Of a stretch of 32,000 bases of DNA, positions 1-32,000 are shown piece by piece. Where the stretch lies: NCBI GenBank assembly GCA_000166095.1, contig CP002278.1, positions 660,001 to 692,000 on the forward strand, written 5' to 3'. The translations under genes were made by a program, and so were the position numbers. Below the pieces are notes generated by a model. It made no database searches. It was not told the DNA's origin and worked only from the letters and a program-made list of their open reading frames with translations. Numbering within the stretch: position 1 is the stretch's first letter; every line of letters begins with the position of its first letter. The DNA is from Methanothermus fervidus DSM 2088 (lineage in GTDB: Archaea; Methanobacteriota; Methanobacteria; DSM-2088; Methanothermaceae).

Positions 1-55
1 TTCTTTTTCCATTCCCTATTGATGTCCCACCAAATTTAACAACTATTAGTGCCAT
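1..55 (-). CDS. Aspartate kinase, N-terminal fragment (gene continues off the window)
   Basis: Reverse complement of 1-55 reads MALIVVKFGGTSIGNGKR, the amino-acid-kinase N-terminal glycine-rich motif (VxKFGGTS) typical of aspartokinase. GGTG lies just upstream of the ATG (complement of 53-55). Confidence 0.45.
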   Translation of the reverse strand, partial: MALIVVKFGGTSIGNGKR

Positions 56-65
56 TTATACACCA

Positions 66-257
66 TTAAGATGATCTTTGTTTCATAAGTTTTGTTATGT
101 AACCTGCTATTTTATTTCTCAAATGTTTTGTTTCTACGGTTGAAATTTCTTCTAAAACTGCCTTGTTTTCATCAAAATTGTCTGAAAACTTGTCTGGAAA
201 AGTTTCTATTAATTCTTTTGCAACTCTTTTTATCAACGCAGTTCTAATGTTTCCCAT
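66..257 (-). CDS. rps17e: 30S ribosomal protein S17e
   Basis: 63-aa [27 protein letters not shown]...[15 protein letters not shown] matches the conserved archaeal S17e sequence pattern and length. Confidence 0.9.
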
Positions 258-260
258 ACA

Positions 261-554
261 CTACCTCCCCATCACTTTTTTTTGTTCTTCTCTATTCATC
301 TCAGTTAATATCTTTACTATTTTTGTAATTTTCTTTTCATTAATTTTATTTTTTCTAGCAATCTTCCTTGCCTTATTTTCAATTTCTTTCTCCCTTATAG
401 GGTCTTCAATATCCATACCTAGTATCATTTTTGCTTTTGCTATTTTTTTGCCAAGGAGTGTTCTTTCACAGATAAGCTTCAAAATTTTTTTATCTAATAT
501 ATCTATTTGTTCTCTTGTTTCATTTAGAATTTTCTTTGCTTCCGATTTATCCAT
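261..554 (-). CDS. Chorismate mutase (AroQ class, monofunctional)
   Basis: 97 aa. The helical protein with REQIDILDKKILKLICERTLLGKKIAKAK pattern is typical of the AroQ CM_2 domain. It is adjacent and translationally coupled to shikimate kinase. Confidence 0.8.
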   Translation of the reverse strand: MDKSEAKKILNETREQIDILDKKILKLICERTLLGKKIAKAKMILGMDIEDPIREKEIENKARKIARKNKINEKKITKIVKILTEMNREEQKKVMGR

Positions 555-1429
555 TAAATCACCTTTGTTCCTTCATTGTCAACTTCAGTTAATATTACTT
601 CGCCAGGATATGAATTCCATGCATCCACAACATTGTCAACTTTGTCATTGTCAACAATTGCAATGAAAGAAGGCCCTGTTCCTGAAAGCCCCGAAGCTAG
701 TGCACCAGCATCCAGTGCATCAAAAATTATATCTGTGTTGAATCCAAGTGCAGAGGAATAAAGTATACCATTCAATGTTAAAGCCTTATAAATATTTTTA
801 TTTAAAAGTTCTTTGAATGCAATATCTACCCATGGTGATATTAACTTCATTCTTTTTACATCTGCTTCAGCAGTGAAAGATTTTTTCTTAGGATTATATA
901 TTACTACTTTTTTTTCATCCATTTTACCTTTATATATTATTTCCCTTCTTAAATTATCTGTTATTGTTAATCCTCCAAAAAATGATGCTGTGGCATCGTC
1001 AAAAGCCCCTGTTATTGTCACTCCTGCTTCTAATGATGAATCGATTGCTAATTCTATAATATCCATATCATCTAATTTTTCTGTGTCAAATTCTTCTGAA
1101 ATTAATTCATATACTGCCAAAGTAACTGCATTTGATGCCGCACTACTACTTGATAAACCTGAAGCCACTGGAAGATTTGATTCAGTTTTTATTTTTAATC
1201 CTGTTTTTACCCCTAAACGTTCTAAAACTTTTTTTGCACAAATTTCCATTAGTTTTGTGTCAACTTTAGGTTTTGTACTACATTTAATACCAGAATTAAT
1301 TATTTTAGCTTCAGCAGTAACATAAAGTTTTATTCCAAATGCTGATCCTTTTCCTGTGGCGATAGCATTAATAACTGTTGCTGAACCAGGAGATTTCACC
1401 TTTTTCTTAATAGATATCCCTCCAAACAA
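554..1429 (-). CDS. aroK: Shikimate kinase, archaeal GHMP-kinase type
   Basis: 291 aa with the GHMP motif [15 protein letters not shown]. Size and context (next to chorismate mutase) fit the archaeal non-AroK/L shikimate kinase family. Confidence 0.85.
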
Positions 1430-1486
1430 AAATTTTTTCTAGCTTATTATATCATAATTTAGGAATAAAGATTTAGAGGTGATAAT

Positions 1487-1750
1487 GTGGTAGTAAAAAT
1501 AGAGATATTTACATCTCCCACATGCCCTCATTGTCCATCAGCCATTGCATTAGCCGAAGAAATTAAAGAAGAATATGGTAACAAAGTTGAAATTGAAGAA
1601 ATAGATGTGATGGAAAATAGAGAAAAGGCAATAGAATATGGTTTGTTAGCAGTTCCTACAATAGCAATAAATGGAGAAGTTAAATTTGTTGGAACTCCTT
1701 CTAAAGAAGAATTTAAAAGAGCTATTGAAGAAGAATTAAAAAATGAATAA
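1487..1750 (+). CDS. Small thioredoxin/glutaredoxin-like protein (CPHC active site)
   Basis: 87 aa with a GTG start. The motif FTSPTCPHCP plus VPT(I)AING is typical of the methanogen Mt0807/MJ0307 thioredoxin-like family. Confidence 0.8.
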   Translation: MVVKIEIFTSPTCPHCPSAIALAEEIKEEYGNKVEIEEIDVMENREKAIEYGLLAVPTIAINGEVKFVGTPSKEEFKRAIEEELKNE

Positions 1751-2804
1751 AAGTAAGATAGGAATAACAACGGGTAGTGCAGCCACTGCAGCTGCAACTG
1801 CTTGTATTTTATTTTTAAAAAAATCTAAAAAACCTAAAATTGTAAATATTGATGCACCTGTAGGTAAATTAAAAATTGAAATAAAAAGTATAAAAAAAAT
1901 ATCTAAAAATGAAGCTGAAGCTTTAGTTGTCAAGAAAAAATATCCAGATCCTGATGTAACGATTGGACTTGAAATAGGAGCTAGAGTGAAACTTATAAAT
2001 GAAAATAAGATAATTATTAAAGGTGGAAAAGGAGTAGGAATAGTAACTAAGCCAGGATTGCCAGTTCCTGTTGGTGAACATGCAATAAATCCTGTACCTA
2101 GGAAAATGATTAAAAAAAATTTAAAAAAATTCCTTGAACAAAATGAGGGTGCAATAGTCACAATATTTGTACCTAAAGGAAAAGAGGTTGCACAAAAAAC
2201 TATGAATCCAAAGTTGGGAATTAAAAATGGGATATCAATCCTTGGAACAAAAGGCATTGCACGACCAATGTCATCTAAAGCATATAAAAAATCTTTATCT
2301 TATCAAATTGATGTTGCAATAGCACAAGGATTTGAAGAATTGTATTTTGTGCCAGGAAATATTGGTGAAAAAATTGCTTTAAATAAATTTAAAGTTGAAA
2401 AAGACAGAATTGTACAAACTAGTAACTTCATTGGTTATATGTTGAATGAAGCCTCTAAAAAAGGAGTAAAAAATATTGTACTGTTGGGGCATGCTGGAAA
2501 ATTGGTGAAAATTGCTGGAGGAATATTTAATACACACAGTAAAGTTGCCGATGCTAGAAGGGAAATAATAGCTGCTTATGCAGCGTTAGCAGGGGCATCA
2601 AAAGTTCTTGTAAAGAAAATATTTAAATCTAAAACTACTGAAGAAATGATAAAATACTTAGAGAAAGCTGGAATCAGAGAAAAAGTTTTTAATTATATTG
2701 CAAAATCAATAAAGAAGAGATGCGAAGACAGATATCCATTAAAAGTCAAAGTTATAATAACAGACATGAAAGGAAGAGTTCTTAATAGTGTTAAGGGTGT
2801 GTAG
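1743..2804 (+). CDS. cbiD: Cobalt-precorrin-5B (C1)-methyltransferase CbiD
   Basis: 353 aa. The N-terminal GITTGSAATAAATA motif and HAGKLVKIAGGIFNTHSKVADAR block are characteristic of CbiD. It overlaps the upstream gene by 8 nt. Confidence 0.85.
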   Translation: MNKSKIGITTGSAATAAATACILFLKKSKKPKIVNIDAPVGKLKIEIKSIKKISKNEAEALVVKKKYPDPDVTIGLEIGARVKLINENKIIIKGGKGVGIVTKPGLPVPVGEHAINPVPRKMIKKNLKKFLEQNEGAIVTIFVPKGKEVAQKTMNPKLGIKNGISILGTKGIARPMSSKAYKKSLSYQIDVAIAQGFEELYFVPGNIGEKIALNKFKVEKDRIVQTSNFIGYMLNEASKKGVKNIVLLGHAGKLVKIAGGIFNTHSKVADARREIIAAYAALAGASKVLVKKIFKSKTTEEMIKYLEKAGIREKVFNYIAKSIKKRCEDRYPLKVKVIITDMKGRVLNSVKGV

Positions 2805-3893
2805 ATGAAAATATGTTTAATAGGTCAATATCCTCCACATGTTGGCGGAGTAGCTTCCCATGTTCATTTTTTATCAAACATGCTTAAAAACAAAGGTCAT
2901 GAGGTATTTGTAATAACCTATCCACACAAAAACTTGAAATCTAATAATGTTAAGCAAGCTCCAACAATTAATATTAAAGGATTAAGAGGATTGATATTCA
3001 CATTGACAGCAACGATTATGGCTCTCTATCTCATAGTGAAGGAAGATATTGATATAATACATTCACATTATCTATTGCCTCCTGGATTAGTAGGATATTT
3101 AGCATCTAAGATAACAGGTAAACCTCATTATGTAACTGTACATGGATCTGATGCTTTAATCTTATCATCTAACAGATTTTTAAGAATTTTGATTAAAATG
3201 ATTTTACAAGATGCAGAAAATGTTCTAGTTGTTAGCAAAACATTAAAAAACAAAATTTTGGAAATTATAGAGGATGAAAAAAAAGTAGTAATAACAGGCA
3301 ATGCTGTAGATTTAAAGACTTTTAATCCAAACATCAAAACAACATTTAAAGATGAATTAAAAATAAAAAAACCCATAATTTTATTTGTTGGGAATTTAGT
3401 ACCTCAAAAAGGTTTACAATATTTATTAAAAGCAAAAAAATTGGTTAAAACACCATCAACCCTTGTCATTGTAGGAGATGGCCCTTGCCTTAATCAACTG
3501 AAAAAAATGGTTAAAGAAGAAAAAATTAAAGATGTGGTATTTACAGGTGTAAGGCATGATATAAATAATGTAATGGCTGCTGCAGATCTTGTAGTCCTTC
3601 CTTCTATTTCAGAAAGCTTTGGACTAGCTTTGTTAGAAGCTATGGCCTGTGGAAAACCAGTTGTGGCAACCAAAGTTGGTGGTATCAAAGAAATAGTAAC
3701 TGAAGATGTTGGATTGTTAGTTAATCCTCGTGATCCTAAAGCCTTGGCAAATGCTATAGATTATATACTTAAAAATGAAAAGAAAAAAAAGGAAATGGGA
3801 AAAAATGCTAGGAAAATAGCTATAAAATATTCAAAGATTTATGTCCCTTATCTAGGTGAAAAAGATGAAAAAGGTTCAAATGGTAGAAATTAG
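2805..3893 (+). CDS. Glycosyltransferase, GT4 family (group 1)
   Basis: 362 aa. The N-terminal GGVASHV motif and C-terminal [28 protein letters not shown] (E-x7-E region) are typical of GT-B fold GT4 enzymes. Confidence 0.8.
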
Positions 3894-4311
3894 GGAAAAA
3901 CCTGTAGTTTATAGGTCTGCTATTGCATCAGGAGAAATATTTTTAAAAGAAAAAACAATCAAGGCAATAAAAAATAATAAAATTAAAAAAGGAGATGTAT
4001 TGACAACTGCACAAATTGCAGCTATAAACGCTGTTAAAAATACTCCATCAATAATACCACTTTGTCATCCAATTCAAATCACTGGCGTTGACTTAGATTT
4101 TGAAATAAAAAAAGATAAAATAAAAGTTAATGTTAAGGTCACATCAGAAGGAAAAACTGGCGTTGAAATGGAAGCACTCACTGGAGTTAGTGCTGCACTT
4201 CTAACTATTTGGGACATGGTAAAAAGTGTGGAAAAAGATGAAAAAGGTCAATACCCAACTACAAAAATATCCAATATAAAGGTGGTTGAAAAAAGAAAGG
4301 AGAAAAAGTGA
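3865..4311 (+). CDS. moaC: Cyclic pyranopterin monophosphate synthase accessory protein MoaC
   Basis: The [18 protein letters not shown]...[14 protein letters not shown]...[20 protein letters not shown] motifs match MoaC. The ORF track starts at GTG 3856; ATG 3865 is preferred because AGGTGA lies 5 nt upstream. Confidence 0.85.
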
Positions 4312-6317
4312 TGAAAAATATCTTAAAAATTCTAAAAAATTGTTACCCTTATTTAAAAGATTTTAACCCAGCGCAAAAAGCTGCACTAAAGAGTGGTTTT
4401 CTTGAAAAAGATAAAAACTATGTAATTGCGATGCCAACAGCTAGTGGAAAAACATTGCTTGGTATCTTAGCAGCTTTAAAAGTTATAAATAATGGTGGAA
4501 AAGTAATTTATCTTGTACCTCTTATTTCACTACAAAACGAAAAATTACAAGAATTCAAAAAACTTGAAAATCATGCTAAAATTAAAATAGGTCGAGATCC
4601 TAGATATTCTGATTTGTCTGTCATGATATATGAATCATTTGACATTTTAACACGTACATATCCAGAAATTTTAAGTGATGTAGATTTGTTGGTTGTGGAT
4701 GAATTTCACATGCTTGGTGATTATTCAAGAGGACCCATACTTGAATGTGCTATCACAAAAGCAAAAAAATTGAATCCAGGAATAAGAATTATTGCCTTAT
4801 CAGCCACTCTTAAAAACATGCATGAAATTGCTAAATGGTTAGATGCAGAAGTGTTTGAACATGATTATAGACCAGTTCCTTTGCATAAAGATGTGTTAGT
4901 GGTAGAGAATCACAATGTTAGAAATAAAAACGATCTAGTTTTTAAGCTACTTAAAAAAAGTAGACAAATGCTAGTTTTTGTTTCAACAAGAAGATTTACA
5001 GAATCATTGGCAAATTATGTAGCTAAAAAATTGCAAAATAGGGAAAAGTTTGAAAAAATTGCCAAAAAAATTTTAGAAGTCCCAAAGAGTAAAGGTTCAC
5101 CGCCAACACCTACATGTAAAAAACTTGCGAAATGTGTAAAAAAAGGAGTGGCTTTCCACCATGCTGGATTGTTTAATGAGCAAAGATCAATCATAGAAGA
5201 AGAATTTAAAAAAGGTAACCTTTTAATGATCACTGCAACACCAACATTAATGTATGGTGTTAATCTTCCATCACAAGTTGTAGTTATAAGAGATTATAAA
5301 CGTTGGACACCAACAGGTATTCAAAACATTCCTATATTTGATTATGAACAAATGTCAGGAAGGGCTGGAAGACCTCAATATGATAAAAAAGGATATTCTT
5401 ATTTAATAGCTAAAACTAATGAGGAAGCAGAAAAACTTTATGAATATTATATAGAGGGAGATATAGAAGAAACAAGGTCTCAATTACTTGATAATAAAGA
5501 TTCTCTTTGTAAACAAATAATAGGTCAAATTGCTTCTGGATGCAGGGATATAAATGATATCATAGAATTTTTCTCAGATACATTTTGTGGATATCAAATC
5601 AAAAAATTTAGTTATGATGCTTTAGAATATGAAATTGAAGATGCTTTAGATTTTCTATTAGATTCAGATCTAATAAAAATGACATCTGCTGGATTCAAAA
5701 TTACAAAATTAGGAGAATTAGCTTCAAAATCTAATTATTCTGTGGAAACCGTTGTAAAATTGAAGGAATTTGTAGAAAATACAGCAGATCTAAATATAAA
5801 TAACTTGATTTATGAATTATCACAAACTCCTGACTTACCATTAATATCCTTTAAGAATTATAACTATAAAGACCGTGTAAAGGAAAAATTATTAGAAAAT
5901 GAAATATTTGTTTGGGATGTAGGAAATAGAGAAGCCACTGCAGCTTCTCTAATTGAATGGGTGAATGAAAAAACTGAATATGAAATTGAAAACTTTTTTG
6001 GTGTTTATGGAGGATCTGTACGCAGGGCTGCATATGAAGCTTCAAAACTTTCCAAATTTCTTAAAGATATTTGTGAAGCGATAAATATATACAAATATTC
6101 TCATGATCTAGAAAAATATTCGGCAAGGCTTTATTATGGCGTAAAAGAGGATATTTTACATTTAGTAGTTAGAGTTAAAGGGTTAGGTAGAAGAAGGGCA
6201 AGAAAAATTTTCAACATGTTTGGCGATGATATTGCATCAGTCAGTGAAAAAGAACTTCAAAAAGTTGAAGGAATTGGTCCTAAATTAGCCTCTGCAATAA
6301 AAAAGGCATTCAGGTGA
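4311..6317 (+). CDS. hel308: Ski2-like DNA helicase Hel308 (Hjm)
   Basis: About 668 aa with SF2 motifs AMPTASGKT (Walker A), DEFH (DExH), SATL and SGRAGRP, plus a C-terminal helix-hairpin-helix (GIGPKLASAIKKAF). ATG 4311 overlaps the moaC stop (GTGATGA), with AGGAG 8 nt upstream. Synteny matches MTH810 from memory. Confidence 0.8.
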   Translation: MKNILKILKNCYPYLKDFNPAQKAALKSGFLEKDKNYVIAMPTASGKTLLGILAALKVINNGGKVIYLVPLISLQNEKLQEFKKLENHAKIKIGRDPRYSDLSVMIYESFDILTRTYPEILSDVDLLVVDEFHMLGDYSRGPILECAITKAKKLNPGIRIIALSATLKNMHEIAKWLDAEVFEHDYRPVPLHKDVLVVENHNVRNKNDLVFKLLKKSRQMLVFVSTRRFTESLANYVAKKLQNREKFEKIAKKILEVPKSKGSPPTPTCKKLAKCVKKGVAFHHAGLFNEQRSIIEEEFKKGNLLMITATPTLMYGVNLPSQVVVIRDYKRWTPTGIQNIPIFDYEQMSGRAGRPQYDKKGYSYLIAKTNEEAEKLYEYYIEGDIEETRSQLLDNKDSLCKQIIGQIASGCRDINDIIEFFSDTFCGYQIKKFSYDALEYEIEDALDFLLDSDLIKMTSAGFKITKLGELASKSNYSVETVVKLKEFVENTADLNINNLIYELSQTPDLPLISFKNYNYKDRVKEKLLENEIFVWDVGNREATAASLIEWVNEKTEYEIENFFGVYGGSVRRAAYEASKLSKFLKDICEAINIYKYSHDLEKYSARLYYGVKEDILHLVVRVKGLGRRRARKIFNMFGDDIASVSEKELQKVEGIGPKLASAIKKAFR

Positions 6318-6414
6318 TAATCTGTTAAATATTAACTTTTCAGAAAAAATATCAAAAAGAAAATTATTACACATCCTAAAAAAAGCTTCAAGGAAAGTCA
6401 GTGTAAATGATCTC

Positions 6415-6843
6415 ATGAATGCGAGTGTTTTTTTAAATGAAGAAATTAAGTATATGCACAAGCAAGAAAAAAAGGAATATATAAGGAGATTTATGCATGC
6501 TTTTTTCATGAGATTAAATGAATTGAAAAACGATAAAAAAAGATATGAGGGGTCTGTAGATATTAAAAAACTAAAAGAGCTCGTTGATTTTATGGAAAAT
6601 AAAATAAAAAATTCTAAATCTGAAAAAGAACGTAGTTTTTATAAAATAGCGGCTATTGTTTCTATTTATGCTACATTTGTCAAAGAGGTGCCAATACATC
6701 CTCTAAGTACAAAGTTTCCTGGCAACTTAAAGATAAGATATAGGAAAGGTAAATATCTTTGTCCTGTAAAGGATAAACAAAAAGAAAGCCCTGAAGCATT
6801 GTGTAAATTTTGCGTTGCTGTACAGGATGAAAGTGTACTGTAA
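6415..6843 (+). CDS. UPF0305/DUF2115-family protein (function unknown); true start may lie upstream
   Basis: 142-aa ORF from the first ATG. The C-terminal CxxC-like CPVKD...CKFC and overall pattern recall the archaeal UPF0305 family (MTH_812-like). The frame is open back to 6301 with protein-like sequence but no canonical start codon. Confidence 0.5.
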   Translation: MNASVFLNEEIKYMHKQEKKEYIRRFMHAFFMRLNELKNDKKRYEGSVDIKKLKELVDFMENKIKNSKSEKERSFYKIAAIVSIYATFVKEVPIHPLSTKFPGNLKIRYRKGKYLCPVKDKQKESPEALCKFCVAVQDESVL

Positions 6844-6852
6844 ATATTGTTT

Positions 6853-7155
6853 TTAACCTCCACCATCACATACTTCTGAACTAACATCTACTTCTTCTAG
6901 TTCTTCACGCATTTTCTTCAATTTTTTAATTTGTTCTTTTATTTCTGGTTTAACTTTTCTTTTCTCTTCGTATTCTTCTTTTCCAATGACTTCAAGATAT
7001 TTACTATTATACCAAAGGTCATTCTTATCTAATTTTACCCATCCTACATTATTTTCAACTTTTATTGCTGATACTTCACCAGTGGTCCCAGTGCCTGTAT
7101 ATCTGACTATTGAACCAATTGTTATTGTTTTACCTTTTTTGTCAACAACTTCCAT
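6853..7155 (-). CDS. Small conserved archaeal protein (DUF2098-like beta-barrel plus charged helix)
   Basis: 100-aa ORF with coherent composition. It has an N-terminal SH3/Tudor-like segment GSIVRYTGTGTTGEVSAIKVENNVGWVKLD, a K/E-rich helix and a C-terminal ...CDGGG. The family assignment is from memory only. Confidence 0.4.
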   Translation of the reverse strand: MEVVDKKGKTITIGSIVRYTGTGTTGEVSAIKVENNVGWVKLDKNDLWYNSKYLEVIGKEEYEEKRKVKPEIKEQIKKLKKMREELEEVDVSSEVCDGGG

Positions 7156-7165
7156 CCTTCCACTC

Positions 7166-7441
7166 CTATTCTGTTTTTTCTAAAGTTACCTTTTTAGCCT
7201 CTTCTTTTTCTTCTACCTCTAATTCCTTAGGTTTAACTCCTAAAATAACATAATCACCTATTGTGTTTACATCTTCTATTTTAACTGGGAAAGTCTTAGG
7301 TTTAAATGATAAACCGGCTTTAGAAACAATTAAATAATCAATAGTCCCTGTAGAAGTGTCTATTTCTATATCTGCTATTTTTCCAACTTCGTTAGCATCT
7401 TTATCAATAACTTTTTTACCTAAAAGTTCGCTTGCTCTCAT
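7166..7441 (-). CDS. PRC-barrel domain protein
   Basis: 91 aa. MRASELLGKKVIDKDANEVGKIADIEIDTSTGTIDYLIV is the classic PRC-barrel signature (LxGkxVxdxxGexlGxvxDvxxD). Confidence 0.6.
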   Translation of the reverse strand: MRASELLGKKVIDKDANEVGKIADIEIDTSTGTIDYLIVSKAGLSFKPKTFPVKIEDVNTIGDYVILGVKPKELEVEEKEEAKKVTLEKTE

Positions 7442-7491
7442 CTTCCCACCTCCCAGTTTAATTATATGTGTAATTTAACCATATATAATGC

Positions 7492-9087
7492 ATGATGATA
7501 AAGAAAGCATGTCGCTACATAATAAAGCAAGTAAAGGAAGGAAAAGTTAAAAATAAAGATGAATTGGAAATTGTTAAGCGTAAAGCATGCAAAAAATTTG
7601 GCATAAAAAAATTTGTTAGCAATTCTGAAATTTTAAAATATGCTACCCAAGAAGAGAAAGAAATAATTGCTCCCATCATACGTAAGAAACCAGTTAGGAC
7701 AATATCCGGTGTTGCAGTTGTAGCAGTAATGTGTCACCCAACACCTTGCCCACATGGAAAATGCCTATACTGTCCACAAAGTACTAAAGCTCCACCAAGT
7801 TATACTGGAGAAGAACCTGCTGCTCTCAGGGCACGTAGACATAAGTATGATCCATATAGACAAGTCAAAGATAGATTAGATCAATTAAAGAGCATAGGAC
7901 ATCCGATTGATAAAGTAGAATTAATAATTATGGGTGGAACCTTTCCAGCCCATGATTTATGTTATCAAGAGTGGTTTGTATCACGGTGTTTACAAGCAAT
8001 GAATGAATTTGGATCTAAAAAAGAGAAAAAAGAATTTCAATATTTAGAAGACATTCAAAAAATTAATGAAAAATCAAAGGTTAGATGTGTAGGAATGACT
8101 GTTGAAACTAGACCAGATTACTCCAAAGAGGAAGATGTAGACAGAATGTTGTCATTTGGGGTAACTAGGGTAGAATTGGGAGTACAGACAATATACAATT
8201 ATATATATCATAGAGTTAAAAGAGGACATGACATTAAAGATGTTATAGAAGCAAATAGGATTTTAAGAGATTCTGGATTAAAAGTGGGAATGCATATAAT
8301 GCCTGGGTTATTTGCAGATGAAGAAAAAGATTTAAGAATATTTAAAAGATTATTTTCTGATCCTTCTTTTAGACCAGATATGTTGAAGATATATCCATGT
8401 TTAGTAACAAAAGAAAGTGAATTATATGAGTTATGGAAGAGAGGAGAGTATAGACCATATAATACAGAAGAAGCTGTCGAATTGATTGTAAAAATAAAAA
8501 AATTACTACCAAAATGGGTTAGAACGATGCGAATACAACGTGACATACCTTCACCATTAATTGTAGACGGTGTTAAAAAATCAAATTTAGGAGAGTTAGT
8601 TTACAGAAAATTAAAAGAAGAAGGTGTCAGATGCAAATGTATTAGATGTCGTGAAATAGGTCATAGAATGAAGGAAGGTGTCATGCCAGAGGAGGACAAT
8701 ATAAAAATTTTCAAAGAAGAATATAAAGCTGCAGATGGCAAAGAAATATTTATTTCTCATGAGGATAAAGAAAATGACGTATTAGTTGGATTTTTACGTT
8801 TAAGAATTCCTTCCAAAAAAGCCCATCGGAAGGAAATAGATGAAAACACGGCTATAGTCCGTGAATTGCATGTTTATGGACCTATGGTCCCTATTGGTAA
8901 AAAATCGAAAATGATTGGACAACATAGAGGTTATGGAGAAGAATTACTTAAATTTGCTGAAAATATAGCATTAAAACGTGGAAAAAACAAAATAGTTATC
9001 ACTAGTGGTATAGGTGTTCGAGATTATTATCGAAATTTTGGTTATAAACGTGAAGGTCCTTACATGGCAAAGATTCTTGATCAGTAA
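7492..9087 (+). CDS. elp3: tRNA U34 carboxymethyl-modification radical SAM/GNAT enzyme Elp3
   Basis: 531 aa with a radical-SAM cluster region ([10 protein letters not shown]) and a C-terminal GNAT domain (VRELHVYG...[10 protein letters not shown]). Length and motif order are diagnostic for archaeal Elp3. Confidence 0.9.
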
Positions 9088-10221
9088 TTAAATATTTGGA
9101 ATAGCTGACAATGGTCTTATGTTGTTATAAAGAGTATCTCTTAATGCTGGTATACGTCCTAAATTTTCTACTATTCTTCTTAAATTACTTACGTCAGTTT
9201 TAGTACCATGAGGAGACCCTGCAGACCTTGATATATTTTCTTCTCCAAGAGTTCCACCTAAATCGTTAGCACCTGCCATTAAACAAAATTGTGCAAATTT
9301 AAAACCAAGTTTCACCCATGACACTTGTATATTTTTTATTAGGTCATGGAACATTAATCTGGAGACTGCATAAACTTTAAGGTCCTCGATGCCAGTTGCA
9401 CCAGGCCTTGCGTCTCCAGAAAGATATAGAGGAGATTTTGCATGCATAAAAGTTAATGGTACAAATTCTGTAAACCCACCTGTTTCTTCTTGTATGTCTC
9501 TCAATATTTTGAGGTGCTTAACAATATTTTCCATGTTTTCTACATGTCCATACATCATTGTAGATGTTGTAGGTATTCCAAGCTTATGAGCTGTCTTAAT
9601 TATGTATATCCATTGCTCTGTAGTTATTTTACTTGGACAAATTTTTCTCCTTACTTTGTTATCTAATATTTCTGCTGCAGTTCCAGGCATAGACCCCAAT
9701 CCTGCCCTTTTAAGAATTTTCAAAGTTTTTTTAATGGATAATTCTGAATTTTTAGACACATAGTATATTTCCATTGGTGAAAATGCATGAATATGGAGCT
9801 CAGGATAATTATCTTTTATTTCTTTTATGAGTTCTTCATAGAAGTTAATATCTAAATTGGGATGTAAAGCTCCCTGAATACAGACTTCTTCAACACCGCT
9901 CTCAACAGCTTTTCTAACGACCTTTAGTATCTCTGGAATATCCATAAAATATGCTTCAGGATCTCCATCTTTTTTACGAAATGCACAAAATCTACAATTT
10001 CCAACACATATGTTTGTGAAGTTTATATTCCAATTTTTAATAAAAGTCACAATGTCTCCAACAATTTTTTTCCTTACTTTATCAGCTGTAATTAAAAGAG
10101 CATATAGTTCATCTCCACGCAAATTCATTAAATACATAGCTTCTTCTACAGTTATTTGCCTATAAAAAGATTCTTCCAAAATTTCTTTTGTTTTTGGTCT
10201 TATAGTTAGATTATTCAACAT
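9088..10221 (-). CDS. cofH: FO synthase subunit 2 (5-amino-6-(D-ribitylamino)uracil-L-tyrosine 4-hydroxyphenyl transferase) CofH
   Basis: Radical SAM motif [10 protein letters not shown] and a C-terminal [20 protein letters not shown] block typical of CofH/MqnE-like enzymes. The ORF track begins at TTG 10293; ATG at 10221 ([10 protein letters not shown]...) is preferred because it leaves room for a divergent promoter. Confidence 0.75.
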
Positions 10222-10244
10222 ACATAAGTTATTTAAATTGAAAA

Positions 10245-10255
10245 CTTTATATAAA
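10245..10255. promoter_or_regulatory. Near-palindromic TATA element in the cofH / tadC-like divergent intergenic region
   Basis: CTTTATATAAA is centred between ATG 10221 (minus) and GTG 10298 (plus). The spacing of about 25 nt to the cofH ATG suggests a nearly leaderless cofH mRNA. Confidence 0.4.
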
Positions 10256-10297
10256 TTTATTTGAAACCTCAGATAAGATTTAAATAATATCAAGAAA

Positions 10298-11329
10298 GTG
10301 GTGTTTAACTTGGATATTGAAAAGAGTTTGAGTCCATTAGCAAGCTTTTTGAATAAATTTGTACCAAAAAAATTATTATTACATGTCCAAGAAAGCTTGG
10401 TACGCTGCGGAATATATATGAAAGCTTCTTATTTTCTTTCTTTATTGTTTATATTGAGTGCTATTTCAGCTGTAGTTGCAACAATGCTTGCAATAATATT
10501 AAATTTTAATATAATTTTGGCAGTTTTAGCAGGGATTTTAGCACCTTTTGCTGCTGCATTTGCTGCATTGTATATTATAGCAGAGAGAAGAAGAGGAACA
10601 ATAGAAGAAAGTACTCCTGATTTTTTAACACAATTAGCATCAGAACTTCGTGCAGGAATTTCATTGGAAAGTGCTATAGATGATTTAACAAAATATGGTG
10701 AAGGTCCTCTTTATGATGAACTAAAGAGAACCGCAATTGAAATAAAGATGGGTAGAAGCTTTGAAAGTTCATTGATAGCAATGGCCAATAGATTGAAATC
10801 TGAACAACTTAACAGAACATTTAGAATGATATCTGAGGGTCGTAGGGCTGGAGCCTCATTGTCACGAGTATTAGAATCTGTAGCTGAAGATTTAAGACAA
10901 GTTTTAGCCCTAAAAAGAGAAAGAAAATCAAATGTCATGATGTATGCAATGTTTTTCCTTATAGCAGGACTCATTGGCGCTCCATTAGTTGTAGGATTAA
11001 TATCAATTGTTATAAGATTTTTCATAGACTTATATTCTGCTTCAGGAGCAATTGCTGGCATGACACTTGTAGGAAATGTACAGCAGAGGCTTGTTAATTT
11101 AAGAGATCCTATTCAAATTGCATGTGGTGGTTATGTAGCAATACATGCATTTCTTGGAGGTATATTGTTAGGAACTGTGATGTATGGTGATCCTAAAAAA
11201 GGTTTAAAATATTCAATACCTATGGCTTTAGTTGCATTTGTAATTTATTATTTCATAAGTACAACCGGCTATGATCTCATAAGTTCATTTGGTGGAGGAT
11301 TTAAAGGTGCATATAGTTATAGCAGATGA
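10298..11329 (+). CDS. Type II secretion system F-domain (TadC/FlaJ-like) polytopic membrane platform protein
   Basis: 343 aa with several TM segments flanking a cytoplasmic T2SSF-like block [21 protein letters not shown]...[24 protein letters not shown]. Confidence 0.7.
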
Positions 11330-11504
11330 AAAAGGGCAAAGTAGTGCAGAATATATACTTCTTATAGCAGGAGTATTGGGGATAGTGTTAATAGTTCTTT
11401 ATGCATCTATCTCATACATGAATGAAGTTAAAACTGGGACATTTAATGCCACAAATAATACAACGATTTGGAGTAGTTTAAAAGATAAATTTAAAAATTG
11501 GTGA
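11307..11504 (+). CDS. Class III (type IV pilin-like) signal peptide protein, minimal archaeal pilin (DUF361-like)
   Basis: The motif ...[26 protein letters not shown] has a KGQ prepilin-peptidase-type site followed by a hydrophobic helix. The mature part is about 55 aa with NAT/NNT/NTT sequons. GTG 11307 is preferred because GGTGGAGGA lies 7 nt upstream; the ORF track gives ATG 11289. Confidence 0.6.
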   Translation: MHIVIADEKGQSSAEYILLIAGVLGIVLIVLYASISYMNEVKTGTFNATNNTTIWSSLKDKFKNW

Positions 11505-11515
11505 TAAATTTGGAA

Positions 11516-12922
11516 ATGTTAATTAATGGAAAAAATGTAACTTCTGAGGATGAAATACCAGTATTAAATCCTTATAATCAAGAAGTTGTAGATACAGTTC
11601 CCTCAGCTTCTCAGAAAGATGTTAAAAATGCTATACAATCTGCAAACAAGGCTAAAATCAAAATGAAGTCACTTACATCAAGAGAAGTTTCAGAAAATTT
11701 ATATGAAGTTAGTAATGAAATGAAGAAGAAAATTGATGAATTTTCAAAAATGATAACACTGGAAACTGGCAAACCTATTAAATTCTCTCGTGAAGAAGCT
11801 AAACGTGCAATAGAAACTTTTAAATTATCTGCAGAAGAAGCAAAAAGAATTTATGGTGAAACTATTCCATTGGATGCATGCAGGGCTGGAGAAGGTCATA
11901 TAGCATTTACAATAAGAGAGCCACTTGGAGTTGTTGCAGCCATTACTCCATTTAATTATCCACTAAATTTAGCAGCGCATAAGGTTGGGCCTGCTATCGC
12001 TGCTAAAAATACAGTAGTATTAAAACCATCTCTAAAAGCTCCTTTAACAGCTATAATGATGGGAAAAATAATAGATACCTATTTTCCTGACGGTGTAATA
12101 AATGTTATCACTGGAAATGCAAAGATGATTGGCGATGAGTTTATAAAAAGTGATTTAATCAATAAAATTACTTTTACTGGAGGATTAAATGTTGGAAAGA
12201 AGATTGCAAAAAGTGTTGGATTAAAGAAATTAACTTTAGAGTTAGGAGGAAATGATCCACTAATAGTTCTTAGTGATGCTGACATTGATAAAGCTGTTGA
12301 AGCTGCAGTTAAAGGATCCTACTTATATTCAGGACAAGTATGTATTGCAGTGAAAAGAATAATAGTTGAAAATGAAATTGCAGATGAATTTTCTGAAAAA
12401 CTCGTTAAAGAAACTAAAAAATTAAAAATTGGAGATCCTATGGATCCCAAAACAGATATTGGTCCACTAATAGACCTAAATTCTGCTATAAATGTAGAAA
12501 AAGTTGTAAAGGATGCCATAAAAAATGGTGCAGAATTACTATATGGAGGAAATCGTGAAAAAAATTTATTTGAGCCAACAGTGCTTGATTACGTGACTCC
12601 TGAAATGAAAGTTGTAAAAGAAGAAACATTTGGTCCTGTATCTCCAATTATTAGGGTGAAATCTATTGATGAAGCGGTGAAAATTGCAAATGATACATGT
12701 TATGCGCTTCAAGCAGGAGTTTTCACTGAAAATATACACAAGGCATTAGAACTTTCACAAAAAATTGAAGCAGGCGCAGTGATTATAAATAAACAATCTA
12801 CATTTAGAACAGATAATATGCCATTTGGTGGATTTAAATGTAGTGGAATTGGAAAAGAAGGAGTTAAATATGCAGTTAATGATATGACTCGTGAGAAACT
12901 CATTATATTTGCTCCAAAATAA
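11516..12922 (+). CDS. NAD(P)-dependent aldehyde dehydrogenase, lactaldehyde dehydrogenase (CofA/MJ1411)-like
   Basis: ALDH motifs FTGG, ELGGNDP and catalytic Cys context GQVCIAVKR, plus EETFGPV and PFGGFKCSGIG. ATG 11516 (MLINGKNV...) is preferred over TTG 11498. The specific substrate is inferred from similarity in size and pattern to methanogen CofA. Confidence 0.8.
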   Translation: MLINGKNVTSEDEIPVLNPYNQEVVDTVPSASQKDVKNAIQSANKAKIKMKSLTSREVSENLYEVSNEMKKKIDEFSKMITLETGKPIKFSREEAKRAIETFKLSAEEAKRIYGETIPLDACRAGEGHIAFTIREPLGVVAAITPFNYPLNLAAHKVGPAIAAKNTVVLKPSLKAPLTAIMMGKIIDTYFPDGVINVITGNAKMIGDEFIKSDLINKITFTGGLNVGKKIAKSVGLKKLTLELGGNDPLIVLSDADIDKAVEAAVKGSYLYSGQVCIAVKRIIVENEIADEFSEKLVKETKKLKIGDPMDPKTDIGPLIDLNSAINVEKVVKDAIKNGAELLYGGNREKNLFEPTVLDYVTPEMKVVKEETFGPVSPIIRVKSIDEAVKIANDTCYALQAGVFTENIHKALELSQKIEAGAVIINKQSTFRTDNMPFGGFKCSGIGKEGVKYAVNDMTREKLIIFAPK

Positions 12923-12934
12923 TTTTTATTTTTT
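12923..12934 (+). terminator. Oligo-T archaeal terminator after the aldehyde dehydrogenase gene
   Basis: TTTTTATTTTTT lies immediately after stop codon TAA (12920-12922). Confidence 0.45.
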
Positions 12935-13173
12935 GTTAAAGATAATGATCAAACTTATTTTCACTGATAGATAATTTGCGCTGTGAATTGAAAAATTACC
13001 AAAAACTAATTCATTTAAATTTTTATTGTGGTATATATAAGGTTTTGTAGACTTATCTGAAGTTATAACTGTGGAATGCCAATAAGACCTTTCTTGTTGT
13101 TAAAGTCCTCGCTGCTAATTTCTAAATGTCTAAAATATTAAATTCTGCAAACTTTCTGGAAAGGTGATACACT

Positions 13174-15231
13174 ATGAGTTTTGAACTTAAATATACTCCT
13201 AACATTTGTCCTTATTGTGGTTGTGGATGTGGACTAAATATAGTGACTCTTAATGGGAAAATAAAGGGAGTTGAAGGCTGGAAAAGGCATCCTGTTAATG
13301 AAGGCAAATTATGTCCAAAAGGTAATTTCTCATACCAGTTTGTTCAAAGTAAAGACAGGCTTAAACATCCTTTAATAAAAAAGAATGGAAAATTTATAGA
13401 AATTTCTTGGGATAAAGCTGTAGATATCATAGTTTCAAAATTAAATGAATATCGTAAAGAAAATCCTAATTCAATAGCATTTCTTGCTTCTGCAAGATGT
13501 ACAAATGAAGAAAATTATATTTTACAAAAATTTGCGAGAGTGGCTATTGGTACAAATAATATTGACCATTGTGCTAGGTTATGTCATGCACCATCAGTTG
13601 CAGGTCTTGCTCAAACATTTGGCTCAGGAGCAATGACAAATTCAATTCTAGACATTGAAGAAGCCGAAAGTATTTTCATAATTGGGTCAAATACTGCTGA
13701 GCAACATCCCATTATATGGAGAAGAGTTTTAAAAGCTAAAAATAAAGGCGCAAAATTAATAGTTGCAGATCCAAGAAAAACTCCAACTGCTTCATTAGCA
13801 GACATCCATCTGCCGATAAAACCTGGAAGCAACATAGCACTGATAAATGCAATGATGAATGTTATAATAGAAGAAGGCCTTGAAGACACTGATTTTATTA
13901 AAAAAAGAACAAAAGGATTTGAAAAATTAAAAGAAGTCATTGAAAAGTATAAACCAGAAAAAGTTGAAAAAATTGTAGGTGTACCTGCAAAAAAAATAAG
14001 AGAAGCTGCAATAACTTATGCAAAAGCTGACAGGGCAACTATATTATATGCAATGGGAATTACACAACATACTACAGGTACTCATAATGTTATTTCAACA
14101 GCAAATCTTGCTATGTTAACAGGTAATATTGGTAAAAAAGGTACTGGTGTAAATCCTCTAAGAGGTCAAAATAATGTACAAGGCGCATGTGATATGGGTG
14201 CTCTTCCACAATTTTACCCTGGTTATCAGAAAGTTACAGATAAAAATGCTACTGAAAAAATGCAAAAGATTTGGAAGTGCGATGATCTCAGTTCTGAACC
14301 TGGATTAACAGTTGTTGAGATGATGGATGCTGCTATAGATGGAAAAGTTAAATGCATGTATATAATGGGTGAAAATCCAGTTTTATCAGATCCTGACATT
14401 AAACATGTTAAAAAAGCATTGAAAAATTTAGAATTCCTTATTGTACAAGATATTTTCCTTACAGAAACAGCTGAATTTGCAGATATTGTTCTTCCTACAA
14501 CTGCATGGGGAGAAAAAAATGGTACATATACAAGTACGGAAAGGCGTGTACAATGTATAAGAAAAGCAGCAGATGGTCCTGGAGAAGCAAAAGATGACTG
14601 GAGAATAATATGTGAAATAGCAAAGAGAATGAATGTTAATGGTTTTGAATTCAATTCTACAAAAGAAATATTCAATGAAATTAGAAAAGTTACACCACAA
14701 TATGCGGGCATGAACTTTAAAAGATTACAAAAACCAGGTGGATTACAGTGGCCATGTCCTGATGAAAGCCACCCAGGAACACCAATATTACACACAGAGA
14801 AGTTTGCAACACCTGATGGATTAGGAAAATTCATTCCTGTAGAACATGAAGAGCCAGCCGAACTTCCTGATGATAGATATCCATTTATCCTAACAACTGG
14901 ACGTATTTTATTCCACTACCATACAGGTACAATGACAAGAAGATCAGAAACTTTAGACAATGAAGTTAGTACAGGATTTGTTGAAATAAATGATAAAGAT
15001 GCTTCTAAATTAGGTATTAAGGATGGTGAAATTGTTAAAGTTATGACTCGACGTGGTGAAATTAAAATACCAGCAAAAGTGACTTCAAAAGTTAGAGAAG
15101 GTGTTTTATTTATTCCGTTCCATTTTGTTGAATGTGCAGCTAATATGTTAACAAGTACTAATTATGACCCTATTTCAAAAATACCTGAATTTAAAGTATC
15201 GGCGGCTAATATAGAAAAATTGGAGGATTAA
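13174..15231 (+). CDS. fdhA: Formate dehydrogenase alpha subunit (molybdo/tungstopterin, Cys-type)
   Basis: 685 aa with an N-terminal [10 protein letters not shown] [4Fe-4S] motif, MopB domain blocks and the active-site context [10 protein letters not shown], with Cys (TGT 13582-13584) rather than TGA/Sec. It is followed by fdhB. Confidence 0.9.
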
Positions 15232-15233
15232 AC

Positions 15234-16412
15234 ATGGTCAAAGTAGGTGACATGTTTTATGTTTATTCTGAAGATAAAAACATTAGAAATAAAGGGGAAT
15301 ATGGAGGAGCCATAACTTCTTTACATAAATTCCTTCTTGAAGAAGGAATTGTGGATGCTGTTATCGCCGTTAAAAATGGTTCAGATCTTTATGATGCTGT
15401 TCCAACCTTGATAACGGACCCTGATAAAGTTATAGAGTCTGCAGGTTCACTCCACTGTGGTACATTCAACATTGCAAAAGTTATTACATGTTACTTAAAT
15501 GGTGCAAAAGATATGAAAATAGCTGTTACAGTAAAGCCATGCGATGCAATGGCAATAGTAGAGGTTGCAAAAAAGGGTAAAATTGACCTTAACAATGTTA
15601 TAATGCTGGGTGTCAACTGTGGAGGGACACTTCCACCTGTAAAGACAATACAAATGATAGAAGAAATATATGAAATGGATCCTGACAAAGTTATCAAGGA
15701 AGAAATAGCCAAGGGGAAACTTATAATTGAAACTCCAGACACTGAGAAGGAAATAAGTGTGGATGAATTAGAAGAGATGGGTTACGGTAGAAGAACCAAC
15801 TGTAGGAGATGTGAAAATAATATACCTAGAATGGCCGATCTTACATTTGGTAATTGGGGAGTTATAGGACCTATGGCTGGAAAAGCAACATTTGTAGAAG
15901 TAACATCAAAAAAAGGTGCAGAAGTTCTTGAAAAAGCTGTAAATGCTGGGGTCATTCATGTAGAGGATCCAATGCCTAAAGGTATCGAAATACGTGAAAA
16001 AATAGATAAAGCTATGGTTAATCTTGCAAAGAAATGGCAACAAAAAGAATTCAAAGATAAAAAAGATGTAATTGAAATATTCAAAGAATATATGGAAGAG
16101 TTCAGGAAGTGCATAAAATGCTATGGCTGTAGAGAAGCTTGTCCCTTATGTTACTGTGAAGAATGTTCACTTGAATCAGAAACTCCTGAATGGTTTAAAA
16201 GAGGGGAGATTCCTCCATCACCCATTCTCCATCTTGAAAGACTACTTCACACTATAGATTCTTGTGTCAATTGTGGTCAATGTGAAGATGCCTGTCCAGC
16301 AGAAATACCTCTTACAAGAATATGGCATGAACTTAATTGTAGAGTCAAAGATATCTTTGGATACGTACCTGGGTCACATCTGAAAGCACCTTTAACACAA
16401 GGTCAGAGGTAG
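15234..16412 (+). CDS. fdhB: Formate dehydrogenase beta subunit (F420-reducing, FrhB family)
   Basis: 392 aa with an FrhB/FdhB N-terminal domain ([10 protein letters not shown]...VKPCD) and C-terminal 2x[4Fe-4S] motifs ([26 protein letters not shown]). It lies 2 nt downstream of fdhA. Confidence 0.9.
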
Positions 16413-18274
16413 TTTCCCCAATTTTTTATTTCTTTTAAAAATTTTCCTTTTCCTACTCTTTCCATAACTGCAGATAATCTTTCCCTTTGTGGTTTTTCGG
16501 CATATTTACTGTATACATTTAGTACAGCATCGATTAACTCCAATATTTTATCTTCATTGTCAATGATTCCGATGTCTATTCCCTCAACAATTTCACGTCC
16601 TGATTTCCCGCCTATATATAATCTATATCCTTCATCTTTAACTTCTCTTCCTTCATTAGGACATGCATCAATGCATTTGCCACATCCTATACATAGATTA
16701 TAATTTGTGTACGATGTTTCTCCTCTAATGTCGATTGCCTCAACTTTACAAACTTCTGCGCATCTTCCACATCCATTACATTTTTCTTCGTTTATAAGTG
16801 GATATCTAACTCCTGCTACTCCTATATCATGAATTTGTGGTCTTACACATTTATTTGGGCATCCACTTATTGCAATTTTGAATTTATAAGGTGAAGGTCT
16901 TTCTTTAAATTTATCTTCAATTTTTTGTGCAAGTTTTTTAGTATTTATTATACCGCTTCCACAATTATCTTTTCCTGGACAGGCAAGGGTTGCTCTTACA
17001 AGAGGACCTTCTGACCCTGTTATCAGTCCTTCTTTCATTAACTCCAAAACCACATCTTCAACATCATACCCTGCTATGCCATGTATTTCAAATCCACCTC
17101 TATTTGTGATTTTTAAATTAGCATCATATTCCTTAACTATTTTTAATATTTTTTCGACTTCATCAATATCGTACCATCCACCTGGTCTTGCTCTAATCCG
17201 TATAAAGTATGTGCCATCTGCTCTTTTACTTACTCCTGGATAACAATCTGTCCAATAAAATGATACTTTTTTATTTTTTCTTTTTCTTTTTTTGATTTCT
17301 TCTTTAAATCTTCTGATTTTTAAACTTTTTAATTTTTCAATCGATTCGATATCTACACCTTTTCTTAATTTTACAGCGTTTTTAATTTCCTCTCCTTTTT
17401 TTGTCCTTATTATTATCGTTGAATATCCTTCTGGACTTCCAACAGACCCTACTGAAACATCAGCCATTTCAGAATCAAAATCCCTACATATTTTACATCC
17501 AGAACATACATCCAATTCTTTTAGAGGAATTTCATGTTTCTCATTTTTAAGATACACGAGTAGTTTATTCCCCTTAATATCAAATTTTTCTACTTTCTCA
17601 ATATCTATCCCATGTTTTTCCAAAGTTTCATAAAAAGAATCATGTTCAAATTTTTCCATGCAGAACAATCCAATTAAATATTTTATTTTTGGTAATGAAG
17701 TAGGTTTCCCATCTTTACCTAACTCTCCATCATATTTTGCTAAATATGGGAAATATTGGATTTTTCTTAACCCTTGTATTTGACAAGGCAATCCAACAAC
17801 TGCCACTTCTTTACATCCAATCTCACTTGCTTTCTTGAGGGCATCTAATGTTGACACCGTATATTTTGACTTTGCAGATTTTTCAATGTCATCTGGATCT
17901 TTTATAATCCATGAAGTAGGTTTCCACAATTCATCTCCAACTACAATTGCCCCATCAATTTTTCTCTTTTTTAGCAAATACTTCAAGAAAGTTGATACTA
18001 CTCCACCATCCTGACCTTTTACATCTCCTTTCCCATAAAAAAATTCTTTTTTGAAACTTTCTCTAATTTTGATTTGATATCCACCAGATGATACACGAGG
18101 ACATATGTCATAACACATTCCATTTCCCTTTCTTAAACATTCTTCAATAAGTTTTGGATGATTCTCAAAATCCAATAGATCATTTGGACAAACTACAACA
18201 CATGTTCCACACTTAGCACATAATTCTGTATCTACAATTTCATCTTTTAATTTCCATTCCCATTGATGTGTCAT
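16403..18274 (-). CDS. fsr: Coenzyme F420-dependent sulfite reductase Fsr (FrhB/FpoF-like N-half fused to Dsr-like siroheme sulfite reductase C-half)
   Basis: N-half has ferredoxin [12 protein letters not shown] plus FrhB-like blocks. C-half has siroheme/[4Fe-4S] motifs ([20 protein letters not shown]) with an inserted ferredoxin ([23 protein letters not shown]). ATG 18274 (MTHQWEWKL...) is preferred over TTG 18292 because GGGG lies 8 nt upstream. The 3' end overlaps fdhB convergently by 10 nt. Confidence 0.85.
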
Positions 18275-18318
18275 GAATATAGCCCCTATCAAGTTCGTAT
18301 TCCATGGTTATTATTTCT

Positions 18319-18332
18319 GATATAAATACTTT
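18319..18332 (-). promoter_or_regulatory. fsr promoter (BRE/TATA: AAAAGTATTTATAT on the minus strand)
   Basis: The AAAnnTTTATATA-type methanogen promoter consensus lies about 45 nt upstream of ATG 18274. The same 14-mer recurs in both pyrC-flanking repeat arms. Confidence 0.5.
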
Positions 18333-18601
18333 TCAACTCTTGTTTCCTAATTTGCAAAAGACTTTTCACTAATAAAGTTAAATTTTTTGATTATTTTTGT
18401 TATGTGTTTGTAAAACATCGTATCTTTAACCTTTAGACCTCTGATGCCGGCAAGAAATCCCGAACATCCACAAACCATTTTAAAAATTTTTTGAATTTTT
18501 TACAAACAGAATTTTTAAAAAATAAAAAAATAAAAAGAAGATTGAAATTGATTTTGTGAAAAACCAGATTTCCACTCTATCAGGGATTGAGAGAAAACAG
18601 A

Positions 18602-18616
18602 AAAAGTATTTATATA
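18602..18616 (+). promoter_or_regulatory. Distal BRE/TATA-like element pointing toward pyrC (AAAAGTATTTATATA)
   Basis: Matches the methanogen AAAnnTTTATATA consensus. The expected TSS is near 18640, about 300 nt upstream of the pyrC ATG. Confidence 0.5.
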
Positions 18617-18737
18617 GATGAAGTACAAAACTAGCACTTGTTCTAAAAAAATATACACAACTCTTCTTTTACTTCCTCTTTCTCTCTCCAAAAATGCTCT
18701 AGAAATTAAGAAAACTATATATATCCTTTCATACTAC

Positions 18738-18744
18738 TTTTTTT
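18738..18744 (+). terminator. T7 run inside the pyrC leader (candidate attenuator/terminator of a short leader RNA)
   Basis: TTTTTTT lies about 100 nt downstream of the predicted distal TSS. Oligo-T tracts are the archaeal intrinsic termination signal. Confidence 0.3.
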
Positions 18745-18945
18745 CATGAGATGACTTCCCATACAATTACAAAGCTGAAAAAAACTGGTAGGTAGTTAAG
18801 AAGGTCTAAATGCATTAAAAGGATTAAAAATAAGTTAAGAGATTATATATCAGCATTTAAGACACTGTTGAGGGAATAGAGTAACCTTGATAGCCTGTAG
18901 GCAAGTTTTCTTTAGAAGTAGGAAGCTCTGTAGGAGTAGTTCACC

Positions 18946-20235
18946 ATGGTGGACCTATGTATTAAGAATTGCAAATTAAATGGAAAAATTGTAAATATTG
19001 GGGTTGAAGATGGCAAAATAATAAAGATCAGTAAATTACCATTTAAAAATTGTGAAACAATAGACATAAAAGGTAGAATAATATTCCCAGGCTTGATTGA
19101 TGCACATGTACATTTTAGAGAACCAGGAATGGAATATAAAGAAGACTTTAAAAGTGGATCAATGGCAGCAGCGCATGGAGGATTTACAACGGTTCTAGAC
19201 ATGCCAAATACAAAACCTCCCACAAATACTTTAAAAGAATTTAAAAGAAAGATTAAACTTGCATCTAAAAAAAGTATTGTGGATTTTGGATTACATGCTG
19301 GTGTAAATTTACAAGAAGTCCAAAAAATTGTAAAGTTAAGTCCAGCTTCTTTTAAAATTTACATGGAAGACACGAGTATAAACACTATAAAAAAAATGTT
19401 TGATATTTTAAATTCAACAAATATCCCACTTACTTTTCATTGTGAAAAAAGAGAAATTAATTATGAAAGAGATCACAGAGGAAAAAGTCCTCATTTTTAT
19501 TCAGATGCAAGACCTACTATAAGTGAGGAAATTGCAGTTGCAGAAGCTGTTTCATTTTCAGCTCATTATAATCATCCTATACATATATGCCATTTAAGCT
19601 CAAAAAAAGCTTTAAAAATCATAAAAAATATGCGAAATTTAGCACCAGTTACATGTGAGGTTACACCTCATCATTTATTTTTGGATTCAAGTTATTTCAA
19701 CAAATTTGGCAGTTTTGTAAAGACAAATCCCCCACTACGGTCTAGAGAGGAAGGTATAAATATTAAAGACTTAAATGATATCGATATTATTGCTACTGAT
19801 CATGCTCCACATACTTTAGATGAAAAAGAAAAAGAATTTTGGGAAGCACCAGCAGGTATACCTAATCTTGAAGTATCTTTAAAATTATTTTTAACTTTAT
19901 TTGCAAAAGGTAAAATTAAATTAAATGAAATAAAAACTATGTTTTGCGAAAAACCAGCAACTATTTTTGGTTTAACTAATAAAGGTTTTATTAAGGAAGG
20001 CATGGACGCAGATTTTGTTGTCATAGATCATAAAAAAACTGGTAAGATAAGTGCTGATGAATTTTATAGTAAGGCACAATATACACCTTTTGAAGGTTTT
20101 GAATATATTGGAGAAGCAGTAATGACCATACTTCGCGGCAAAGTAATTATGGAGGAAGGTGAAGTATTTAAAAATAAAGGTAAATATGTCAGGAGTGAAT
20201 ATAGGCTACCTCCTACAGAGCTTCCTACTTCATAA
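18946..20235 (+). CDS. pyrC: Dihydroorotase
   Basis: 429 aa. The metal-binding GLIDAHVHFREPG motif, ...GGFTTVLDMPNTKPP, DHAPH and the overall amidohydrolase layout are typical of class I DHOase. SD AGGAG (18932-18936) lies 9 nt upstream of the ATG. Confidence 0.9.
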   Translation: MVDLCIKNCKLNGKIVNIGVEDGKIIKISKLPFKNCETIDIKGRIIFPGLIDAHVHFREPGMEYKEDFKSGSMAAAHGGFTTVLDMPNTKPPTNTLKEFKRKIKLASKKSIVDFGLHAGVNLQEVQKIVKLSPASFKIYMEDTSINTIKKMFDILNSTNIPLTFHCEKREINYERDHRGKSPHFYSDARPTISEEIAVAEAVSFSAHYNHPIHICHLSSKKALKIIKNMRNLAPVTCEVTPHHLFLDSSYFNKFGSFVKTNPPLRSREEGINIKDLNDIDIIATDHAPHTLDEKEKEFWEAPAGIPNLEVSLKLFLTLFAKGKIKLNEIKTMFCEKPATIFGLTNKGFIKEGMDADFVVIDHKKTGKISADEFYSKAQYTPFEGFEYIGEAVMTILRGKVIMEEGEVFKNKGKYVRSEYRLPPTELPTS

Positions 20236-20617
20236 AGAAAACTTGCCCAGAGACTATATCTCTATAAGAGACAATCCTGAGTAGAGCATTCTCCTAAACA
20301 GGCAGTCAAAACTACCTTATATCCTCAACAATACTCTATATAGACTTATTCTTACATGTTAGAAAAATAATTATAAACATGCCTATAAATCTCCAAAGTT
20401 TCCAATAGTTTATCTTCTGTTCTTTGCTTAATAAACTTCTGAATTTATATAGCTATATCTTATGAAGAAAAGTGGTATATTATGCTTTTCTTTTTTCTAA
20501 ATATTAATTTGCTTTGGAGAAAGAAGGAGTGAGAGAGTTGTGTATATTTTTTAAAACAAGTGTTATTTTGTACTTCATCTATATAAATACTTTTCTTATT
20601 TCTCAATCCCTGATAAG
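20206..20617. repeat. Right arm of the long imperfect inverted repeat flanking pyrC (begins inside the last 9 codons of pyrC)
   Basis: The reverse complement aligns with 18577-18940. It carries a 47-nt insertion (20247-20293) relative to the left arm. Confidence 0.85.
20580..20594 (-). promoter_or_regulatory. Second copy of the BRE/TATA-like element, oriented toward the 3' end of pyrC (antisense)
   Basis: The minus strand reads AAAAGTATTTATATA, inside a 29-nt block identical to 18602-18630. No ORF lies downstream of it on the minus strand. Confidence 0.4.
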
Positions 20618-20624
20618 CGAATAT

Positions 20625-20630
20625 AAAAAA
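20625..20630 (-). terminator. Oligo-T terminator of the dph5-methyltransferase-FAH operon
   Basis: The minus strand reads TGAGTATTTTTTAT directly after the FAH stop (20634-20636). Confidence 0.4.
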
Positions 20631-20633
20631 TAC

Positions 20634-21404
20634 TCATTGAGACTTAACATAATTTCTTAAAATTCCTATAGATTCTATTTCTGCTTCGACAATGTCACCA
20701 GGTTTCATTGGACCTACTCCTGGAGGAGTACCAGTTGCTATTATATCTCCTGGTAGGAGTGTCATAACACTTGATATAAATTCAACAAGTTCATTTACTT
20801 TAAATATCATTTTTGAAGTGTTTGAAAATTGTTTAGTTTTGCCATTTAACCTAAGAGATATTTTTTGTTTATGTGGATCCATTTCTGTTTCTATAAAAGG
20901 GCCTAAAGGACAAAAAGTGTCAAAACTTTTTGCCCTTGTCCATTGACCATCCTTTCTTTGTATATCACGTGCTGTAACATCGTTAACAATAGTATATCCA
21001 CCAATTACATCCCAGGCATCTGAAGCATTTACATTTTTTGCTTTTTTTGAAATTACGACACCTAACTCAACTTCATAATCTACCTGCTTTGAAATTTCTG
21101 GATAAACAATAGTATCTTCATGTCCTATTACACTTGAAGGTGGTTTCAAAAATAAAACTGGTTCTTCCGGTATTTCCATATTTAATTCAGCAGCATGATC
21201 TCTATAATTAAGACCAACACAAACAATTTTAGATGGTGATACTGGAGGTAAAATTTCAATATTTTTAAATGAATAAGTTTGAGATTCTATTATTTTAAGA
21301 TCGCCATTCAAAGCATCTATGATATTTTCAATTTCAACTATTTCATCACCAGCTATATATCCTGATTTTATAGCACCGTTGTCTTTAAATCTTAGAAATT
21401 TCAT
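20634..21404 (-). CDS. Fumarylacetoacetate hydrolase (FAH) family protein
   Basis: 256 aa. The motifs KIVCVGLNYRDHAAE, EVELGVVI, GYTIVNDVTARD and LLPGDIIATGTPPGVG are diagnostic of the FAH/HpcE-type fold. Confidence 0.85.
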   Translation of the reverse strand: MKFLRFKDNGAIKSGYIAGDEIVEIENIIDALNGDLKIIESQTYSFKNIEILPPVSPSKIVCVGLNYRDHAAELNMEIPEEPVLFLKPPSSVIGHEDTIVYPEISKQVDYEVELGVVISKKAKNVNASDAWDVIGGYTIVNDVTARDIQRKDGQWTRAKSFDTFCPLGPFIETEMDPHKQKISLRLNGKTKQFSNTSKMIFKVNELVEFISSVMTLLPGDIIATGTPPGVGPMKPGDIVEAEIESIGILRNYVKSQ

Positions 21405-21976
21405 GTTTTTCCCTCTCTTTGTAATTTTCTAGCGGTGACGATGTAATGGTATTTACCTAATTTGTCAATATTTTCAATTTTAAAGCCATAAGAATTTAAA
21501 ATTTCAACACATTTTTCTTCACTTATTTTTAAATTTTCAGGAGGTCCTGCTGGTTTATCAACTCTAAAATCAACTATTATAAGTTTTCCTTTTGGTTTCA
21601 AGACCCTATTTATTTCTTTCATTAGCTCATCAGTTTTTTCATTTGCTACAATACCATGAAGAACATTTGCCATGAAATATATATCAACAGAATTTTCCTC
21701 AATTGGTATTTTCTTAGTAATGTCAGCTAGAATTGCTTTAACTTTAATATTTAAATTCTTTATTTTTTCTCTAACTTTCTTTATCGATGGTTCATGTATA
21801 TCAACAGCATATACTTCTCCATTTTTACCTAATTTTTTAGCAACCTCAATAGAAATAAAACCATTGCCGCATCCGGCATCTAAAAATCTTTTGCAACCTT
21901 CCATCTCAATTTTATTTAAAACTTCTTTAGCATTGAGATATTTTTCAGAACTTTTACCATAGTCACAATGTTTCAC
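21401..21976 (-). CDS. Class I SAM-dependent methyltransferase
   Basis: 191 aa with SAM-binding motif I FLDAGCGNGFISIE, post-I acidic VYAVDI and motif LKPKGKLIIVDF. It has 4-nt overlaps with both neighbours. Confidence 0.75.
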   Translation of the reverse strand: MKHCDYGKSSEKYLNAKEVLNKIEMEGCKRFLDAGCGNGFISIEVAKKLGKNGEVYAVDIHEPSIKKVREKIKNLNIKVKAILADITKKIPIEENSVDIYFMANVLHGIVANEKTDELMKEINRVLKPKGKLIIVDFRVDKPAGPPENLKISEEKCVEILNSYGFKIENIDKLGKYHYIVTARKLQREGKT

Positions 21977-22764
21977 ACAATATCCTCCAATATTTCCTTC
22001 TTAGCACCTAAAACAGTGGTTAAGTATTCATATTCCATAAAATGAAGAGAGGCAGGAATTACCAAACAATGTAAAGGCTTACCAAAATTTTCATTAATCA
22101 TTTCAGACACTCTACCAACTTTTATTACTGGATTATGAGATCCAATTCTTGCAAGAACTATCACTACTCTGTCGTTATTTATTATTCCTTCTTTTCTTTC
22201 TTTTTCAACTTTCAATAGATATTCTAAACCTTCGTTAGCAGTCATATACTTATTTTCATCGCTTTTTATGTCTAACAACACAAGTGTATGTGCCTCATTC
22301 TCCAAATTTTTTTTGATAGTAAGATATGGAGAATGAGGAAAATAACCATCTTCAGGAAATGGTATAGTTGTAGTTTTTCCAAATCTATATGCTTGTAATC
22401 CTGTAATCCCTGGAGCCGCAGATAATATTGATGAAGAATGGATAATTTCAACGTCAATGTCTAATTTTTTTGCCTCGATGATTAATGATTGATGTGTGGT
22501 TGCTATAAGAGGATCTCCTGGCACTAGAAATGCAACATTTTTTGATTTAGCTTCTTTTACAGGAATCATTTCTTCTTCTACTTCTTTTCTTTCCAAAACC
22601 TCTATTTTCCTCCCAAAAAAATTTTCTAATTTTTCGATGTTGGTTCCAAACAATTTTGACGTGTAAAATTCAGCAAATACTTTATCTACTTTCCTTAAAA
22701 TATTGTATCCCTTTACACTTATGTCTTTTTCATCATATAGTCCTAGTCCTACCATATAAAGCAT
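21973..22764 (-). CDS. dph5: Diphthine synthase
   Basis: 263 aa. MLYMVGLGLYDEKDISVKG...FAEFYTS...VAFLVPGDPLIATTH is the tetrapyrrole-methylase-fold Dph5/DphB signature. Confidence 0.9.
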   Translation of the reverse strand: MLYMVGLGLYDEKDISVKGYNILRKVDKVFAEFYTSKLFGTNIEKLENFFGRKIEVLERKEVEEEMIPVKEAKSKNVAFLVPGDPLIATTHQSLIIEAKKLDIDVEIIHSSSILSAAPGITGLQAYRFGKTTTIPFPEDGYFPHSPYLTIKKNLENEAHTLVLLDIKSDENKYMTANEGLEYLLKVEKERKEGIINNDRVVIVLARIGSHNPVIKVGRVSEMINENFGKPLHCLVIPASLHFMEYEYLTTVLGAKKEILEDIV

Positions 22765-22798
22765 AATATCACCATAAAATTAAAAATACATTGTTACA

Positions 22799-23554
22799 TC
22801 ACATGTAGAGTAACTTCTTAGGATTTACACTAGTCATGTATTTCACATGTTTCCAGGATATTCCATGACACATCAATTCCTTTATAAAAATTTTTAATCC
22901 AAGTACAGGAGGAGGATTATGTATTTGCCCAAAATCAGTTGCTAAAATACATCTTTTATATCCAACATATTTTATAGATTCCACGATTTTTGTAACGTCC
23001 AAGCCATCATGCTTAGGTTTAGGCATGCATGCTACAAAACAATGTTCTAAAAAACCATATTTTCCCATTTCTTTTTGTTCATCTAAATTAGCACCAACAA
23101 CTTTTGTGAGAGGATGATTAATTAAAATTTTCTTTAAATTATATTCTTGTGCTATATCTAATACTTGAAATATCTGCGATGGCTTTAAATGTCCAGTAGC
23201 TAATACCATATCATTCTCAGCTACTATAATGATCACATCTTCGAGACTATTTTTGTTTATATTTATTTTATCAATTGAAACTGTGGGTAACCATACAATT
23301 TTGCCACCTAATTTTGCAGTAACTTCTACAGCATTAGGATTTATTCCACCAACATTTTCATTGAGGACAATGCCACCAAAAACATCAATCCCCACTAAAT
23401 CAGTAGCTAGTTGCGCTCTACCCACTGTAGATTCACCATGTGATTTAATAACCAATGCTTTCATTTTTTCTTTTTTTGCATCTTTAGCGACACTAATATC
23501 ATCTTTAAGACGTGGTTTAATATCAGGTTTTGTGTGGACGTGTGTATCTATCAT
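22799..23554 (-). CDS. Metal-dependent hydrolase of the amidohydrolase/TIM-barrel type, function unknown
   Basis: An N-terminal MIDTHVHT metal-binding motif is followed by alternating beta/alpha pattern. The start is uncertain: the ORF is open to 23620, and M23 (23554) is chosen to limit overlap with the upstream fumarase gene. Confidence 0.5.
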
Positions 23555-24122
23555 TCCCTCTAATTTTATCTCTGAAGTGTCTAATTTTCTTTTCAACATC
23601 CTCATATAAATTTCCACCATGAGAATCCATAGCTACTATCAATGGTCCAAAATCTTTGACTTCCAATTCCCATATAGCTTCTGGAATTCCTAATTCTAAC
23701 CATTTCACACTTTTTATTTTTTTCACTTTATCTGCATACATAGCAGCGCATCCACCAACAGCAGCTAAATAAACAGCTTTATTTTTTATTAAAGCTTTTT
23801 TAGTATTTTTATCCATACCACCTTTACCTATAATAGCTTTTACACCCATTCGGATAAGTTTAGGTCCAAAAGGATTCATTCTAGCACTTGTTGTAGGACC
23901 TATAGCCACTAGACTAAAATTTTCATTATTTTTAACTATGGGCCCAGCGTGAAAAATAACTGATCCTTTGAGGTCGAATGGTGGTCCTTCTTTTATAATT
24001 TTTTTATGAGCTTGATCTCTTGCCGTAAAAATTGTACCGTTTACCTTTACAATGTCTCCTACTTTTAATTCTAAAATATCTTTAGTAGATATGGGTGTTT
24101 TCAAAGTCTTCATTTTTAACAC
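23523..24122 (-). CDS. Class I (Fe-S) fumarate/tartrate hydro-lyase, beta subunit (C-terminal domain)
   Basis: 199 aa. The blocks [41 protein letters not shown] and the ending [15 protein letters not shown] match the FumA/TtdB C-terminal swivel domain. Confidence 0.75.
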
Positions 24123-24125
24123 CTT

Positions 24126-24446
24126 TTATTTTCCTTGTGGAAGTGGATTTGCATGCAATGGATGTAAGTTCATGGTTAATAACATTGCCCAAACTAAAAA
24201 CCAAACTAATGAGAATGGTATAACACCACTTGCAAACCATCCTTTAAAACCACCAACTTCTTCTTTACTAAACCATTTTTCACATAAATTTCCAACTACT
24301 AATAAAATTATGACTCCAACGAATGTTGCTAAGGCTTCATTTTTACCTATAATTGGCAAAGTACCGGAGGATAAGATATATGAAATAAATCCGGCTATTA
24401 TGCCCGAAACTGTATGAATACTTGTAATTTTAGCATCCGTATCCAA
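24126..24446 (-). CDS. Small integral membrane protein (3 predicted TM helices), unknown function
   Basis: 106-aa ORF with three hydrophobic stretches, tightly packed 3 nt upstream of the fumarase beta gene on the same strand. Confidence 0.5.
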   Translation of the reverse strand: MDTDAKITSIHTVSGIIAGFISYILSSGTLPIIGKNEALATFVGVIILLVVGNLCEKWFSKEEVGGFKGWFASGVIPFSLVWFLVWAMLLTMNLHPLHANPLPQGK

Positions 24447-24601
24447 TCGAAGAACCTCCTTTTGTGTTTGTGTTTAAATAAATATCTTTTTCTGCTTTTC
24501 AATAATTTCTTTTTTATGAAATTAACTTTTCCAAATTAGTAAAAAATTTTATATAAACTTACGTTATTTAAAAAATACAAAGATTGTAGGAAGTTTAGAA
24601 A

Positions 24602-25324
24602 ATGATAGAGATAATAGCTCACGACGGTCCTGCTAGATTAGGAAAAATTGATGGTAAAGAAACACCACTTATAATTCCACAGGAATATATAGACCCCATC
24701 TTTCTTCCACTACCTTATGATGTGCCGAGGGAATTAGCAGAGTGGGCAGTTGAATATACTATAGACAAATATAAAAGTTATGAAGGTGAGTTTGCAATAA
24801 TTACTGGTGGAAAATACATTGATCTTAGAGTCAAATGCGCAACAAAACTTGAAGAATTGGGATTTACAAATTTAGTGATAAGTAACGGAACCGAATTACT
24901 TAAAAGACCAAAAGATCTTGTTAACCTAATTGTAAAATTACGAAAAAATCTTAAACCCACTACTTCTTTATCCTTTACATTTCCTGAACCTTTGTTTATA
25001 CCACTTTTAGTCTACATGGGAGTGGATATTTTTCCTGATGGAATATGTAAGTATTATGCTGAATTTAATGTCTTAATGACACCAACAAAATCTTATTCTT
25101 TAGATACATACAAAATCTATGACTTTGATAAAAAAGAGTTGCTTGAATACAATAAAAAAACATTAGATTATGTAATAAGAGAAGTAAAATCCCATATACG
25201 TAATGGAACGTTAAGAAATCTTGTGGAAGAAAGAGCAGCAGCATTGCCTGAATGTATGTCAGCATTAAGAATTCTTGATAAAGAATATAGTGACTATCTT
25301 CAGGAATTTACCTTACTTTATTAA
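24602..25324 (+). CDS. Short tRNA-guanine transglycosylase/ArcS N-terminal-like protein
   Basis: 240 aa. The N-terminus MIEIIAHDGPARLGKIDGKETPLIIP resembles the ArcTGT/ArcS start (FEIxxxDGxARxGxLxxxxxxxxTP). It lacks the C-terminal C1/C2/PUA portions by length. Weak call from motif memory. Confidence 0.35.
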   Translation: MIEIIAHDGPARLGKIDGKETPLIIPQEYIDPIFLPLPYDVPRELAEWAVEYTIDKYKSYEGEFAIITGGKYIDLRVKCATKLEELGFTNLVISNGTELLKRPKDLVNLIVKLRKNLKPTTSLSFTFPEPLFIPLLVYMGVDIFPDGICKYYAEFNVLMTPTKSYSLDTYKIYDFDKKELLEYNKKTLDYVIREVKSHIRNGTLRNLVEERAAALPECMSALRILDKEYSDYLQEFTLLY

Positions 25325-25341
25325 TTTTTTAGGTGATAGGG

Positions 25342-26619
25342 ATGTCAATATTAATAAAAAATGCAAAAATTGTCGATGTTAAAGGTACAAGGAAAGGATC
25401 TATTCTTATTGAAGATGATAAGATAGTAAAGATAGGTGATATAAGAGAAGATGAAGGAGATAAAATTATAGATGCCAGCGACAAGTTGGTTATTCCTGGA
25501 TTAATTAATACACATACACACTTATCTATGACGTTGTTTAGAGGTATAGCTGATGATTTACAGCTGCATAAATGGTTAGAAAATTATATTTGGCCACTTG
25601 AAAAACATTTAAATGAGGATTATTGTTATGCTGGTGCACTTCTTGGATGTATAGAAATGATAAAATCTGGAACAACAGCATTTAATGATATGTATTTTTA
25701 TATGGATTCTGTTGCAAAGGCAATTGAAAAATGTGGTTTGAGGGCTGTTATAAGTCATGGGATGATTGATTTAAATAACGAAGATAAAATGAAAAAAGAA
25801 ATCAAAGAATCTAAAAGGATTGTAAAGAAATGTCATGGGATGGCAGATGGTAGAATATCGGTGGCTTTAGGTCCTCATTCTCCTTACACTTGTTCAGAAA
25901 AATTACTTAAAAAAACTTCAAAATATGCTAATAAAAATAATTTAAAAATACACATACACGTTTCAGAGACAAGAGAGGAGATTAAAACAATTAAAGAAAG
26001 GTATGGGATGAGACCGTTTGAATATTTAGATGACATAGGCTTTCTAGGTGAAAATGTAATAGCTGCACATGCCGTATGGCTTTCAGAAGAAGAAATCAAA
26101 ATAATTAAAAATAATAATGTGAAAATATCCCATAACCCTGTGAGCAACATGAAACTTGCCTCTGGAATTTCACCTGTTAGTAAAATGTTAGATGAAAATA
26201 TTACTGTATCTTTGGGCACTGATGGTGCAGCATCTAATAACAATCTTGACATGTTAGAAGAAATGAAGATAGCAGCTTTATTACAGAAAGTTCATTATTT
26301 AGATCCAACAAAATTGTCAGCAAAAGATGTTTTTGCAATGGCTACTATAAATGGTGCTAAAACACTTGGAATAAATGCAGGACTGATCGAGGTAGGTAAA
26401 AAAGCAGACTTAGTGTTAATAAATGTAAAGAGATGTAATTTAACCCCATTTAGGAATCCAATTTCACATTTGGTATATTCAGCTAATGGTTACAATGTCA
26501 CAACAGTTATTGTAGATGGAAAAATATTAATGGAAGATAATGTTGTTCAAGTAATTAACGAAAAAGAAGTGATGGAAATCGCAGAAAATGCAAGTGATGA
26601 ATTATTATCAAAGTCATAG
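25342..26619 (+). CDS. mtaD: 5'-methylthioadenosine/S-adenosylhomocysteine (5'-deoxyadenosine) deaminase
   Basis: Amidohydrolase with GLINTHTHLSMTLFRG, HVSET, AHAVWL and GTDGAASNNNLDM motifs typical of MtaD/DadD. ATG 25342 is preferred, with AGGTGA 5 nt upstream. Confidence 0.85.
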   Translation: MSILIKNAKIVDVKGTRKGSILIEDDKIVKIGDIREDEGDKIIDASDKLVIPGLINTHTHLSMTLFRGIADDLQLHKWLENYIWPLEKHLNEDYCYAGALLGCIEMIKSGTTAFNDMYFYMDSVAKAIEKCGLRAVISHGMIDLNNEDKMKKEIKESKRIVKKCHGMADGRISVALGPHSPYTCSEKLLKKTSKYANKNNLKIHIHVSETREEIKTIKERYGMRPFEYLDDIGFLGENVIAAHAVWLSEEEIKIIKNNNVKISHNPVSNMKLASGISPVSKMLDENITVSLGTDGAASNNNLDMLEEMKIAALLQKVHYLDPTKLSAKDVFAMATINGAKTLGINAGLIEVGKKADLVLINVKRCNLTPFRNPISHLVYSANGYNVTTVIVDGKILMEDNVVQVINEKEVMEIAENASDELLSKS

Positions 26620-26652
26620 AGGCGTGAATTAACAAGTAATAGAGGTGAGGTT

Positions 26653-27240
26653 ATGAAAGTATTGGTATCTCCATTAGATTCATTAGAATCATTTATGTTT
26701 TGTGTAACACGTTTTTCACCAAATCGTACATACTTAATTTTTGATAAGGAAGAATATGAAGAAAAAGTTGAAAATTTAGAGAAAGTTAAAGAAACAATGA
26801 GTTTTATAAATATAAAGGAGACTGTAGTAGAAAGTAGTGACATTGTTGCAGCTGCTAAAAAAATCATTGAAATAATTGAAAATGAAAAAAATAATGAAAT
26901 AACTGTAAACATTACCTGTAGTAATAATTTACAAAGTTTTGGAATGTTATATGGTTGCTATGCAAAATACAGGTATGTAGACAGGATTGTATATTTAAAG
27001 GATACAAAGGAAATTTTAGATATTCCAATACTTAGTTTTGGTATATCAAAAACAAAAAAAGAGATATTAATGGAAATTACAAAAGGTACGACTAGTGTGA
27101 AAGAATTATCAAATAAATTAGATATAAGTAGAGGGATGGTTTACAATCATATTAGAGATCTTAGGGAGAAGGGAATGATAAAAAAAGATGAATTAAAAGT
27201 AACAACTGCTGGGAAGCTAGCAATACTTGGTGATATTTGA
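26653..27240 (+). CDS. Csa3-like regulator: CARF/DxTHG-like N-terminal domain fused to a winged helix-turn-helix
   Basis: 195 aa. The N-terminus MKVLVSPLDSLESFMFCVTRFSPNRTYLIFD resembles the Rossmann-like start of the 'CRISPR locus-related DNA-binding protein' family (TIGR01884, from memory). The C-terminus KKEILMEITKGTTSVKELSNKLDISRGMVYNHIRDLREKGMI is a clear wHTH. Confidence 0.45.
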   Translation: MKVLVSPLDSLESFMFCVTRFSPNRTYLIFDKEEYEEKVENLEKVKETMSFINIKETVVESSDIVAAAKKIIEIIENEKNNEITVNITCSNNLQSFGMLYGCYAKYRYVDRIVYLKDTKEILDIPILSFGISKTKKEILMEITKGTTSVKELSNKLDISRGMVYNHIRDLREKGMIKKDELKVTTAGKLAILGDI

Positions 27241-27253
27241 TAAAAATAGCTTG

Positions 27254-27264
27254 TTTTTTTTTTT
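27254..27264 (+). terminator. T11 archaeal terminator after the regulator gene
   Basis: An eleven-T run lies 14 nt after the stop codon (27238-27240). Confidence 0.5.
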
Positions 27265-27326
27265 CGTAAAATTTATTTATTATTTTTTGTTAAATATTAT
27301 ATTATCATGTTTGTGAGATGGTTTAA

Positions 27327-28310
27327 TTGAAACTTGTAAAATGGAAAGATAATCCTATTTTATCTCCTACAGACGATAAATGGCAAAATTTCCAAACATT
27401 TAATGCAGGAGCCATTTTAATTGATGATACTATCCATATTTTCTATAGAGCTATTGGTGAAGATTTTATATCAAGAATTGGATATGCAAAAAGTAAGGAT
27501 GGTATAAATATTGAGGAAAGAAGTTCTTCCCCTGTTTTTGAACATTCCTATCCTTCTCCATTCAACAATAATAGGAATTTAATACCTAATTCTGGAGGAA
27601 GTAGATATGGAGCTGAAGATCCACGTGTAGTTAGGGTAAATAATGATAGGAATTGGAGATGGAAAAACCCTCTTCTTTTATCTCCTATGAATGGAATACA
27701 TAAAAATTGGGTCATATTCCCTGAAAAAATAGGGAAAAGGTATGCAATATTACATACAATATCACCAGAAGTAGATATAGAATATTTAAAGAATTTAAGA
27801 TGTCCTGAAGACATTGAAAGTTATCATTGTCCATTGCCAAAGTTTGGATGGGAAATGTGTGTTAAAGGAGCTGCAGCTCCTCCAATGAAAACAAAAGAAG
27901 GATGGCTTCTCCTTTTTCACGCTATAGGCAAAGACGGATACTATAAAATTGGAGCAATGTTACTTGACAAGAAAAATCCTACTGAAATAATATCTTGTTC
28001 TAATGGACCAATTTTAGAGCCAAAAGAAAATTATGAATTCAGTGGCATAAAACCAGGAGTTGTTTATACAACAGGCGCTGTTATAAAAAATTCTAAACTT
28101 TTGGTATATTATGGAGCTTCAGATACATATCTTTGTGTTGCATATGCAAATATAGATGAGTTTGTCGAAAGTTTATTAGAGGAAAGAGGATGCTATTATG
28201 ATGAAGATGTTAGTAAAAAGATTCAAAGGAAACCCTGTTTTAGAACCAGACCCTCACAGTCCCTGGGAAAGCGAAGCTGTATTCAATGGATGCCCGGTGA
28301 AGAAAAATGA
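27327..28310 (+). CDS. GH130 (DUF377) beta-propeller glycoside phosphorylase/hydrolase-like protein, module 1 (with internal deletion)
   Basis: TTG start. Family blocks are NPILSP...FNAGAI, IHIFYRA, GYAKSKDGINIEERS, GAEDPRV, FPEK, AAPPMKTKEGWLLLFHA, YKIGAMLLD and YYGASDT. It is paralogous to the two modules of the next gene. Confidence 0.7.
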   Translation: MKLVKWKDNPILSPTDDKWQNFQTFNAGAILIDDTIHIFYRAIGEDFISRIGYAKSKDGINIEERSSSPVFEHSYPSPFNNNRNLIPNSGGSRYGAEDPRVVRVNNDRNWRWKNPLLLSPMNGIHKNWVIFPEKIGKRYAILHTISPEVDIEYLKNLRCPEDIESYHCPLPKFGWEMCVKGAAAPPMKTKEGWLLLFHAIGKDGYYKIGAMLLDKKNPTEIISCSNGPILEPKENYEFSGIKPGVVYTTGAVIKNSKLLVYYGASDTYLCVAYANIDEFVESLLEERGCYYDEDVSKKIQRKPCFRTRPSQSLGKRSCIQWMPGEEK

Positions 28311-30093
28311 CAAAATATATTTTCTTTATAGGGCAATGACGCGGAAAAATAAAAATGGAGTTTCTATTTCACAGATAGGCATTGCTGAAAGTTACGACGG
28401 TATCAGTTTTCATAAAAGGAGATTGCTAATAACTCCTGATACTCTTTGGGATTGTTTTGGTTGTGAAGATCCAAGAGTTACAAAATTAAATAATAAGTAT
28501 TATGTATTTTATACAGCTCTTTCTCATTATCCACCAAGACCAGATGGAATCCGTGTAGGACTTGCCATAACTAAAAATTTCAAAAAAATTGATAAAAAAT
28601 ATTTGATTACACATTTTAATGCAAAGGCAATGGCATTGTTTCCAGAAAAAATAAATGGAAAGATATGGGCAATTTTAACTGTACATACAGACCTTCCACC
28701 AGCAAAAATATGTTTAGCATCTTTTAATAATGAAAAGGAAATTTGGTCTCGTGAATATTGGTATAAATGGTACCAAAAATTTGAAGATTACAGTTTACCT
28801 CTACAGAGAAGCAGTGATGATCATATAGAAGTTGGAACTCCACCATTAAAGACACCTTATGGTTGGTTGTTAATCTATTCTTACATAAAGAATTATTTTT
28901 CTGAAAAAGAAAGACTTTTTACAGTTGAAGCAGTATTGCTAGATTTAAAAAACCCATTTAAAATAATTTCAAGGACTAATTTTCCAATTCTTATACCTGA
29001 AGAATATTACGAAAAGACAGGAATTGTATCTGATGTTATATTTCCAAGTGGCGCATTTATTAAAAATAATGTAATTTATTTATACTATGGTGCAGCAGAT
29101 ACAACATGTTGTTTAGCATTCATTGATTTACCTTTTTTAATAAAAACAATGAAACATGGAAAAATCAAAATGAAAAGAGCAGCAAAACGTCCTATAATAA
29201 CACCTATTATTAAACATAAATGGGAATCCAAAGCTACATTCAATCCAGGAGCTATATATCTAAATGGCGAGGTTCATATAATATATAGGGCACTATCAGA
29301 AGATAATACTTCTGTTTTTGGTTATGCAAAAAGTAAAGATGGCATAAATATTGATTATCGATCGTCAGAACCTATATATACGCCAAAAGAACCTTTTGAA
29401 AATAAAAAATTTCCAGATGCGGCCTCTGGCTGCGAGGATCCTAGATTAACAATAATTGATGACAAAATTTATATGTTGTATACAGCATTTGATGGAGAAA
29501 TACCTAGAGTAGCAATGACATCAATAGATGTAAATGATTTCTTAGAGCAAAATTGGAAGTGGGCAAAAGCAAAAGTAATTTCTCCTTTAGATATTCCGGA
29601 TAAAAATGCATGTATATTTCCAGAGAAATATGCTGGAAAATATATAATTGTACATCGTTTAGATGATTCTATACATTATAGTCTTTGTGAAGATTTAAAT
29701 ATTGTGAAGGAGCTTGATGATAATAAATGGATATCACCAAGAAAAAGTATGTGGGATTGCGTAAAAGTTGGAATTGCAGCGCCGCCAATAAAAACTAATA
29801 ATGGGTGGATTTTATTTTACCATGGAGTTGACAAAAACAAAGTTTATAGGGTTGGAGCCTTGCTCTTAGAGTTAGACAATCCATTGAAAATCATACGTAG
29901 ATCTATGTATCCAATTCTTGAACCAGAAATGTGGTATGAAAGATGGGGAATAGTCCCAAATGTAGTGTTTCCTTGTGGAGCAGTGAAAATAAATAAAGAT
30001 ATTTATCTATATTATGGTGCGGCAGATACTGTTGTAGGCGTGGCTAAGATTAAAATAAATGATCTATTTTGGCACCTTGGTGTTAAATTGTGA
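28198..30093 (+). CDS. Tandem double GH130 (DUF377) beta-propeller protein (modules 2 and 3 fused)
   Basis: 631 aa with two full repeats of the GH130 pattern. Module 2 is about aa 1-325 (GCEDPRV, YYVFYTA, YYGAADT). Module 3 is about aa 326-631 (GCEDPRL, IYMLYTA, YYGAADT). AGAGGA lies 7 nt upstream of the ATG. Confidence 0.75.
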   Translation: MMKMLVKRFKGNPVLEPDPHSPWESEAVFNGCPVKKNDKIYFLYRAMTRKNKNGVSISQIGIAESYDGISFHKRRLLITPDTLWDCFGCEDPRVTKLNNKYYVFYTALSHYPPRPDGIRVGLAITKNFKKIDKKYLITHFNAKAMALFPEKINGKIWAILTVHTDLPPAKICLASFNNEKEIWSREYWYKWYQKFEDYSLPLQRSSDDHIEVGTPPLKTPYGWLLIYSYIKNYFSEKERLFTVEAVLLDLKNPFKIISRTNFPILIPEEYYEKTGIVSDVIFPSGAFIKNNVIYLYYGAADTTCCLAFIDLPFLIKTMKHGKIKMKRAAKRPIITPIIKHKWESKATFNPGAIYLNGEVHIIYRALSEDNTSVFGYAKSKDGINIDYRSSEPIYTPKEPFENKKFPDAASGCEDPRLTIIDDKIYMLYTAFDGEIPRVAMTSIDVNDFLEQNWKWAKAKVISPLDIPDKNACIFPEKYAGKYIIVHRLDDSIHYSLCEDLNIVKELDDNKWISPRKSMWDCVKVGIAAPPIKTNNGWILFYHGVDKNKVYRVGALLLELDNPLKIIRRSMYPILEPEMWYERWGIVPNVVFPCGAVKINKDIYLYYGAADTVVGVAKIKINDLFWHLGVKL

Positions 30094-31905
30094 TTACGGA
30101 GCATAAAAAATCCACAATGAAGCAAAGATAATTGCTAAGGCAAAAATTACTGGTGCAACAATTTTACTTACAGCCACTGTAGAACTAATAGTAGATATAA
30201 GTTCTGTAGATGCTGTGGGTCCAAAGGTATTTAATCCTTCTATTCTTATGACTTTGCATCCAACTTCAACTGGTTCTAAATCAGAAATTGCATTTTTTAC
30301 AGACTTTATGATATATTCTATTATTTTTTTTCGATTTTTCATACCTACAGGATTGTAACCTCCAGATAAAGTGTTGACTGAATGTGTGTCAGTTGTCATT
30401 ATTTCTGCATCATCTACATAATTTTTTAATTTTTTTAAAATTTCTTCTCTAAAACCTTTTACCATATTATTTGAATCTAATAGTATATATGCAAATTTTT
30501 GATTATTGACTTTAGTTACCAGTGTTTTGATACCATCTTCTCCAATGCCTTCCTCTTTAGAAATGTCATTTGGCTTTATAGATGAACATCCAACCTCTAT
30601 TGGATATTTTTTAATATTACAGTCTATTTTTTCTATAGCGTCCATAATTTCAAACACTTCTTTATTTCCTGGGAGTATTCTAGCTGTTTCGTTGAAGGAA
30701 TTATGACAATCTACAATTATCACGTTTTTTGAATTACATTTTGCTTTTGCAAGATTCATAGCAGCAAGTCCAACACCAAAATCTATATCATCTGAGCCTT
30801 TTGGTGAAAAGGTTATTAATAACAATAAATCTTTGCCAAAAAACTGTCCTTTAATTTTGCAGTCTTTACTAGAAACTTTAAAAACTTTACTAGCATGTTT
30901 TGAATATTCTATCTTATTTATTTCTTGTTTGATAGCTTTCTCTATTTTATATATTTCTTTAGAGGATACAGGATTGAAATCATGTGTGGAAGGACCATGG
31001 GCAACCATAGTAAACGTATTAAAACGTTTTGACAACAATGCAGGCATGTTAGATCCACCTATTTTACCTATAGGTCCTGGGTGTACACAAGGAGTTATAA
31101 ACAATGCTTTCTTTTTATTTCTGGCTTTAAATGAAATTAGACCAACTAAAGTACTTACAGGTACTCCAATTTCTTTGAATACAGATTCTAACGCTGGTGA
31201 TTCTTCTGTGAGATGTGCTATTGCCATGCTTAATAATTCAAGTGCACCTATACCCAAATTTCTCCTTAAGGGGGATTCAACAACTAATACAAAAGAATAT
31301 ATGGCAAATAAAAATATTGCTGAAGCAATAATTATTTTTATGGAAAGAAGTAGTACACTTAAGTAGCCAACATTCATCGTTATAATATCTAAAAATTTTA
31401 AAATTACAAACATACTTACAATAAGGCCTGGTTGTACAGAACTTATAAGTAATGAATTAGATGCGTTTATATTTGACGTTGTCCATATTATGATCATCCT
31501 TATTGCAAAGACCAATACACAAGTAAAAATAAAAGCATTTAATACAACATCAACTTTAAATATTGCATATATACAACACCCTAAAAGATATATTATTGAT
31601 GATATCGTCATGGCGAAAAATGATAAAAACATGGACTGTTTCATTTTCATTCTTCTTCCACCAAGAGAATTAACCCATGGTTGTGTTATTGCACCACTTA
31701 TAATAGCTGAAACTCCAAAAACTAAAAATCCAAAGGTTCCACCATAAAGAATATTGTAGATAGGATTATGGGCAGTGTCGCAAATAATAAAACTAAGAAT
31801 TCCAATAACAAAACTCACAATTGTTATTGCTAAAAATGAAAATTTTGTATCTGGCAATGATAAAATATATTTTGAAAGATTTTTTATACTCTCCATACTT
31901 GACAT
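30094..31905 (-). CDS. DUF2070-family archaeal membrane protein (about 8-10 TM N-half, soluble C-half, C-terminal TM anchor)
   Basis: 603 aa. The long polytopic N-terminal region is followed by a soluble region with His-rich conserved-looking motifs (CVHPGPIG, VAHGPSTHDFNP, TTDTHSVN) and a terminal hydrophobic helix. The family name is from memory. Confidence 0.6.
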   Translation of the reverse strand: MSSMESIKNLSKYILSLPDTKFSFLAITIVSFVIGILSFIICDTAHNPIYNILYGGTFGFLVFGVSAIISGAITQPWVNSLGGRRMKMKQSMFLSFFAMTISSIIYLLGCCIYAIFKVDVVLNAFIFTCVLVFAIRMIIIWTTSNINASNSLLISSVQPGLIVSMFVILKFLDIITMNVGYLSVLLLSIKIIIASAIFLFAIYSFVLVVESPLRRNLGIGALELLSMAIAHLTEESPALESVFKEIGVPVSTLVGLISFKARNKKKALFITPCVHPGPIGKIGGSNMPALLSKRFNTFTMVAHGPSTHDFNPVSSKEIYKIEKAIKQEINKIEYSKHASKVFKVSSKDCKIKGQFFGKDLLLLITFSPKGSDDIDFGVGLAAMNLAKAKCNSKNVIIVDCHNSFNETARILPGNKEVFEIMDAIEKIDCNIKKYPIEVGCSSIKPNDISKEEGIGEDGIKTLVTKVNNQKFAYILLDSNNMVKGFREEILKKLKNYVDDAEIMTTDTHSVNTLSGGYNPVGMKNRKKIIEYIIKSVKNAISDLEPVEVGCKVIRIEGLNTFGPTASTELISTISSTVAVSKIVAPVIFALAIIFASLWIFYAP

Positions 31906-32000
31906 TTTTTCACATCCAATTTTTTAATTTCATGAAAAGACTGTTGAATAGATTTTTATCTAAAAGATATAATATTTTTGAATCCTGGTGAGAAAATGAA

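Follow-up and report, generated by a model that had tools for sequence, protein, structure and literature searches.

The dihydroorotase gene pyrC of Methanothermus fervidus DSM 2088 (genome 1.24 Mb, growth at ~83 °C) is flanked on both sides by an imperfect, collinear inverted repeat, 18578-18939 against 20615-20206 of the 32,000-nt stretch of DNA that was analysed (the window, to which all coordinates refer). That this repeat is real and unusual is confirmed, and its function is a matter of inference only. The explanation we favor, to which we assign a probability of about one half, is that the pyrC promoter-leader region was duplicated in inverted orientation, that islands within the two copies have since been kept alike by selection and/or gene conversion, and that these islands act through an mRNA helix and antisense RNA. 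The features on which the argument turns are as follows:

18946-20235, plus strand: pyrC, dihydroorotase, 429 aa, ADP77496.1
18578-18939, plus strand: left arm, the non-coding promoter-leader region of pyrC, 362 nt, collinear with the reverse complement of 20206-20615
20206-20615, minus strand: right arm, an inverted and diverged promoter-leader copy, 410 nt, whose plus strand is the pyrC 3' trailer
18578-18592, plus strand: outer 15-mer TATCAGGGATTGAGA, 9 nt upstream of the 29-mer, a possible upstream factor site
20601-20615, minus strand: right-arm 15-mer, a perfect copy of the left one
18602-18630, plus strand: 29-mer with a BRE-like AAAAGTA and TATA box TTTATATA (18609-18616), putative core of a distal, inward-facing promoter
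20566-20594, minus strand: right-arm 29-mer with BRE/TATA (TATA 20587-20580) facing pyrC, a predicted convergent promoter
18646-18664, plus strand: 19-mer AAAAAATATACACAACTCT, a second TATA-like element or the start of the transcribed region, complementary to 20534-20552
18890-18939, plus strand: left inner block, a leader segment including the Shine-Dalgarno (SD) AGGAG (18932-18936), 9 nt ahead of the ATG
20206-20257, minus strand: right inner block, complementary to the leader and SD, overlapping the last 30 nt of the coding sequence (CDS) and holding the stop codon (20233-20235)

The identity of the enclosed gene is secure (421.7 bits against TIGR00857, cut-off 279), and a first-pass annotation of the window was right that pyrC stands alone between the arms. 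It was also right that the arms occupy the two largest gene-free gaps, of 671 and 398 nt; the third largest measures 336 nt. The blastn self-comparison that it proposed, of the arms against the whole window, recovered the collinear match as an outer HSP (18578-18752 against 20615-20457, 175 nt, 75% identity, E = 8e-26) and an inner HSP (18890-18936 against 20257-20210, 48 nt, 92%, E = 9e-11), and no further significant copy of either arm. All the sequence blocks that it had listed lie where it placed them. The 15-mer has two matches in the window at up to two mismatches, a count that none of 100 shuffles reached; the 29-mer is identical in both arms and yields no matches in shuffles, and the 19-mer is 100% complementary to its counterpart.

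Segment identities were taken from a global alignment of 363 against 409 nt. They are 0.91 in the outer core (18578-18664, 87 nt), 0.61 in the outer tail, 0.52 and 0.50 in the two middle parts and 0.84 in the inner part (18890-18940, 51 nt), bearing out the early impression that the ends are conserved above the middle, and the shift from perfect runs to stretches of ~50% identity is abrupt. Against dinucleotide shuffles the outer block stands at z = 26 and the inner block at z = 16, with 5.0 for 18700-18800 and 3.2 for 18800-18889 (3 of 300 shuffles); taken as one segment, 18753-18889 has no significant similarity between the arms (z = 0.8), and residual homology is seen at 18824-18871 against 20355-20306. 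Some details of the annotation needed amendment. Its near-perfect inner block exists but is 48 nt long and not 36, and instead of merely abutting the CDS the right arm reaches 30 nt into it (20206-20235). Its second TATA-like patch followed by TGTTGAGG is likewise present, but with unequal spacing in the two arms (16 versus 6 nt).

Structured non-coding RNAs of AT-rich hyperthermophiles, in GC-based screens, show a GC content well above the genome background and folding energies beyond those of shuffled sequences. The arms have a GC content of 0.29-0.31, the same as the genome (the window has 0.31), and folded alone they give z-scores of -1.8 to +1.7 and minimum free energies (MFE) of 0 to -4.9 kcal/mol at 83 °C. 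Neither arm matched an Rfam family at gathering or permissive thresholds (even E ≤ 5), no tRNA or tmRNA genes were found, and on GC content, folding and Rfam together the arms were rejected as structured ncRNA genes. Nor is a protein shared by them: six-frame translation, reading inward and outward, gave no ORF common to both arms, as the frames break at indels, and no gene call is on record for a 43-aa ORF at 18618-18749.

The nearest analogy that had been suggested was to the processing stems of rRNA operons and to bulge-helix-bulge (BHB) dependent circular RNAs, and one could therefore picture the arms as paired ncRNA genes or as a BHB stem yielding a circular pyrC RNA. Like the archaeal rRNA/BHB stems, the arms are long inverted repeats on either side of a transcribed unit, able to pair within its transcript; their ends are conserved and their middle is variable, and the long helix from flanking sequences that recalls the 16S/23S stems does form in MFE folds at 83 °C. 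The BHB motif, two 3-nt bulges on opposite strands 4 bp apart, is nevertheless absent from the predicted arm-arm duplex, in which 211 intermolecular pairs were parsed and the loops, chiefly bulges of 1 nt and asymmetric internal loops, include no 3-4-3 arrangement. With that the analogy loses its basis. Unlike such stems, the pyrC arms enclose an mRNA and each carry a promoter, and with their low GC, their insignificant folding and an MFE of about 0 at the growth temperature we find a processing or ncRNA role scarcely credible.

A second alternative is that two MITE-like or promoter-carrying copies of a mobile or miniature element inserted independently, in opposite orientations, around pyrC. 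Two observations are in keeping with it: a 15-nt promoter core of the arms recurs at the neighboring fsr gene, and public short-read contigs of M. fervidus end in or beside the arms (18594, 18856 and 20574-20595), as can happen at multi-copy repeats. Those ends vary by sample, however, and no alternative junctions were seen at them. A drop in coverage in AT-rich DNA may play a part, as many of the runs are probably MNase-seq and presumably belong to the M. fervidus MNase-seq data set of PMC6877293; the 29-mer is too short to branch a k = 31 graph, and in DRR667206 the Fsr-side contig ends before the left arm. We therefore rejected the contig ends as evidence for extra copies or for inversion isomers.

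Neither arm has terminal inverted repeats or, as previously claimed, target-site duplications; the flanks differ, and the outer end (TATCAGGG...) is unrelated to the inner end (...GGAGTAG). The two copies are the only ones in the ~60 kb of M. fervidus DNA searched, and matches elsewhere were of chance length: a 20-mer from the promoter core returned 10 metagenome loci that each match over 20-30 nt only, a viral scan with an inner 22-mer gave no matches, and the 69 viral matches to the 15-mer were taken as chance. Finally, the arms meet pyrC directly on both sides, at its start and at its end, and the SD spacing is functional, which is not expected of independent insertions. A mobile origin is thus very improbable.

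The geometry of the arms also invites the idea of an invertible segment, in which recombination between them would flip pyrC as in invertons or in the flip-flop isomers of plastids. In its favor, the inverted arms are fully identical over stretches of 29, 19 and 15 nt and 92% identical over the 48-nt block, and like invertons they bracket a short segment with expression signals. Against it, as the first-pass annotation had noted for the interior, there is no recombinase or transposase, and Pfam content extends this to ~12 kb on each side (genes from ~6.4 to 31.3 kb of the window). The arms, hundreds of base pairs long and imperfect, are unlike site-specific inverted repeats, and contigs that read into an arm all follow the reference, none spanning a whole arm. 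An inversion is geometrically possible, but the arms are symmetric, and pyrC would keep the same leader, preceded by an equivalent promoter, with nothing switched and no consequence for expression. We regard a switch of this kind as highly improbable.

Comparison with relatives places the origin of the repeat within the M. fervidus lineage. The relatives' PyrC proteins are 64-66% identical and their genes lie between HIGH_NTase1 and mvhB, with pyrC spacers of ~20-40 nt at three of four loci; the annotation had suggested looking there for the repeat, and none of the four loci examined has one. In M. fervidus an Mrr-type gene occupies the ancestral place of pyrC, the HIGH_NTase1/FKBP slot, where a search for arm-like DNA found none. 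A PyrC scan of the genome collection returned a single Methanobacterium MAG, at 48% identity. The last nine PyrC residues, LPPTELPTS, are encoded by repeat DNA (20206-20235) and have no counterpart among 34 PyrC homologues, and it is this unique tail, together with the extension of the right arm 30 nt into the CDS, which argues for a secondary inverted duplication of the fold-back type. The repeat therefore looks like a lineage-specific, secondary duplication of the pyrC promoter-leader. At the inner junction there is an inverted 5-nt microhomology, TTCAC (18940-18944) and GTGAA (20195-20199). Fold-back and template-switch events are described in which a nearby segment is copied in reverse at short inverted microhomology (PMC7954356; PMC3907307), and these, like the pyrC repeat, need no recombinase or transposase. 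The described cases are mostly from eukaryotes or experimental bacteria, whereas the pyrC copy has persisted until its middle decayed, with two islands still near-identical.

Further elements bear on how the arms may be read as promoters and trailers:

18661-18689, plus strand: polypyrimidine (CU) tract CTCTTCTTTTACTTCCTCTTTCTCTCTCC, kept in part in the right arm
18738-18744, plus strand: T7 run, ~100 nt past the distal promoter
18842-18849, plus strand: proximal TATA-like element ATTATATA, 104 nt ahead of the pyrC ATG, a candidate proximal pyrC promoter
20337-20344, minus strand: counterpart of the proximal TATA-like element, TCTATATA on that strand
18320-18334, minus strand: fsr promoter core GAAAAGTATTTATAT, the same as that of the arms; context, not demonstrably part of the repeat
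20486-20496, plus strand: T4CT6 run (T6 at 20491-20496), the first after the pyrC stop
20547-20552, plus strand: second T6, beyond the first T-run
20625-20630, minus strand: T6, 4 nt past the stop of an FAA-hydrolase gene, terminator of the upstream operon

As claimed from the outset, both promoter-like elements face inward, with a BRE/TATA 29-mer on each arm. The real genes of the window have a TATA box 52-59 nt ahead of their ATG, and the 15-nt core shared with the arm 29-mers lies 52 nt ahead of the fsr ATG; because the core sits before fsr at the canonical TATA distance, the arm islands read as promoters. The thought that the fsr promoter-leader might be a degenerate third copy of the arm was rejected, as only the 15-nt BRE/TATA core stands out and collinear word chaining scores the wider fsr region no better than other promoters or shuffles. 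A transcription start site (TSS) of the distal promoter is expected near 18636-18640. The T7 run is likely an intrinsic terminator or attenuator for transcripts from this promoter, most of which would then stop before pyrC, a point that counts against our favored explanation. The spacing from the 15-mer to the BRE differs through indels (9 versus 6 nt), which speaks against a tightly phased factor site. On the far side of pyrC, the correctly oriented BRE/TATA elements (20594-20566, minus strand) support an antisense promoter at the level of motifs, and since the T6 at 20625-20630 ends the upstream operon, the right-arm promoter would form a separate unit. TSSs, 3' ends and antisense RNA are all deduced here from motifs, a literature search for TSS or RNA-seq studies of M. 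fervidus having found none.

Downstream of the pyrC stop, the first run of four or more T on the plus strand comes only at 251 nt, whereas the other operon-terminal genes of the window have T5 or longer within 1-14 nt. The lack of any such run for 250 nt implies that the trailer should be transcribed, and the T4CT6 run is the probable pyrC terminator, giving a 3' UTR of ~260 nt. Within such a transcript, the SD-containing leader (18890-18936) is complementary to the trailer (20257-20210), with 18936 pairing to 20210. The predicted helix of ~47 bp has an energy of -73.8 kcal/mol at 37 °C and about -22 (-22.1 to -22.4) at 83 °C, and when the full-length sense RNA is folded at 83 °C the MFE structure contains it; leader-trailer pairs in such folds number 47-114, varying with the transcript ends. 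In these calculations the helix buries the SD and sets the stop codon beside the start, and the pairing of 5' leader with 3' trailer that had been proposed for the sense transcript appears physically plausible.

Our favored explanation then runs as follows. A reversed copy of the ~360-bp promoter and leader of pyrC would have been placed at the gene's own 3' end, likely through a fold-back or template-switch replication error. The junction lies within the last nine codons, where the frame passes into the repeat and finishes in a unique tail. Two islands have stayed near-identical, namely the promoter (15-mer, BRE/TATA 29-mer and first transcribed 19-mer) and the 48-nt SD leader segment. The trailer of the mRNA would be complementary to its own leader, in a ~47-bp helix calculated to be stable at the growth temperature; this may close the mRNA once it is complete, which would curb re-initiation, shield both ends or do both, and ribosomes terminating within the helix might reopen it. 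The right-arm promoter is expected, from its motifs, to fire toward pyrC and yield a short antisense RNA against the 3' trailer, which would compete with or reinforce closure. A bolder version, which we think unlikely, has the SD leader zip to the trailer in a closed-loop mRNA that the ribosome terminating at 20233-20235 melts, for a moment exposing the SD beside it. Translated mRNAs would stay open by self-coupled re-initiation and idle ones would be shut, with both ends protected at 83 °C, and a co-regulated antisense RNA from the twin promoter would titrate the trailer.

There are precedents for parts of this scheme. In E. coli and Salmonella, pyrC itself is controlled by a leader hairpin that, through CTP-sensitive choice of the start site, occludes the SD. 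The gene and the placing of RNA structure over the SD are thus the same, but the bacterial hairpin is local to the 5' leader and set by the starting nucleotide, whereas the M. fervidus partner would lie 1.3 kb away in the trailer. In the type I toxin mRNAs hok (fbi) and H. pylori aapA3, a long-distance 5'-3' interaction masks the SD of the full-length mRNA (PMC6733600). The modeled pyrC mRNA would resemble them in that a 3'-terminal segment pairs with the leader, masks the ribosome-binding site and closes the finished molecule. The toxin helices are short, bacterial and opened for activity by 3' trimming; that of pyrC is a predicted ~47 bp, derives from an inverted DNA duplication that includes the promoter, belongs to a biosynthetic gene in a hyperthermophilic archaeon and, unlike the toxin helices, includes the stop codon and the last nine codons. 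An archaeal precedent for both UTRs of one mRNA acting on translation comes from haloarchaea, in which the two UTRs must interact functionally in vivo for translational control (Brenneis & Soppa 2009, PMC2636863), although the title and abstract of that report mention no long inverted repeat or duplicated promoter, and halophiles have mostly leaderless mRNAs.

Very little is known of post-transcriptional control and the protection of mRNA ends in hyperthermophilic methanogens. Should both the helix and the twin promoter work, one replication accident would have provided this housekeeping gene at once with a long 3' UTR, an SD-masking 5'-3' closure that withstands 83 °C and a co-regulated antisense promoter. 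The closed loop, were it true, would add a mode of post-transcriptional control new to archaea, and a fold-back duplication would have made a regulatory circuit in one step.

The alternative that we take most seriously, possible though not what we expect, is that the repeat is a functionless relic: the left arm alone would serve, as the pyrC promoter and leader, the right one would be junk, and its islands would be recent intrachromosomal gene-conversion tracts copied from the left, the stretches too diverged to convert having decayed. It would leave a clean archaeal fold-back inverted duplication with patchy gene conversion, of modest evolutionary interest. The abrupt changes of identity between perfect runs and ~50% stretches suit it well, as does the right-arm SD-like AGGAGGT, which no start codon follows. 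Yet the genome is very compact, and a 400-nt junk spacer would rank second among the gaps of these 32 kb; the islands kept best fall exactly on recognizable functional elements (BRE/TATA and the SD segment) and not at random, and a junk trailer, if transcribed, would still pair with the leader, so that the absence of function requires a harmless helix.

Strain variation cuts both ways. Among comparator strains, all >99% identical to the reference, SRR24635347 has four of its eight SNPs clustered in 21 nt of the right inner block (P ~7e-4), where the reference right arm equals the left, and the left block is unchanged, which on the relic reading is the footprint expected of a conversion tract. 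All four changes fall at paired positions, however, and turn Watson-Crick pairs into G·U pairs, so that pairing is kept and the helix at 83 °C goes from -22.1 to -20.1 kcal/mol; two of the four alter the PyrC peptide tail. The chance that four transitions give only G·U pairs is ~0.14 for the base composition of the segment, which alone is not significant, and a gene-conversion tract or relaxed constraint would explain the cluster no less well than selection on the helix does. In strain SRR28875795 there is a substitution inside the right-arm 29-mer, which means that this block is not invariant and tolerates change, again in line with a relic. Selection on the elements and gene conversion from arm to arm may each, or jointly, have kept the patchy identity. 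Two partial members of the PyrC cluster, P0124 and P0126, had been considered as further variant strains and proved to be frameshifted reads of the reference strain.

The pyrC gene of the hyperthermophilic methanogen Methanothermus fervidus, which grows at about 83 °C, is flanked by the two arms of a long inverted repeat, and comparison of their sequences made a solid case that, specifically in Methanothermus, the pyrC promoter-leader was duplicated in inverted orientation and the copy became joined to the 3' end of the gene. From modeling of the RNA, the most likely functional consequence would be that the pyrC mRNA closes 5' to 3', with its Shine-Dalgarno (SD) sequence masked; that the convergent twin promoter would be a second functional element is less certain. 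The features concerned are:

18578-18939, plus strand: left arm, the pyrC promoter-leader
18946-20235: central ORF, PyrC (ADP77496.1)
20206-20615, minus strand: right arm, the inverted copy
central window protein: FAA-hydrolase-family protein (ADP77497.1)
central window protein: Fsr, F420-dependent sulfite-reductase-like (ADP77495.1)

By exact sequence match, these three proteins belong to strain DSM 2088. The host genome is 1.24 Mb and the GC content of the window is 31%. A TIGR00857 score of 421.7 bits (cut-off 279) and the Pfam domains Amidohydro_1 and DHOase mark the product of ORF 18946-20235 as a bona fide dihydroorotase. A second amidohydrolase lies 5 kb away (25333-26619); it is a deaminase/chlorohydrolase-type enzyme (NF004701, 678 bits) and was rejected as a PyrC paralogue.

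The perfect 15-mer and 29-mer that the first-pass annotation had described in the arms were present where it had placed them and well above chance, and a perfect 19-mer shared by the arms was likewise far above chance. Blastn searches of the complete window with each arm matched nothing besides the partner arm, in an outer HSP of 175 nt (75%, E = 8e-26) and an inner HSP of 48 nt (92%, E = 9e-11). That the match is collinear, with ends better kept than the middle, was borne out by blastn, global alignment and shuffle tests: identity by segment from outside to inside was 0.91, 0.61, 0.52, 0.50 and 0.84, and faint collinear homology was detectable at 18700-18800 (z = 5.0) and 18800-18889 (z = 3.2), while 18753-18889 taken as one piece was not significant (z = 0.8). 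Together, the exact repeats, the HSPs, the segment identities and the faint middle homology argue that the arms are a single inverted duplication, long and old, in which two islands have been well kept, and not two unrelated short repeats. They lie in the window's two largest stretches without genes, as had been noted, and there was no second long inverted repeat among ~60 kb of M. fervidus DNA.

Several other readings of the arms were considered and each is unlikely. No recombinase or transposase was present within ~12 kb on either side, where the first-pass annotation had noted their absence from the interior, and the arms themselves lack terminal inverted repeats and target duplications, which leaves little room for an inverton or a mobile element. 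The arms have the average GC content of the genome and share no ORF in any frame. As separate RNAs they gave no folding signal (z-scores −1.8 to +1.7, MFE essentially zero at 83 °C) and neither matched an Rfam family, making it improbable that they are ncRNA genes. An analogy to rRNA stems and circular RNAs had also been proposed, and it fails on its defining feature, since no bulge-helix-bulge motif exists in the arm-arm duplex; a reading of the arms in such terms is likewise unlikely.

In the real genes of the window, a TTTATATA-type box is found 52-59 nt upstream of the start codon. The 29-mer of the arms contains AAAAGTA followed by a perfect TTTATATA, and the 15-nt core GAAAAGTATTTATAT is identical in both arms and in the fsr promoter (18320-18334, minus strand), where it is at the canonical distance, 52 nt before the ATG; beyond this core, the fsr leader showed no significant homology to the arms. 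Because of the perfect box and the core in common with fsr, the outer island is credible as a strong, inward-pointing predicted promoter in both arms, in support of the earlier proposal of one such element per arm. Upstream of pyrC itself there is no TTTATATA-type box at the canonical distance; TATA-like elements occur at −104, −230 and −337, and many transcripts from the distal promoter would stop at a T7 run 100 nt downstream of it. The inner island is a leader segment that ends 3' in the SD, AGGAG, 9 nt upstream of the ATG. The 284 nt separating the fsr promoter from the left arm (18293-18576) hold a 43-aa minus-strand ORF (18347-18478), an island that is locally richer in GC (18436-18476) and an imperfect palindrome of AT-rich sequence (18382-18418/18495-18531).

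Oligo-T is the intrinsic termination signal of archaea, and a T5+ run follows the other operon-terminal genes of the window by 1-14 nt. For 250 nt past the pyrC stop there are no plus-strand T runs of ≥4, and the mRNA should therefore have a trailer of ~260-315 nt that ends at the T6 at 20491-20496 or 20547-20552. The proposal that the 5' leader of a sense transcript pairs with its 3' trailer was upheld as a prediction, i.e., 18890-18936 would form a helix with 20257-20210 (−73.8 kcal/mol at 37 °C, −22.4 at 83 °C) that covers the SD, takes in the pyrC stop codon, and forms part of the MFE fold predicted at 83 °C for the full-length RNA under either promoter. Mechanistically, this predicted closure is nearest to type I toxin mRNAs, in which long-distance interactions mask the SD (PMC6733600), and to the interplay of 5' and 3' UTRs reported in haloarchaea (PMC2636863). 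Transcription from the right-arm promoter would yield an RNA antisense to the pyrC trailer, probably a short one given the minus-strand T5 ~195 nt downstream, a T4CT3 within the inner block and the many T runs in pyrC. Literature searches on M. fervidus turned up an MNase-seq study (PMC6877293) and no transcriptome.

Public assemblies represent slightly differing M. fervidus strains (identity 99.4-99.9%). A contig from SRR24635347 spans 18869-20251 with 8 differences from the window, half of them in one 21-nt stretch of the right inner block (20215 A>G, 20217 A>G, 20221 C>T, 20235 A>G), a non-random cluster (P ~5e-7 per window, ~7e-4 corrected for position); the left inner block is unaltered. 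All four changes fall at paired positions of the predicted helix and turn a Watson-Crick pair into G·U, leaving the predicted structure unchanged (−20.1 vs. −22.1 kcal/mol at 83 °C), and two of them change residues of the peptide tail (T>A, L>F), with the stop TAA becoming TAG. This fits selection on the modeled pairing and not on the peptide; however, by our calculation from local base composition, the chance that four transitions would all keep pairing is ~14%. A gene-conversion tract explains the cluster equally well, since at exactly those sites the right block of the reference matches the left block. The main rival to a functional closure, a relic without function whose arms were homogenized by gene conversion, draws on this match and on the variability of the right-arm islands, and has about one chance in three. 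In a third strain, SRR28875795, there is one substitution within the right-arm 29-mer: the last 10 bases of its contig L011 (20574-20565) read GTATAAAAC vs. GTACAAAAT in the reference right arm. The final C agrees with the left arm and may reflect an ordinary SNP, a conversion tract or a recombinant junction, among which a single base cannot discriminate. Given these substitutions in two strains, the right-arm islands are not invariant, and arm-to-arm conversion remains a viable explanation of their near-identity. Independent short-read assemblies break repeatedly in or beside the arms, at 18594, 18856 and 20574-20595 (Logan contigs L001-L006, L012-L014 and L028-L035), with no alternative junctions seen at the breaks. 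A 29-mer repeat is not expected to branch a k = 31 graph; our guess is that MNase-seq libraries cover AT-rich DNA poorly, and a further arm copy elsewhere in the genome may be involved.

The closest available relatives, at four loci of the Methanothermobacter tenebrarum group (PyrC 64-66% identical), have pyrC flanked by a HIGH_NTase1 gene and the mvhB-mvhA cluster, with spacers of ~20-40 nt at three loci, a promoter ~30 nt upstream of the start and no inverted repeats. M. fervidus retains the HIGH_NTase1-FKBP pair, and adjoining it, in the relatives' pyrC slot, is a gene of the Mrr type:

6617-7339 of L108 (an M. fervidus contig from ERR9765779): Mrr_cat, restriction-endonuclease-like

The Methanothermus pyrC position is thus, by synteny, different from that of the relatives and lineage-specific. 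Beyond the Mrr_cat gene a ribosomal-protein cluster marks the synteny break, and the slot has no arm-like DNA. The long regions upstream and downstream of M. fervidus pyrC have no counterpart elsewhere. A Methanobacteriales MAG (JBFXIP010000005.1; L027, 6279-7333) has 1056 nt without called genes downstream of pyrC, where other relatives have ~20-40 nt; this stretch held no Rfam match or inverted repeat.

The right arm continues past the stop codon for 30 nt into the pyrC coding sequence (20206-20235). The repeat-encoded tail of nine residues, LPPTELPTS, is missing in all 34 aligned homologues, whose conserved part ends in SEY/SNY, and the overlap looks like a secondary junction, in which the frame enters newly joined DNA up to the first stop. 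The junction carries a 5-nt inverted microhomology (TTCAC 18940-18944/GTGAA 20195-20199), with a 6-nt filler between it and the repeat. The likely origin of the duplication is a replication event of the fold-back or template-switch type (reviewed in PMC7954356 and PMC3907307). Elsewhere in the window, an 80-nt direct repeat (27435-27514/29275-29354, 73% identity) lies within two adjacent GH130-family genes, presumably tandem paralogues.

Follow-up and report, generated by a model that had tools for sequence, protein, structure and literature searches.

In the icaR mRNA of Staphylococcus aureus, the Shine-Dalgarno (SD) region is base-paired in cis by a 3'-terminal segment of the same message, which blocks the initiation complex; the motif involved, UCCCCUG, is short and sits in a long 3' UTR, and the paired region is an RNase III substrate (Ruiz de los Mozos et al. 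2013, PMC3868564). The pyrC locus of Methanothermus fervidus DSM 2088, as we model it here, resembles icaR in the complementarity of its SD region with a 3'-terminal segment of the same gene. It differs from icaR in that the partner strand is 37 nt long with one bulged base and is mostly coding (the last eight codons and the stop), in that the pairing would have been born of an inverted duplication that copied the promoter as well, and in its host, a hyperthermophilic archaeon; furthermore, the icaR pairing has been shown by experiment, whereas that of pyrC is a prediction from sequence. To our knowledge, archaea mostly lack RNase III.

Translational control that needs both the 5' and the 3' UTR of one mRNA has been described in haloarchaea, where the functional interplay of the UTRs was inferred from reporter fusions and no long perfect pairing was demonstrated (Brenneis & Soppa 2009, PMC2636863). 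Genes, organisms and initiation mode all differ from the case of pyrC, haloarchaeal transcripts being largely leaderless or SD-less. We know of no archaeon in which direct 5'-3' pairing has been demonstrated to control translation.

Three further comparisons are relevant. In enterobacteria, a leader hairpin reportedly sequesters the SD of pyrC and pyrD, with CTP/GTP-sensitive start-site switching, as is said to have been worked out in the Turnbough and Neuhard laboratories in the early 1990s. The gene is the same and the SD is again hidden in a helix, which lowers translation there and is predicted to do so here; the enterobacterial structure, however, is a short local 5' hairpin that depends on the start nucleotide, whereas in M. 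fervidus the partner strand comes 1.27 kb later, where the gene ends. Processing stems of archaeal rRNA and tRNA likewise combine long inverted repeats that flank a transcribed gene with the possibility of a long-range helix, but they carry a bulge-helix-bulge motif (a 3-nt bulge, a 4-bp helix and a 3-nt bulge) and enclose a stable RNA, while the pyrC repeats lack such a motif and enclose an mRNA. Finally, inverted duplications are said to occur at Drosophila inversion breakpoints, for which Ranz et al. reportedly proposed a staggered-break model in 2007; as in such inversions, a single-copy segment at pyrC has become two inverted flanking copies, with sharp ends and changed neighbours. We know of no documentation of this mechanism in archaea.

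Repeat arms and the end of PyrC

The gene product belongs to a well-defined enzyme family: PyrC matches Pfam PF01979 (Amidohydro_1) at 1.3e-24, is 64-66% identical to PyrC of other Methanobacteriales with invariant HxH, K, H, H and D columns, carries the name dihydroorotase in both NCBI and UniProt, and qualifies as a full-length member of that family. The initial annotation described a near-perfect complementarity between the pyrC leader and the end of the gene. Its reading of 18901-18936 (GCAAGTTTTCTTTAGAAGTAGGAAGCTCTGTAGGAG) as the reverse complement of 20210-20246 plus one extra base is borne out, as are the position of the SD and its distance from the start codon (Table 1). The helix lengths of 22 and 14 bp need a small correction: the 22-bp half stands (18915-18936 against 20210-20231, exact over 22 nt), while the second half is 15 bp, one more than had been counted (18900-18914 against 20233-20247, exact over 15 nt). 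Between 18900-18936 and 20210-20247, the extra A at 20232 is thus the sole departure from perfect complementarity.

Table 1. Features of the pyrC locus, in coordinates of the 32-kb window (the whole stretch of DNA analysed)
Feature	Position	Strand	Remarks
pyrC, dihydroorotase, 429 aa	18946..20235	+	ADP77496.1, Methanothermus fervidus DSM 2088
SD AGGAG	18932..18936	+	9 nt before ATG at 18946; wholly within the helix
IR-L, upstream arm (pyrC promoter-leader), ~359 nt	18578..18936	+	alignment to reverse complement of 20210-20615
IR-R, downstream arm (inverted promoter-leader copy), ~406 nt	20210..20615	-	same alignment
IR-L outer conserved block	18578..18664	+	~90% identity; exact 15-, 29- and 19-mers shared with IR-R
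IR-R outer conserved block	20532..20615	-	same BRE/TATA on minus strand; TATA at 20587-20580
IR-R-only segment, 49 nt, directly outside the perfect block	20258..20306	-	from the alignment; insertion in IR-R or deletion in IR-L
5' strand of predicted mRNA helix	18900..18936	+	weaker extension back to 18890
3' strand of predicted mRNA helix	20210..20247	+	last eight codons (PPTELPTS), TAA at 20233-20235, 12 nt of trailer
Proximal TATA-like box, 7/8	18842..18849	+	ATTATATA; 104 nt before ATG
T7 tract inside IR-L	18738..18744	+	candidate oligo-T terminator for outer-promoter transcripts (putative role)
T4-C-T6 tract	20486..20496	+	first strong oligo-T past the pyrC stop, read from sequence

The stem is not an isolated 36-bp element; it is the innermost part of a ~359/406-nt inverted repeat that brackets pyrC. 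The larger repeat alters how the origin of the stem must be viewed and brings in explanations at the level of DNA and of antisense RNA. The pyrC promoter-leader (~360 nt) is present as two inverted copies on either side of the gene in the M. fervidus lineage. The arms align with 283 of 431 columns identical, and the similarity is unevenly spread: ~90% over the outer 87 nt, ~60% in the middle, and 36 of 37 positions at the inner end, a pattern not to be expected of one duplication decaying neutrally and uniformly. Both ends of the repeat are sharp, the sequence past the inner end (z = 1.1) and that past the outer end (z = 0.6) aligning no better than shuffles; a repeat reaching further into the coding sequence is ruled out by the shuffle-like inner flank.

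We also analyzed how far the repeat extends to other loci and organisms. Only two sites in the window match the 22-mer with up to 3 mismatches (0/100 shuffles), and mismatch-tolerant searches of four blocks together with a k-mer census of the window returned the two arms and no further copy. An exact scan of genome contigs, in which the source genome did not show up, with a 21-mer of the promoter block gave a single chance match in a Cytophaga metagenome-assembled genome, and exact metagenome and viral scans found no copy of the repeat. M. fervidus likely has no third copy outside the window. The repeat was found in one species only: relatives have compact pyrC flanks of 3-40 nt, other neighbours and no repeat, and their 5'/3' pairing at 65 °C is -3.7 to -7.7 kcal/mol, versus -44.1 kcal/mol for M. 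fervidus pyrC. The compact flanks and the lack of such complementarity in relatives indicate that the arrangement is lineage-specific. A search of metagenomes for the locus by way of Fsr, meant to tell insertion from inversion by synteny, found no relatives.

Two classes of mobile or switching element were rejected. A MITE, IS element or composite transposon is contradicted by the presence of two arms only in the window and of no copy in the exact scans, by the lack of transposase domains in the window and by the unduplicated outer flanks, and a site-specific invertible DNA switch by the absence of a recombinase from the 32-kb window and by the fact that inversion restores the same arrangement.

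The arms might still be recombination substrates that flip the pyrC segment, or terminal repeats of a mobile cassette that brought pyrC to this site. The neighbours of pyrC differ from those in relatives, so the gene has moved, and independent assemblies all break in or beside the arms. On the other hand, the window holds no transposase, integrase or invertase, the sequence of the outer ends reveals no target-site duplication, no extra copy turned up in the window or in the genome, metagenome and viral scans, and the longest exact blocks are merely 29 and 22 nt. The observed breaks lie off the predicted inversion junctions (the left break at 18856, for example, is not at a repeat block), and flipping would switch nothing: the arms are symmetric, so inversion regenerates the same promoter-leader-pyrC order. 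We consider this explanation very improbable.

The downstream arm has replaced the native 3' end of pyrC, and for that reason the last eight codons, the stop codon and the first 12 trailer bases are antisense to the leader. As had been noted, the 3' strand encodes PPTELPTS and the stop (from 20209, CCT CCT ACA GAG CTT CCT ACT TCA TAA). The single unpaired base, A20232, is what places the TAA in frame; without it, the frame read from the sequence would continue for 17 codons to a TAG. In an alignment of homologues the conserved PyrC core ends in ...RSEY, after which the closest homologues add 2-5 unrelated residues and the M. fervidus protein adds 10. The proposal that the C-terminal tail is a by-product of the repeat therefore looks right, the tail extending 10 residues past the conserved core and not being conserved in homologues. 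Within the tail, all eight third-codon positions match the leader, as do the 12 trailer bases, a match that selection on the protein cannot explain.

Promoters and transcript ends

Each arm carries an inward-facing consensus archaeal BRE/TATA promoter. The fsr promoter GAAAAGTATTTATATC resembles that of IR-L (AAAAAGTA-TTTATATA; TATA at 18609-18616, a perfect 8/8 match, 337 nt before the ATG). The IR-R element (GAAAAGTA-TTTATATA) is perfect as well, with ~30 nt upstream and ~48 nt downstream also conserved, and its outer block starts 18 nt past the stop codon and T6 terminator of the convergent FAA-hydrolase gene. Directed at the 3' end of pyrC, the IR-R promoter is by its sequence a candidate antisense promoter. 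Separately, the outer promoter block matches between the arms about as closely as the inner block does. mRNA pairing cannot explain this match, which speaks against a function of the stem; a DNA-level process such as gene conversion between the arms, or a function for each of the promoters, might account for the two blocks with the stem playing no part.

A live IR-R promoter would produce RNA antisense to the pyrC 3' UTR and 3' end, nearly identical to the leader, and this RNA could be the functional unit, acting by pairing with the 3' region of the mRNA or by transcriptional interference, with the cis stem secondary or a regulated target. The perfect BRE/TATA of IR-R, its conserved surroundings and its orientation into pyrC favour such an RNA, and the conservation of a promoter in a supposedly unused arm demands a reason. 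Minus-strand T4 to T5 tracts (for example T5 at 20365-20361) that precede the inner block may nevertheless end the transcript early, and no secondary structure is conserved between the two copies, neither of which matches Rfam. We regard an antisense RNA as the functional unit as distinctly unlikely. A structured small RNA made from the outer promoter was rejected, there being no consensus structure between the two copies and no match to Rfam: searching the window against Rfam 15 covariance models gave 0 matches at gathering thresholds, and a permissive search gave a single chance-level match (E = 0.63) within the CDS.

For pyrC itself, the usual spacing of ~26 nt between TATA box and start site would place the transcription start near 18870-18875, just upstream of the helix strand. 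The 5' strand of the helix is on the transcript only if the start lies upstream of ~18900. All TATA-like boxes upstream of pyrC are at least 104 nt before the ATG, compared with 52-59 nt for other genes, and the 5' strand should therefore be transcribed. The other window genes have SD motifs of the GGAGG/GGTGA type 5-9 nt before their start codons, and SD-led initiation is, on these motifs, the norm in the window. Archaeal transcription terminates at oligo-T tracts; the T4-C-T6 tract is the likely pyrC terminator, with an implied 3' UTR of ~255 nt. A full-text literature search returned no transcript-mapping data for M. fervidus. Small ORFs in the arms were not accepted as genuine genes; the ATG at 18618 precedes the expected transcription start, and the 43-aa ORF has no record in the databases searched.

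There is no doubt that the mRNA includes the 3' strand of the helix, because the 22-bp half that pairs with the SD (20210-20231) is wholly within the coding sequence. In the initial annotation, an mRNA 3' end at the stop codon was held to defeat the pairing. That argument is too weak, since the SD-covering half would survive such an end.

Predicted 5'-3' pairing

Folding was performed at 83 °C, taken as the growth temperature, and in parallel at 37 °C. At 83 °C the predicted pyrC 5'/3' duplex has an energy of -22.4 kcal/mol, versus -0.3 to -4.2 kcal/mol for the other 25 genes in the window; 650 mismatched 5'/3' pairs of window genes have a mean of -2.0 kcal/mol (sd 1.0, minimum -6.2), which places the pyrC duplex ~20 sd beyond the window background. 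In minimum-energy folds of three full-length transcript models, 35-36 of the 36 helix pairs are formed at both temperatures. The helix anticipated by the initial annotation thus appears at growth temperature in the predicted minimum-energy fold of every full-length model, with the SD covered. The leader alone (18873-18975) and the 3' end alone each fold at 0.0 kcal/mol at 83 °C, and the long-range stem is the only stable structure predicted for the ends of the pyrC mRNA; a local 5' hairpin over the SD of the enterobacterial pyrC type is accordingly not found in this leader segment at that temperature.

The bulge-helix-bulge geometry that had been suggested as a target of the splicing endonuclease is absent: when the two arms are co-folded, the loops predicted at 37 °C and at 83 °C have sizes of (0,1), (1,1), (1,50) and similar. 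Processing or circularisation by way of a bulge-helix-bulge is ruled out by the lack of the motif in the predicted pairing of the arms.

A natural variant of the helix is present in a contig from SRR24635347. Its 3' strand differs by four substitutions, each of them A>G or C>T, which lie 17-37 nt from a contig end; IR-L is unchanged. All four changes make G·U wobbles, so that the stem is predicted to be kept at -20.1 kcal/mol; this wobble-compatibility is not significant (p ~0.15 from base composition). With a strain divergence of ~0.3-0.6%, four clustered changes in one contig are too few for covariation statistics. Since IR-R has changed and IR-L has not, the arms are not kept identical in that strain.

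The variant also bears on a rival view, in which the repeat is a neutral relic left behind by an inversion or duplication, its similarity maintained by patchy gene conversion or templated repair with the functional upstream copy as donor, and its mRNA stem incidental and outrun by coupled translation. One DNA-level process would account economically for the high similarity of the inner block as well as of the promoter block, which is not transcribed, and such a relic is consistent with the restriction of the arrangement to one lineage, with the lack of an ORF behind the SD of IR-R, and with assembly breakpoints that in several samples fall at exact-block boundaries, which hint at template switching or recombination between the arms. 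However, two conversion tracts exactly at the ends of the repeat, separated by an indel-rich middle of ~60% identity, are not the simplest expectation; the SRR24635347 strain has four changes in IR-R and none in IR-L; and given the predicted strength of the stem, an SD-dependent mRNA could hardly escape some effect. We judge a neutral relic to be a serious possibility, albeit a doubtful one.

Origin and possible working of the stem

Our preferred reading, which we hold tentatively and somewhat short of probable, is that an inverted duplication yielded an icaR-like stem that is predicted to occlude the pyrC SD and thereby to affect translation. The two copies probably date from the rearrangement by which pyrC came to lie between fsr and the FAA-hydrolase operon; just such an inverted duplication would be expected at the breakpoints of an inversion with staggered breaks. 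With the downstream copy adjoining the conserved end of PyrC (...RSEY-RL), the enzyme would then read eight codons into the antisense of its own leader.

Under this reading, ribosomes would load on the free leader while pyrC is still being transcribed, and once the last codons have been made, the stem would close over the SD and block new initiation. A ribosome that translates the last eight codons and stops at the TAA would have to melt the whole stem: with a helicase reach of ~11-13 nt past the P site, the SD would be freed beside the terminating ribosome. The stem might in this way act as a brake on idle mRNAs and tie re-initiation to ongoing translation, following the logic of the icaR 5'-3' UTR pairing minus RNase III. 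The three roles raised in the initial annotation (a panhandle, a processing stem and termination-dependent unmasking of the SD) are all putative. More speculatively, the second inward promoter may make a leader-sequence antisense RNA that competes for the 3' strand. It should be mentioned that coupled transcription-translation and dense ribosome loading could prevent the stem from ever forming.

A stronger version would have the locus be a selected closed-loop device, in which only a terminating ribosome unmasks the SD, re-initiation is coupled to termination, idle messages are locked and a leader-identical antisense RNA tunes the lock. We view this version as unlikely. If true, archaea would have their first described case of translational control by direct 5'-3' base pairing, built by an inverted promoter-leader duplication.

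If the stem forms and acts, it would show that: (i) cis 5'-3' mRNA pairing, known from a few mRNAs of bacteria, extends to archaea and to a temperature of 83 °C; (ii) inverted duplication of a leader is enough to make such a device in a single step; and (iii) RNA-level complementarity, rather than protein function, can dictate a C-terminal tail and stop codon. The locus would also offer a simple system for studying the interplay of ribosome helicase, termination and re-initiation on a prokaryotic mRNA. Should the stem be inert, pyrC would still be a clean case of a housekeeping gene whose end was rewritten by an inverted duplication at a rearrangement breakpoint.

Several sequencing runs, assembled independently, all yielded contigs that break off within or beside the arms, at 18594, 18856 and 20574-20595. 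Simple inversion, deletion and third-copy models were considered for these breakpoints, and none of them fits all coordinates; in several samples the breakpoints coincide with exact-block boundaries, for example at 20566-20595.

The inverted repeat around pyrC

The initial annotation had described 18901–18936 as the reverse complement of 20210–20246 with one extra base, and this complementarity was confirmed from the sequence. It consists of two exact blocks, of 22 nt (18915–18936 with 20210–20231) and 15 nt (18900–18914 with 20233–20247), and A20232 is the sole unpaired base of the 37-nt duplex. The Shine-Dalgarno (SD) motif AGGAG was correctly placed in the 5′ strand (18932–18936, 9 nt from the ATG at 18946), and the 3′ strand does hold PPTELPTS and the TAA stop, but its trailer is 12 nt rather than 11 nt. 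The inner 22-mer, with up to three mismatches allowed, had zero recurrences in shuffled sequences. The pairing is real, statistically extreme and richer than first described.

When the entire upstream intergenic region was aligned to its downstream counterpart in reverse complement, the inner complementarity proved to be the tip of a larger inverted repeat, whose upstream (IR-L) and downstream (IR-R) arms are identical in 283 of 431 alignment columns. The ends are sharp, with similarity past both at shuffle level (z = 1.1 and 0.6). Arm identity per 30 nt is 26–28/30 across the outer 90 nt, 12–20/30 in the middle, and 27/30 followed by 11/11 at the inner end; the middle contains many indels and is still homologous (z = 5.0 in its outer and 2.6 in its inner part). 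No other inverted repeat of comparable quality occurs in the 32-kb window, and no further copies of the repeat blocks were found in the window or in exact scans of genome, metagenome and viral collections, the source genome not being among the genome-scan matches.

Features of the pyrC locus (window coordinates)
Feature	Position	Strand	Length	Remark
IR-L	18578–18936		~359 nt	alignment to IR-R reverse complement
IR-R	20210–20615		~406 nt	alignment to IR-L
IR-R-specific segment	20258–20306		49 nt	arm alignment
Outer-block BRE/TATA of IR-L	TATA box 18609–18616	+		AAAAAGTA-TTTATATA; perfect archaeal element
Outer-block BRE/TATA of IR-R	20587–20580	-		same element; perfect archaeal element
T4CT6	20486–20496			first strong oligo-T 3′ of pyrC
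fsr contig	ends 18594
pyrC contig	18856/57 to 20583–20595
FAA-hydrolase contig	ends 20574–20586
Variant L021, changes in 3′ strand	20215 A>G, 20217 A>G, 20221 C>T, 20235 A>G			4 of 8 transitions

Both outer BRE/TATA elements point inward, to pyrC. The SD copy in IR-R has no start codon behind it and no ORF after it, and IR-R begins 18 nt past the point where the convergent FAA-hydrolase gene ends with its stop codon and T6 terminator. The IR-R-specific 49-nt segment, viewed within 20248–20306, opens with the GATAGCCTGTAGG motif in a second, degenerate copy and looks like a local tandem duplication; a small AGAGA/TCTCT palindrome lies in it, just past the pyrC stop. CTGTAGG occurs twice in direct orientation in the leader block (18895–18901 and 18927–18933, 32 nt apart), the outer copy reading CTCTGGG in IR-R, and the pair could either mark a half-site for protein binding or be fortuitous. 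The fsr promoter GAAAAGTATTTATATC (18320–18334; its TATA box lies 52 nt ahead of the start codon) has a 15-mer in common with the repeat promoter block (20581–20595, 18602–18616), an indication that the M. fervidus genome uses a strongly stereotyped BRE/TATA consensus.

Independent k = 31 Logan assemblies of several runs share the same breakpoints around pyrC, and none of them yielded a contig covering 18594–18856. The arms have no common k-mers of at least 31 nt, and the right-hand break coincides with an exact 29-mer (20566–20594). The runs are of differing type, one showing homopolymer-type errors, and MNase-seq data have been published for M. fervidus. The breaks may stem from template switching between the two arms, either in vivo or while libraries were prepared, from culture heterogeneity, or from unseen copies; simple inversion, deletion and third-copy models each fail to fit all coordinates.

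The predicted mRNA stem and the PyrC tail

For other operon-first genes in the window the TATA box lies 52–59 nt from the start codon. TATA-like boxes of pyrC occur only at -337, -230 and -104, so that its leader is unusually long with any promoter and should contain the 5′ strand of the helix. A T7 tract (18738–18744) probably stops most outer-promoter transcripts, in which case the -104 box would be the working promoter, with a start near 18870.

The growth optimum of M. fervidus is 83 °C. At this temperature the pyrC 5′/3′ duplex has a predicted energy of -22.4 kcal/mol, as against -0.3 to -4.2 kcal/mol for the remaining 25 genes of the window and -2.0 ± 1.0 kcal/mol (minimum -6.2) for 650 mismatched 5′/3′ pairs. 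Three full-length mRNA models (18878–20300, 18878–20498 and 18640–20498) were folded at 37 and 83 °C, and all minimum-energy structures contain 35–36 of the 36 stem pairs; the total at 83 °C, -35 to -39 kcal/mol, comes mostly from the stem. Folded alone at 83 °C, neither the leader nor the 3′ region is predicted to have any structure (0.0 kcal/mol), leaving the stem without a local competitor and the SD without another mask. The SD-covering 22-bp half is contained in the coding sequence and therefore independent of where the 3′ UTR ends. The bulge-helix-bulge geometry raised in the initial annotation is absent from the predicted pairing, and no Rfam family matched.

In alignments with homologues the conserved PyrC core ends ...G-K-Y-V-R-S-E-Y, beyond which the closest homologues (64–66% identity) carry 2–5 unrelated residues and M. 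fervidus carries RLPPTELPTS. The earlier view of the tail as a probable by-product of the repeat is supported: the last eight codons, all beyond the core, coincide exactly with the stretch that IR-R encodes. Read without A20232, the frame continues for 17 more codons (TCT AAA GAA ... TAG); the sole imperfection in the duplex is hence the base that makes the in-frame stop.

Proposed translational control, possible gene conversion and probable origin

SD-led initiation is the rule in the M. fervidus genome, and closure of the stem should accordingly keep 30S subunits from binding. The stem would stay closed thermally across the growth range, and could be opened (i) by the co-transcriptional interval before the 3′ strand is made or (ii) by ribosomes passing through the final eight codons. 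When TAA occupies the A site, the point of helicase entry would lie ~11–13 nt past the P site, near 20245, so that a terminating ribosome would have opened essentially the whole stem, beside the SD. We favor a translational brake that would close on idle pyrC mRNAs and be reopened by continued translation. The same logic has been shown for icaR of S. aureus (PMC3868564), but the pyrC brake is proposed without RNase III; a looser archaeal precedent exists (PMC2636863). The kind of mechanism is accordingly not new, and the present case concerns one species with a predicted function; what is new is how large and perfect the stem is, its position across the stop codon, the inverted promoter-leader duplication as origin, and the hyperthermophilic archaeal host. 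That the stem is functional is a tentative reading, to which we give somewhat less than an even chance.

The identity of all eight third-codon positions and of the trailer excludes protein-level selection as the cause of conservation. The promoter block is about as conserved as the inner block, yet lies outside the mRNA duplex, which implies that both arms function as DNA, whereby IR-R would be an antisense promoter, or that gene conversion homogenizes the blocks; either weakens the case for selection on pairing itself. A relic whose blocks are kept alike by conversion would account for this equal conservation, and we rate it somewhat less probable than the functional stem. Uniform neutral decay is excluded, as it cannot yield 36/37 identity next to a ~60% middle.

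Strains in runs DRR667206, SRR24635347 and SRR28875795 have diverged 0.3–0.6% from the type strain. The SRR24635347 contig L021 (18869–20251) has eight transitions in 1383 nt, with none in the 5′ strand and a 3′-strand divergence of 11% versus ~0.3% genome-wide. Each of the four 3′-strand changes replaces a Watson-Crick pair with a G·U wobble; the stem remains complete at 83 °C (-20.1 versus -22.1 kcal/mol), the tail becomes PPAEFPTS and the stop TAG. The sister variant in DRR667206 lacks the four changes, which are therefore derived in SRR24635347. They hint at tolerance of pairing-preserving substitutions and at unconstrained tail amino acids, but wobble compatibility of all four transitions has p ~0.15 from base composition, and the sites are near the contig end; the cluster may reflect hypermutation at this site, conversion from a donor not seen here, or an artefact of the contig end. 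In a variant contig of SRR28875795 (~20565–21469), two differences fall no more than 6 nt from its end: 20565 A>G, which gives the IR-L-type base, and 20570 G>A, a change in the 29-mer.

The pyrC loci of Methanothermobacter tenebrarum, a second contig with a closely matching PyrC and the MAG GCA_964621535.1 all have the same layout (3/3), with a divergent HIGH_NTase1 gene upstream, a convergent gene downstream, and gaps of 3–40 and 10–37 nt, respectively. Their 5′/3′ pairing at 65 °C is -3.7 to -7.7 kcal/mol, compared with -44.1 in M. fervidus, where pyrC is flanked by fsr and an FAA-hydrolase/methyltransferase/diphthine-synthase operon, across spacers of 650 and 400 nt. The changed neighbors and spacers indicate that pyrC was relocated or rearranged and that the repeat is derived; by this comparison the arrangement is lineage-specific. 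The window contains no transposase or recombinase genes and the repeat no target-site duplication, and an inverted duplication made at a rearrangement breakpoint would be the most economical origin.

Other genes in the window

Exact protein matches were obtained for PyrC (ADP77496.1), the FAA-hydrolase (ADP77497.1) and the Fsr-like F420-dependent sulfite reductase (ADP77495.1/WP_048060563.1; 16403–18292, minus strand). The last is 629 aa from a TTG in GenBank versus 623 aa from an ATG in RefSeq and Logan, and in a variant strain its gene has lost 6 nt in frame (17268–17273). A second amidohydrolase (25333–26619, 428 aa; Amidohydro_1, 5.5e-96), 5 kb from pyrC and adjoining a TGT-domain gene, is probably a nucleoside or adenosine-type deaminase and not a pyrC paralogue. 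Two overlapping same-strand ORFs (27327–28310 and 28198–30093) both match Glyco_hydro_130, the first only to the C-terminal part of the domain, and may reflect duplication in tandem, a frameshift within one gene or a wrong TTG start.
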